Shown here: piece after piece, positions 1 through 45,032 of the stretch
How the letters are laid out: each line of letters opens with the position of its first letter
How positions within the stretch are numbered: position 1 is the stretch's first letter
Source: an uncultured Candidatus Saccharibacteria bacterium
Lineage (GTDB): Bacteria; Patescibacteriota; Minisyncoccia; 2-02-FULL-40-12; IGHO2-01-FULL-4-A
Assembly: GCA_964367475.1 (NCBI GenBank)
Contig: CAYIXQ010000002.1
Coordinates: 1 to 45,032, forward strand
Length of the DNA stretch: 45,032 nucleotides
Direction: 5' to 3'
Position numbers and translations under genes: made by a program
Notes under the pieces: generated by a model
What the model was told of the DNA's origin: nothing
Databases searched by the model: none
What the model saw: the letters and a program-made list of their open reading frames with translations, nothing else

Positions 1-29
1 GGTTCCGCGTTCGATTCGCGGGGGGCGGA
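1..29 (+). tRNA. 3' fragment of a tRNA gene cut by the window edge; isotype not determinable (C1:G72 plus A73 would fit tRNA-Pro, speculative); CCA not encoded
   Basis: T-arm CCGCG-TTCGATT-CGCGG (5-21), 3' acceptor strand GGGGCGG (22-28), discriminator A (29), followed by a terminator hairpin. Confidence 0.55.
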
Positions 30-33
30 CTGG

Positions 34-70
34 AAGAAAAGCATGCCCTAGGGCATGCTTTTCTTTGCTT
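34..70 (+). terminator. Rho-independent terminator after the tRNA
   Basis: AAGAAAAGCATGCCC-TA-GGGCATGCTTTTCTT perfect hairpin running into a T-rich tail. Confidence 0.7.
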
Positions 71-101
71 AATTTGATTTATTGTTTTATTATCAATATT
101 G

Positions 102-1493
102 ATGTTTAGAACTAATATCGTTGAAACGAAAGATAAAATAGGGGAAAGTGTGGATCTTTTTGGTTGGGTAAGCGGCCGGCGGGATCACGGCAAGATCATT
201 TTTATAGATCTTCGTGACCGATCCGGTGTTATCCAGGCGGTCATTACTCCTGGAGACAAAGAAATGTATGCCGCAGCCAATTCACTTCGCTCGGAGTGGG
301 TTTTACACTTAAGGGGCAAGATTGCGAGGCGTCCCGATAATATGATTAATCAGGAAATTGAAACCGGGGGCATCGAAATTCAACCTGAACTTCTTGAGAT
401 ATTGGCCGAGGCGCAGACGCCGCCTTTCGCTCTGAACACTGATGGCAAGGAAATTGGCGAGGAAAATAGGATGAAATACCGTTATTTAGATCTTCGCCGT
501 GATCGGCTTAGAAAGAATATTATTTCCCGTCACAGGGTCGTAAAATTTATCCGTGACTTTCTGGATAATAATGGATTCGTTGAAATTGAAACTCCTATCC
601 TGACTAAATCCACCCCGGAAGGCGCCAGAGATTATGTGGTTCCCTCTCGTCTCTATCCGGGTAAATTTTTTGCCTTGCCCCAGTCGCCGCAGCAGTATAA
701 ACAACTTTTAATGCTGGCGGGCCTGGAAAAGTATTTTCAAATTGCTCGCTGTTTTCGAGATGAGGATACGCGGGGGGATCGCCAGCCAGAATTCACCCAG
801 CTCGATTTAGAAATGTCTTTCGTGGACAGAGAGGATGTTATGAAGCTCAACGAATCGCTCTTAATCGACATCGTTAAAAACCTTTTTCCAGAAAAGAGAA
901 TTCAACAAATGCCTTTTCCAAGATTTTCTTATAAAGCGGTCATGAAAAAATATGGTGTTGATCGACCGGACCTAAGAGAAGATAAGAATGATCCGAATCT
1001 CTTGGCCTTTTGTTGGGTGATTGATTTTCCATTTTTCAAAAAAAGTGATGATGAAGGATGGACCTTTACTCATAATCCATTTTCCATGCCTGCCGCGGAA
1101 CACGTAGGTTGGTTAATGGAAAACAAAAATGTAGGCGATATTTTAACTACCCAGTACGACGTCGTTTTGAATGGGTTGGAAATCGGCGGCGGCAGTATCA
1201 GGAGCCACCAACCCCAGATTTTAAAAAAAGTGTTTGAAATTATGGGCTTTGCGGAAAATAGGATTAATGAAAATTTCGGCCATATACTCTCGGCACTTTC
1301 TTACGGCGCGCCCCCTCACGGCGGTATTGCCTGGGGGTTGGATAGATTAGTGGCGTCGCTTAACAATGAGCCGAATATCAGGGAAGTTATCGCTTTTCCT
1401 AAGACTGGTGATGCCCGGGAGCTGATGATGGATTCCCCAGCTGCGCTCGAAAAAAAACAACTCAAAGAATTGCATCTGGAGATTAAAAAATAG
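102..1493 (+). CDS. aspS: Aspartyl-tRNA synthetase, bacterial-type core without the GAD insertion domain (about 463 aa)
   Basis: Class II motifs FRDEDTRGDRQPEFTQLDLEMSF and GLEIGGGSIRSH, C-terminal YGAPPHGGIAWGLDRL; ATG at 102 (TTG at 99 in the ORF track). Confidence 0.95.
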   Translation: MFRTNIVETKDKIGESVDLFGWVSGRRDHGKIIFIDLRDRSGVIQAVITPGDKEMYAAANSLRSEWVLHLRGKIARRPDNMINQEIETGGIEIQPELLEILAEAQTPPFALNTDGKEIGEENRMKYRYLDLRRDRLRKNIISRHRVVKFIRDFLDNNGFVEIETPILTKSTPEGARDYVVPSRLYPGKFFALPQSPQQYKQLLMLAGLEKYFQIARCFRDEDTRGDRQPEFTQLDLEMSFVDREDVMKLNESLLIDIVKNLFPEKRIQQMPFPRFSYKAVMKKYGVDRPDLREDKNDPNLLAFCWVIDFPFFKKSDDEGWTFTHNPFSMPAAEHVGWLMENKNVGDILTTQYDVVLNGLEIGGGSIRSHQPQILKKVFEIMGFAENRINENFGHILSALSYGAPPHGGIAWGLDRLVASLNNEPNIREVIAFPKTGDARELMMDSPAALEKKQLKELHLEIKK

Positions 1494-1502
1494 AGCTCAT
1501 AT

Positions 1503-2438
1503 ATGCTAAGGCGACATCTAGTTTTAACTATCTTTGGAATGCCCATAATTATTCTGGCTGGTTTTTGGACGTGGCACAAGTACCCGTTTGATAATAAAAA
1601 CCTCACAGGTCAGTCACATTCCGTTGAAGCCCAAGCTTTTATCTTGCCGATCTCTCAAACAAATTATCTCCCGATCAGGAATTTCAATATTGAGGAACCG
1701 GATATTCAAGCCAAGGCGGCCGGGCTATACGACGTTCGTTCAGAAAGATTTCTGTACTCAAAAAACATTAATCAAAAAATGCCGGTGGCTTCTATTACAA
1801 AACTCATGACCGCTATTGTAATTATGGAAAACTTACCCTTAAATGAAACCTATAGCGTTGCCGCGGAGGATATAAACGTTGATGGTACAGGAGCTGATCT
1901 CCAAAAAGGCGAGAAAATTCGTGGCTCGGATTTACTAAAGATGATGCTTATTAAATCTTCAAACGATGCCGCCTTATCATTTGGCCGGTCAGCCTCGGAA
2001 AAAAATATTAACCTAGTCGCAAAAATGAATGACAAAGCCAAGATGCTGAACATGACGAATACCAAATTTAATGATCCCGCCGGGCTGAATGATGGCGAAT
2101 CTTTTTCGACGACTGATGATTTGGTAAAATTGGTTAGATACGTAAACAAGTACCCGGTTATCTGGGAAATTTTAATGACCAAAACGGCTAATATATCATC
2201 AGTCGATGGATCAATTACCCATCATCTTGTCTCCACGAATAGATTACTCGATGAAGTGAATGGCGTTATTGGCGGTAAGACTGGCTATACTGACGGCGCG
2301 CTTGAGACTATGGCCATGGAGGTGACGGCGAATGAGGGTAGTGACCGTTTGATCAGTATTATTCTGGGATCACAAGACCGCTTTGCCGAAACTAAAAAAC
2401 TAATTGACTGGGGAAGGAGCGCGTATAGATGGAAATAA
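1503..2438 (+). CDS. D-alanyl-D-alanine carboxypeptidase (S11, PBP5/6-like) with N-terminal membrane anchor
   Basis: SxxK (ASITKLMT), SxN (SSND) and KTG (GGKTGYT) motifs. Confidence 0.9.
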   Translation: MLRRHLVLTIFGMPIIILAGFWTWHKYPFDNKNLTGQSHSVEAQAFILPISQTNYLPIRNFNIEEPDIQAKAAGLYDVRSERFLYSKNINQKMPVASITKLMTAIVIMENLPLNETYSVAAEDINVDGTGADLQKGEKIRGSDLLKMMLIKSSNDAALSFGRSASEKNINLVAKMNDKAKMLNMTNTKFNDPAGLNDGESFSTTDDLVKLVRYVNKYPVIWEILMTKTANISSVDGSITHHLVSTNRLLDEVNGVIGGKTGYTDGALETMAMEVTANEGSDRLISIILGSQDRFAETKKLIDWGRSAYRWK

Positions 2439-2464
2439 AAATAAGTTAACTGCTTTATATCATT

Positions 2465-3544
2465 ATGACTGATCAATTACCGCAATTTTTTAATGTGTTC
2501 AATGTCGTCAGGATTTTTGCCGTGGCGACAATTTCATTTTTCTTGAGCTTGATCATTACCCCGCTTTGGACTAAATTCCTGTATAAGTTCAAAATGGGCA
2601 AACAGCTTCGCCAGGAAGGAACCCCGGTTTTTAACAAATTGCACAAAGCCAAGGAAGGTACGCCCACCATGGCCGGTTTCATTATCTGGGGTGCGGTTGC
2701 CAGCCTGACTCTTTTCTTTTGGATTTTGGCCGGCACTATTGATGGCTTTTGGTCTAAAATTGATTTTTTTTCCAGAAGCCAGGTGTGGCTACCCTTTGGT
2801 GCCATGGTCGTAGCCGGCCTTTTGGGCCTGCTCGATGATTATTTGGGAATTCTAAGAATTGGCCCTAAGGGAGGGGGATTATCAATGAAATATCAGCTTC
2901 TGCTGTATCTTTTGGTTGCCATCGGTGGGGCGTGGTGGTTTTACACCAAACTTGAGTTCAATTCCATCAACATTCCCTTTCTGGGCGATATTGTTGTCGG
3001 CTGGTGGTATGTGCCGATCTTTATTTTCATCATTGTGGCCACTTCTTTTTCTGCCAACGAAGCAGATGGTCTTGATGGTTTGGCGGCGGGGATATTTTTA
3101 ATCATGTTTGCCGCCTATGGAGTAATCGCTTTTGATCAGGGAAGGATGGACCTGGTGGTTTTTATCTCGGCAATTATGGGGGCCCTGATTGCCTTTCTCT
3201 GGTCTAACATTTATCCGGCCAGATTTTTTATGGGCGCCACGGGCTCCATGCCTTTAGGAGTGGTGCTGGGCGTGATTGCCATGTACACCAACACGCCTCT
3301 GCTTTTAATTCCCATCGGTGTGATTTTTATCGTCGAGTCCAGCTCGGTGATTATTCAAGTGATTTCAAAAAAAATTCGAGGGAAAAAAATTTTTCTCTCC
3401 ACCCCCATCCATCACCATTTTGAAGCTCGCGGCTGGCCCGAGACCCAAGTGACAATGCGGTTCTGGATGATTAACGCCATAGGAGCTATCATAGGATTAA
3501 TAATCTTTTTGGTTGATTCCAAGGTTCCTCCTCTTTTCCGTTAA
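2465..3544 (+). CDS. mraY: Phospho-N-acetylmuramoyl-pentapeptide transferase
   Basis: NEADGLDGLAAG and TPIHHHFE motifs, polytopic membrane protein. Confidence 0.96.
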   Translation: MTDQLPQFFNVFNVVRIFAVATISFFLSLIITPLWTKFLYKFKMGKQLRQEGTPVFNKLHKAKEGTPTMAGFIIWGAVASLTLFFWILAGTIDGFWSKIDFFSRSQVWLPFGAMVVAGLLGLLDDYLGILRIGPKGGGLSMKYQLLLYLLVAIGGAWWFYTKLEFNSINIPFLGDIVVGWWYVPIFIFIIVATSFSANEADGLDGLAAGIFLIMFAAYGVIAFDQGRMDLVVFISAIMGALIAFLWSNIYPARFFMGATGSMPLGVVLGVIAMYTNTPLLLIPIGVIFIVESSSVIIQVISKKIRGKKIFLSTPIHHHFEARGWPETQVTMRFWMINAIGAIIGLIIFLVDSKVPPLFR

Positions 3545-3567
3545 TGCAAGTATCAGTTAAATCCTAG

Positions 3568-3573
3568 TATAAT
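3568..3573 (+). promoter_or_regulatory. Candidate -10 box giving a leaderless ftsW mRNA
   Basis: TATAAT with 6 nt to the ATG at 3580, no Shine-Dalgarno. Confidence 0.4.
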
Positions 3574-3579
3574 AAACTT

Positions 3580-4671
3580 ATGCGTCTTTCGGGTGCTGGT
3601 AAAACTCTAACCGCGCTAGTTTTTATTTTAGTGATTTTAGGTTTAGCCATGTTATCTTCCGCTGGAATTGTAGAGGGCCAGAAAAAGTTTGATGCGCCGT
3701 ACCATTTCTTTAAACATCAGCTGCTGTACGGTGCGCTACCCGGTTTAGCGCTTTTTTTAATCGCCTCACGGATAAATTACAAAATCTGGCGCAAGTTGGC
3801 ACTGCCGATTTTAATTTGTGTAATTGGGCTCGTGGTCCTGATATTTATCCCGGGTTTTGGTGTGACCGTGAAAGGCGCTCAAAGGTGGGTAAACCTGGGC
3901 GATTTCTCCTTCCAGCCTGCAGAATTTTTAAAGCTAGCCATAATTCTTTATCTGGCGGCCTGGTTTAGCCGCCGGGACAGCCATATTTCGGGTCATTGGG
4001 CATATTCGGTAGTACCTTTTTTGCTAGTGCTCGGCTTTGTTGGATTGTTACTTATTCTTCAGCCGGATATTAAGACACTGGCTTTAATCACATTGATCTC
4101 GATGTCGTTGTATTTTTTTGCTGGAGCCAAGCCGGCACATATAATGATTTTCTTTTTAGCATTTGGTTTGGTCTTGGCTGCCCTTTCTCTCGAACCGTAT
4201 CGTTTTAATCGCATTAAAACGTATCTTAATCCGTCCGTCGATCAACAAGGAGCTTCATATCATATTAATCAGGCGCTCTTGGGCGTCGGCTCAGGCGGTA
4301 TCTTCGGTCTTGGTTATGGCCAAAGCAAACAAAAAATTAACTATTTGCCGGAACCCGTGGGCGACTCAATCTTTGCCGTCATTGTTGAGGAAATGGGTTT
4401 TGTGGGAGGCGCCGTGGTCCTGGGTTTATTTTTGGTATTAATGCTAACTCTCGTCAAGATAGCAAATAATGCGAGAGATCAGTTCGCCAAATTATATGTC
4501 CTTGGGGTGGCGGTTTGGATCATAGCCCAAGCGTTTGTAAATATCGGCGCCATCTTAAACCTCATCCCACTAACTGGCGTGCCGCTGCCTTTTTTCAGTT
4601 TTGGCAGTTCGTCGCTGGTGGCTATTTTGGCTTCACTGGGCATTGCTACCAATATGGCTAGGCACGGATAA
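3580..4671 (+). CDS. ftsW: SEDS-family peptidoglycan polymerase FtsW/RodA (next to mraY, so called ftsW)
   Basis: LPEPVGDSIFAVIVEEMGFVG SEDS signature, about 10 TM segments. Confidence 0.9.
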   Translation: MRLSGAGKTLTALVFILVILGLAMLSSAGIVEGQKKFDAPYHFFKHQLLYGALPGLALFLIASRINYKIWRKLALPILICVIGLVVLIFIPGFGVTVKGAQRWVNLGDFSFQPAEFLKLAIILYLAAWFSRRDSHISGHWAYSVVPFLLVLGFVGLLLILQPDIKTLALITLISMSLYFFAGAKPAHIMIFFLAFGLVLAALSLEPYRFNRIKTYLNPSVDQQGASYHINQALLGVGSGGIFGLGYGQSKQKINYLPEPVGDSIFAVIVEEMGFVGGAVVLGLFLVLMLTLVKIANNARDQFAKLYVLGVAVWIIAQAFVNIGAILNLIPLTGVPLPFFSFGSSSLVAILASLGIATNMARHG

Positions 4672-4679
4672 AAACTATT

Positions 4680-4711
4680 CCCCACTTTCTGGTACTTCTC
4701 TGAAAGTGGGG
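4680..4711. terminator. Hairpin between convergent ftsW and rpsT; a T-run follows only on the minus strand (rpsT terminator)
   Basis: CCCCACTTTC-N12-GAAAGTGGGG; minus strand continues AATAGTTTTTAT. Confidence 0.6.
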
Positions 4712-4719
4712 GGATAGCT

Positions 4720-4977
4720 TTATCGAGGTAAGGCGTGGGCAAGGCGAGACTTAAGCCGGCTGGCCTTGTTTTTTTTGATGGTGCCGACCTTAGCGGTTTT
4801 ATCAAGCGCTTGGTAAACTCGCGATAAAAGTTGTTTGGCTTTATCGAATTCTTTGCCACTGATGGCCACGCGAAATTCCTTAACCAAACCCCGATACTTA
4901 TTCTTCCGGATTATATTTCTCGCTTTTCGGGTGGCTGATTGTCTTAGTGCCTTTTTGGCCGATTTTGTTATGGGCAT
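4720..4977 (-). CDS. rpsT: 30S ribosomal protein S20
   Basis: MPITKSAKKALRQSATRKARN... typical basic S20 sequence, 85 aa. Confidence 0.95.
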   Translation of the reverse strand: MPITKSAKKALRQSATRKARNIIRKNKYRGLVKEFRVAISGKEFDKAKQLLSRVYQALDKTAKVGTIKKNKASRLKSRLAHALPR

Positions 4978-5045
4978 ATTAATACGTATTAGTTCTCAAA
5001 TATTAACAGCAAAGTGACAAGCCGTCTAGGCCTAGTCCAGTTCAT

Positions 5046-5082
5046 AGAAAATAATAGAAAAGCCGATTCTTTTGAATCGGCT
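5046..5082 (-). terminator. Rho-independent terminator of uvrB
   Basis: Minus strand AGCCGATTC-AAAA-GAATCGGCT followed by TTTTCTATTATTTTC. Confidence 0.75.
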
Positions 5083-5198
5083 GAAAGGGCTGAAACGAGG
5101 TGTTGTATATTCATCCCACCCCACCCTCTCCTAGGTATTGGGGGAGTTATTAGGTCCGGCCGCCAAGCGACTACCTAGGTAAATCTAGGTTTTGCCGG

Positions 5199-7208
5199 TC
5201 AAGGGGCTTGTTTCTTAAGCCTCTGAATTTCCTCTCTTAAAACAAGCGCTTTTTCAAATTGGAGTTCTTTTACCGCTCTTTGCATCTCTTTGGTCAGATA
5301 TTCAATTCTCTTATCCATGGGCATTTTCTCCAGATCCCCTTTTTCAATATGGTCATAGCTATACCAGCGAGCAATCTTTGTCTTTTGTTTTGAAGAGGGC
5401 AAATCATACTTTTTAATTTCTTTGCTAATGGTTTCCGGAGTGATATTATGTTTCTGATTATATTCTTCCTGAATTTTTCGGCGCCGGTCGGTTTCCCTGA
5501 TGGCATTCGTCATTGAGCGCGTCACTTTGTCAGCATACATAATCACATGACCGTTTATATGCCTAGCCGCTCTGCCCATGGTCTGAATTAGAGTGGTAGC
5601 ATTGCGCAAAAAACCTTCCTTATCCGCATCCAGAATCGCCACCAGCGATACCTCCGGCAGATCCAAGCCTTCTCTCAATAAATTTACGCCCACGATGACA
5701 TCATATGTTCCCAAGCGCAGATCGTGGATAATTTCCAGTCGCTCCAGCGTCTTAATTTCAGAATGGATATAATTGACTTTAACCCCGGCCTCTAAGAGAT
5801 AATCAGTTAAATCTTCAGCCATGCGCTTAGTGAGGGTAGTGATCAAAACTCTCTGGCTTTGTTCAACTCTTTTTTTGATCTCGCCGATCAGGTGAGGCAC
5901 CTGATTCTTTGTTGGTCGGACCTCAATCGTTGGATCAATCAAACCGGTGGGTCGGACCAATTGCTCGGCTATTCCTTTTTTGCCAGATTTTTTTAATTCG
6001 TATTGTTTAGGGGTGGCCGAAATATATATCCTTTGTCCAATGTTCTTATCAAATTCAGCAAAGCGCAAAGGGCGATTGTCTAAGGCCGAAGGCAGTCTAA
6101 AACCATGTTCAACCAAAGTGATTTTGCGAGAATAGTCGCCGCCGTGCATACCAAAAATTTGCGGGATCGTTAAATGTGATTCATCAATAATCGTTAGAAA
6201 TTCTCCTTTGGTTTTGAAAAAATCTATAAGCGTAAACGGTGAATCCCCCGCCTCGCGAAAATCAAAATGCCTTGAGTAATTCTCAATTCCCGGGCAATAA
6301 CCGACCTGTTTAATTGAACGGAGATCTTCTTCGGTGCGAGACTTGAGCCTTTCCGCTTCGGTAATATAACCGTGTTTATTCAGGTATTTTAAATGCTGCT
6401 GAAGCTCGGCCTTAATGTTGGTAATCGCCAGGTCAGTTTTATCAACCGTGGCGATCCAATACTTTGCCGGGAATATCCGGGTTTCAATTATTTTCTCAAA
6501 TCTCGGTTCTTTGTACAGGACGGTGTCAAGATTAATACTATCGGCCATAAATATTTTAGCTATTTTGTTAGAGCCAATTTTGAGTTTTATAATTCTATCG
6601 CCGGATGATGAAACAATTTCGATTTCATCACGGGTTTTTCGAAAGGCGCCTCTTTTTAACTCAATATCCCGGACGTATTGCAGGCGCGTAAGCGACTGAA
6701 CTAATTCATGTGCAGTAATTTTCTGTCCCTCGAATACTCTTAAACTTAATTTCTGGTAATCTTCCGGCGAACCAAGATTGTAAATGCATGATACGGAAGA
6801 GACGATAATAATATCGTCTCGAGTGAGCAAGGCTTGGGTGGCTGCGTGTCGCAGGCGATCAATTTCTTCATTTATCTTGGCACTCTTTTCAATATAGGTA
6901 TCAGTGTGAGGGATATAAGCTTCCGGCTGGTAGTAGTCGTAATAACTGACAAAATAATGGACAGAGTTTTTTGGAAAAAATTCTTTAAATTCCTGATAAA
7001 GTTGAGCCGCCAGAGTTTTGTTATGGGAAATAACCAAGGTCGGCTTGCCAATATTCCGGATGACATTAGCGATTGTGAATGTTTTACCCGAACCCGTCAC
7101 CCCCAAAAGCGTCTGGTGTTTCAGGCTATGTTCAATTCCCATGGTTAATTTCTCGATCGCCTGGGGTTGATCACCGGTCGGATCAAATTTTGCGGCTAAC
7201 TTGAACAT
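5199..7208 (-). CDS. uvrB: Excinuclease ABC subunit B
   Basis: Walker A GVTGSGKTFT, DESH box (IIDESHLT), C-terminal UVR coiled coil. Confidence 0.97.
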   Translation of the reverse strand: MFKLAAKFDPTGDQPQAIEKLTMGIEHSLKHQTLLGVTGSGKTFTIANVIRNIGKPTLVISHNKTLAAQLYQEFKEFFPKNSVHYFVSYYDYYQPEAYIPHTDTYIEKSAKINEEIDRLRHAATQALLTRDDIIIVSSVSCIYNLGSPEDYQKLSLRVFEGQKITAHELVQSLTRLQYVRDIELKRGAFRKTRDEIEIVSSSGDRIIKLKIGSNKIAKIFMADSINLDTVLYKEPRFEKIIETRIFPAKYWIATVDKTDLAITNIKAELQQHLKYLNKHGYITEAERLKSRTEEDLRSIKQVGYCPGIENYSRHFDFREAGDSPFTLIDFFKTKGEFLTIIDESHLTIPQIFGMHGGDYSRKITLVEHGFRLPSALDNRPLRFAEFDKNIGQRIYISATPKQYELKKSGKKGIAEQLVRPTGLIDPTIEVRPTKNQVPHLIGEIKKRVEQSQRVLITTLTKRMAEDLTDYLLEAGVKVNYIHSEIKTLERLEIIHDLRLGTYDVIVGVNLLREGLDLPEVSLVAILDADKEGFLRNATTLIQTMGRAARHINGHVIMYADKVTRSMTNAIRETDRRRKIQEEYNQKHNITPETISKEIKKYDLPSSKQKTKIARWYSYDHIEKGDLEKMPMDKRIEYLTKEMQRAVKELQFEKALVLREEIQRLKKQAP

Positions 7209-7247
7209 TTTGTGGTTTTACTGTATAAATCGTGGGGAGGGTGATTT

Positions 7248-7478
7248 ATGACATGTAGTCGTAGTATTAGGTTTTTCTTACTCTTTTTGGGGTCGCTGGT
7301 ATTGTCATTGGGACTGACCATTCTTGGAGTGATGGTAGCCGTGGCAGCTTTTTCTGATGTTGACGTTCCTTTGTGGAAAATTGCTAGTCGAATTCTATTT
7401 TGTATTGTAGTTTTGGTTTTCGCGGTCCATCTATCAATAAGAACCGTCGAAAACTGGCGTAGTTTCCGCGCCTCGTGA
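7248..7478 (+). CDS. Small hypothetical membrane protein (76 aa, two TM helices)
   Basis: Strong SD GGGGAGGGTGA 4-5 nt before the ATG, own terminator overlapping the stop codon. Confidence 0.6.
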   Translation: MTCSRSIRFFLLFLGSLVLSLGLTILGVMVAVAAFSDVDVPLWKIASRILFCIVVLVFAVHLSIRTVENWRSFRAS

Positions 7479-7497
7479 AAGCGAGGCTTTTTTATTT
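7470..7497 (+). terminator. Rho-independent terminator
   Basis: GCCTCG-TGAAAG-CGAGGC followed by TTTTTTATTT. Confidence 0.8.
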
Positions 7498-7530
7498 GAT
7501 AAACTTTCTCAAAAGAGCTAGGATTTAACT

Positions 7531-8118
7531 ATGATTGGTTACATTTCCGGTACGGTTCAAGCTATTTCAGGGCGCAATATTATTGTGGATGTTAATGGGG
7601 TGGGTTATCGGGTGACCATGCCAGAAAAGAGTCTGAATAGCATAGCAAAAACGGGCGAGGCGATCAAGCTCTACACTCACTATTCCATGAATCCGCGGGA
7701 CGGCAATATTGAGCTCTATGGTTTCCTAACGCCGGAAGAGTTAAATTTTTTCGAACTGCTTACATCCATCTCCGGGATTGGTCCAAAATCAGCGCAGGCC
7801 ATTCTGACTTCAGCTGATTTACAGCAGTTACAGCTCGGCATTATTCGAGGCGATGAGGTTTTTTTGCATAAAGTTGCCGGTATTGGACCCAAGACTGCTC
7901 AACGGCTTATTTTAGAACTGAAAACCAAAATCGCTACCGTTGATTTGGGTGCGGATGCCGGCCGAGAATTAGGTACTGATTCTGAAGCAGTAGAAGCCTT
8001 GGTGGCTCTTGGTTATTCTCAATATCAGGCCCGCGATGCCATCAAATCCATTGCCGCCAATTTGAAATCATCGGAAGATAAGATCAAAGCGGCATTAAAA
8101 ATACTTGCCAGAAAATGA
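7531..8118 (+). CDS. ruvA: Holliday junction DNA helicase subunit RuvA
   Basis: N-terminal OB fold MIGYISG..., two HhH motifs (ISGIGPKSAQAIL, VAGIGPKTAQRLI). Confidence 0.95.
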   Translation: MIGYISGTVQAISGRNIIVDVNGVGYRVTMPEKSLNSIAKTGEAIKLYTHYSMNPRDGNIELYGFLTPEELNFFELLTSISGIGPKSAQAILTSADLQQLQLGIIRGDEVFLHKVAGIGPKTAQRLILELKTKIATVDLGADAGRELGTDSEAVEALVALGYSQYQARDAIKSIAANLKSSEDKIKAALKILARK

Positions 8119-8132
8119 ATTTCTAAATTTTG

Positions 8133-9047
8133 ATGTCTTTTCTCCAATCCAAACCATGGGCAAAATTTCAGGAGTCACTGGGTAGACCTTTCTTCGAGTA
8201 TAGCGAAGATAATATCAAGGCAATAGTATTTAAATACCCCTTGCCTTTTGGAAAAAGTTATCTGTATATTCCCCACGGCCCAGACCTTAATACCACGCAG
8301 ATATTCGGCGGTTTTAAAAATCCGATGGCGAGATTCATCAATTATTTGCAAGCTCTGGCCCAAAAAGAAAAAGCAATTTACATCAAAATCGAGCCCACCA
8401 TCGATCATGTTGCGCAACTATTTATGGAGAATAAGTTTAAAGTGTCCAAAAAAGAAATTCAGCCCCGAAAAACAGTGATCATTGATATGAATCAGACTGA
8501 GGAGGAACTTTTGAACATGATGCATCACAAGACCAGATATAATATTAAAGTAGCCGAGAAATACGGTGTGAAAATCAAACCGAGTCACGATGCAGATTTT
8601 TTTTGGATGTTATTAAAAAAAACCTCGCGACGTGACCAGTTCTACACCCACGAAGAGAAATACTATAAAAAACTGCTCGATTCCTTTACACTCGAAGGCG
8701 AAATTGAAACAAACTTAATGCTGGCTTGGTTTGAAAACAAACCGGTAGCCGGCGCCATCATTTTGAATGATGGCCGAAATGCCTATTATCTCCATGGAGC
8801 TTCGGACTATGATTATCGTAAATACATGGCGCCATATATGCTGCATTGGGACATAATAAAAAGTTTAAAGTCTAAGGGTTTAAAGAGTTATGACTGGTGG
8901 GGAATTGATACGCAGAACTGGCCAGGGGTAAGCCGATTTAAACTCGGTTGGGGTGGTCGGATAGTTGAATACCCGGGTTCGTTCGATCTGCCGATTTCTG
9001 AATTTTGGTATCGAGTTTATCAGATGACCAGAAAATTGCGCCGGTAA
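8133..9047 (+). CDS. FemAB-family peptidoglycan interpeptide-bridge aminoacyltransferase
   Basis: Length and C-terminal pattern HGASDYDYRKYMAPYMLHWDIIK...YDWWGI typical of FemX/MurM-type GNAT-fold proteins; adjacent to murE. Confidence 0.75.
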   Translation: MSFLQSKPWAKFQESLGRPFFEYSEDNIKAIVFKYPLPFGKSYLYIPHGPDLNTTQIFGGFKNPMARFINYLQALAQKEKAIYIKIEPTIDHVAQLFMENKFKVSKKEIQPRKTVIIDMNQTEEELLNMMHHKTRYNIKVAEKYGVKIKPSHDADFFWMLLKKTSRRDQFYTHEEKYYKKLLDSFTLEGEIETNLMLAWFENKPVAGAIILNDGRNAYYLHGASDYDYRKYMAPYMLHWDIIKSLKSKGLKSYDWWGIDTQNWPGVSRFKLGWGGRIVEYPGSFDLPISEFWYRVYQMTRKLRR

Positions 9048-9060
9048 ATTGAATTTCCAT

Positions 9061-9098
9061 CACTATCATTTTACCACGATCGTGGTAAAATGATAGTG
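9061..9098. repeat. Family-2 empty palindrome: perfect 38-bp palindrome, also plausibly the terminator of the Fem-like gene
   Basis: CACTATCATTTTACCACGA|TCGTGGTAAAATGATAGTG followed by TTTTT; the same 19-bp arms bracket a 75-bp insert at 33532-33644. Confidence 0.9.
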
Positions 9099-9152
9099 TT
9101 TTTCAGCTATACCCAAACCAGTTCACTGATACCCGAATCAATTATTTACCCC

Positions 9153-10466
9153 ATGTTTAATGAAGGTTTTATTGATAAATTTTTAAGAACCGTTAAAAAG
9201 ATTATTCCCACGCCTATTTTCAATTTCCTGGCGCCGGTTTATCATTTATTACTTTCAATGCTTGGCGCACTGGCATATGGCTTTCCCTCGAGATCCTTAA
9301 AAATTATTGGTGTGACGGGGACTAAAGGAAAATCAACTACTGTGTATATGATTACCAGGATTCTGGAAAATGCGGGCGAGAAAGTGGCTGCTATCGGTTC
9401 GCTCGGTTACAAAATTTTAGATAAAGAATGGCCCAATACTTTAAAAATGACCATGCCCGGCCGGACCAGGCTCCAGAAATTTTTATGGCAGGCAAAAAAG
9501 GCGGGCGCGGAGTTTGTGGTTTTGGAAGTCACTTCCGAGGGGCTGGCCCAGCATCGTCTGGCCGGTGTTGCCGTCGATGGCGCCGTGTTTACGAATCTGC
9601 ACCGGGAACATTTGGAAAGTCATGGTGGTTTTGATAACTATCTCAGAGCCAAACAGAAACTTTTTGAAAAAACCAAACATATCCATATCCTTAACCATGA
9701 CGACCCTTATTTTGAAAAATTTTCAGATTTCCCGGCCAGTATTAAAATTACTTATGGTCAGCACGGTTTAATTAACCCCGCACGCTACCACCTAAATTTA
9801 AAATTGCTGGGGGACTTTAATATTTATAATGCCTTGGCCGCTCTTAGTGTGGCCGATACCTACAGGTTAGACATGAATAAGGCAGTTCAGACGCTTAACT
9901 CAATTGATTCAATCCCAGGCAGAATGGAGGTAATAGAGGCAGAGTTTAAGGGTTTAAAGTTTAAAGTAATAATTGATTATGCTCATACACCGGACTCGCT
10001 CGAGGCAGTTTATGGCACTTTCAAAGAAGCGAAGGGCACGGAGCACGGAACGGGGAGCCAAGAACAGAGAGTTGTCAACTCTAATCCCCGGGCTCTTAGC
10101 CCTAAGCTAATTTGCGTATTGGGTGCGGCGGGTGGTGGCCGCGATAAATGGAAGCGGCCGGAGTTTGGGAGAATAGCTGGCCAGTATTGTGATGAAATTA
10201 TTCTAACTAATGAGGATCCTTATGATGAGGATCCGGAAGAAATATTGAATCAAGTCGAAAAGGGAATAGGGGATAAGTTTAAAAGTTTAAAAGTTTCAAG
10301 GATTCTAGACAGGGGAGAGGCAATTAAGGTTGCCTTAACGGACGCATCGGCTAATGATATCGTAGTGATTACTGGTAAAGGATCAGAAACCAGCATTGCT
10401 GTGGGTGGTGGCAGAAACGTTTCCTGGTCAGATAGGCAGGCAGTACTCAATATTTTGCGAGGTTAA
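9153..10466 (+). CDS. murE: UDP-N-acetylmuramoyl-tripeptide synthetase (MurE-type Mur ligase); the ORF-track start 9090 lies inside the palindrome, so ATG 9153 is preferred
   Basis: P-loop GVTGTKGKSTT, DYAHTPDSLE, GGGRDKWKRP. Confidence 0.88.
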   Translation: MFNEGFIDKFLRTVKKIIPTPIFNFLAPVYHLLLSMLGALAYGFPSRSLKIIGVTGTKGKSTTVYMITRILENAGEKVAAIGSLGYKILDKEWPNTLKMTMPGRTRLQKFLWQAKKAGAEFVVLEVTSEGLAQHRLAGVAVDGAVFTNLHREHLESHGGFDNYLRAKQKLFEKTKHIHILNHDDPYFEKFSDFPASIKITYGQHGLINPARYHLNLKLLGDFNIYNALAALSVADTYRLDMNKAVQTLNSIDSIPGRMEVIEAEFKGLKFKVIIDYAHTPDSLEAVYGTFKEAKGTEHGTGSQEQRVVNSNPRALSPKLICVLGAAGGGRDKWKRPEFGRIAGQYCDEIILTNEDPYDEDPEEILNQVEKGIGDKFKSLKVSRILDRGEAIKVALTDASANDIVVITGKGSETSIAVGGGRNVSWSDRQAVLNILRG

Positions 10467-10603
10467 GAAATAATTAGATGATGTCCCTTTGGATAACTTC
10501 TAATTAGTTTATATCTCGTCGAATACTGTATTTGGCGAGTGAGCGGTGCTAGCCGTTTTTTTGTTGAATTTAAAAGATCGTAAGTGTATGATATGATTTC
10601 AAC

Positions 10604-11044
10604 ATGGCTCAAGATGGTGAATTCCAACCGGAAGGCAGAATATGGTTGTTAGTGATTTTTGTACTGGTTCTTTTTGGAGGAGCCTTAGTTTATTTCACCA
10701 AACAGAATCCTGATTTAGGGAATATAAATAATGCTACAATTAATAATAGGTCAACAAGCAGGCAGGCCAGGATTTATACAGTATTTTATAATCTGGGTGT
10801 TTTCAGCCCGACTAATATAAGAATTCACGTGAGTGACACTATTAAATTTCAAAACGATAGCGACGACCCCATCCATATTTCTTCTGACGAAACCGATGAT
10901 TCCCCAAATCTTCCGGGGTTTGACAGTATTGGCGACATTCCGCCTACCAGCTCTTTCGCCTATACTTTTACTAGGCAGGGAGTGTTCGGATACCACAACA
11001 AATTTAATAAAAATGAAAGAGGTACGGTCATTGTGCGGCCTTAG
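10604..11044 (+). CDS. Membrane-anchored protein with cupredoxin-like C-terminal domain lacking obvious Cu ligands
   Basis: N-terminal TM helix; pattern IRIHVSDTIKFQNDSDDPIHI...GVFGYHNKFNKNERGTVIV resembles EfeO-type cupredoxin folds, no Cys. Confidence 0.5.
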   Translation: MAQDGEFQPEGRIWLLVIFVLVLFGGALVYFTKQNPDLGNINNATINNRSTSRQARIYTVFYNLGVFSPTNIRIHVSDTIKFQNDSDDPIHISSDETDDSPNLPGFDSIGDIPPTSSFAYTFTRQGVFGYHNKFNKNERGTVIVRP

Positions 11045-11049
11045 GGCAA

Positions 11050-11334
11050 ATGAAAAATCCACTGACCTTCAGAGTCGAGTCTTTAATGGGTTCAACAATA
11101 ATTCTGCTCTTCGCTGGTTTTGTGACCAGTTTATTATTGATAGCTAACAAAAACTTTAACAGCGAGTTGGAAGTTCTAAGTTCCACTGGAATTCAATCGA
11201 GGGTGATTGGTCATAATGAACGCATATTAATTGATCAATGGGCAGCCGAAAACAATATTCCTGTTCCGGTTGATATGAATAAGTTTAAATTTATTCTCGA
11301 AAACTATCCCAGCCGGCCGTGGAAACAACTATGA
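11050..11334 (+). CDS. Hypothetical single-TM protein (94 aa), stop overlaps the next start (ATGA)
   Basis: ORF with one hydrophobic helix; translational coupling to the presenilin-like gene. Confidence 0.5.
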   Translation: MKNPLTFRVESLMGSTIILLFAGFVTSLLLIANKNFNSELEVLSSTGIQSRVIGHNERILIDQWAAENNIPVPVDMNKFKFILENYPSRPWKQL

Positions 11335-12164
11335 ATAAACTCGGGAATTTATCTTTTTTTGGCAAGGTTCTGATTCTCTTTTTAGCCACCCAAGTTCTGG
11401 GTATTTATTTGGCGGTTAGAATTTTGCCAGAATTTGGCGGGCAGACCATACAAGACGTCAACGATTTTTCTTTTTACCACGTGGCAATGATCGTTTTGGT
11501 GGCCGGAGTATTTTTTTTCATTACCTCACGCTTTCCACGCTTTGGTTCTTTTGTCTTCCGTTTATTTTTGACGCTGATCATTTTTACTATGGTTCAGCTG
11601 TTTTTTAGTTTTTGGTTTAATAGTCTTAACTCAACCATACTGGCGCTGGCGGTGGTAGTTTTTTTCTGGATCGTTCAGTTAGTTTTAATTCAAAATCTAA
11701 TCATGATTATTACTCTGGCCAGCATTGGTGCATTGCTTGGTGTTTCTGTTACTCCTATAACGGCGGTAATTATCCTTGTTATCCTATCGTTTTATGATAT
11801 TGTGGCGGTTTATAAAACTGGTCATATGATCAAATTGGCCGAAATTATGATACGGGCCAAGGCCATATTTGGTTTCGTAGTGCCTGCCCAAGTAAGAGGT
11901 CTTATGAGCAGTATGAAAACCGTCGTGCCGGGAGAACAGTTCATGATTTTAGGATCTGGAGACGTTATTCTGCCCCTGATTCTGGCTGCCGCGTTGGTTC
12001 GAATTTCGCTCTGGCATGCCGCCGTAGTAGTTGTTTTTTCCGCCGTCGGGCTATTCATTATGGGCCTTCTTTTCGCTAATCAAAAAATTAGAAGGCCAAT
12101 GGCAGCGTTGCCGCCCATTGCGGCTGCCAGTATTGTCGGCTATTTGCTTGTCTCAGTGATATAA
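11331..12164 (+). CDS. Presenilin/signal-peptide-peptidase-like intramembrane aspartyl protease (A22 family)
   Basis: YD motif (SFYDIVAVYK), GxGD motif (LGSGDVILP), PAL-like PMAALPP, polytopic. Confidence 0.7.
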   Translation: MNKLGNLSFFGKVLILFLATQVLGIYLAVRILPEFGGQTIQDVNDFSFYHVAMIVLVAGVFFFITSRFPRFGSFVFRLFLTLIIFTMVQLFFSFWFNSLNSTILALAVVVFFWIVQLVLIQNLIMIITLASIGALLGVSVTPITAVIILVILSFYDIVAVYKTGHMIKLAEIMIRAKAIFGFVVPAQVRGLMSSMKTVVPGEQFMILGSGDVILPLILAAALVRISLWHAAVVVVFSAVGLFIMGLLFANQKIRRPMAALPPIAAASIVGYLLVSVI

Positions 12165-12165
12165 T

Positions 12166-12187
12166 TAGGACTTACGCGTAAATCCTA
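12166..12187. repeat. Family-1 mini palindrome: the two 13-bp TIRs fused through the shared CGCG (one mismatch)
   Basis: TAGGACTTACGCGTAAATCCTA vs TIRs TAGGACTTACGCG / CGCGTAAGTCCTA. Confidence 0.8.
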
Positions 12188-12194
12188 GTGAATC

Positions 12195-13565
12195 ATGAAA
12201 ATATCTTTTTTTGGTGGTGCAAGATGGGTTACCGGCTCCAATTACCTATTGGAGCATGGGGAAATAAAAGTTTTAGTTGATTGCGGTTTATTTCAGGGCA
12301 GGAAATATGCCGAAGATTTAAATTACGAAACATTTAGGTATCGGCCTTCAGATATTAATTATGTCCTGCTGACTCATAGCCATACTGATCATATTGGCCG
12401 AGTGCCAAAATTATATAAAGATGGCTTTAGGGGGAAAATTTATGCGACATCCGCGACCAAAGATCTTATGGCGGTAAGTTTACCTGACAGTCTAAATAAA
12501 ATTATCGAGGAGGCAAAAAGCTCGGACCACCCTCCGCTCTTTGAGGCAGAAGATGTTTTGGAAGCGCTGGCATTAGTTGAAGGATTTGACTACGACACGG
12601 AAATAAATTTATTTCCCGAAGTCAAAGTTGTTTTTCATGACGCGGGTCATATTTTGGGGTCTTCTATCATTCAGTTGACCTGGCGAGAGACCGGCGTTAG
12701 TAGAAATATTTTTTTCTCCGGTGACTTGGGCAATCCACCCACACCATTACTCATGCCGACGGAGTTCATTTCACACGCAGATTATTTGGTGATAGAATCG
12801 GCCTATGGTGACCGGGTGCATGAGGAGAGGGAAAAAAGAAAAGAAAAACTGATTAAAGTAATTAAAGAAACCATTGACCGCCAAGGTGTTTTAATGATCC
12901 CTACTTTTGCCATGGAGAGAACCCAGGAATTATTATATGAACTTAACGAATTAATAAATAATAAAAAAATACCGCCGATACCCGTTTTTATTGACAGCCC
13001 CCTGGCGATCAAACTTACGGATGTATACAAAAAACATTTTAAATACTTTAACAAAACGGCGGTGTATCTGATTGACTCCGGAGACGACATTTTCAATTTT
13101 CCCGGGTTAAGAATGACACCCACGGTGGAAGAATCAAAATCAATTAATAATATTTCGCCGCCCAAAATCATTATTGCTGGATCGGGCATGAGCCATGGGG
13201 GAAGAATTTTGCATCATGAACTGCGATATCTGCCAGATCCAAAAAATGCGATCCTTTTCGTGGGTTATCAGGTAGATGGCAGCCGCGGTCGCCATATCCA
13301 GCGAGGGGACAAAGCGATAACAATTTTTGGCCAAACCGTTCCCGTAAATTGCCATATTGAAAATATCTCTAGCTATTCTTCGCATGCTGACCAAAGAAGT
13401 CTCTTGGAATGGGTTGAAAAGGCAAACTCTGATCAGCGACTAAAAAAAGTTTTTGTGGTTCAGGGTGAAGAAACGCCCAGCAAAACCCTGGCCTATTTAA
13501 TCCGTGAAAAAATTGGGGTGGATGCCGTATCGCCCCTAGAAAATGAGGCCTTTGAATTAAATTGA
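12195..13565 (+). CDS. MBL-fold beta-CASP family ribonuclease (CPSF/RNase J-like)
   Basis: HSHTDHIG metallo-beta-lactamase motif, beta-CASP-sized insertion, C-terminal SSHAD motif. Confidence 0.85.
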   Translation: MKISFFGGARWVTGSNYLLEHGEIKVLVDCGLFQGRKYAEDLNYETFRYRPSDINYVLLTHSHTDHIGRVPKLYKDGFRGKIYATSATKDLMAVSLPDSLNKIIEEAKSSDHPPLFEAEDVLEALALVEGFDYDTEINLFPEVKVVFHDAGHILGSSIIQLTWRETGVSRNIFFSGDLGNPPTPLLMPTEFISHADYLVIESAYGDRVHEEREKRKEKLIKVIKETIDRQGVLMIPTFAMERTQELLYELNELINNKKIPPIPVFIDSPLAIKLTDVYKKHFKYFNKTAVYLIDSGDDIFNFPGLRMTPTVEESKSINNISPPKIIIAGSGMSHGGRILHHELRYLPDPKNAILFVGYQVDGSRGRHIQRGDKAITIFGQTVPVNCHIENISSYSSHADQRSLLEWVEKANSDQRLKKVFVVQGEETPSKTLAYLIREKIGVDAVSPLENEAFELN

Positions 13566-13596
13566 TTTTTTACTATTTTTTGCTAATATAGATATT

Positions 13597-14181
13597 ATGA
13601 AATACAAGTTTGTGGTATCTGGGGCGGCGGATACTAGTTTTTGTGCCGCTGATGCCAATGACAAGGCATATAAACTCGGGCAAGAAATAGTGAATCAGAG
13701 AGGCATATTAATCACCGGCGCTACTACCGGATTTCCATATTCGGCTGCTAAAGGTGCTAAAAGCGTTGGCGGAATTTCAGTGGGTATCTCACCGGCCTCG
13801 ACCTATGCCGCCCACGTTAAAACCTATCGTTTGCCTACTGATTTTTTTGATTTTATTATCTTTACTGGATTTGAGTATTCGGGGCGTAACCTAATTTTAA
13901 CCAAAGCGGCTGATGCGGTAATAATCGGTTGTGGTGGTTTTGGAACATTGAATGAATGGACCATCGCCCTGGAAGATAATAAGCCGATTGGCGTGCTGAC
14001 TGGTACTGGAGGGGCGGCTGATGAAATTGAAAGCCTCTTGAAAACCATCAAAGATCCCCATCAGCACGATTCGGGTAGAATTGTTTTCAGTAATGATCCG
14101 TCAGAACTTATTTCTAAGCTGATTATGTTCATTGAGCGAGATCGTGAAGATATAAAGGTAGCTGAACCGATTGGTGAATGA
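13597..14181 (+). CDS. LOG/TIGR00725-family Rossmann protein
   Basis: GGFGTLNE motif (PGGxGTxxE-like) and overall size. Confidence 0.65.
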   Translation: MKYKFVVSGAADTSFCAADANDKAYKLGQEIVNQRGILITGATTGFPYSAAKGAKSVGGISVGISPASTYAAHVKTYRLPTDFFDFIIFTGFEYSGRNLILTKAADAVIIGCGGFGTLNEWTIALEDNKPIGVLTGTGGAADEIESLLKTIKDPHQHDSGRIVFSNDPSELISKLIMFIERDREDIKVAEPIGE

Positions 14182-14216
14182 ATTCGTCTAAATAATAGGC
14201 ATACTTCTTTTTTGAC

Positions 14217-16565
14217 ATGTCTGAAATTAATTACAACAACTTAATATTCAAAGGTGAATTGCCGCTGATTCCATTGAAAAATGTAGTCCTATTCCCGCGA
14301 GTGGCCATTCCGCTATTGGTCCAAAGATCCAAGTCTATGGGTAGCTTGGATTACGCGCTTTCTCAGGACCGGCTAGTAGTATTTGTAGCGCAAAAAAATA
14401 TTTATGATGATGTGGATCAAAAAGATCTCTTTCGGGTTGGTACGGTGGGGCGCATATTTGAGATCCATCGTTTACCTGATGGCACATCCAAAATCGATGT
14501 CGAAGGTATCGCCCGGGTTAAAATCAAAGAGATTTCACAAATCGATCCCTTTTTCAAGGCTAAAGTTGAACTTGTGAAATCGCAGACCGCTGAAAGCATT
14601 GAGACCGAAGCTCTAGTCAGAGCAACAGTAAACGAGTTTAAGAGGTTGCTTGAGGTGAGAACCATACCTCTGGCATCGGCATTTCCCGATCTGATTAACG
14701 CTCTGGACCAGATAAAAGACGCCCAGCAGATTGTGGATCTTATTGCCATAAACCTAAATCTTGAACTTTCGGATCAGCAGGACATACTGGAAACTTTTGA
14801 TGCGGTTGATGCTCTGAAGAAAATTAACTTTTTCATTTCCCGGGAATTAGAAATTATTGAGGCGGAAAAGAAAGTAGTGCGCGAAACCAGAAAGCAGCTT
14901 GGCAAAATGCAGAAAGAAATGTTCTTGCGCGAGCAGATGAAGAGTATCGAAAAAGAGCTAGGCCTTGATAGCGAGAAAAGCGAGATCGAAACTTTACAAG
15001 CCAAAATTAAAGCTGCCGGCATGCCCAAAGATACTGAAGCTAAAGCGCTCAAAGAGCTAAGTCGCTTTGAAAAAATGTCTTCCTTTAGTCCCGAAGTTTC
15101 TTATCTAAGAACCTATCTGGATTGGCTAGTGGAATTGCCCTGGTCTAAAAAATCCACCAGCAAAATTGATCTAAGAGAAGCCGAAAAAATACTTAATGAT
15201 GATCACTATGGGCTAAAAAAAGTGAAAGAAAGAATTGTTGAATATCTGGCGGTTCAAAAACAGGTAGGTAAAATTAAAGGGCCTATTCTGTGCTTTGTGG
15301 GTCCGCCGGGGACGGGCAAAACTTCCATTGGCCGATCCATCGCTCGCGCTCTGGGCAGAAAATTTGCCCGCGTATCTTTAGGTGGACTGCGCGATGAGGC
15401 CGAAATTAGAGGCCATCGTCGAACCTATGTGGGTGCCTTGCCGGGGCGCATTGTCCAGGGTATTCATCAGGTAGGTACGAGAAATCCGGTATTTATGTTG
15501 GATGAAATTGATAAAATTGGGATGGATTTCAGAGGCGATCCATCGGCGGCACTCCTGGAGGCTCTTGATACAGAGCAAAATTTTGCCTTCTCCGACCACT
15601 ATTTAGAAGTGCCTTTTGATTTGTCAGATACTTTGTTTATTGCCACAGCTAATATGCTTGACACCATTCCACCGGCTTTACGCGATCGTTTGGAATTAAT
15701 TGAGTTTCCTGGCTATACCGAGACCGAAAAACTGCACATTGCGAAAAAGTATTTACTGCCAAAAATTTTTAAGGAGCATGGTCTAAAGGAAAAAACCATT
15801 AAGTTCTATGATTTAGCTGTAGCCGATATTATCCGTAAACACACCCGGGAAGCTGGTGTGCGGGATTTGGAACGTCAGTTAGCTACCATTATTCGAAAAA
15901 TTACCAGAAAAATTGTTGAGAAAAAGACAAGAGGTATCATCGCTATTTTACCCGAATCTATTCATTCCTATTTGGGCGCGGTGAAATACAGCCATCAGGA
16001 AGCGGAAAAAACTGATGAAATCGGTGTTACCACCGGGCTGGCCTGGACGCCGGTTGGTGGAGAAGTGCTATCAATTGAGGCGTCAAAAATGCCTGGACGA
16101 GGCAAATTACTTTTGACCGGGCACCTTGGCGAAGTAATGAGGGAGTCAGTTCATGCGGCCTTAAGTTATACCAGATCAAAAGCCGCCAAACTGGGTATCA
16201 AAGAAGATTTTTACAAGGAAGATATTCACGTCCATGTGCCATCGGGAGCCATTCCTAAAGATGGACCATCAGCTGGTATTGCTATGGCGATAGCTATAAT
16301 CTCGCTATTTACTAAAAATCCGGTAAGGAAGGATGTATGCATGACCGGCGAGGTGACGCTGCGGGGGAAGATTTTAGAAATCGGCGGTGTTAAAGAAAAG
16401 ATATTAGCCGCTCATCGGGCTGGCCTTAAAACCGTAATTTTACCTTTTGACAATAAAAAAGACCTAGATGATATCCCCGCCGAGATTCGTAGAGATCTCA
16501 AATTCAGATTTGTAAGGGACATTGACGAAGTTCTCAAAGTAGCCCTCAAAAACGGCAAAGCATAA
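14217..16565 (+). CDS. lon: ATP-dependent Lon protease
   Basis: LON N-domain, Walker A GPPGTGKTS, catalytic PKDGPSAG Ser and downstream Lys (EIGGVKEK). Confidence 0.97.
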   Translation: MSEINYNNLIFKGELPLIPLKNVVLFPRVAIPLLVQRSKSMGSLDYALSQDRLVVFVAQKNIYDDVDQKDLFRVGTVGRIFEIHRLPDGTSKIDVEGIARVKIKEISQIDPFFKAKVELVKSQTAESIETEALVRATVNEFKRLLEVRTIPLASAFPDLINALDQIKDAQQIVDLIAINLNLELSDQQDILETFDAVDALKKINFFISRELEIIEAEKKVVRETRKQLGKMQKEMFLREQMKSIEKELGLDSEKSEIETLQAKIKAAGMPKDTEAKALKELSRFEKMSSFSPEVSYLRTYLDWLVELPWSKKSTSKIDLREAEKILNDDHYGLKKVKERIVEYLAVQKQVGKIKGPILCFVGPPGTGKTSIGRSIARALGRKFARVSLGGLRDEAEIRGHRRTYVGALPGRIVQGIHQVGTRNPVFMLDEIDKIGMDFRGDPSAALLEALDTEQNFAFSDHYLEVPFDLSDTLFIATANMLDTIPPALRDRLELIEFPGYTETEKLHIAKKYLLPKIFKEHGLKEKTIKFYDLAVADIIRKHTREAGVRDLERQLATIIRKITRKIVEKKTRGIIAILPESIHSYLGAVKYSHQEAEKTDEIGVTTGLAWTPVGGEVLSIEASKMPGRGKLLLTGHLGEVMRESVHAALSYTRSKAAKLGIKEDFYKEDIHVHVPSGAIPKDGPSAGIAMAIAIISLFTKNPVRKDVCMTGEVTLRGKILEIGGVKEKILAAHRAGLKTVILPFDNKKDLDDIPAEIRRDLKFRFVRDIDEVLKVALKNGKA

Positions 16566-16583
16566 GCTTTCCAGAACTAAACA

Positions 16584-16630
16584 GTTTACAGGGGCGCCCT
16601 GTTACAGTGTTACAGGGCGCCCCTGTAAAC
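16584..16630. repeat. GC-rich perfect inverted repeat (19-bp arms, 9-nt spacer) 18 nt after the lon stop
   Basis: GTTTACAGGGGCGCCCTGT-TACAGTGTT-ACAGGGCGCCCCTGTAAAC. Confidence 0.9.
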
Positions 16631-16672
16631 CCGAAACTGCAAACCTGTAACCTATCCTGTAAACTGTAAAAC
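16622..16672 (+). repeat. Array of five CTG(T/C)AA(A)C heptamer-like direct repeats
   Basis: CCTGTAAAC, ACTGCAAAC, CCTGTAACC, CCTGTAAAC, CTGTAAAAC within 50 nt. Confidence 0.7.
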
Positions 16673-16711
16673 CTCTATACGGCTAGTCTTTTTCTTTTTT
16701 GGAATTTTAAC

Positions 16712-16720
16712 TGGTATAAT
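16712..16720 (+). promoter_or_regulatory. Extended -10 promoter giving a leaderless permease mRNA
   Basis: TGGTATAAT, 7 nt to the ATG at 16728, no SD. Confidence 0.5.
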
Positions 16721-16727
16721 TGACAAT

Positions 16728-17858
16728 ATGAAGGTCAATAAATTTTGGCGTGCCGTAGCCATGCTTGTTACCTCAACCATCGGCGTCGGCTTTTACGGTA
16801 TCCCCTTTGCGTTTCAAAAAGCCGGCTTTAGTTTCGGCTTATTGTTTTTTGGTCTTGTGGTGGCTCTCATGCTTTTGACTAATCTGCTTTATGGAGAAGT
16901 AATACTGCGTACGCACCACAGGCATCAGATGGTGGGTTATGTAAATAAATATCTCGGTCCCTGGGCGCGCCGGATCAATCTCTTCATTTTCTGGGTAGCC
17001 ATTTATGGGGCGATGATCGCCATCATCATCATAAGTGGCGATTTTTTGGCTAATATCCTGTCTTTTTATCTAAATTTTTCCCCGGTTATTTTTAGCACGT
17101 TGTTTTTAATATTTGCCGCCAGTCTGGTCTTGGCTGGACTAAAAACTGTTTCCAGACTGGATTTTTTAATGATGTTGATTTTTTGCGGGATCGTGGGTTT
17201 GATCGCGGCAGTCGGTTTTAATAATATCCAGCTTGTAAATTACTCGTTCGCTCTGACTGATTTTTGGTTTTTGCCTTTTGGGGTGATCCTGTTCTCTTTA
17301 AGTAACAGTGGTATTCCGCTTTTGCGGGAAGTATTGGTTGGTCAAGAAAGAAGTCTAAAAAAAGCGATTTCGGTCGGCACGCTAATTCCGGCCGGTTTGT
17401 ACCTGCTTTTTACTTTTTTAGTCGTTGGCATCTCTGGTGAAATAACTTCTCCCGATTCCATTTCTGGCCTGCTGGGTTTTTTGGGAACTAAAATTGTCGT
17501 CATTGGTTCAGTGCTTGGTTTTCTGACATCCACGACCATTTTTATAAATATCGCTACCGCTTTGAAAGAATCTTTGGATGAGGATTTCAAGATTAAAAAT
17601 CGAGCGGTTTGGCTTTTTGCGTTAGTGCCTCCGTATCTATTGTTTTTGTCGGGGATCAGGAACTTTATTGATATTATCAGTTTGGTAGGTGGTGTGGCGG
17701 TAAGCATTCATTCTATTCTCCTGATCTTCCTTTACGCAAAAGCAAAGAAAAGCGGCGAACGAGTGCCGGAATATTCTATAAGAATTCCCAATTGGTCGCT
17801 GTACTTAATTATGCTGGTTTTCGCGCTGGGAGCGGTTTATACCATTCTCATTAAATGA
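16728..17858 (+). CDS. Amino acid permease (aromatic amino acid/Trp-Tyr permease-like, about 11 TM)
   Basis: Polytopic protein with N-terminal TSTIGVGFYGIPFAF pattern typical of this transporter fold. Confidence 0.65.
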   Translation: MKVNKFWRAVAMLVTSTIGVGFYGIPFAFQKAGFSFGLLFFGLVVALMLLTNLLYGEVILRTHHRHQMVGYVNKYLGPWARRINLFIFWVAIYGAMIAIIIISGDFLANILSFYLNFSPVIFSTLFLIFAASLVLAGLKTVSRLDFLMMLIFCGIVGLIAAVGFNNIQLVNYSFALTDFWFLPFGVILFSLSNSGIPLLREVLVGQERSLKKAISVGTLIPAGLYLLFTFLVVGISGEITSPDSISGLLGFLGTKIVVIGSVLGFLTSTTIFINIATALKESLDEDFKIKNRAVWLFALVPPYLLFLSGIRNFIDIISLVGGVAVSIHSILLIFLYAKAKKSGERVPEYSIRIPNWSLYLIMLVFALGAVYTILIK

Positions 17859-19129
17859 CGAATTTTTCTAAAGTCGAAAAACACTCGTTTTATTTTTTTA
17901 TTTTTTGCATTCCGTTTCAATTAAGACTTATTTTCCATCAGTGGACTTGGCCATTTAACGAATGGACAGCAGCCTTCCTGTATTTTACCGACATCCTTTT
18001 TGTTTTGTTATTGGTTTTTTTGCTGAAAAGATATTTGTCAATTCGTTCTAGACCATGGTTTAAAATGTTTCCCACCTCGGCCAGTCCAATCATTTGGTGT
18101 TTGTTTCTATTCATAATAACTGCCTTTTTTTCAATATTTAACGCGCACATCCAGGGACTATCCATCTATAAATTCGCGAAGTTAGTTGAATTTGCATTAT
18201 TTTTCATTTACTTGCGAGCAAACACTGGGCATTTTCTTAATCTGAAAAATATTGCGATAGTCATTTCCGCCTCGGCATTCTTCCAATCCTTAATTGCCAT
18301 TACCCAGTATTTAAAACAGGGGAATATTGGTTTAAAAATTCTAGGTGAAAGTCATATCGGTCCAGAGATTTCTAATGTGGCTGTGTTTTTGGTCGATGAG
18401 GAGAAAGTGATGCGTTCTTACGGGACTTTCCCTCATCCCAATGTTTTAGCGGCCTGGTTGCTAGTCGGTGTTTTTTGTTTCTGGTATCTTTATTTTCGAT
18501 TTGAGAAGGCATTTCGTGAAAAGTGGTGGTTAGCCGGATATAGTGTAATGTTAATTGCCATTTATACCACTTACTCTCGAACAATAATCAGTTTGGGCTT
18601 TTTGTTGGCATCCATATTGCTGTTTTTGTTTCGAGCTCACTTTGCCAAACTTAAAAAACTGGTTTTCCTGACGGTAATTACTACATTATTATTCACTTTA
18701 GTTTATTGGCCAGAGGTTAATTCGAGACTTCGCATATCTGCTGGCGAGGAAACGGTTACGCAAAGGATCTGGTTTAATAATATTGCCGGCAATATAACAA
18801 AATCAGCGCCGTTTCTCGGTATCGGTTATGGTCAATTTGTGGCGAACCTGATTAATAAATATAAATTCTATCCCCAATTCTTTTACCAGCCGGTTCATAA
18901 TATTTACTTATTGCTATCCAGCGAAACTGGAATTGTCGGCTTGGCTACGTTTCTTGGATTTATTGCCTTTTTAATGAGGGAAGCGGCAATCGCGAAAAAT
19001 ACTTTTATATTTTTAGGCGTTGCCGTGCTTATGTTAGGATTTTTTGATCATTTTTTATTTTCGCTGCAACAGGGGAGTTTGATACTATGGCTGACATTGG
19101 GATTGTTGTCTAGAGTTGTTGATAGCTAA
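17855..19129 (+). CDS. O-antigen ligase/Wzy_C-family membrane protein
   Basis: About 10-12 TM, conserved loop YSRT... and HNIYLLLLSETGIVG; ATGA overlap with the upstream gene. Confidence 0.7.
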   Translation: MTNFSKVEKHSFYFFIFCIPFQLRLIFHQWTWPFNEWTAAFLYFTDILFVLLLVFLLKRYLSIRSRPWFKMFPTSASPIIWCLFLFIITAFFSIFNAHIQGLSIYKFAKLVEFALFFIYLRANTGHFLNLKNIAIVISASAFFQSLIAITQYLKQGNIGLKILGESHIGPEISNVAVFLVDEEKVMRSYGTFPHPNVLAAWLLVGVFCFWYLYFRFEKAFREKWWLAGYSVMLIAIYTTYSRTIISLGFLLASILLFLFRAHFAKLKKLVFLTVITTLLFTLVYWPEVNSRLRISAGEETVTQRIWFNNIAGNITKSAPFLGIGYGQFVANLINKYKFYPQFFYQPVHNIYLLLSSETGIVGLATFLGFIAFLMREAAIAKNTFIFLGVAVLMLGFFDHFLFSLQQGSLILWLTLGLLSRVVDS

Positions 19130-19175
19130 GTGGTTGTCTAAATGGGGGATATTAAGGTATAATGGAACAAATCTA

Positions 19176-20426
19176 ATGAATACTAAGAAAAACTTGGTTT
19201 TTCCTTTGCTTTTAGCCGCATTTATAACCCTTATTCCTGCTTTTAACGTCTCGGCTGACGAAGGTCGCTATTTAGTAAAATCAACCAAATCATTCTGGAA
19301 AAATGCGCTTGGCGCCAGGCATAACTTCGAAAACGGTTTCACCACCGAGCTTTCGGATTTCCAGGTAAAATTCCATCGCTTGTTAGGTTTGGAAATCGAG
19401 CCAGTCAAGGTTTTACAAATCTTACCGGCCGAAAATGTCGAATCTGTAATCCTAGCCCCAACTGAATCGCCCACCGCCACGCCAAAAGTGCTGGCGCCCC
19501 CACGGGGCAAAAAGGTGATCAGACCGGTGCCGTCCGACCAAACGCCCTGGGGTATTGAAGTTATTTACAACGATGCAAGTTTGAATAAAACCGCTGGCGG
19601 TGACAATGTAAAAGTAGCAGTTCTTGATACCGGTATTTTAACCTCTCACCCCGACCTTAAGGCAAGAATTTTGCAATGCAAAGATTTTTCCGACTTCCGA
19701 AATCCGGTTATCAATGGTAAGTGTGAAGACAAAAATGGCCATGGCACTCATGTTGCCGGGATTATCGCGGCTGATACCGGGGCTGATGGCTTGGGAATAA
19801 ATGGGGTGGCGCCGGCAGCTAGACTGCTGATTTATAAAGTGTGTGGTAACAACGGACTTTGCTATTCAGACGATATTGCCGCTGCATTGCGCATGGCAGC
19901 TGATGAAAAAGCTAATGTTGTTAATATGAGTTTTGGAGCGGATAGCGAAATACCATTGGTATTTGATGCCATTAATTATGCTATCAGTAAGGGCGTATTA
20001 CCGATTGCCGCAGCCGGTAATGATGGTCCTTTCTTAGATAGCATTGATTATCCAGCTGCAATTTCCAGTGTGGTGGCCGTGGGAGCGATAAACCCGCTCA
20101 AGGCGGTCACGGAATGGAGCTCACGTGGGATAAATCTTTCTACTACTCCATATGTGGTTGAGGACCACGATATTGAATTTGCCGCACCGGGTGAAAATAT
20201 TGAATCGACTTATAATAATGGTGGTTACGCCATTCTTTCAGGAACTTCGATGTCATCTCCTTTTGTTGCCGGTCTTGCCGCTAAATATTGGCAATTTGCG
20301 TCTGAAAATGCGGCGGCCGCGACACGTGATTTTCTCCATGTACTAGCCCAGGATTTATTGCCGTTAGGTGATGATAATGATTCTGGCTTTGGCCTTCCCA
20401 TTGTGCCGGTTGAGCCCCTGCCTTAG
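19176..20426 (+). CDS. Secreted subtilisin-like S8 serine protease
   Basis: Signal peptide MNTKKNLVFPLLLAAF; catalytic triad motifs VAVLDTGI, HGTHVAG, SGTSMSSPFVAG. Confidence 0.9.
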   Translation: MNTKKNLVFPLLLAAFITLIPAFNVSADEGRYLVKSTKSFWKNALGARHNFENGFTTELSDFQVKFHRLLGLEIEPVKVLQILPAENVESVILAPTESPTATPKVLAPPRGKKVIRPVPSDQTPWGIEVIYNDASLNKTAGGDNVKVAVLDTGILTSHPDLKARILQCKDFSDFRNPVINGKCEDKNGHGTHVAGIIAADTGADGLGINGVAPAARLLIYKVCGNNGLCYSDDIAAALRMAADEKANVVNMSFGADSEIPLVFDAINYAISKGVLPIAAAGNDGPFLDSIDYPAAISSVVAVGAINPLKAVTEWSSRGINLSTTPYVVEDHDIEFAAPGENIESTYNNGGYAILSGTSMSSPFVAGLAAKYWQFASENAAAATRDFLHVLAQDLLPLGDDNDSGFGLPIVPVEPLP

Positions 20427-20462
20427 TTCCCAGCAGTCTTTCTCGATGGGTGTTTTGTTTTT

Positions 20463-20471
20463 TGGTATAAT
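20463..20471 (+). promoter_or_regulatory. Extended -10 promoter giving a leaderless mRNA
   Basis: TGGTATAAT, 6 nt to the ATG at 20478. Confidence 0.5.
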
Positions 20472-20477
20472 TGCCTC

Positions 20478-21137
20478 ATGGTCAATCGTGTTATCCGCCA
20501 CCTAGTACTCTCGGATTTTATTTTGAATTTTGCTTTTGGACTGCTGGCGCCAATTTTTGCTGTCTTTATTTTAAAAAGTGTTGAAGGCAGTAGTTTAAAA
20601 GTCATAGGGTTAGCGACTACTTTTTATTGGCTGGCTAGAGTTTCGTCCACAGTGCCCCTCTCCCGTTTTATGGACCGAACCGATGGGGAGAGAGATGAGT
20701 TTTATTTTGTGGTGATTGGCTCCTTCATCATTTCCTCTATTCCGCTTTTTTATTTATTGATAAATCAACCCTGGCATTTATATTTAATCCAATTTATTTA
20801 CGGCATGGCCAATTCAATGGCCGTGCCAGCTTGGCGGATTCTTTTTACCGATCATATTGATCGCGGCAAAACGGGCTATGAGTGGTCATTAGAAGATATT
20901 GCCATTGGTGTCTCGGCGGCTATCAGCGCCTACCTGGGTTCAGTATTAGCCGATACTTTTGGTTTCAAGCTGGTTCTTATTTTACTTGCCATATTTGGCT
21001 ACATATCAACGATGATATTAATTCCTCTTCATCGCGATGCTAAAACCCTAACCCAAATCAAACGAGAACAACGCCTCCAAGCATTAAAATTAAAACGAAA
21101 GTCCATGGCGCCGCTAAAGATAGATGAAGCTCACTAA
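20478..21137 (+). CDS. Half-size MFS-like transporter (6 TM, 219 aa)
   Basis: Six hydrophobic helices with MFS-like loop motif FMDRTDGERDE between TM2 and TM3; no second six-helix bundle. Confidence 0.55.
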   Translation: MVNRVIRHLVLSDFILNFAFGLLAPIFAVFILKSVEGSSLKVIGLATTFYWLARVSSTVPLSRFMDRTDGERDEFYFVVIGSFIISSIPLFYLLINQPWHLYLIQFIYGMANSMAVPAWRILFTDHIDRGKTGYEWSLEDIAIGVSAAISAYLGSVLADTFGFKLVLILLAIFGYISTMILIPLHRDAKTLTQIKREQRLQALKLKRKSMAPLKIDEAH

Positions 21138-21190
21138 AAAACCCCGCGTAAGGCCGGGGTAAGGCTTGGGCTGAAACGAACGTTTAAAAT

Positions 21191-21368
21191 TAGGACTTAC
21201 GCGCTTGAGCCACGAAGCCCAAGGCTATTAGGGCTTACCATGGCTCAAGCCACAAGGGTTTGGCCAATTTCTTTGTTAAAATCTACGTTTGAGACTCGCC
21301 GTACCTGCTAGTACGTCTCGTCTCAAGCCTCGATTTTGCCTTGAACTTGGCCAAACGCGTAAGTCCTA
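21191..21368 (+). mobile_element. Family-1 MITE-like structured repeat, copy A (178 bp)
   Basis: 13-bp TIRs TAGGACTTACGCG/CGCGTAAGTCCTA, flanking direct repeat AAAAT/AAAAT, 2 substitutions vs copy D. Confidence 0.7.
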
Positions 21369-21539
21369 AAAATGATAAGATGAAATCTGGAGGGTGGCCG
21401 GATACTTTTAGTGTAGGTGTGCCGCCGGGCACGCGCACTAATAATGTACCACTCAAAACCACCCCATAAGCTCGAAGGTCATTTTCTTCCCTTTCGAGTT
21501 AATTCATATTAGCTTAAAATATATCACCATGTCAAATTT

Positions 21540-22661
21540 ATGACCATTAAAAGAATTTTACTAGTTGGCGGCAATACCGGAGGGCACGTTTATCCGCTTT
21601 TTGCGGTGGCAGAAAGTTTGGGCGAGGCCGCGAGCCAAAGTAGCATCGAAATAGATATTAGGTTTATGGGAGATGGTGATATATTAAAACAGGAAGCGCA
21701 AAAGTTAGGCCTTAAATCATATCAGATCTTAAATTCTAAATGGCGCAGATATCTTAGTCTTAAAAATTTCATAGATATTTTTAAATTGCCCATCGGCATA
21801 ATCCAAACATTATTTTTCCTCTGGCTTTACATGCCTGATATCATTTTTTCCAAAGGGGGATATGCTTCGCTTTTACCTTGTTTGATTGGCCGGCTCTATT
21901 TAATTCCTATTTTTATTCACGAATCTGACGCTGTACCGGGGATTACCAATAAATTTCTAAGTCATTTTGCCAAAAAAGTTTACCTGGCTCTGACAGTAGC
22001 AGCGAAATATTTTATGCCAGATAAAACAGAAGTCGTCGGGTGCCCCGTTAGAAAAAAAATTTTGCAGGGAGATAGGATTCAAGCCTACACATTTTTCAAG
22101 CTTGATCCTAATAAGCCCACCGTTCTTGTCACCGGGGCTAGTCAGGGAGCCAAGATCGTTAACGACGTTTTGTTACTATCACTGGTAGAGCTATCAAAAA
22201 AGTTTCAAGTGATCCACCAGACGGGTCTAAGGAACTTTGACAATGTAAATGGACAGATAACCAAGTTGCTGGCCGAGGGAAAGAACACATATGCTGAAGG
22301 CCTGAAAAATAATTATAGAATCTATCCGGTATTTGATGTCGAGCAAATGGCCTTAGGATACGCCGCGGCCGATGTCATTATATCACGCAGCGGATCACAA
22401 ATCTTTGAATCGGCCGCGGTCGGCAAGCCGAGTATTGTTATTCCTCTAAAAAATTCTGGGCAGGATCATCAGCGCGCCAATGCGCGAGAATTTGCTAAAT
22501 TTGGCGCTATTGTTATCGAGGAAGATAATCTTACACCCCACATCTTGATCAATGAAATTGAGAAGGCATATGATCAGCGTCAATCTCTTTCCGAAAAAGT
22601 CAGAGTTTTCGCGAATTTAAACTCGGCTGATATAATTGCCAATCAGCTCCTGAATACTTAA
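21540..22661 (+). CDS. murG: Lipid II-forming UDP-GlcNAc transferase MurG
   Basis: N-terminal GGNTGGHVYPL glycine loop, GT28 two-domain layout. Confidence 0.93.
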   Translation: MTIKRILLVGGNTGGHVYPLFAVAESLGEAASQSSIEIDIRFMGDGDILKQEAQKLGLKSYQILNSKWRRYLSLKNFIDIFKLPIGIIQTLFFLWLYMPDIIFSKGGYASLLPCLIGRLYLIPIFIHESDAVPGITNKFLSHFAKKVYLALTVAAKYFMPDKTEVVGCPVRKKILQGDRIQAYTFFKLDPNKPTVLVTGASQGAKIVNDVLLLSLVELSKKFQVIHQTGLRNFDNVNGQITKLLAEGKNTYAEGLKNNYRIYPVFDVEQMALGYAAADVIISRSGSQIFESAAVGKPSIVIPLKNSGQDHQRANAREFAKFGAIVIEEDNLTPHILINEIEKAYDQRQSLSEKVRVFANLNSADIIANQLLNT

Positions 22662-22677
22662 ATATTGAAATATTATA

Positions 22678-22854
22678 TAGGACTTACGCGTTTGGCCAAG
22701 TTCAAGGCAAAATCGAGCATTGGGACGAACCATAGTAATACTATGGTGAGGACCAAGCGGAGATTTTAACGAAGAAATTGGCCAAACCCTTGCGGCTTGA
22801 GCCACGGTAAGCCCTAAAAAACCTGGGCTTCGTGGCTCAAGCACGTAAGTCCTA
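22678..22854 (-). mobile_element. Family-1 repeat, copy B (177 bp, inverted, diverged; different apical hairpin)
   Basis: Same TIRs (one mismatch), same hairpin-1 stem and long stem; central 40 nt unrelated but again palindromic (22729-22747). Confidence 0.65.
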
Positions 22855-22870
22855 ATTTAAACATTTATCT

Positions 22871-23722
22871 ATGACCTGGCAAACCATTGGTTTTGATCAA
22901 ATCAAAGACTTTTTCAGCCAAAACTTGGCGGCTGGCACTTTGTTTAACTCCTATTTTTTTAGCGGTCAGGAAATGATCGGCAAACGGACCTTTGTCCTGG
23001 AGTTAGCCGCCCTGGCGACGGGGAAATTTAGGACTCATGATGTATTATATATAGGAACGGAAAATTCTGATTCAGGCCGCTCGATAAGCATAGACGAAAT
23101 TCGACGCTTAAAAAACTTTGCCGTTTTGAGCCCAATGGGACCAAATTATAAGTTCGCGATTATTAATGATGCTCATCTCATGACCGAAGAGGCGCAAAAC
23201 GCCCTCTTGAAGATTTTAGAAGAACCAAATCGGCAAGTGATTATGATATTAATTTCATCCAATCCTGATAACATTTTGTCTACTGTATCGTCCCGTTGCC
23301 AGGAAATGAGATTTCCTTCACATAGGACCGGAGTTATTTCAAATCTGGTCAATTCCTTAAATCTGTCGGAAGATAGGAAAAGACTACTTATAACTTTAGC
23401 TAACGGCAGAGTGGGACTGGTTAAGCAAGCGATGGTCGAAAGTAATTTGATGGCCGAAGTTGAGAAGTCGGTCAAAGAATTACTGGCGTTAACCAGGGCT
23501 GATTTAGAAACGAAATTAAGTTATGCCCAGAAACTAGGTGATGAAAAAAACCGGGCGCTACTAAGCCGAAAAGTTATGTATTGGCTGCTTTTTGCTAGGA
23601 CTAAAACGGCTGATCCGAAAGGTTATCAAATATTGCGTAATCTCCAAATTTTAAATAAAGTTATTAATCAGCCACAGTATAACACTCGGCTGGCGCTGGA
23701 AAACTTTATGCTTAATATTTAA
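22871..23722 (+). CDS. holB: DNA polymerase III delta-prime subunit
   Basis: AAA+ clamp-loader fold, AQNALLKILEEP box, SRCQ sensor motif. Confidence 0.85.
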   Translation: MTWQTIGFDQIKDFFSQNLAAGTLFNSYFFSGQEMIGKRTFVLELAALATGKFRTHDVLYIGTENSDSGRSISIDEIRRLKNFAVLSPMGPNYKFAIINDAHLMTEEAQNALLKILEEPNRQVIMILISSNPDNILSTVSSRCQEMRFPSHRTGVISNLVNSLNLSEDRKRLLITLANGRVGLVKQAMVESNLMAEVEKSVKELLALTRADLETKLSYAQKLGDEKNRALLSRKVMYWLLFARTKTADPKGYQILRNLQILNKVINQPQYNTRLALENFMLNI

Positions 23723-23724
23723 GC

Positions 23725-23743
23725 CAAGCACGTTAGTCATATT
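23725..23743. repeat. Possible degraded family-1 end (low confidence)
   Basis: CAAGCACGTTAGTCATATT matches the copy-B end CAAGCACGTAAGTCCTAAT at 16 of 19 positions. Confidence 0.3.
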
Positions 23744-23753
23744 ATTTTTAAAT

Positions 23754-24311
23754 ATGGTGATTAAGGAGCTGTTCAATCAAAAAAAACCTGAATTTGATAA
23801 AATTTTAGATTTCTATAAATCAAATATTGCCGCGATCAGAACCGGCCGGGCCAATCCGGCTATGGTGGAGGATATTATCGTAGAGGTTTATGGACAAAAA
23901 ATGATAATCAAAGAACTGGCCTCCATCAATACGCCCGAACCGCGCACCGTCGTTATTCAACCTTGGGACAAAACGGTACTAGAAGCCATTGGCGGGGCCA
24001 TCAGAAAAAGTGATTTAGGTTTAAATCCAGTGGTAGACGGGCAGATTATTCGACTTAACATTCCCCCATTAACCGAAGAGCGGCGAAAAGAATTTATTAA
24101 ATTATTAAAACAAAAAACGGAAGAAACTAGAATTAAAATCCGCCGTACGCGGGAAGACATCTGGGATCGTATCCAGCGCATGGAGAAAGATCGCGCGATT
24201 AGGGAAGATGAAAAGTTTAGAGCCAAGGATGAATTGCAAAAATTGGTTGATGAATATAACAAAAAAACCGAGGATCTGGAGAAGAAAAAAGAGAGTGAGC
24301 TATTAAACTAA
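23754..24311 (+). CDS. frr: Ribosome recycling factor
   Basis: 185 aa, typical RRF sequence (IRTGRANPAMVEDI..., LTEERRKE). Confidence 0.95.
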   Translation: MVIKELFNQKKPEFDKILDFYKSNIAAIRTGRANPAMVEDIIVEVYGQKMIIKELASINTPEPRTVVIQPWDKTVLEAIGGAIRKSDLGLNPVVDGQIIRLNIPPLTEERRKEFIKLLKQKTEETRIKIRRTREDIWDRIQRMEKDRAIREDEKFRAKDELQKLVDEYNKKTEDLEKKKESELLN

Positions 24312-24318
24312 TTGATCT

Positions 24319-25401
24319 ATGCTTACGTTAATAATTTTTGTAATTGTTTTGAGTATTTTAATCTTTGTCCACGAACTGGGGCATTTTATTTTTGCTAAAC
24401 GCGCCGGCATGAAGGTGGAAGAATTTGGTTTTGGCTTTCCGCCCAGAATCCTCGGCCTTAAAAGAAATGGCACAATTTATTCCCTTAATTGGATTCCGTT
24501 TGGCGGTTTTGTAAAAATTTTTGGTGAGGATGGTGAGCATGCTCGGGAAACCGGTAGTTTCGGGTCGGCCCCGGCCAGAATCCGAGCCATGGTTTTGATA
24601 GCGGGGGTCCTCATGAATTTTCTTTTAGCTGTTGTTTTATTGACGATTGGCAATACTGTAGGTCTAAGGGTTGGATTGGTTGATGAGCAGATAAAAGCCA
24701 AGGCCAGAGATATAAAAGTTCAGATTATTCAAATAGCCGAAAATAGTCCGGCCGAGGAAGCGGACTTGCGCGCGCTGGATGAAATTATTGCCGTCCGGGT
24801 TAATTCGAACCGCACTACTATCAAAACTGTTCCGCAAATGCAAAATGTAATTAACTCGTACCGCGGCCGTGAGATCACCCTCGAAATAGCCGATAGTGTG
24901 ACCGTGCGGGATGTAAACGTGGTACCGCGGGTTAATCCGCCACCGGGACAAGGTGCGCTAGGTATATTGTTGGCCGAAACCGGAATAGTCAAATATCCCT
25001 GGTATCTTGCGGCAATAAAGGGAATCGAAAATTCTTTTTACATCCTCAAAGAAACAGTAATCGGTTATGCTACGATAATAAAAAATCTTTTTGTTACAGG
25101 ACGTGCCGGTGTGGAACTGACTGGTCCGGTGGGTATTGCCATGATTACCGGCCAGGCTGCCCGCTTAGGTTTTGCTTATTTGATCCAGCTGATGGCCCTG
25201 ATCTCCATAAATTTGGCCGTATTAAACATTATTCCGTTTCCGGCCCTGGATGGCGGCCGATTGTTATTTGTGCTGATCGAAAAAATTAAGGGCAGCCCTG
25301 TACCGAAAAAAATTGAGGCGGGTATAAACGCCGCCGGCTTCATGCTTTTAATTATGCTCATGATCTTTATCACCACCAAGGACTTATTGAAATTTTTCTA
25401 A
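24319..25401 (+). CDS. rseP: RIP site-2 metalloprotease RseP (M50)
   Basis: HELGH zinc motif, PDZ-like middle domain, NIIPFPALDGG motif. Confidence 0.92.
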   Translation: MLTLIIFVIVLSILIFVHELGHFIFAKRAGMKVEEFGFGFPPRILGLKRNGTIYSLNWIPFGGFVKIFGEDGEHARETGSFGSAPARIRAMVLIAGVLMNFLLAVVLLTIGNTVGLRVGLVDEQIKAKARDIKVQIIQIAENSPAEEADLRALDEIIAVRVNSNRTTIKTVPQMQNVINSYRGREITLEIADSVTVRDVNVVPRVNPPPGQGALGILLAETGIVKYPWYLAAIKGIENSFYILKETVIGYATIIKNLFVTGRAGVELTGPVGIAMITGQAARLGFAYLIQLMALISINLAVLNIIPFPALDGGRLLFVLIEKIKGSPVPKKIEAGINAAGFMLLIMLMIFITTKDLLKFF

Positions 25402-25435
25402 GCAGGCCGTTCTTTTTTAATTTCGTTTCTTTTGC

Positions 25436-25441
25436 TATTAT
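25436..25441 (+). promoter_or_regulatory. Candidate -10 box giving a leaderless proS mRNA
   Basis: TATTAT with 7 nt to the ATG at 25449, no SD. Confidence 0.35.
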
Positions 25442-25448
25442 CAAAACA

Positions 25449-26687
25449 ATGAAATTGTCTCAACTTTTCACTAAAACCGTCCGAGAAAACCCTAAGGATG
25501 AAACTAGCGTTAACGCCCAACTGCTCGAACGCGGTGGTTTTATTTACAAAAATTCGGCCGGTATTTATTCTTATCTCCCTTTGGGCTGGCGGGTAATGCA
25601 AAAAATTGCCGATATCATCCGCGAAGAAATGAACACCATTGGCGGACAGGAAATGTTGATGCAGGCCATGGTGGAAAAAAAGTATCTTGATACCACCAGG
25701 CGTTGGGACGTGCCGGTCGGTTTTGAGATCCGCGGGAAGAACGAAGAAAAAGCCAATTTTGTGCTTGGTTGGACGCATGAAGAAGTATTAACGGAGATTG
25801 TCGCCCGCTTTATTAGCTCATACAGGGATTTGCCTTTTGCCGCTTATCAAATTCAAACTAAATTTAGAAACGAACCAAGGGCGAAGTCTGGTATTCTGCG
25901 TGGGCGCGAATTTATAATGAAAGATTTGTATAGCTTTCACACAACAGAGGGTGATATGTTTAGGTACTACGAAGAAGTTAAAGGCGCTTATCATAAAATT
26001 TTCCACCGGATCGGCCTGAAAGCGATTTATACCGTGGCTGCCGGCGGAAATTTCACGGTTAGCAACACTCATGAATTTCAAGTAATTTCTCCCATCGGCG
26101 AAGATATAATTTTTGTTTGCGCAAAGTGTGAGTACGCTGAAAATAGTGAAGTTTCCAAGCTAAAAAGCGGTGCTGGCTGTCCAAAATGCGGCGCCAAACT
26201 TACCAAAGAAAAATCAATTGAAATTGGCAATATTTTCCCGCTCGGTACTAAATATTCCGATAGTTTTAATTTTAGATTTACTGACGAAAAAGGAGAGAAA
26301 AAATTAGTGGTTATGGGTTCGTATGGGATTGGTGTTAGTCGAATTATGGGCACAGTCGTGGAGATCCATCACGATGATAAGGGTATCATTTGGCCGGAAA
26401 CGATTACTCCTTACCGGGCGCAGCTCATTGCTCTTAAAGGCGGTGAGACAGAGGCTAATAAAATTTATTCTCAATTGACCAGGGAAAAAATTGACGTTCT
26501 ATATGATGATAGAGCAGATAAAACGGCGGGCGAAAAATTTAGCGATGCCGATCTCATTGGCTGTCCAATCCGGCTGGTGGTAAGCAAAAAAACGCTTGCT
26601 CAAAATTGTGCTGAATTAAAGAAACGTAATGAAAATGAGACCAAACTTGTTAACATTGACTCGCTACGTTCCTTCCTGCTAGGATGA
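25449..26687 (+). CDS. proS: Prolyl-tRNA synthetase, short form without the INS editing domain (412 aa)
   Basis: Class II motif 2 RGREFIMKDLYSFH, motif 3 GSYGIGVSR, C-terminal anticodon-binding domain; CxxC-x16-CxxC where INS normally sits. Confidence 0.92.
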   Translation: MKLSQLFTKTVRENPKDETSVNAQLLERGGFIYKNSAGIYSYLPLGWRVMQKIADIIREEMNTIGGQEMLMQAMVEKKYLDTTRRWDVPVGFEIRGKNEEKANFVLGWTHEEVLTEIVARFISSYRDLPFAAYQIQTKFRNEPRAKSGILRGREFIMKDLYSFHTTEGDMFRYYEEVKGAYHKIFHRIGLKAIYTVAAGGNFTVSNTHEFQVISPIGEDIIFVCAKCEYAENSEVSKLKSGAGCPKCGAKLTKEKSIEIGNIFPLGTKYSDSFNFRFTDEKGEKKLVVMGSYGIGVSRIMGTVVEIHHDDKGIIWPETITPYRAQLIALKGGETEANKIYSQLTREKIDVLYDDRADKTAGEKFSDADLIGCPIRLVVSKKTLAQNCAELKKRNENETKLVNIDSLRSFLLG

Positions 26688-26717
26688 CCGTGGTGGAGCT
26701 GTGACGACCACATAGAT

Positions 26718-26766
26718 ATAGATAGCGGGAGTCTCGGGGGAAGTTCCCGTTTATCTATTTTCTATT
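26718..26766 (+). terminator. Probable proS terminator hairpin
   Basis: GATAGCGGGA-loop-TCCCGTTTATC followed by TATTTTCTATT. Confidence 0.45.
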
Positions 26767-26839
26767 GCAGCTCTGCCGCGCACTTTTTATTGCTTTTTGC
26801 TAAGTTACTTGTTGTTCTCTTGCAGGCAGTCCCCCCAAA

Positions 26840-26865
26840 GCTCTCATCTCGAGGGCTCTTTTATT
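26840..26865 (+). terminator. Second plus-strand terminator-like hairpin
   Basis: GCTCTC-ATCTC-GAGGGC (one G-U pair) followed by TCTTTTATT. Confidence 0.4.
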
Positions 26866-26915
26866 AAATAATTTGATATGGAGCAAAAATTTATTTTGCA
26901 TTTTTGTATTGTTAA

Positions 26916-27043
26916 ATAGGGCGGATTGGAAACTATTTTGCATGGCTCTGGCGGAGACCGTCGGGCCGGTGTCGGGGTGGAATATGGAGTCCGGCATCCG
27001 GCACCGGCCGGAGCCGGACGGAATAGTCTCCAATCCTCCCTAT
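26916..27043. other. GC-rich, inverted-repeat-bounded structured element (128 bp) upstream of mreB
   Basis: 22-bp arms ATAGGGCGGATTGGAAACTATT / AATAGTCTCCAATCCTCCCTAT (2 mismatches); inner perfect 8-bp stem GGCCGGTG/CACCGGCC. Confidence 0.6.
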
Positions 27044-27086
27044 CTTTGCCTGATACTAAACTTTCTGCTACATTAAATAGTCCAAT

Positions 27087-28136
27087 ATGATGAGTAAACT
27101 CTTTAATTTTTTGTATAAAGATATCGGTATTGATCTGGGTACGGCTAATACTCTGGTTTATGTGCGCGGCAAGGGAATAATTATTAACGAGCCATCTATT
27201 GTGGCCGTCAATCAAAAAACCGGCCAGATCTTGGCTATCGGTCATGAAGCCAGAAAAATGGTGGGCCGCACCCCCGGCTATATTGTAGTCACCAAGCCAT
27301 TAGTGGCGGGCGTGGTGTCTGATTTTGAAGTGACCGAGCAAATGCTCAAATATTTTATTGATCGCGCCCATGAGAAGTCATTTGCCTTGATGCCTCGTCC
27401 TCGTGTCGTGGTTGGCATTCCTGCTGGTGTTACCGAGGTGGAAAAAAGAGCCGTCGAGGACGCCACCTACAACGCCGGAGCTCGTGAAGTATATCTGATT
27501 GAGGAACCCATGGCCGCCGCTGTGGGCGCTAGACTGCCAATTCAAGAAGCCGCCGCCAATTTAATAGTAGATATTGGCGGAGGCACCACCGATGTGGCCG
27601 TTATATCCATGGGGGGTGTGGTCGCCTCGCGTTCATTGAGAATTGCCGGCGATAAACTGACTGAAGATATCAATCGTTTTATCCGTGAGGAACACAATAT
27701 GCTAATCGGCGACTCGACCGCGGAAAATATCAAACTTGCCGTCGGCTCTGCTTATCCACTGGCGGAAGAACTTGTTACGGAAGTGAGAGGCCGTGATTTG
27801 CTCACCGGATTGCCGAAAGAAATTATTGTTAATTCTGATGAAGTACGAAAAGCGATGCACCGATCCATAAAAAGCATAGTTTTGGCGATTCGAAATACCA
27901 TCGAAGAAACCCCCCCAGAATTAATTGCTGATCTGCTTAATCGGAGTATTTTTATCACTGGTGGCGGCAGTTTGTTGCGGGGTATGGATGAATTAATCGC
28001 GTATGAGACTAGACTGCCGGTGAAAATTGTAGATGATCCGCTTACTTCGGTGGTGCGAGGCTGCGGTATAGTGCTTGAACATATTGATTCATTAAAGTCG
28101 GTACTAGTCTGGACACCGAAGGAGGCCTATATCTAA
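27087..28136 (+). CDS. mreB: Rod-shape actin homologue MreB
   Basis: DLGTANTLVYV phosphate-1 and DIGGGTTDVAV phosphate-2 motifs. Confidence 0.97.
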   Translation: MMSKLFNFLYKDIGIDLGTANTLVYVRGKGIIINEPSIVAVNQKTGQILAIGHEARKMVGRTPGYIVVTKPLVAGVVSDFEVTEQMLKYFIDRAHEKSFALMPRPRVVVGIPAGVTEVEKRAVEDATYNAGAREVYLIEEPMAAAVGARLPIQEAAANLIVDIGGGTTDVAVISMGGVVASRSLRIAGDKLTEDINRFIREEHNMLIGDSTAENIKLAVGSAYPLAEELVTEVRGRDLLTGLPKEIIVNSDEVRKAMHRSIKSIVLAIRNTIEETPPELIADLLNRSIFITGGGSLLRGMDELIAYETRLPVKIVDDPLTSVVRGCGIVLEHIDSLKSVLVWTPKEAYI

Positions 28137-28161
28137 GCCGGCCGCCACGCCAAAGTTTGGT

Positions 28162-28980
28162 GTGACGGCCACTGACATGGTGAATGTTAATTTTTACAAA
28201 AGATATTTTTTAATTGTCACACTTTTCGTCTTCATTATTTTACTTAACAAATTTTCTCTAAAACACTTTGTCGAAAATTCCATTTACTTTTTTACTGCCA
28301 GAACCAATCGTCTTCAAGACAATGCTGGATTCATTGTCAGGTTAGGCCGCACGTTACTTAACCTCAATCAGACCGGGGAAGAAAACGCTGCCATAAAGAA
28401 CGAAAATCTATCACTGTTGAGTAAACTAACTCGACTGGAAAGTCTAGAAAAAGAAAATCAACTTTTGCGCGGGCAACTTCGGCAAAGTAAAGAGGCAGGG
28501 CAGGAGCTGATGACTGCTAAAGTGTTCAATATTTCTCGCACTGGCACTGTCTCATTTCTTTTGATTGACAGGGGATCTCGGGATGGAGTCAAAAAATCTA
28601 TGCCGGTTATTTCCGCCGGAAATGTGGTGGCGGGTCTGGTGGAGGAAGTTTATGATCGATCATCCAGAGTTCTGCTGCTGGACGATCCCCGAGTTATTAT
28701 TAGTGTGAAAGTGGGTGCCACTGCGGTCCTGGGCAGTACTCGCGCCAATGCCCACAAGGATTCAAACAGTGAAGTAGAGATTGATCTTATTACCAATAAA
28801 GACCCGGTCGAAGTTGGTGATTTGGTAATAACCAGCGGTTTGGATAAATTTCCCTCATCCCTGATTGTAGGGGAAATTAGTCGTTCTGAATTGAAAGGCG
28901 GTAATCTGTTTAAGTCAGTGACAGCCAACCTTTATTATAATCCTGTCTCCAGTCCGTTACTGTTTCTCATTATAAATTAA
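28162..28980 (+). CDS. mreC: Rod-shape protein MreC (start uncertain: GTG 28162 or ATG 28177)
   Basis: TM helix, coiled coil ENLSLLSKLTRLESLEKENQLLRGQL, beta-rich C-domain; position between mreB and mreD. Confidence 0.85.
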   Translation: MTATDMVNVNFYKRYFLIVTLFVFIILLNKFSLKHFVENSIYFFTARTNRLQDNAGFIVRLGRTLLNLNQTGEENAAIKNENLSLLSKLTRLESLEKENQLLRGQLRQSKEAGQELMTAKVFNISRTGTVSFLLIDRGSRDGVKKSMPVISAGNVVAGLVEEVYDRSSRVLLLDDPRVIISVKVGATAVLGSTRANAHKDSNSEVEIDLITNKDPVEVGDLVITSGLDKFPSSLIVGEISRSELKGGNLFKSVTANLYYNPVSSPLLFLIIN

Positions 28981-29000
28981 TTAGCGCGTGAGTCCTAATA
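28981..29000. repeat. Degraded family-1 TIR remnant between mreC and mreD
   Basis: TTAG-CGCGTGAGTCCTAATAAA; CGCGTGAGTCCTAATAAA matches the right end plus flank of copy C at 17 of 18 positions. Confidence 0.45.
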
Positions 29001-29440
29001 AAATGGATACACCTAAATTTATTACTATAGCATTAACGATTTTTATTTTAGAACGATTTTTCATGTATTTTATTTTTTTACCTGTTTCGTTATTCCCAAT
29101 TTTTTCCATTCTGATCTTAGCCTCAAGCGCTAATTTGTCAAAAGATTTCATTCAAACGTCGGTCGCTATAATTTTTTTCGATATATTTTCAGGCATTACT
29201 TTTGGATTATTTACCATCTCTTTTTTCATTGTTTCCCTATTCATACATTTAAGCCGCGGTTTTATCATGGTTAGTGATAAGTCTGTTATATTTAATTTAT
29301 TTTTTACCTCGTTTTTGGTTTTAATTTTTTATTCGATCTTTTTAACCAAGATTTCGGTAACGGTCTTTTTTCATTTACTACCTCTCTTGTTTATTGAATT
29401 TGCTATTCTGTTTGCGATTTTACAGCTAACCAAAAAATAG
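28988..29440 (+). CDS. mreD: MreD-like polytopic membrane protein (start GTG 28988 or ATG 29003)
   Basis: Very hydrophobic 145-150 aa protein in the mreBCD position; call by synteny. Confidence 0.65.
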   Translation: MSPNKMDTPKFITIALTIFILERFFMYFIFLPVSLFPIFSILILASSANLSKDFIQTSVAIIFFDIFSGITFGLFTISFFIVSLFIHLSRGFIMVSDKSVIFNLFFTSFLVLIFYSIFLTKISVTVFFHLLPLLFIEFAILFAILQLTKK

Positions 29441-29453
29441 AGCTCATATACCA

Positions 29454-31337
29454 ATGACAAAAAAATATCATATTAGAGAAACTGATCGGGCAGATATTGC
29501 GCCGGAAGAGACATTGGCCGACGCTTTGAGTCAGTACTCAACGCTGGAGATGCCCATTGGCAGGGGAGTTTTCAAAATTTTCTACATTTTAGCCATCATC
29601 ATGACCGGTTTTTTGTTTGCAAAATCTTTCGATTTGCAAGTTATTTCAGGCAAACATTATTCAAGCATTGCAAATCGAACCAGTTCCCTTCAGTATTCCG
29701 TACCGGCATTGCGGGGCATTATTTATGATGTTAATGGTAAGCCGCTGGTGGAAAATGTTCCGATTTTTGATCTGGTGGCAATTCATTCTGACCTACCCAA
29801 AACGACTGAAGGAATAGATAATGTCATTTGGGAACTTGAGCCGATTCTTAGTATGTCTCGTGACGACCTCGGGCGGCTTTTCGGGGCTAATAAAAATTCC
29901 GCATCTTTTATTGTTAAGCGATATCTTTCGAAAGAGGAAGTAGCAAAAATCAAAGTCTTTTCTCCCCAGGGCCTATACATTGTAGATAATTTTCAGCGTT
30001 ATTATGTCAACGGCTCCGCCTTTGCGCCGGTGCTTGGCTATACGGCTAAAGTCAACGAAACGGATCTGGAACAAGATGATTATTATTTACTCACTGATCG
30101 GATTGGCCGGCTTGGAGTTGAGAGTATGTATGAAAAATTTTTACGGGGAGAACATCGACAAATTGCTTTGAATAGCAAAACGTCTGATTTAACAGTGACC
30201 AAACCTGGCCACGACCTGACATTGTACCTGGATGAAAAAATTCAGACGCAGCTTTTTCGGGTAATGAATAATGTGCTTAATGCATCCGGTTTGAAGCGTG
30301 GCGCAGCTATAGTGCAAAATCCCAATACTGGTGCCGTGCTCGGACTGGTGAGTTTTCCTGCGTTTGATGCCAATATTTTTGAAAACTATTTTGCCGAAGA
30401 AAACGCCAAGAAAATTAGCAAAATTCTTGAGGATAAAAATAAACCTCTCTTCAACCGCGTGATTAGCGGTCGCTATAGTCCTGGATCAACCATCAAGCCA
30501 TTATTGGCTTTTGCCGGTTTAAAGGAAGGGGTGGTAAAGCCAGATACGACGGTTTTTGCTAATGGTAGTATTTCAGTGCCTAGTAAGTATGATCCGAATG
30601 TGATTTATACCTTTCGCGATTGGAAGGTGCATGGTTTAACCGATTTAAAAAAATCAATCGCTGATTCGGTAGACATATATTATTATGCGTTAGGTGGCGG
30701 TTTCGGTAACATCCACGGACTGGGGGTGGACAAAATTATCCAGTATTACAAAAACTATTGGATCGACCGCGCGTTAGGCATAGATCTAGCCGGTGAAGTT
30801 AACGGCTTTGTGCCGACGGTAAAATGGAAACAGAGTGCGAAAGGTGAGGAATGGTTTGTGGGTGATACATACAATATATCCATCGGCCAAGGAGATTTGT
30901 TGGTTACACCTTTATGGTTAAATGTGTATAACAGCGCTTTAGCCAATGGCGGCAAGCTAATGCGGCCGTTTGTAGTTAAAGAAATAAAAAACGCCGATGG
31001 GGAGTTAATTTATAAAAATGATCCGGAAGTGTTGGTTACCGCGCCATATGATGATAAGCTTATGACCGTGGTGAAAGAAGGTATGAGGCAGACCGTTCTG
31101 TCAGGTACGGCAACGTTGCTTCAGGATTTGCCGCAACCGGTGGCGGCTAAGACCGGTACGGCAGAAATTTCCAACCGGGGTCTAAACTCATTGCTTATTG
31201 TTTTTGGTCCTTATGAGAATCCGATGGTTGCTATGACTATCTTAATTGAAAATGTTCAGGGGCAAGGATTAGCCGTCAGGGTTGCGCATGACTTTCTTTT
31301 GTGGTATTTTAGCCAGCACAATTATCCACAACTATAG
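29454..31337 (+). CDS. mrdA: Penicillin-binding protein 2 (elongasome transpeptidase)
   Basis: SxxK (SPGSTIKP), KTG (AKTGTAE), N-terminal anchor plus pedestal domain; follows mreBCD. Confidence 0.92.
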   Translation: MTKKYHIRETDRADIAPEETLADALSQYSTLEMPIGRGVFKIFYILAIIMTGFLFAKSFDLQVISGKHYSSIANRTSSLQYSVPALRGIIYDVNGKPLVENVPIFDLVAIHSDLPKTTEGIDNVIWELEPILSMSRDDLGRLFGANKNSASFIVKRYLSKEEVAKIKVFSPQGLYIVDNFQRYYVNGSAFAPVLGYTAKVNETDLEQDDYYLLTDRIGRLGVESMYEKFLRGEHRQIALNSKTSDLTVTKPGHDLTLYLDEKIQTQLFRVMNNVLNASGLKRGAAIVQNPNTGAVLGLVSFPAFDANIFENYFAEENAKKISKILEDKNKPLFNRVISGRYSPGSTIKPLLAFAGLKEGVVKPDTTVFANGSISVPSKYDPNVIYTFRDWKVHGLTDLKKSIADSVDIYYYALGGGFGNIHGLGVDKIIQYYKNYWIDRALGIDLAGEVNGFVPTVKWKQSAKGEEWFVGDTYNISIGQGDLLVTPLWLNVYNSALANGGKLMRPFVVKEIKNADGELIYKNDPEVLVTAPYDDKLMTVVKEGMRQTVLSGTATLLQDLPQPVAAKTGTAEISNRGLNSLLIVFGPYENPMVAMTILIENVQGQGLAVRVAHDFLLWYFSQHNYPQL

Positions 31338-31356
31338 CTATATTTTCTAATGGTTG

Positions 31357-31365
31357 TGATATAAT
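31357..31365 (+). promoter_or_regulatory. Extended -10 promoter upstream of greA (about 60-nt leader)
   Basis: TGATATAAT. Confidence 0.45.
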
Positions 31366-31426
31366 CCAAATTTATTAGCCATTAGCGAAGGGGAAGACTC
31401 ATGAGTTTGCCCCTTTAATCATATCT

Positions 31427-31882
31427 ATGTCCCAATATTTTAGTCGCGGAGGGTTAGAAAAATTAAAAAGGGAACTTGAGGAGCGCAAGGGCACTATTCG
31501 GGCAGAAATAACCAAAAAGATCTTAGCCGCTAAGGAATTAGGCGATCTTTCGGAAAATGCTGAATATATTGAAGCCAAAGGAGCCCAAAGTTTTAACGAG
31601 GGCAGAATTGCTGAACTCGAGGAAACCATCAAAGAGGGCGTCATTATTGGCCACAATGAAAAACAAGGCATGGTGACCGTGGGCTCGACGGTGGCGGTTA
31701 AATCCACGCATGGCGAGCAAAAATTTACTATTGTTGGACCAGCCGAGTCCGATCCGATTAAGGGTTTTATCTCTAATGAATCTCCCTTGGGCAGTGCTTT
31801 TATCGGGCACAAAGAAGGCGCGGAAGTGGAAGTAAAGATTCCCAGCGGCATCGTCAAATACAAAATTGTGGAGATAAATTAG
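31427..31882 (+). CDS. greA: Transcription elongation factor GreA
   Basis: N-terminal coiled coil with DLSENAEYIEAK, C-terminal FKBP-like domain. Confidence 0.95.
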   Translation: MSQYFSRGGLEKLKRELEERKGTIRAEITKKILAAKELGDLSENAEYIEAKGAQSFNEGRIAELEETIKEGVIIGHNEKQGMVTVGSTVAVKSTHGEQKFTIVGPAESDPIKGFISNESPLGSAFIGHKEGAEVEVKIPSGIVKYKIVEIN

Positions 31883-32059
31883 CCGGCGAGACAGATTATT
31901 ATTTTTCTCTCTCTTTTTACCTCTCTCATATCTCTATCCTTTCTGGGCGGTTTTTGGGCCACTGCCAGGGCTTGGCAGCTTCGTGTCCCTGTTATAGCAG
32001 AAATATGGTGACTGTCAAGTCTGTCATTTCGTGGTCTTTTTGATATTATTTGGGTAGTT

Positions 32060-33520
32060 ATGCCCCTAAACGAAATTCGCCAAGCTAGATTGGAAAAACT
32101 GAACAAGCTCCAAAAAGCTGGAGTTGATCCTTATCCGGCTAAATCTTGGCGCACGCATGAAATTAAGTCAGTGTTGGCCGATTTTGATAATCTGGCGGCA
32201 GACAAGCGCGCTTTTGTCTTGGTGGGACGGATCATGGCCCGGCGGGAACACGGTGGCTCGGCCTTTTTTGATATTCAAGATGAATCGGGTAAGATTCAGA
32301 TTTTTTTGAAAAAAGATGTATTGGGCGATAAGAATTTTGAATTTTTTATGGAAACAACCGATGTTGGAGATTTTATTGAGATTAACGGCGCACTTTTTAG
32401 AACCAAGCAAAATGAGCCTACCCTGCAGGTTGAGAAATACCGAATGCTTGCCAAGTCGCTTTTGCCCTTGCCGGAAAAATGGCATGGCTTGCAGGATGTT
32501 GAAGAGCGATTTCGGAAGCGCTATTTGGATCTAATTTTCAATCCGAACGTCAAAAAGAAAATTGTTACTCGCGCTAACATCATTGAGTTCATCCGGCAGT
32601 ATCTAATTAAGGATGATTTTATTGAGGTGGAAACGCCGGTATTGCAAACCTTGGCGGGCGGCGCCAATGCCCGCCCGTTTATTACGCACCTCAATGCGCT
32701 TGATATCGACCTATTTTTGCGCATCGCGCCGGAACTCTACCTAAAAAGATTGCTGATCGGGTGTTTTGAAAAAGTTTTTGAGTTCGCCAGAAATTTCCGG
32801 AACGAAGGCATGGACCGTGAACATCATCCTGAATTTACCATGCTCGAATTTTACGCCGCCTATTGGGATTATGAAAAGATGATGACTTTTGTCGAGGGCC
32901 TGCTGGCAGGAGTAGTAAAAAAATTATTTGGTAGCAGTAAAACTAAAATTCAGGCTGGCGAAGTGGATTTCAAGGGACCTTACCCACGAGTGACATTTAA
33001 TGATCTTTTTCAAAAAAATTCCGGTCTTAATTATGATGAGACGGACGAAGCGACTCTAGCTAAAAAAGCCAGGGAATTAAAGATTACCATTGAGAAAACC
33101 ATGACCAAGGGCAATATTGCCGACGAGATTTATAAAAAAGTAGCTCGGCCGAAAATTATCCAGCCGACCTATGTTATTAATCACCCACTTGATATTTCGC
33201 CATTGTCAAAGAAATTAGATAAGGATCCAGAGCACGTTGCCCGCTTTCAGTTAATTGTTGGTGGTATGGAGGTAACTAATGGTTTTTCCGAATTGAATGA
33301 CCCAATTGATCAGAAAGAAAGACTTTTCGAGCAAGAAAGAAACGTTAAAAAGGGCAACAAAGAGGCCCATCAGTTTGACGCTGATTACATTGAGGCAATG
33401 GAATACGGTATGCCTCCCGCCGCCGGTATTGGTATTGGCATAGATCGTTTGGTCGCCCTCCTGACAAATTCGCATTCAATTAGAGAAGTAATTTTGTTTC
33501 CATTAATGAAACCAAAGTAG
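32060..33520 (+). CDS. lysS: Lysyl-tRNA synthetase, class II
   Basis: FRNEGMDREHHPEFTMLEFY motif 2, GIGIGIDRLVALL motif 3. Confidence 0.97.
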   Translation: MPLNEIRQARLEKLNKLQKAGVDPYPAKSWRTHEIKSVLADFDNLAADKRAFVLVGRIMARREHGGSAFFDIQDESGKIQIFLKKDVLGDKNFEFFMETTDVGDFIEINGALFRTKQNEPTLQVEKYRMLAKSLLPLPEKWHGLQDVEERFRKRYLDLIFNPNVKKKIVTRANIIEFIRQYLIKDDFIEVETPVLQTLAGGANARPFITHLNALDIDLFLRIAPELYLKRLLIGCFEKVFEFARNFRNEGMDREHHPEFTMLEFYAAYWDYEKMMTFVEGLLAGVVKKLFGSSKTKIQAGEVDFKGPYPRVTFNDLFQKNSGLNYDETDEATLAKKARELKITIEKTMTKGNIADEIYKKVARPKIIQPTYVINHPLDISPLSKKLDKDPEHVARFQLIVGGMEVTNGFSELNDPIDQKERLFEQERNVKKGNKEAHQFDADYIEAMEYGMPPAAGIGIGIDRLVALLTNSHSIREVILFPLMKPK

Positions 33521-33531
33521 TAGAAACGCTA

Positions 33532-33644
33532 CACTATCATTTTACCACGATTCTCGTCGAAGGTTTCAATCCTTGGCGGGGGACCCATTCCGAAGGAATG
33601 GGGCGCCAAAGGATTGGAATCGCTGTCGTGGTAAAATGATAGTG
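33532..33644. repeat. Family-2 filled palindrome: the 19-bp arms of 9061-9098 enclosing a 75-bp GC-rich nested hairpin
   Basis: CACTATCATTTTACCACGA ... TCGTGGTAAAATGATAGTG; inner stems TTTCAATCCTTGGCG/CGCCAAAGGATTGGAAT and CCCATTCC-GAA-GGAATGGG. Confidence 0.9.
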
Positions 33645-33694
33645 ATCACTTTGGTGGTTTCTTATATAAATTTCTGTTAGTTTTCTAGCCATCA

Positions 33695-34987
33695 ATGCTC
33701 GATATTAAATTTATCAGACAAAATCCGGCGCTGGTTAAGAAGGCCGTTAAAGACAAAAAATCCGCTGGCGATGTGGATAAAGTTTTGGCGTTGGATGAGA
33801 GACGCAGGCATATATTGGTTGAAGTTGAAGGAAAAAAATCTGAGCAAAATAAAAAGTCAAAGGGGAAACCCTTACCGGAGCTAATTGAAGAACTCAAAAA
33901 GCTAAAAGAAGAAATAAAAATCCTCGAAGATGAACTAGGGAATGTGGAGGCTGAGTTGCAAGCTGAAATGTATATAATTCCTAATATCCCGAGCAAGGAT
34001 ACGCCGGTTGGATCTAACGAGTCTGGAAATAAAGTTTTAAGACAAGTGGGAAAATTGCCAACGTTTAATTTTAAGCCCAAAGAGCACCTTGAGCTTGGTA
34101 AAGACTTGAATTATATTGAAATTGAGTCAGCTAGCCAGATCGCTGGTACAAGGTTTGTCTACCTAAAAGGTGATTTGGTCCACTTGCAATTTGCTTTAAT
34201 TCACCTCGCTTTAAGTATTTTAACCGATAAAAAAATCCTCGAGAAAATAGCTAGAAAAAATAGGTTGATTATTAAAGTAAAGCCTTTTATACCGGTTATT
34301 CCACCGGTGTTTATTAAACCAAATATTTTTAATAAAATGGCGCGGCTGGAACCCAAAGAGGAAAGGTATTATATCCCAAGCGATGATATATATTTAATCG
34401 GCAGTGCTGAACATACGCTGGGGCCGCTTCACATAAACCAGGTGATTGACGAAAAAGATTTGCCGATACGTTATGTCGGTTATTCAACTTCATTTAGACG
34501 AGAAGCCGGTTCCTACGGTAAGGATACTAAAGGTATTTTAAGACTTCACCAATTCGATAAGGTGGAAATGGAATCATTTGTTGTACCGGAAGATTCAATC
34601 AGGGAACAGGATTTTTTTGTGGCAATTCAGGAATATTTGATGCAACAGCTCGAATTGCCTTACCAAGTTGTTATAATCTCAACCGGTGATCAGGGTGATC
34701 CAAATGCAAGGCATATTGACATTGAAACTTGGCTGCCAGGCCAAAATCAATATCGTGAAACGCATTCAGCTGATTTGATGACTGATTATCAAGCTAGGCG
34801 TTTATCCACCAGACTGCGCCGGCCAAACGGCCAGCTGGAATTTGTTCATATGAACGACGCTACGGTTTTTGCCATTGGCAGGACGTTGATTGCGATTATG
34901 GAAAACTATCAAACCTCGCAGGGGTCGATTAAAGTGCCAAAGGTTCTCCAAAAATGGATGGGCATAAAGGAAATTAAAAAGAATTGA
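33695..34987 (+). CDS. serS: Seryl-tRNA synthetase
   Basis: N-terminal coiled-coil arm, motif 2 FRREAGSYGKDTKGILRLHQFDKVE, motif 3 region TLIAIMENYQ. Confidence 0.97.
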   Translation: MLDIKFIRQNPALVKKAVKDKKSAGDVDKVLALDERRRHILVEVEGKKSEQNKKSKGKPLPELIEELKKLKEEIKILEDELGNVEAELQAEMYIIPNIPSKDTPVGSNESGNKVLRQVGKLPTFNFKPKEHLELGKDLNYIEIESASQIAGTRFVYLKGDLVHLQFALIHLALSILTDKKILEKIARKNRLIIKVKPFIPVIPPVFIKPNIFNKMARLEPKEERYYIPSDDIYLIGSAEHTLGPLHINQVIDEKDLPIRYVGYSTSFRREAGSYGKDTKGILRLHQFDKVEMESFVVPEDSIREQDFFVAIQEYLMQQLELPYQVVIISTGDQGDPNARHIDIETWLPGQNQYRETHSADLMTDYQARRLSTRLRRPNGQLEFVHMNDATVFAIGRTLIAIMENYQTSQGSIKVPKVLQKWMGIKEIKKN

Positions 34988-35029
34988 GGAATAGGTCATT
35001 GATTCTATTTTTTTATGCTAAACTAAACT

Positions 35030-35839
35030 TTGGCCATTTATAAATATCGGGATCAGCTAAGGCAAAAAAAAAGAAAGCAGAAGTTAATGAAAGTAGCGTT
35101 ACTGCTGGTTATTTTTTTATTTGGCATAGCCGGCCTGGTGTACTTACTATTTTTTGCCGGCCTGTTTGAAGTGAAAACGATTAGTGTCAGGGGTAATACT
35201 ATTGTGCCAACAACCGATATTGAGCGTCCAATCAGGGACTGGTTGGATCAAAAAAAGTTTGGTATTGCCCGAAAATCGAATTCTCTCCTTTTTTCTCTAG
35301 AGAACCTTAGGGCAATCATTTCTGCAAATATTTCCACAATTGATTCCATAAAATCCTCACGGACTTCGCTGCATGAAATTATTTTCGAAGTCACGGAACG
35401 AAAGGCGGTAGGAATCTGGTGCTTTCAACCTGCCTCCGCCTGCTATCTATTCGACAAACATGGCACAATCTATGGGCAAACTTTTTTAACGGACGGGCTG
35501 ATTTATATAACGGTAAAAGATTTTCGTAGCCGAGAGATTAAAATCGGCGATTCAATCGCTGACGAGTTTTACCGAAATATCTTATTAGCCAAAGAAGAAT
35601 TGGTGAAGGCGGGGTTAACTGTTATTGAGTTTTCCATACCGGAAAACTCATTCGCTGAATTCCACGCCAAGGTTATAGGTGAGAATGCGCCGTTTTTAGT
35701 AAAGTTGAGCCAAATGACAAATATTCCGGAACAAATCAACTCACTATCACTATTCCTTAAAAAAACATCTGGTTCTACTCGGGCTCTTAATTTTGAATAC
35801 ATTGATCTACGCATCCAAGATAGGATTTATTATAAATAG
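35030..35839 (+). CDS. ftsQ: FtsQ-like cell-division protein with POTRA domain (start TTG 35030 or ATG 35087); the TAG stop is the first 3 nt of repeat copy C
   Basis: Basic N-terminus, one TM, FEVKTISVRGNTIVPTTDIE POTRA signature. Confidence 0.75.
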   Translation: MAIYKYRDQLRQKKRKQKLMKVALLLVIFLFGIAGLVYLLFFAGLFEVKTISVRGNTIVPTTDIERPIRDWLDQKKFGIARKSNSLLFSLENLRAIISANISTIDSIKSSRTSLHEIIFEVTERKAVGIWCFQPASACYLFDKHGTIYGQTFLTDGLIYITVKDFRSREIKIGDSIADEFYRNILLAKEELVKAGLTVIEFSIPENSFAEFHAKVIGENAPFLVKLSQMTNIPEQINSLSLFLKKTSGSTRALNFEYIDLRIQDRIYYK

Positions 35840-36014
35840 GACTTACGCGCTTGAGCCACGAAGCCCAAGGCTATTAGGGCTTATCGTGGCTCAAGCCACA
35901 AGGGTTTGGCCAATTTCTTTGTTAAAATCTACGTTTGAGACTCGCCGTACCTGCTAGTACGTCTCGTCTCAAGCCTCGATTTTGCCTCGAAATTGGCCAA
36001 ACGCGTAAGTCCTA
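35837..36014 (+). mobile_element. Family-1 MITE-like repeat, copy C (178 bp)
   Basis: Perfect TIRs, flanking direct repeat ATAAA/ATAAA, 2 substitutions vs copy D (35988, 35992). Confidence 0.7.
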
Positions 36015-36047
36015 ATAAATAAAAAAGGCAGTCTTAACGAGACTGCC
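36015..36047 (-). terminator. Strong rho-independent terminator on the minus strand
   Basis: Minus strand GGCAGTCTCGTTAAGACTGCC followed by TTTTTTATTTATT. Confidence 0.8.
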
Positions 36048-36260
36048 GTGTGGTGGAAAGGCCTGATACAATCTAGGCCAAGGTACTACTAAAACGAACC
36101 CGGGAACAGATCAGCTGCGGTTGATCGCTCCCGGGCCGCCTGGCAGAGGATTTGCATCCGGGGATGCCAGACGGTGAATATCTAAAGACCAAACCAAGCA
36201 AATCTCCCGAACGAGTTACCTCGTCCATGCCCCTTGACTGTTGGCTTGGACTTTAGACAA
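36048..36260 (-). ncRNA. Candidate structured RNA or structured 3' UTR (about 210 nt, GC-rich), family unknown
   Basis: Several stable hairpins, two with GNRA loops (GGACGAG-GUAA-CUCGUUC at 36209-36226; GGAU-GCAA-AUCC inside CUGGCA/UGCCAG at 36140-36170), 36099-36135 hairpin; bounded by the terminator. Confidence 0.4.
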
Positions 36261-36524
36261 CTAAGCCTTAATGGATGGAAACCACAAAGCCTTCCCCCCA
36301 ATAACCCTCACAGTACGTTTGAGAATCACACCCCGAGAACCATTTTCCTTACACTGTTGCATGTAAAGTTTTGCATGGTCCTCGCAGGTGCAGGCGTCGT
36401 CACTGAAAATCTTGACGATCTGTCCTGACTGAAAGTTGTGTTTACAAAACGCGCAACTGCTACAGGACGACATTTTTCCTGTCCCTTCCGATTTTTCGTC
36501 TAGAACAACTCCCGAAGCGCACAT
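36261..36524 (-). CDS. Small Cys-rich hypothetical protein (70 aa from ATG 36473, or 87 aa from ATG 36524), zinc-ribbon/TRASH-like motif
   Basis: CSSCAFC-x17-CTCEDH pattern; AGGA-type SD before ATG 36473; candidate promoter upstream. Confidence 0.4.
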   Translation of the reverse strand: MCASGVVLDEKSEGTGKMSSCSSCAFCKHNFQSGQIVKIFSDDACTCEDHAKLYMQQCKENGSRGVILKRTVRVIGGKALWFPSIKA

Positions 36525-36541
36525 TAGCCTCGGTTAATCCC

Positions 36542-36569
36542 ATATTACTCTAAGATAAAGAAAGCACAA
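36542..36569 (-). promoter_or_regulatory. Candidate sigma-70-type promoter for the small ORF/RNA unit
   Basis: Minus strand TTGTGC-N16-TAATAT. Confidence 0.3.
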
Positions 36570-36573
36570 GACC

Positions 36574-38385
36574 TTATTTAATATTGTAAACAAATATTGA
36601 GTTACCGATGATGGTTATGGGTTCGAAGGCCTTAAGCCAATTATTGTAATTAACGTTATTGTGATCGTCGGGAGTGCCTTGTGACCCCTGCAAAAAGGTT
36701 GCCGATACTGCCAACCACCCGTCACTATCGCTGCGTTTTAGAAAATCAGCAGCATTTTTATATTTGGTGGAAGTCAGCCAAATAAACCTATCTTTTAAAT
36801 AATAGGCCGGATCCGCCCAGCCAAAGTAATCCACCTCGATTCTCTTTATATCATTTGCTTCTACCCAACGACTTAGACGCAACAAATCCTGACCCCAGTC
36901 TAAATTGGAATCAACCACATAACGATAGCCGCCCGCCGGTCCACCCGCGATTTGATTAAAATAGGAAAGATAGTAGGGGAAAACTTTTGCATTTTCGTAG
37001 AAGTGCCACGACAAAAGAATGGCCACCGCTGTTGGCACAATTACTGAAACAAATGTTGCCCGATTTAACTGGCCGGCTTTCTCATGTACTTTTTTAATTA
37101 ATTTAGAAATCTGACCGCTAACCAATAATATGGCGAATGGAAAAGTCGGCAGTAAATGCCGCACGCCGATATTGAGATTGCTTTTGATACTGGTCGTCCA
37201 ATAGATCACTAGCCAAATAATCATAGCAAACTCATCAAAGTGATTTCTGATCCAGTCCGCGATGCTTTTCGCTTTAAACTCTGAACTTTTAACTTGAGTA
37301 CCAATCATAAGAATTGCAATCAGTGTGAGTATCCACCAGGCCAAGGTTTCCTTGAGGAAATAAACAATGGGGAAATACGATCGCCAGCCCGCGGCTGAGA
37401 CCTCGCCCAGGAAAAAAGTAGTGTTACCGCCAGTCGAGCGTTGAACAACCATAAGGAGGCCAAGAAAATATTGCCCCAAAGCTCGCAGATATGGTTTATC
37501 GGCCAGCCAGATCACTGTATCAGCCAGAGCGCGGTTGCCAAAGGATCCGAGGAGAAACTGTGTGTCATCCATCTGTCGTTCTACTGGATATCCGTGGACG
37601 TGAAAATAATAAACGGGCCAAACCACTATTACTAAGCCAATAATGGCCACCAACATTACCCGCGTAAACTGCCGCGCCACCGCGTTTATTTTCTCTGTTA
37701 GTTGGCTACCAGCCATTACCCACCCATAGATTATCGCCAAAATCATAAACAAAGGCCCAACCAGAAAAGTGGAAAATTTTGTCAGTAAGGCCACTCCCAA
37801 TGATATTCCAGAAATAAATAAATTTTTGCCGCTTGGGACCCTTAAATACTTAATAAAAAAATAGAGGGCAAACAAAACCCCAAATAAGGCCGGTACGTCC
37901 GTGGTCACAAACCGGGCGTGGGCGATAACGGAAGGTGAAAATGCGAATAGCACTAAAGCGATAATAGCGCCCAGGTACCCATACAAACGTTTTCCCCAGA
38001 GGTAGATCAAAGTGGCCGAAAGGGTAAAAAATAACAGCATTGGAAACTTAACCCAATGCTTAATTGTGTCCGCGTCATTGTCAGAATTAAACATAAAATA
38101 ACGGCCGAATTCCCACTGACCATTAATATCAGTTTGCCAAAATTTTTGTTCGAAAACTGACTGCTTGAAGTCTAAAAATACCAACGGCAGTGCCGCTAGA
38201 TCTTTGGCCAGAGGCGGATGCTCTGGGTTTAAGCGCATATCTTGCCTGGTCAAATAGGAATACCCGGCCCCAATGTGAGGCACCTCGTCCACAATTACCG
38301 AATCATCCCAGGCGCTGGTGATCGCCAAAAAAACGGCAAAAATAATAACAAAAATCGCGAACCAGTCTAGCTTATTTATTTTCAT
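36574..38385 (-). CDS. GT39/PMT-ArnT-like polyprenyl-phosphate-dependent glycosyltransferase (603 aa)
   Basis: Polytopic N-terminal half with first-loop acidic motif DDSVIVDEVPH, large C-terminal soluble domain. Confidence 0.75.
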   Translation of the reverse strand: MKINKLDWFAIFVIIFAVFLAITSAWDDSVIVDEVPHIGAGYSYLTRQDMRLNPEHPPLAKDLAALPLVFLDFKQSVFEQKFWQTDINGQWEFGRYFMFNSDNDADTIKHWVKFPMLLFFTLSATLIYLWGKRLYGYLGAIIALVLFAFSPSVIAHARFVTTDVPALFGVLFALYFFIKYLRVPSGKNLFISGISLGVALLTKFSTFLVGPLFMILAIIYGWVMAGSQLTEKINAVARQFTRVMLVAIIGLVIVVWPVYYFHVHGYPVERQMDDTQFLLGSFGNRALADTVIWLADKPYLRALGQYFLGLLMVVQRSTGGNTTFFLGEVSAAGWRSYFPIVYFLKETLAWWILTLIAILMIGTQVKSSEFKAKSIADWIRNHFDEFAMIIWLVIYWTTSIKSNLNIGVRHLLPTFPFAILLVSGQISKLIKKVHEKAGQLNRATFVSVIVPTAVAILLSWHFYENAKVFPYYLSYFNQIAGGPAGGYRYVVDSNLDWGQDLLRLSRWVEANDIKRIEVDYFGWADPAYYLKDRFIWLTSTKYKNAADFLKRSDSDGWLAVSATFLQGSQGTPDDHNNVNYNNWLKAFEPITIIGNSIFVYNIK

Positions 38386-39916
38386 TTTCCAGTAGAATCA
38401 CTACCGAAGCTTTGTTGTATTGGCCGCTTCGATGTTGTTCCTCGGTTAAATAATAAATATTTTTTTGCGCTTGCTTTTCCGGGGTATATGTATCGGTAAT
38501 GTACATAACGGTTTGAGCCGACATGGGGATATTGTTTATAAGAACGCCGTCGACGTTTACCACCACATATTTTTTAATACTTCTGGGCAATTGTTCCACG
38601 TAATTTCCAATTTCGACGTAGCGGGCACTAAAGGCGGGCGGTACGTTAGGATTGAGGGCCCATTTAAAAAAGTAGCGGTCAAATTCGAAGACCATGCTGG
38701 CTATGAGAAAAATCACTATTACCAAACCAGCAATAAAATTTCCTTCATGAACGTGAAGCTTACCGAGTCTCAAGTCATGAAAATCTCTTGCCCCGTACCA
38801 TTTTCTGACAAATTCATAAATCCACCATAGACCTTCACCGGCAAAAATAAACACCACCGGTGCAAGAATAATAGCTCGCAGAGCGTGGGGCAAACCTTCG
38901 TTTGACAATATAACCGGTAAAAGGCCCAAGAAAAACCATGAGATTAGCAACACTCTAACGGTGGGCAAATGCCTATGTTTATCGTAGTCATCCGCCAGTT
39001 TGATTAAGTTGCGAGTAAAACCGATGATAAAGAAAATACCGACTGGCCAGAAGAGCAGGGGATCGCCAGAGTAATTGTGACGCCAGTTATAATCACCTAC
39101 GAAATTAAACATGGCCAAAGTCTTCGCCAAATTTACTGTCAGACTGACTAACGGATTAGCGGAAGTAAAGATCGAGAGTTGACCGGTTCGTCCCAGGAAA
39201 TCCCCTGGGTTATTGTAGTAGTAGAGTCCAATCGGCAGCGCCACGATAATTACCGTAATCATAAATAGGGCCATTCCTTTTATAAGCCGATCGCGAGTGT
39301 ATTGATATTTCCCATGCGAAAAATCTTTTTTTAGCGAATACCAGTAGGCGAACAACGCCAAAATCATGGCTAGGGGCATAATCCGAAAAGCAATATAAGT
39401 ATAAAAACCTAATCCCCAAAAAATTCCACTGACGAAAAAATAACGCAATCGGTTTTGTTCAAGCCCGCGCCAAAAAAAATAAAATCCCCAAACCAAAAGA
39501 AACGGCGCCATGATGGCCCGAAAGCCAATGCGCGAGAAAAGCGTATGCCAAAAAGAGGTCGCCATTAGAAAACTGGATATGGCCCCGATCTGCCAGTTGA
39601 ATAATTGCCTAGCCAGAAAGTATGTCCCTAATACCGTGAAAACGCCAAATATAGCCGAGACAATTCGCAAAGCCCAAGGATGATTGCCAAAAGTTTTTAG
39701 GGACAGCGCCTGAATATTTATGAATAATCCTTCACGGCCGTTGTTCTCCGGATAAAAAACTTTGAATTCCCCGGTCTGTAGCGCCTCCAGCGCATTATTG
39801 CCATTCATGGCCTCATCCGGATAAAGTCCAGGCGGAATAGATTGGATTCGATAAAACCTAAACACCACCGCTATCGCGACAATAACAAAAACCAATAAAA
39901 ACCTCTTTTTTAACAT
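38372..39916 (-). CDS. GT39/GT83 ArnT-like membrane glycosyltransferase (514 aa)
   Basis: PPGLYPDEAMNGNNA first-loop motif, about 11 TM; 14-nt overlap with the downstream paralogue. Confidence 0.75.
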   Translation of the reverse strand: MLKKRFLLVFVIVAIAVVFRFYRIQSIPPGLYPDEAMNGNNALEALQTGEFKVFYPENNGREGLFINIQALSLKTFGNHPWALRIVSAIFGVFTVLGTYFLARQLFNWQIGAISSFLMATSFWHTLFSRIGFRAIMAPFLLVWGFYFFWRGLEQNRLRYFFVSGIFWGLGFYTYIAFRIMPLAMILALFAYWYSLKKDFSHGKYQYTRDRLIKGMALFMITVIIVALPIGLYYYNNPGDFLGRTGQLSIFTSANPLVSLTVNLAKTLAMFNFVGDYNWRHNYSGDPLLFWPVGIFFIIGFTRNLIKLADDYDKHRHLPTVRVLLISWFFLGLLPVILSNEGLPHALRAIILAPVVFIFAGEGLWWIYEFVRKWYGARDFHDLRLGKLHVHEGNFIAGLVIVIFLIASMVFEFDRYFFKWALNPNVPPAFSARYVEIGNYVEQLPRSIKKYVVVNVDGVLINNIPMSAQTVMYITDTYTPEKQAQKNIYYLTEEQHRSGQYNKASVVILLENENK

Positions 39917-39919
39917 ATT

Positions 39920-40097
39920 TAGGACTTACGCGCTTGAGCCACGAAGCCCAAGGCTATTAGGGCTTATCGTGGCTCAAGCCACAAGGGTTTGGCCAATTTC
40001 TTTGTTAAAATCTACGTTTGAGACTCGCCGTACCTGCTAGTACGTCTCGTCTCAAGCCTCGATTTTGCCTTGAACTTGGCCAAACGCGTAAGTCCTA
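39920..40097 (+). mobile_element. Family-1 MITE-like repeat, copy D (178 bp), 3 nt from the glycosyltransferase start codon
   Basis: Perfect TIRs, flanks ATATT/ATGTT (4 of 5). Confidence 0.7.
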
Positions 40098-40215
40098 ATG
40101 TTGTTATTCTAACACAATACTTGAGCTAATTTTATGCTCGTATCCACAACCACTTTATTGTTTTTTAAATCTATGATACTTTTCTTGTGCCAGCTCTTTT
40201 AAAGTGAGGTGGAAT

Positions 40216-41286
40216 ATGTCGCCAGCCTACAGAGATGTAGACCCCAGTAAATCATCACCAGTAGTGGACAATCTCCGCAGATCAATGCGAGAAAGAGTGA
40301 TCGGTCAAACGGAAGCGATCGAGGCAATACTCCGAATGTATAAAAAAAACCTCGCCGGTCTTAATATACCGGGGAAACCGCTGGGTAGCTTCCTGTTTTT
40401 GGGACCTACCGGGGTCGGCAAATCAGAATTGGTTAAAGCTTTCGCTGAAGGCATTTATGGAGATAGCAGTAAGGTCTTAACCATAAATTGCACTGAACTG
40501 TCAGAAGATCATTTTATTACTAAGCTGATCGGATCGCCGCCGTCGTACGTTGGTGATGCTGTCGAGCCAATTTTGAGTCAAGAAAATCTCGATCGGGGCC
40601 ATACCGATAAGGTCAAAATTAGTATCATGGTCTTCGAGGAATTTGAGAAAGCCGATTACAAGATTAAGAAGCTGCTGTTGCAAATTTTGGAAGAAGCAGT
40701 ACTGGTCACGAATAAGAATAGGAAAACCAACTTCGAGCGTGCCTTTATTTTCATGACCTCAAACATTGGCTTAAGGGAGATTGATGTTTCCAGTCAGCCT
40801 GGTTTTAAACCAGCTAAAATCACGTCCGATAGGGAACGTTTTGAAAAAACACTGTTAAATGTTGCTCGGCGTGAATTCTCGCCAGAGCTGGTGGGTAGAG
40901 TAAACGAAAAGGTTATTTTTAAACCACTGTCGCTGGCTGAACTCCGCCTAATTCTTGAAGTCCAGATTAACAACCTCCGCCGACTAATTCTCGGGCAGGC
41001 AAGCACGCGGCAGGGGTTTCCCCAGTTCAGCTTATTAATTACAGAAGAAGCAAAAGAATATATCTTAGGCCTTGGCTGGAATCCCAAAGAAGGCGCCCGA
41101 CAACTGCGCCATGTAGTTGGAGATATACTGCTGGCAGATATCAGCCAGCTGGTAATTACCGAGCAAATTCAGCCAAACGATACCCTGCTGGTCAATCTCG
41201 ATTCAAGTAAGCTTAAATATTCGATTCAAGCAGTGGGAGCTTTCCCGGAGGCATTGTTCAAAAATAGAAGATCAGTCCGAAGCTAG
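40216..41286 (+). CDS. Stand-alone Clp/Hsp100 D2-type AAA+ ATPase (no N-domain, no D1)
   Basis: VIGQTEAIEAI...GSFLFLGPTGVGKSELVKAFA (D2 Walker A context), pore loop GSPPSYVG, FMTSNIG sensor-1, FSPELVGRVNE Arg finger, GARQLRHVV sensor-2; SD GAGGTGG before the ATG. Confidence 0.85.
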   Translation: MSPAYRDVDPSKSSPVVDNLRRSMRERVIGQTEAIEAILRMYKKNLAGLNIPGKPLGSFLFLGPTGVGKSELVKAFAEGIYGDSSKVLTINCTELSEDHFITKLIGSPPSYVGDAVEPILSQENLDRGHTDKVKISIMVFEEFEKADYKIKKLLLQILEEAVLVTNKNRKTNFERAFIFMTSNIGLREIDVSSQPGFKPAKITSDRERFEKTLLNVARREFSPELVGRVNEKVIFKPLSLAELRLILEVQINNLRRLILGQASTRQGFPQFSLLITEEAKEYILGLGWNPKEGARQLRHVVGDILLADISQLVITEQIQPNDTLLVNLDSSKLKYSIQAVGAFPEALFKNRRSVRS

Positions 41287-41295
41287 TCTTTTCAT

Positions 41296-41324
41296 CAGGC
41301 ATTTTCACGCCTGGTTTTTTATTG
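41296..41324 (+). terminator. Rho-independent terminator after the Clp-like gene
   Basis: CAGGC-ATTTTCAC-GCCTG followed by GTTTTTTATT. Confidence 0.6.
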
Positions 41325-41339
41325 TTTAGAAAAGTGGTG

Positions 41340-41345
41340 TATAAT
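41340..41345 (+). promoter_or_regulatory. Candidate -10 box abutting the start of the next operon
   Basis: TATAAT 1 nt before ATG 41347 and 7 nt before ATG 41353 (leaderless start more likely at 41353). Confidence 0.35.
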
Positions 41346-41346
41346 C

Positions 41347-41787
41347 ATGGATATGGAAAATATCGGTTTGGAAAATGAGATTGTCCAGATTCAGCAGTTA
41401 TTAGAATCTAAAAAAGCCCAATTAAAGGAGGGGGGTAATGTTGTTGAAAAATCCAATGAAATATCGGAAAAAGAAATCATCCGAGACGTAATTGGCCAAA
41501 GAATTAAATTTTTCCGAAACCAGTCTAGCCAAACTGAAACTGAATCAGAATCAAAATCTAACATTTCCCCAGTACCCCCGGTGGAATCTCCCGCCTACTT
41601 ATCACCGGAGCTGAAAGATAAAGTTCAGGAGCTGGTAAACATTTGTTTTACTGATTCGATTGAGCAAGCGGTAAAACAAGCCAAGGCTCTTGATAATCCC
41701 GCTCTTATTGACGCTTTGCACGATGCCCTGATCGATGAAGTCCACGCTGCTCTAATCGAAAGGGGTAAACTTCAAAAAGTCGTCTAA
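41347..41787 (+). CDS. Hypothetical acidic coiled-coil protein (144-146 aa)
   Basis: ORF with stop overlapping the next start (TAATG); no recognisable motif. Confidence 0.55.
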   Translation: MDMENIGLENEIVQIQQLLESKKAQLKEGGNVVEKSNEISEKEIIRDVIGQRIKFFRNQSSQTETESESKSNISPVPPVESPAYLSPELKDKVQELVNICFTDSIEQAVKQAKALDNPALIDALHDALIDEVHAALIERGKLQKVV

Positions 41788-44219
41788 TGCCAATACTTAC
41801 ACTATTAATTCTTTTCGGGGTTTTAATCCTCATCTTTATTGCCGGTTTAGTGGTAATCATTCCCTTGCGTACCCGCGGTCAGTTGCACCGAGCGTTAAAC
41901 ATGTCGCTTTTTTTGATTCGGATTCCGCAGCATTCATTGAACCAACCAGCCACTAATCAGACGCCGCAAAATAATAAGGATCTAATTGGGGTGGGAGAGC
42001 AGCTCTTGTCTAGCTTTACCAATATTCATACTAAAGGTTGGAATAAGTTTATCTACGGTGAACCGTATTTGTCTCTGGAGTTGGCCGTTCACCACATTGG
42101 CGAGGAAACTCATTTCTACCTGGCGGTACCATCAACAAGCCAAGACATTATTGAAAAACAGATTTATGCTTACTATCCGAATGCTGAAATAACGCCGGCA
42201 AAAGATTACAGTGTTTTTAATCCGGATGGCAAAGCGGCCGCGAGTTATTTTCAATATGCTCGAGAACATTTTTTGCCTTTTAAAACTTACCAAGGCTTGG
42301 AAGCTGATCCCTTGAGCTCGATCTTAACTTCGATGTCTAAACTGCAAAACGAGGGTGAAGGCGTCTCACTGCAAATTCTAATTCGACCCAGTCACGCCTC
42401 TGGCTTAAAAACACTGGCAGCTAAAGTGGTCAGAGAAATGCAAGGCGGCTATCAGTTCAAAGAAGCATTACAGCGCGCCAAGCATCCGCCTAAATCCAAA
42501 AAACCGGATCCCAATAAACCGCCAACGCCTGAAAAACCGAGAGTGATAACGCCCATTGATGAAGAAATCATCAAAGCGGTAACCACAAAGTCGGCTAAAC
42601 AAATTTTTGATACCAATATCCGTCTCGTTTCGTCAGCTGCTTCCCAACCGCGCGCCCAGCAAATTCTGTCGGAACTTGAGAGTGCTTTTGTCCAGTTTAC
42701 CTCGCCTGACCTTAATTCATTAAAACCGGTGCGTTCGTCCGGCAGAGCATTAAATAATCTAATTTATAAGTATTCTTTCCGACTGTTTGATGACCATCAA
42801 CGGCTGATGATGTCAACGGAGGAAATTGGGAGCATTTATCATTTTCCCATTAACGCGACGGCGGCGCCGAAAGTTAAATTTTTGAAATCCAAGCTGGCTG
42901 AACCACCGGCCAACTTGCCGTCAGAAGGAATAATTATCGGCAAAAGCATCTTCCGCGGCCAGGAAACCATGATTAAAATGGTTGACAACGATCGACGGCG
43001 TCATTTATATGTCATTGGTCAGACAGGTACCGGTAAAACTTCGTTAATGAAAGAAATGATCCGACAAGATATCGAAGCTGGCGCGGGCGTGTGTGTGATT
43101 GATCCACACGGTGAGTTTGCCGAATATGTATTGTCGGTGGTGCCCTCATCTCGTGCCGAGAATGTGATTTATTTTAATCCTGGAGATGTAGAGCGACCGC
43201 TGGGACTTAATATGCTCGAAATTGATCCCTCCAAACCCGAACAGAAGACTTTTGTGGCTAATGAAATGTTGTCTATTGTAAAATCTCTTTATAAAGATCT
43301 GCCGGAAGCGTTTGGCCCCATGTTCGAACAATATTTCAAAAACGCTATTTTATTGTTGCTTGATGACTATGCCGTTGAGATCCCGACCCTGGCGGAAATA
43401 CCGAAGGTTTTGGCCAATGATGCCTATAGACGCGAGAAATTAAGTCGTGAGACCAATCCGTTGGTGAAAAACTTCTGGGAACTGGAAGCGGAAAAAGCCG
43501 GCGGCGAAGCCGCCTTGGTAAATATGGTACCTTACATCACTTCAAAACTAAATCCATTTTTAGCAAATGACTATGTCAGGCCGATTGTTTGCCAAAAATA
43601 CAGCGCCTTTAATTCTCGCGACGTTATGGATAACCGTAAAGTTTTGATCGTGAACTTATCTAAAGGCCGGATCGGTGATATTAACGCCAACCTTTTAGGC
43701 ATGATTATAGTGGGCAAACTCTTAATGGCGGCTTTGTCGCGAGTGGATATCACTGACGAAAACCAACGCAACGATTTTTATTTGTATATTGACGAATTTC
43801 AGAATTTTACTACTGAAAACATTGCCACAATTTTGTCAGAGGCGCGCAAGTATCGACTTGATTTGATTATCGCTCATCAATTTATTAAGCAATTGAGGGA
43901 AGACATAAAAAATGCGGTCTTTGGCAATGTTGGCTCGATGATTTCTTTCCGGGTGGGCGCGGAGGACGCTGAAGTTTTGAAAAATCAGTTTGAACCAGTA
44001 TTTTCTGCCCAGGATTTGATGAATATAGACAATTTTAATGCTTATGTTAGGCTGCTTATAAATAATCAGACGGCAAAACCGTTCAATATTCAAACTAACA
44101 AAGAAAAAGCTGGACGCTTAGAAGTTGGCCAGGCGATAAAAGAAATTTCACGACTGAAATACGGTCGGCCAAGGGAAGAAGTAGAGGACGAAATCCGTTC
44201 GAAATTTAATCCGGCATGA
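41787..44219 (+). CDS. Membrane-anchored FtsK/HerA-superfamily ATPase resembling type IV coupling proteins (VirD4/TraD-like) with a long unknown N-terminal domain
   Basis: N-terminal TM helix; Walker A GQTGTGKTS, IDPHGE, Walker B YLYIDEFQNF, EARKYRLDLIIAHQFIKQL. Confidence 0.8.
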   Translation: MPILTLLILFGVLILIFIAGLVVIIPLRTRGQLHRALNMSLFLIRIPQHSLNQPATNQTPQNNKDLIGVGEQLLSSFTNIHTKGWNKFIYGEPYLSLELAVHHIGEETHFYLAVPSTSQDIIEKQIYAYYPNAEITPAKDYSVFNPDGKAAASYFQYAREHFLPFKTYQGLEADPLSSILTSMSKLQNEGEGVSLQILIRPSHASGLKTLAAKVVREMQGGYQFKEALQRAKHPPKSKKPDPNKPPTPEKPRVITPIDEEIIKAVTTKSAKQIFDTNIRLVSSAASQPRAQQILSELESAFVQFTSPDLNSLKPVRSSGRALNNLIYKYSFRLFDDHQRLMMSTEEIGSIYHFPINATAAPKVKFLKSKLAEPPANLPSEGIIIGKSIFRGQETMIKMVDNDRRRHLYVIGQTGTGKTSLMKEMIRQDIEAGAGVCVIDPHGEFAEYVLSVVPSSRAENVIYFNPGDVERPLGLNMLEIDPSKPEQKTFVANEMLSIVKSLYKDLPEAFGPMFEQYFKNAILLLLDDYAVEIPTLAEIPKVLANDAYRREKLSRETNPLVKNFWELEAEKAGGEAALVNMVPYITSKLNPFLANDYVRPIVCQKYSAFNSRDVMDNRKVLIVNLSKGRIGDINANLLGMIIVGKLLMAALSRVDITDENQRNDFYLYIDEFQNFTTENIATILSEARKYRLDLIIAHQFIKQLREDIKNAVFGNVGSMISFRVGAEDAEVLKNQFEPVFSAQDLMNIDNFNAYVRLLINNQTAKPFNIQTNKEKAGRLEVGQAIKEISRLKYGRPREEVEDEIRSKFNPA

Positions 44220-44821
44220 ATTTCACTAAAAAAGACTTTGTTTCATCAATAATCACTGGCCTGACGGCAGGATTACTTGGCTGGTGGATACTGGTATTTT
44301 CTGGTGTGCCTGGATTTTTTGGTTTTTCCCACGCAATTTTAGTGATCGGCGTGCCCGTCGTTTGGATCATCGGCGTTAGGCTGGGATATTTTCTTAGTCG
44401 CTGGATCGTTTTTTTTAATCAGTTTGGTAAATTTGCGGCGGTGGGATTTACTAACTTTGCTGTTGATGCCGGTGTTCTCGATGGCTTGCTTTTTTTAGCT
44501 GATATAACCAAAGGACCTAAATATACAATTTTTAAGTTGGTATCATTTATTATCGCTTTGACACACAGCTATTTTTGGAATCGGTTTTGGGTGTTTGGCA
44601 GTGTTAATCAATCGCGTACCATGGAGTTCGGTAAATTTGCGGTCGTGGCGGTGGGAAGCGCGATTATCAACGTCAGTGCAGCCTCGATCGTTGTGAATTT
44701 AATTAATCCACAATTTGGCCTTGATCCCAACGCTTGGGCCAATGTTGGTTCGGTGGTTGGTTCGGCCGTGGCCTTGATTCTAAGTTTTATCGGCTTTAAG
44801 ATCGGAGTATTTAAGAAGTAG
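44216..44821 (+). CDS. GtrA-family membrane protein
   Basis: Four TM helices with FGKFAAVGFTNFAVDAGV N-proximal signature; ATGA overlap with the upstream gene. Confidence 0.75.
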   Translation: MNFTKKDFVSSIITGLTAGLLGWWILVFSGVPGFFGFSHAILVIGVPVVWIIGVRLGYFLSRWIVFFNQFGKFAAVGFTNFAVDAGVLDGLLFLADITKGPKYTIFKLVSFIIALTHSYFWNRFWVFGSVNQSRTMEFGKFAVVAVGSAIINVSAASIVVNLINPQFGLDPNAWANVGSVVGSAVALILSFIGFKIGVFKK

Positions 44822-44831
44822 TAATTGATTG

Positions 44832-45001
44832 TTGGTGGCGGTTAGGAATGATTTTAAGGACCGTTGAGCAGACCGGCAGCATGGTTTTGTTATAGGTTGT
44901 GGCATAGCCACGCACCTTGACAAATGACGGTCTGCTCACCGGATGAAGAAACCACGCTGAGGTTTCTGAAGTTCCGTGAAATTATTCCCAACCGCCACCA
45001 A
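44832..45001. other. Inverted-repeat-bounded structured element or ncRNA candidate (170 nt)
   Basis: Closing stem TTGGTGGCGGTTAGGAATGATTTTAAGGAC / GTTCCGTGAAATTATTCCCAACCGCCACCAA; inner stems GAGCAGACCG/CGGTCTGCTC, GTGGC-ATA-GCCAC, AGAAACC/GGTTTCT. Confidence 0.5.
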
Positions 45002-45032
45002 CGCGGACATCAATGAGTCTAACTCTCTATCG

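Follow-up and report, generated by a model that had tools for sequence, protein, structure and literature searches.

ISAba11 is an insertion sequence (IS) of about 1.1 kb that carries its own 342-aa DDE transposase and transposes in Acinetobacter. On pAC1530 it is found as TATAG|TAGGACTTACGCATTG...GTGCGTAAGTCCTA|TATAG, i.e., with a direct repeat of 5 bp outside its terminal inverted repeats (TIRs). This repeat has been called characteristic of ISAba11 (PMC7885321). ISPlag1 of Planktothrix has 1306 bp, the TIR CAGGACTTACGCAAGCACGCTATATATAG and a transposase of the IS701 group, and short non-coding derivatives that are bounded by the same TIRs, remnants of 197 bp, have been described for it (PMC2464740). 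Classical members of the IS701 family give rise to target-site duplications (TSDs) of 4 bp (PMC2266710). Within this family, the duplication of 5 bp is found only in the ISAba11-type branch.

The Patescibacteria (CPR) have tiny, streamlined genomes that are commonly regarded as containing little mobile DNA. The window, that is, the whole stretch of DNA analysed here, is an entire contig of 45 kb (45,032 nucleotides) from a sample of 0.1-um-filtered Hainich groundwater (well H51). It is dense in housekeeping genes, mostly on the plus strand (aaRS, murG, holB, frr, mreBC, PBP2, greA, uvrB, ruvA, and glycosyltransferases). Many of the encoded proteins fall under the usual family cutoffs, and the best named relatives of its MurG belong to Yanofskybacteria, with 47-48% identity; as far as sequence comparison goes, both observations fit a Patescibacteria genome. 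Gene annotation of the 45 kb gave no transposase or recombinase gene, as had been stated in a first-pass annotation of this DNA; no tRNA was found in the window, and Rfam returned nothing at gathering score over its whole length.

Four copies of a short repeat, A to D, lie in the window at the coordinates that the first-pass annotation had given them. They are recovered by a TIR search, by a generic repeat search, and by an nhmmer profile of the family, and the last two find copies A-D only and none further in the window. Copy A (21191..21368, 178 bp, delimited by sequence alignment and the nhmmer profile) and all its parts are on the plus strand. It starts with the left TIR TAGGACTTACGCG (21191..21203), ends with the right TIR CGCGTAAGTCCTA (21356..21368), and is flanked by the TSD AAAAT at 21186-21190 and 21369-21373. 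Between the TIRs lie hairpin 1 (21204..21250), which varies among subfamilies and is self-complementary in every case, and a long imperfect hairpin (21258..21355), which has a conserved internal loop CTTCGTTA / GCCTYG, an apical hairpin, and compensatory changes in its stems. Copies C (35837..36014) and D (39920..40097) are also on the plus strand, with the TSD ATAAA on both sides of C and ATATT/ATGTT around D. The TIR of 13 bp has no mismatch in A, C, and D. Only two positions separate A from D (21238 and 21240), and only two others separate C from D (35988 and 35992). Copy B (22678..22854, minus strand, 177 bp) is inverted and about 87% identical to A, is one base shorter than the others, has one mismatch in its TIR (CACG for CGCG), and has no recognisable TSD; it is an older insertion. 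The perfect TIRs, the base differences among A, C, and D, and the flanking 5-mers, including their absence at B, agree with the earlier reading of the sequence.

When up to two mismatches are allowed, the 13-mer TAGGACTTACGCG occurs at 11 sites in the window, compared with 0.43 expected from dinucleotide shuffles, and eight of these sites are the paired ends of the four elements. The palindrome TAGGACTTACGCGTAAATCCTA, with 22 bp (12166..12187, no strand), consists of both TIRs joined at a common CGCG, without interior and without TSD. It is probably the remnant that a deletion left of a copy, and similar palindromes are found at L002:5117-5138 and L067:5361-5387. A lone TIR half-site with one mismatch, CGCGTGAGTCCTA (28985..28997, minus strand), is probably a remnant as well. 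Neither the palindrome nor the half-site had been listed before. The possibility that the TIRs are the halves of a pre-existing palindromic target of 22 bp was discarded, given that the TSD falls outside the TIRs.

All four copies are intergenic and lie near gene ends. Copy A is placed between the gene of an MFS transporter and murG, while copy B starts 17 nt past the murG stop and ends 17 nt ahead of the holB start. The initial TAG of copy C doubles as the stop codon of ORF 35030-35839, and the left end of copy D is 3 nt off the ATG of ORF 38372-39916, which encodes a glycosyltransferase on the minus strand. The absence of a credible ORF in the interior, noted in the first pass, holds for all four copies: no ORF of at least 80 aa lies within any of them, and ORF 35030-35839 overlaps copy C by its stop codon alone. 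Insertions at gene ends, which supply a stop codon or separate a start codon from its upstream region, can alter expression, and this in genomes with little regulatory slack. A composite transposon made of murG and the inverted copies A and B around it was rejected because the 5-mers outside it, AAAAT and ATTTA, do not form a duplication.

A weak BLAST match of an alphaproteobacterial variant led to Legionella adelaidensis, and a subsequent text search with the TIR core led to ISPlag1 and hence to the IS701 family. The window TIR shares 12 of 13 bases with the ISAba11 end TAGGACTTACGCA, and both elements have AT-rich TSDs of 5 bp (TATAG and ATTTA for ISAba11, AAAAT and ATAAA for the window element). 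Nonetheless, whereas ISAba11 encodes its transposase, the window element has 178 bp and no ORF; inside the TIR no similarity between the two is detectable, and their host phyla differ. The TIR of ISPlag1, which begins CAGGACTTACGCAAG (PMC2464740; also the intact ISPlag1 recovered from the plasmid collection at L114), has the core CAGGACTTACGC in common with the window element, but its first base is C and not T, and it runs over 29 bp into sequence that is unrelated to the window element. The 197-bp remnants are deletion products of ISPlag1, while the interior of the window family is particular to it and is both conserved and structured.

The same plasmid collection, which also gave the ISAba11 of pAC1530, contains a full-length IS of A. 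baumannii (L115) with the ends TAGGACTTACGCA...TGCGTAAGTCCTA. Against the NCBIfam model NF049921 of the IS701 family (cutoff 250), the L114 transposase reaches 408 bits and that of L115 reaches 354 bits, and both match Pfam DDE_Tnp_1 and DDE_5. The transposase of ISAba11 is merely 27-31% identical to these two enzymes, and the same end sequence is kept. Through homologues of the L114 and L115 transposases, 19 further ISs were located in one viral contig and in public assemblies, and each of these ISs ends in (C/T)AGGACTTACGC. Those at L126-L133, with approximately 1.08-1.09 kb, have the end TAGGACTTACGCAAAA, which is identical to the window TIR in 12 of 13 bases, while the CAGG variant is found in ISPlag1, L116-L125, and L135-L138. 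Two of these, L121 and L135, have the TIR CAGGACTTACGCA and perfect TSDs of 5 bp (AGGGT and CGAGT, respectively).

When the nhmmer family profile was run against 24 loci with IS701-type ISs or MITEs, the matches in the ISs did not extend past their terminal 12-13 bp and were non-significant. Given that the similarity stops at the TIR, descent by internal deletion from any of the sampled ISs is unsupported. The window element carries IS701-type ends and no NF049921 or NF033540 transposase; having no ORF, it is not itself a member of the IS701 family but a non-autonomous element with ends of this type. Together with the ISAba11-type TSD of 5 bp, these ends make it a non-autonomous MITE of the IS701/ISAba11 type. 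This link points to a specific candidate enzyme and to a model that is amenable to experiments.

The occurrence of the family beyond the window was studied with an exact scan for TIR-N(137-167)-TIR in one genome per species, which gave 101 blocks of 8 kb. With the spacing slightly widened, these blocks contain 107 additional TIR-bounded elements of 141-194 bp from about 26 MAGs, mostly of Patescibacteria, which together with the window copies gives a set of 111. Most of the host MAGs are labelled Doudnabacteria, Yanofskybacteria, Taylorbacteria, 'Patescibacteria group', or 'Candidatus Saccharibacteria'. Third-party bulk assemblies are the source of the last of these labels, which is possibly generic.

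Approximately 90 of the 111 elements have the architecture and the conserved motifs of the window copies and form group F1. The remaining elements have only the TIR of 13-17 bp in common with F1. One group among them carries the inner repeat TGTCATTCC...GGAATGACA, and another member is a mini-element of 69 bp (L058:2960-3028) with a TSD of its own, ATTAG. Three non-F1 copies are from a MAG labelled Rickettsiales, and its blocks hold a PHB depolymerase and are, therefore, not CPR-like. A metagenome scan for the arm of the long hairpin directly after the TIR gave one copy of 124 bp without hairpin 1 (L109), which is flanked by a repeat of 7 bp. The scan was aimed at an ancestor with this arrangement, and it gave no IS. 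In viral contigs, neither a MITE copy nor the TIR of 17 bp was found.

Rfam matches to copy A are at chance level (E >=1, 10-14 bits), and the literature searched contains no paper that matches this MITE family. By these comparisons the family itself would be new, while it is of a known kind, with ends of the IS701/ISAba11 type. The novelty proposed in the first pass was thus maintained for the family and not for its ends, which are a clean match to the described IS701 family and lower the novelty of the kind of element.

The flanks of the 111 elements show that these are mobile. A perfect direct repeat of 5 bp is found exactly outside TAGG...CCTA in 70 of them, and in 88 when one mismatch is allowed. 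When the left and right flanks were re-paired randomly, the mean was 1.5 perfect repeats (maximum 6) and 7.8 with up to one mismatch (maximum 15). Repeats of 5 bp are the only ones enriched; those of 2-4 and 6-9 bp stay at background. This statistic defines where the element ends and how wide the stagger is, and it places the 5-bp duplications and the mobile-element reading of the first pass on a broad set of insertions. A TA duplication of the IS630/Tc1 type is excluded by the same data, given that repeats of 2 bp are at background. The target is AT-rich within the TSD, and its flanks are mirror-symmetric: T is found at -6 and A, never C, at -2, while after the TSD the second base is T, never G, and the fourth to sixth bases are A-rich. 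This symmetry would be the expected product of a transposase complex with two-fold symmetry.

The copies are near-identical within genomes and different between them. MAG JBBTTG contains 24 copies with a median identity of 99.4%, and MAG JBAZQK contains 19, while copies from different genomes are only 60-84% identical and each genome has its own subfamily. As judged from these identities, this is the pattern of independent bursts, and it extends the recent spread that had been deduced from the window copies. Bursts to dozens of near-identical copies in several CPR genomes would imply recent activity of a DDE transposase.

The positions of the copies are not syntenic. The closest syntenic relative of the window (locus L106, with a MurG identity of 62%) lacks copies both before and after murG, and between L035 and L058, two Doudnabacteria loci in synteny, the set of occupied intergenic spaces is not the same. 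All-against-all clustering of the ORFs of the loci gave one syntenic pair only, the flanking genes being otherwise unrelated. These relatives have diverged too far for an empty site to be recognised at base level. TSDs that are abundant outside the window and positions that are non-syntenic are the opposite of what the first pass would have expected from an inherited regulatory RNA. With matching TIRs, a TSD of fixed length, a small non-coding body, and dispersed, non-orthologous copies, its reading of a non-autonomous, MITE-like element is supported.

It is very probable that the window repeats are a MITE with IS701 (ISAba11/ISPlag1-type) ends that is mobilised in trans and has been amplified in many Patescibacteria genomes. 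In the proposed mechanism, an IS701-type transposase would come in trans from a full-length IS at another place in the genome or on a separate replicon, and would bind both TIRs of the MITE. Insertion would then occur at AT-rich sites with symmetric flanks through cuts staggered by 5 bp, the repair of which would give the 5-bp duplication, and the family would have been amplified in this manner independently in many Patescibacteria genomes. We infer mobilisation in trans inside these cells, and the chemistry would be the cut-and-paste type of DDE enzymes, by homology of IS701 to enzymes of the IS4/Tn5 type.

The search for the enzyme itself gave the following picture. Queries with the transposases of ISPlag1 and of the A. 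baumannii IS701 element (tblastn) found no match in the loci collected, among them the 101 MAG blocks of 8 kb. The blocks also contain no relevant recurrent ORFs and no long inverted-repeat pairs with TSDs, and no autonomous element with these TIRs was found in viral contigs. ISs with the TIR core exist in other phyla, and the longer element with the same TIRs that the first pass proposed to look for was found neither in the window nor in the 101 blocks, which cover fragments of the host genomes. Protein searches for IS701 relatives gave 6829 and 4972 matches at E <=1e-10, and among the best 120 of each there are no Patescibacteria names, other phyla filling them. Most of the IS701-type matches are on contigs of approximately 1.1-1.4 kb, in which the IS was assembled alone as a repeat. 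Such short contigs are normally lost from MAGs, so that the absence of a Patescibacteria transposase from these searches is weak evidence. One match lies on a contig of 722 kb, the context of which resembles that of a gammaproteobacterium.

The interior of the element is strongly structured. With RNA parameters, the predicted fold has a minimum free energy of -86.7 kcal/mol on the plus strand (z = -9.8) and of -91.1 kcal/mol on the minus strand (z = -10.0). It is a three-way junction, with the TIRs as the closing stem, the variable hairpin 1, and the conserved long imperfect hairpin, and this prediction retains the three parts that had been folded on paper in the first pass. The conservation of these parts was determined by aligning 68 distinct copies of F1, all of which have an identical TIR. 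The motifs GGG-YTTG..C.A, CTTCGTTA, CTCG.CGTA, and TTTTGCCTCG are nearly invariant, while hairpin 1 varies freely in sequence and length and stays self-complementary throughout. Folded individually, all 68 copies close the TIR stem and form two or three branches inside it.

RNAalifold gives 40 pairs for this alignment, of which 20 have double changes that preserve pairing, and several pairs occur as three or four Watson-Crick types. Paired cells amount to 97.0%, versus 83.5% in column shuffles and 22-41% when the partners are slid, and 304 cells have double changes, versus 88 in column shuffles, all of these being counted per sequence and not per event. The covariation score is 0.317, versus 0.096 in column shuffles. 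G-U cells (about 20) are not commoner than A-C cells (about 22), the latter being G-U when read on the opposite strand, which means that no transcribed strand is marked and that the constraint looks like strict complementarity of the DNA type. The asymmetric internal loops (CTTCGTTA / GCCTYG) are kept in all 68 copies, indicating that these have one ancestor and that the stems changed within its lineage. A palindrome rebuilt each time from one IS end would leave these loops unexplained.

Other origins of such an element have to be weighed against these data. A strong predicted structure (z of about -10), an intergenic location, and conserved interior motifs are also what would be seen for a structured regulatory RNA or cis-element that is inherited at conserved positions and is not mobile. 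This explanation is extremely improbable, given that 63-79% of the copies have 5-bp TSDs, that the flanking genes are unrelated except in one syntenic pair, that the copy is absent from the syntenic relative, and that near-identical copies occur per genome, in both orientations and with no Rfam match. Movement of the palindrome in single-stranded form through an HUH (Y1) enzyme, as for REP/REPIN-RAYT or IS200/IS605, would account for a stable hairpin on either strand, for strictly complementary stems, and for the correlation with GC skew described below. Elements of the REP/REPIN and IS200/IS605 types are not known to have a target-site duplication or matching TIR recognition ends, whereas the window family has a precise TSD of 5 bp and TIRs of 13 bp that equal those of the DDE-type IS701; no Y1 transposase gene is present in the window, and this movement is hardly credible. 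Derivation from another family that duplicates 5 bp, i.e., a Tn3-derived TIME or a derivative of IS1380, ISH3, or IS1634, is very unlikely. TIMEs resemble the window element in their 5-bp TSD, AT-rich targets, and non-autonomy, but their TIRs, like Tn3-type ends, have about 38 bp and start with GGGG, whereas those of the window family have 13-17 bp and begin with TAGG. A TSD that is AT-rich and of 5 bp is typical of Tn3 too, and ISH3 and IS1634 duplicate 4-6 bp (PMC2266710), but the ends of the window element are identical over 12 bases to those of ISAba11 and other IS701-family ISs, while the ends of ISH3 begin with CRGT and those of IS1634 begin with C (PMC2266710).

A further alternative accepts the element as a MITE and has it used by the host as well, with the hairpin acting as an RNA (end protection, processing, attenuator, or sRNA) or as DNA linked to replication; such a use would account for the compensated stems and for the preferred orientation. 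Between co-directional gene pairs, the orientation that copy A has relative to its genes is found in 42 cases and the opposite one in 14 (p = 2e-4), a bias that is strongest in MAG JBAZQK (12:1), and this preference for the sense orientation, the double compensatory changes at half of the pairs, the 97% of paired cells, the loops and closed TIR stems of all 68 copies, and the tight placement at gene ends (B at 17 nt from either neighbour, a stop codon supplied by C, and D at 3 nt from a start codon) all speak for such a use. Against it, the similar number of G-U and A-C cells points to strict Watson-Crick pairing as in DNA and marks no transcribed strand, and orientation also follows the local GC skew (55:23). 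Given that genes are co-oriented with replication, an effect of transcription and one of the replication strand on insertion are inseparable and equally possible. The family has no Rfam match, no family-wide promoter or terminator was found, and the compensated cells count sequences rather than independent events. Use by the host is for these reasons a possible but doubtful addition to mobilisation by an IS701-type transposase.

Within this MITE reading, the hairpin interior could promote transposition in the form of a DNA hairpin or cruciform, or could make the insertion tolerable or useful in transcripts. The further claim that the interior is a selected structure, shaped by compensatory evolution across Patescibacteria classes either as a strand-specific DNA hairpin or cruciform associated with replication or in a domesticated RNA role, is tentative and, on balance, unlikely; it would draw on the 3:1 strand bias and on related motifs in Legionella and an alphaproteobacterium. 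If it were true, a replication-coupled DNA hairpin would be a new requirement for a DDE transposase of the IS4/IS701 type, and the alternative would be a domesticated RNA role at the gene boundaries of minimal genomes. With its compensated hairpins and its strand bias, this family is well suited to test whether the secondary structure of MITEs is under selection and at what level.

A plain selfish MITE does not predict a compensated interior or a 3:1 orientation bias. Several candidate functions were examined and set aside. Copy B has a -35-like TTGGCC 16 nt from its end and a TATAAT in the flank, but an outward hybrid promoter is not a property of the family: in 94 copies, -10-like hexamers number 23, versus 31 at the other end, and their position is not conserved. 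Matches to terminators are weak and non-canonical only. The conserved loops were inspected by eye for a K-turn, a hammerhead, and further ribozyme motifs, with nothing convincing, and Rfam gave no match either.

MITEs of the Correia, ERIC, RUP, and QMITE types often abut or overlap gene ends and may supply stop codons. Like the window element, Correia of Neisseria, ERIC, RUP, and QMITE1/2 of Coxiella are short, TIR-bounded, intergenic, multi-copy, and fold into stem-loops (PMC5896051, general). Their ends and partner IS families are different and they have no sequence relation to the window element, and the known TSDs are unlike its 5 bp, with TA for Correia and RUP and 2-3 or 7-11 bp for QMITE1/2 (PMC5896051). 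Identity with QMITE1/2 was rejected on both TSD and size (PMC5896051).

A closer comparison is offered by Legionella adelaidensis NCTC12735, which has a MITE of 123 bp with the TIR CAGGACTTACGCAAAACGT and the TSD TCTTT/TCTTT in at least 15 places in seven records. This MITE is a single long hairpin, in which the motifs AAGGCAAAAA and TTTTTTAACGAAGAGAT are spaced from the end as GAGGCAAAAT and ATTTTAACGAAGAAAT are in the window element. It has no hairpin 1 and is 55 bp shorter, and the overall nhmmer similarity is not significant (E ~1), so that homology of the two interiors is no more than suggestive. An alphaproteobacterial MAG contains short MITEs with the TIR core and a 5-bp TSD as well, and these and the Legionella MITE are possible relatives of the window family.

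The MITE copies also break short-read assemblies, which is relevant to the binning and finishing of CPR genomes. Indeed, two Logan contigs of murG terminate within the MITE copies that flank this gene.

The gene murG is bracketed by the inverted copies A and B of the TAGGAC MITE (window 21191-22854), a layout that resembles that of a composite transposon, and the same inverted-pair arrangement is found at a second locus, L030 (2536-4065). The outer flanks of the A/B pair carry no duplication and, therefore, there is no sign that murG has been moved. Two short-read Logan contigs containing murG, L104 (1365 bp) and L105 (1364 bp), have both of their ends within the flanking MITE copies, which indicates that the TAGGAC MITE breaks assemblies of the genome to which the window belongs.

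In the syntenic relative L106, for which MurG is 62% identical, the TAGGAC MITE is absent from both intergenic spaces that flank murG (L106:9391-10001 and L106:11131-11588). Both spaces instead contain a different repeat, ..GCACCGTTGAA[stem]...[stem]TTCACCGGAA.., in one copy each, indicating that the same slots hold different repeat families in related genomes. This repeat is similar to the interior of another structured element of approximately 175 bp, observed at the end of the contig (window 44829-45002). That element has inverted repeats at its borders, with arms GTTGGTGGCGGTTAGGAATGATTTTAAGGA / TCCGTGAAATTATTCCCAACCGCCACCAAC and interior GGACCGTTGAGCAGACCGG...CGGTCTGCTCACCGGATGAAG, and is not related to the TAGGAC family. 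At the opposite end of the contig, positions 1-30 (GGTTCCGCGTTCGATTCGCGGGG) resemble a tRNA truncated by the contig end to its 3' half; no complete tRNA was found in the window by ARAGORN.

At L036, L051, L076, L078, L082, L092, L101, and other loci, a further inverted-repeat unit, TGTCATTCC(C)G...CGGGAATGACA, lies inside elements that have the outer TIR of the TAGGAC family. The enclosed unit holds palindromes similar to ATTCCC-N8-GGGAAT and may represent a second MITE family, either nested or chimeric. A single copy lacking hairpin 1 was found in JGI metagenomes (L109:1368-1491), and the direct repeat on its flanks, ATGGTTT, is 7 bp long instead of 5 bp. TIR-TIR palindromes of 22-27 bp, from which the interior is absent, occur at window 12166-12187, where there is no TSD, at L002:5117-5138, and at L067:5361-5387. 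The inner edge of each TIR is a CGCG tetramer, and these palindromes look like the leftover expected from a deletion running from one tetramer to the other.

MITEs of approximately 90 bp with CAGGACTTACGCAGTTGGACG... ends adjoin a full IS701-type IS bearing the same ends in two other loci (L116:2676-2767, L117:1804-1895, and L117:2043-2134). This IS branch has spawned MITEs in other lineages too. Legionella adelaidensis NCTC12735 contains an undescribed 123-bp MITE with IS701-type ends, with at least 15 matching places in seven records. Three records of this strain, L110-L112 (NZ_LR134427.1, NZ_LR134428.1, and NZ_LR134421.1), are pieces of the chromosome despite being catalogued as 'plasmids', and contain this MITE alongside dnaE, gatCAB, aceEF, adk, and similar genes.

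Follow-up and report, generated by a model that had tools for sequence, protein, structure and literature searches.

A probable old member of a dispersed, hairpin-forming repeat family in Patescibacteria, with a tip that changes sequence and keeps its base pairs

The 177-nt sequence at positions 22678 to 22854 on the minus strand of the 45,032-nt stretch of DNA that we analysed (the window), here called copy B, is best read as an old copy, now diverged, of a mobile repeat that is small, non-coding, MITE-like and closest in behaviour to ERIC, a reading to which we give a probability of about 65%. Unusual as the family is, copy B is an ordinary, old representative of it, and what it offers is a correction: in place of a foreign tip set on a retained scaffold, it presents a sequence that appears to drift while its base pairs are restored, with two old tip alleles coexisting in the family. 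The wider interest lies in the hosts. In Patescibacteria, whose genomes measure 0.5-1 Mb and contain hardly any recognisable transposases, the repeat nonetheless reaches up to ~29 copies, with a fold that is conserved class-wide; this raises the questions of what moves the elements, what reads the conserved paired motif within them (the clamp) and why the surviving copies hug the stop and start codons of housekeeping genes. There is a practical side as well, as such repeats break short-read assemblies, with fragments left at contig ends, and an annotator may take them for small RNA genes or for leaders of the riboswitch type.

Anatomy, copies and mobility

The window is contig C2 of genome G000 (630 kb in 38 contigs, 99% complete, 43% G+C) and holds four copies of the element, A to D, with an element length of 177-178 nt. 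In the anatomy that we propose, the terminal inverted repeats (TIRs) would form a closing stem, followed by an optional hairpin 1 and by a long hairpin of ~100 nt, in which the two arms of the clamp (TTCTTCGTTAAAA and TTTTGCCTYGAAC) would frame a variable upper stem and the tip. Copy B is 85% identical to A, and all its parts are given here on the minus strand. The 13-nt TIR arms lie at 22842..22854 (5' arm, TAGGACTTACGTG) and 22678..22690 (3' arm, CGCGTAAGTCCTA), the first agreeing with the complement of the second except for one mismatch. Hairpin 1 is predicted at 22795..22841 as a bulged, GC-rich fold whose loop reads AGGTTTTTTA, compared with AAGGCTATTA in A. The long hairpin, or hairpin 2, is the conserved core of the family; it spans 22689..22789 and retains the GTTTGGCCAA/TTGGCCAAAC stem. 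Within it, the 5' arm of the clamp, TTCTTCGTTAAAA (22764..22776), is nearly invariant and has exact matches in other phyla, and the 3' arm, TTTTGCCTTGAAC (22700..22712), is invariant both in the family alignment and in other phyla. The apical module occupies 22720..22756 and consists of a basal stem, an internal loop and an apical stem-loop, with a plus-strand palindrome at 22729-22747. On its position and strand, the single TIR mismatch, the retained hairpin 1 and long stem, the changed hairpin-1 loop and the palindrome, our analysis agrees with the first-pass annotation, which had described B in these terms from the sequence.

The predicted fold of B has an energy of -85.1 kcal/mol, compared with -45.4 ± 3.9 kcal/mol for 200 shuffled sequences (z = -10.3), none of which folded as well. 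We built a covariance model, R1, on 29 aligned long hairpins (the seed alignment). Under this model B is the top-scoring copy of G000, with 110.9 bits followed by 109.7 and 107.9 bits, and it is the sole copy of its own type in that genome.

The other three copies in the window lie on the plus strand and belong to a recent subfamily. Copy A (21191..21368) is flanked on both sides by AAAAT, copy C (35837..36014) by ATAAA, and copy D (39920..40097) by ATATT and ATGTT, a duplication matching at 4 of 5 positions. The first three bases of C (TAG) are the stop codon of an ORF at 35030-35839, and the 5' end of D lies 3 nt from the start of a divergent gene (38372-39916). The genome as a whole contains 10 full copies that are 97-100% identical to A, in addition to B at 85% and fragments at contig ends; there is also a composite copy of 295 nt with two extra nested hairpins (C1:46266-46560) and a 16-nt TIR-TIR remnant with the duplication GTTTA (C13:10802). 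Among the 11 full copies, 5-bp duplications of differing sequence are exact in seven and agree at 4 of 5 positions in two more, while B (3 of 5) and the copy at C13:11927 have no matching duplication. We considered a 2-bp TA duplication of the IS630 type and rejected it, the flanks of the G000 copies fitting 5 bp instead. Copies in other families of the class show the duplications AGAGA and TGATA, and termini of the form TTA[GTA][AG]ACTT...AAGT[TC]CTAA recur across the order. A duplication test in other genomes, run with the ends set 1 nt too far out, gave no excess over shuffles and so carried no information.

With TIRs, a target duplication of fixed length (5 bp) and small, non-coding, dispersed copies, the family has the features of a MITE, and it is, or once was, mobile, leaving 5-bp target duplications. 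Because near-identical copies with duplications stand against a lone type whose duplication has decayed to 3 of 5, sequence comparison indicates that A, C and D come from a recent burst (at least 10 copies, 97-100% identical) and that B is older. As B has no intact target duplication, we infer its own insertion from the behaviour of the family.

The 3' ends of A and B flank murG (21540..22661, plus strand; Pfam Glyco_transf_28 and Glyco_tran_28_C, the N- and C-terminal domains), and the 5' end of B lies 16 nt from the start of a DNA polymerase III delta'-like gene (22871..23722, plus strand; Pfam DNA_pol3_delta2). With A on the plus and B on the minus strand, the two copies do bracket murG in inverted orientation, as had been pointed out. 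There is nevertheless no sign of a composite transposon A-murG-B, because a separate 5-bp duplication flanks A and the outer flanks of the two copies show no match to each other. In another genome, G035, the junction murG|holB contains no copy.

Sequence change and pairing in the hairpin tip

The first-pass annotation had described the apex of B as replaced entirely by unrelated sequence that again formed a hairpin, and had suggested a swapped cassette. The alignment contradicts this. Apart from a single 1-nt indel, every column of copy B aligns with A, C and D, and in the apical module 24 of the 38 columns are identical; the two apices are homologous, which also speaks against B being a chimera of two unrelated repeats. 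The 26 differences between A and B are concentrated in this part, with 14 in the 38-nt apex and 12 in the remaining 140 nt (Fisher p = 7e-5), and the apex columns are the most variable columns of the whole family. The paired double changes from A to B in the apex are G-C to A-T twice and A-T to G-C once. In the 105 distinct sequences of a second alignment described below, the first pair of the apical stem is C-G in 104, the second, never unpaired, is A-U in 67 and G-C in 37, and the third and fourth are U-A and A-U in all 105; the next pair is G-C in 46, C-G in 32 and U-A in 23. Two alleles result, C-A-T-A...T-A-T-G (B type, 67 sequences) and C-G-T-A...T-A-C-G (A type, 37 sequences), and both are present together in 14 of the 38 sampled genomes. 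The apical stem of B represents the allele that most sequences carry at this covarying stem, and it is not limited to B: its tip is a common type within the family, and A, C and D are the recent burst of another sublineage. A census gave 69 distinct apical stem-loops among 107 sequences, a continuum that lends no support to a swap. Judging from the alignments, the tip of B probably drifted by substitution while its base pairs were kept, and was not swapped in. The difference between B and A would then stem from ordinary substitution in the part of the hairpin that is least constrained in sequence yet constrained in structure.

Exchange among sublineages sharing the same 5' module may have added to this difference. 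In a stronger form of the idea, A or B is itself a recombinant, and sublineages swap the 5' module, the long hairpin and the tip by gene conversion or template switching. The clustering of the A-B differences in the apex would fit, as would the finding that the 5' modules of A and B are 89% alike and each other's nearest, whereas the variable hairpin columns are only 62% alike. The hairpins nearest to that of A (85%) are found in G065 and G064, where the 5' modules are just 56-58% alike, and those nearest to that of B (82-87%) in G054, G059, G016 and G090, with 5' modules 52-59% alike; over 80 elements, the identities of 5' module and hairpin correlate weakly (r = 0.25). The extra hairpins nested in the composite copy and also in L037, and the copies in Maribacter, which combine one pair of inner hairpins in either of two arrangements, point in the same direction. 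However, columns that do not vary hold no phylogenetic signal, and rate heterogeneity alone would be expected to make the scaffolds similar. The hairpin of B is moreover near the family consensus and hence looks close to many sequences, and with ~40 variable columns convergence by compensatory change could occur. We regard recombinant origin as possible, though not probable, and substitution within a kept structure as the better account of the tip.

Both alignments bear on the suggestion, made from the sequence of the window, that selection acts on an RNA or single-stranded DNA fold. In the seed alignment of 29 sequences, 25 pairs had changed on both sides, compared with 15.4 ± 1.8 in shuffles, and the covariation score was 0.336, compared with 0.124 in shuffles and at most 0.097 in slid controls. 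The second set comprised 107 matches, 105 of them distinct, from 100 sources excluding the fetched seed loci, with copies A and B of the window present in both sets. For this set, with an alignment that was fitted to model R1 and hence leans towards the structure, and with counts of sequences rather than of events (related copies are not independent), 90.4% of the cells were paired and 540 had changed on both sides, compared with 75.5% and 150 in shuffles; further pair types numbered at least 76 over 33 pairs (67.1 in shuffles), and the covariation score was 0.415 (0.146 in shuffles and at most 0.083 in slid controls). None of 500 shuffles reached the observed value on any measure, and the slid controls were 4-5 times lower. 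The excess of covariation is thus found in the larger alignment too. As far as sequence comparison can tell, the stems evolve by compensatory change, and pairing and compensatory changes beyond the 500 shuffles and the slid controls support the view that the fold is under selection as a single strand. We suggest that fold and clamp would be kept since lineages unable to fold as a single strand would no longer propagate or be tolerated, and this strand may be DNA during mobilisation or RNA when a copy is co-transcribed with its flanking genes.

These two forms of the strand are not told apart by the alignment, because few of the ~3360 cells are G.T (38) or A.C (65), and these are concentrated in a small number of pairs and give no consistent strand signal. 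A T.G pair conserved in 100 of the 105 sequences favours the forward strand, and the internal loops are pyrimidine-rich on that strand. The rarity of G.T and A.C also fits a mechanism that restores perfect complementarity without selection. Pairing could on this account be kept without function, by quasi-palindrome correction through intrastrand template switching in replication, or by repair. Such a process would leave abundant changes on both sides and rare wobble intermediates without strand preference, as seen here, the pair that switches most often having one G.U among the 105 sequences. Template switching would, however, erase mismatches, and the pyrimidine-rich internal loops, the T.G pair and a bulged T are all conserved; the clamp arms are invariant across phyla though they are not perfect complements, and model R1 separates the strands by ~60 bits (forward 88-116 bits, reverse 29-47 bits). 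We therefore consider correction without function very unlikely as the source of the pairing, in comparison with selection on the folded strand.

Spread of the family and of the clamp

The family is spread over a whole class of Patescibacteria. Of 61 related genomes, 28 gave BLAST matches to the element, many of them to the long hairpin only; for the hairpin of B, identity is 92% with one from another taxonomic family (L049) and 88% with a further one (L038). Model R1 has matches in 67 of 105 genomes of the order, ~426 in total and at most 29 per genome. In a sample of the class it has matches in 21 of 151 genomes, 17 of which are among the 146 outside the order and represent at least 13 other families. 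The element takes a shorter form in other families of the class, ~125 nt long, in which arms of 10-12 nt lie directly around the long hairpin, without hairpin 1. A search of Rfam 15 gave no match at the gathering score in the window, and only noise at E values up to 10 for 21100-22950. No description of the family was found in a literature search, in which the motif strings gave only unrelated primer matches.

The clamp reaches further than the family. In the clamp, TTCTTCGTTAAAA is paired with TTTTGCCTYGAAC across a conserved pyrimidine 3x3 loop, with the T.G pair and the bulged T mentioned above. An exact-pattern scan for both invariant 13-nt arms found 96 stretches in contigs representing one genome per species, where ~0.02 would be expected by chance (an arithmetic estimate assuming uniform base composition). 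Among the 80 matches listed of these 96, 13 are from outside CPR and belong to six organisms; Maribacter accounts for eight, and the other carriers among the matches listed are assigned to Arcobacteraceae, Campylobacterales, a gammaproteobacterium, Thiolinea and Labilibaculum, so that the motif recurs in Bacteroidota, Campylobacterota and Gammaproteobacteria. Outer stem, ends and tip differ in these carriers, and only the clamp is common to them; in Maribacter, the tip is replaced by the two other small hairpins already mentioned. The modularity proposed at first is real at this wider scale, because the other phyla share only the clamp, with different tips and ends, and hairpins are found nested within elements, but it does not extend to the comparison of A and B.

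It is tempting to see the clamp as the real functional unit, a strand-specific site common to several phyla, at which either a ubiquitous host machine or a novel mobilising enzyme would dock on a folded single strand. We hold this to be quite unlikely, but its consequences would be considerable. Such a docking site would be carried within TIR backbones of several kinds and accept any tip, and the elements would constitute a new class of structure-defined mobile elements, living in genomes without recognisable transposase and settling with their 5' end on stop and start codons. One of the clamp carriers, Maribacter sp. 2-571, is apparently an isolate rather than a MAG, and if it can be grown, these questions become bench-testable.

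Placement beside genes, mobilisation and comparable systems

Placement was assessed in 99 elements with ends called by consensus. An ORF boundary is no more than 10 nt away from the 5' end in 63 of 95 of these older copies, and from the 3' end in 6 of 94. Relative to transcription, 56 copies in the order are co-oriented and 39 opposed; 37 of the former abut a co-oriented stop codon with their 5' end and 26 of the latter a divergent start codon, and the TAG or TAA inside the terminus is often itself the stop codon. In the genomes with the short form, a co-oriented ORF precedes 24 of 29 copies, and in 18 of the 29 the 5' arm contains or adjoins the stop codon. The neighbours are housekeeping genes, often highly expressed. 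Since copies sit inside operons (S7|EF-G, groES|groEL, grpE|dnaK and mreB|mreC), their co-transcription with the flanking genes is likely. The same junctions are occupied in different genera, namely S7|EF-G and the 5' sides of bipA, rpsT, groEL and rpmA. We compared distances among copies and obtained 0.284 for the same locus across genera, 0.259 for other loci within the same genus and 0.312 for the background. Ancient orthologous retention at these junctions is rejected on this ground, and because same-locus copies are no more alike than same-genus ones, the loci appear to be re-colonised or homogenised rather than conserved as orthologues.

A plain selfish-DNA model does not explain the 5'-end placement of the older copies. 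The element, or at least these copies, could instead be a host cis-acting RNA module with a fold selected locus by locus and with mobility secondary, for example a hairpin in the 3' UTR or between cistrons with a part in mRNA protection, processing or termination, or in modulating how translation ends or begins. The abutment on stop and start codons, the position behind co-oriented ORFs in other families and the shared junctions next to highly expressed housekeeping genes would all suit such a role, and ERIC copies at gene 3' ends are described, in the parts of PMC3184786 and PMC10969869 that deal with them, as altering mRNA decay through RNase E. We nevertheless find the RNA-module reading rather unlikely. 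Same-locus copies from different genera show none of the added similarity expected of it, both orientations relative to transcription occur, G.U pairs are not enriched, and the clamp is common to phyla with unrelated hosts. Moreover, the 12 copies in G000 do not follow the placement rule, and a scan for promoter and terminator consensus sequences found no more sites than in shuffles.

On the MITE-like reading, which we prefer, the element would be mobilised in trans by an enzyme making 5-bp staggered cuts, and no such enzyme was found in the genomes searched. Pfam searches of the 186 ORFs flanking copies gave no transposase, and none of the nine DDE-transposase loci of the order has the family-like ends of an autonomous partner. 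We rejected an IS701-type partner, for which PF13546 matches in one of 105 genomes and NF049999 exceeds its cut-off in one of 105 (G095 only), with no match in G000 despite its recent burst; G095, the sole genome with such a transposase over the cut-off, is not among the 67 carriers of the element, and no IS701-type transposase (DDE_5) was found in the Maribacter genome. A DDE_Tnp_1 partner was likewise rejected, being over the cut-off in nine of 105 genomes, none of them in the family of G000 and none with similar ends. In G000 itself, eight single-family Pfam searches, by which a transposase of another family could be missed, gave one IS110-type gene, two Y1 genes, one RT gene (on C36) and one Xer-like tyrosine recombinase, and no match to rve, DDE_3, mutator or TnpB. 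The first of these, the IS110-type gene, is 1.7 kb away from a copy; neither for it nor for the RT gene did we find a link to the element. The Maribacter genome has ~139 matches to the end motif; two TIR pairs in it, 2-2.5 kb apart, enclose DinB-like, epimerase, CYTH and acyltransferase genes and no transposase.

The Y1 genes suggest another route, in which the family would be of the REP/REPIN kind and would owe its movement to a Y1 (RAYT/IS200-type) transposase that works on folded single-stranded DNA. One of the two in G000, an IS200-type gene of 147 aa, lies 79 nt from the composite copy, the second gene is Y1-like, and 53 of the 105 genomes of the order have Y1 genes. The orientation of copies is uniform within contigs (18/18 in G229; 7/7 and 6/6 in G179), as expected for strand-specific mechanisms that use single-stranded DNA, and a conserved strand asymmetry together with structure would also fit. 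Against this, a match to model R1 lies within 1.5 kb at only 1 of 31 Y1 loci, and co-occurrence is weak, with both present in 39 genomes, Y1 only in 14, the element only in 28 and neither in 24. The Y1 gene beside the composite copy has its own subterminal hairpins, which are unlike the element, and the family has variable 5-bp target duplications, which Y1 transposases are not known to make. On the strength of the single adjacent locus and the duplications we set REP/REPIN with RAYT aside, and mobilisation by Y1 is in our judgement highly improbable.

Judged by analogy, the element appears most like ERIC and Correia elements, and set apart from them by its 5-bp duplications, its lineage-varying ends and a clamp that is invariant across phyla. 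In the portions of PMC3184786 and PMC10969869 that cover it, ERIC is described as a small non-coding imperfect palindrome that is intergenic, co-transcribed and often located at gene 3' ends, conserved across genera and families with greatly varying copy number, and without an established cognate transposase. Our family shares with this 127-bp, MITE-like element (ERIC/IRU), as portrayed there, the small size, the non-coding and intergenic character, the variable copy number and the want of a cognate transposase. It differs in its host phylum, in its apparently unrelated sequence and in having 5-bp duplications where ERIC has TA flanks; its three-part fold with an optional extra hairpin, the invariant clamp and the covariation on more than 100 copies are further differences. 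Wilson and Sharp reportedly described, in 2006, larger ERIC variants with internal insertions. The Correia/NEMIS/CREE elements of Neisseria are, in the same portions of PMC3184786 and PMC10969869, bounded by TIRs, 100-160 bp long, folded through their ends, co-transcribed and cleaved by RNase III, located next to gene starts and ends, and without a known transposase. The likeness extends to the TIR-bounded fold near gene starts and ends and, on that description, to the missing transposase. Correia elements differ in their 26-bp TIRs, TA duplication, IHF and promoter motifs and restriction to one genus, and unlike them our family has ends that vary among lineages around an internal motif that does not.

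REP, BIME and REPIN sequences are characterised, in the parts of PMC3116915 and PMC3733652 that treat them, as dispersed extragenic palindromes, often just after stop codons, long conserved and with structure-dependent biology. Our element is likewise a dispersed extragenic palindrome often found just past stop codons, but it is much longer, has true TIRs with target duplications and conserved internal loops, and is not associated with Y1 genes. In integrons, the folded single strand of attC is recognised by its shape, with asymmetric unpaired bases that set the strand and a variable terminal structure as its tip. The resemblance to our folded strand, with its conserved unpaired bases and variable tip, is one of analogy only, as the copies described here are dispersed with target duplications and form no cassette arrays, G000 has a single Xer-like recombinase, and the attC core-site consensus, judged by eye, is not matched. 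Finally, the 5-bp target duplication is shared with IS701-family MITEs (the ISAba11/ISPlag1 group). The ends were compared with those of one IS701-like element of the order, at G095:C73; that element starts with TAGTACTAC..., loosely like the TAGGACTTAC... of our family (8 of 10 positions, with a gap).

Element ends, neighbouring genes and orientation

Among the older copies of the family, 63 of 95 have the 5' end of the element, which carries hairpin 1, at a distance of 0–10 nt from either a start codon or a stop codon; for the 3' end the figure is 6 of 94. Examples of the 5'-end placement include loci L072, L045, L098, L080, L105, L082, L112, L052 and L047, among others. In these older copies, a TAG or TAA within the element terminus often serves as the stop codon; the flanking sequence is AT-rich on the 3' side and resembles coding DNA on the 5' side. 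At two loci from two genomes (L094 and L162), the element adjoins 5S rRNA-like sequence and an ORF for a LAGLIDADG endonuclease lies on its 5' side, a neighbourhood that probably represents the intron context of an rRNA operon.

The short-form elements of two genomes from other families of the class showed uniform orientation within contigs. All 18 matches to the covariance model of the long hairpin in genome G229 were on the minus strand of their respective contigs, and those on contigs C4 (7/7) and C3 (6/6) of G179 each had a single orientation. This uniformity may track the direction of replication or of transcription; in 4 of the 13 G229 copies examined, the adjacent gene was opposed, yet the contig-wide orientation was held.

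Insertion sites and a fused terminus in the window's genome

In the genome holding the window (G000), sequence resembling GTTTAAAT was found directly upstream of the 5' end in 5 of 11 copies, and many of the target duplications begin with A and end with T, a combination that may reflect an asymmetric target preference. On contig C13, immediately upstream of another full copy, the two terminal arms are fused with no sequence between them (TAGGACTTAAGTCCTA, positions 10802–10817, flanked by GTTTA on both sides); this fusion looks like the remnant of an internal deletion.

Composite copy and mobility genes

A composite copy of 295 nt, with additional hairpins of 70 and 46 nt nested within it, was found on G000 contig C1 (46266–46560, corresponding to L232:1129–1422). 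An IS200-type Y1 transposase gene lies 79 nt away (46639–47001) and has subterminal hairpins of its own, CTACGGGCTTCCGCCCGTAG and CTGCGGGCTGCCGCCCGCAG. The same 630-kb genome encodes an IS110-type DEDD recombinase (381-aa ORF; C12, 17671–18147) and a reverse transcriptase (361-aa ORF; C36, 1003–1599). Across the order, ORFs of ~205–310 aa matching only positions 40–119 of the Y1_Tnp model occurred in 53 of 105 genomes with 1–8 copies each and are a multi-copy Y1-like family in these tiny genomes. A few Y1 genes of IS200 size (145–167 aa) were present as well.

A repeat with the same invariant arms in Maribacter

In the genome of Maribacter sp. 2-571, 139 end-motif hits correspond to ~70 copies of a TIR repeat, 130–170 nt long, containing the same two invariant arms as the Patescibacteria family. 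Its two inner hairpins come in two arrangements, either X–Y or Y in reverse complement and then X (loci L304, L319, L327, L328, L331, L360, L364 and L366 are from this genome).
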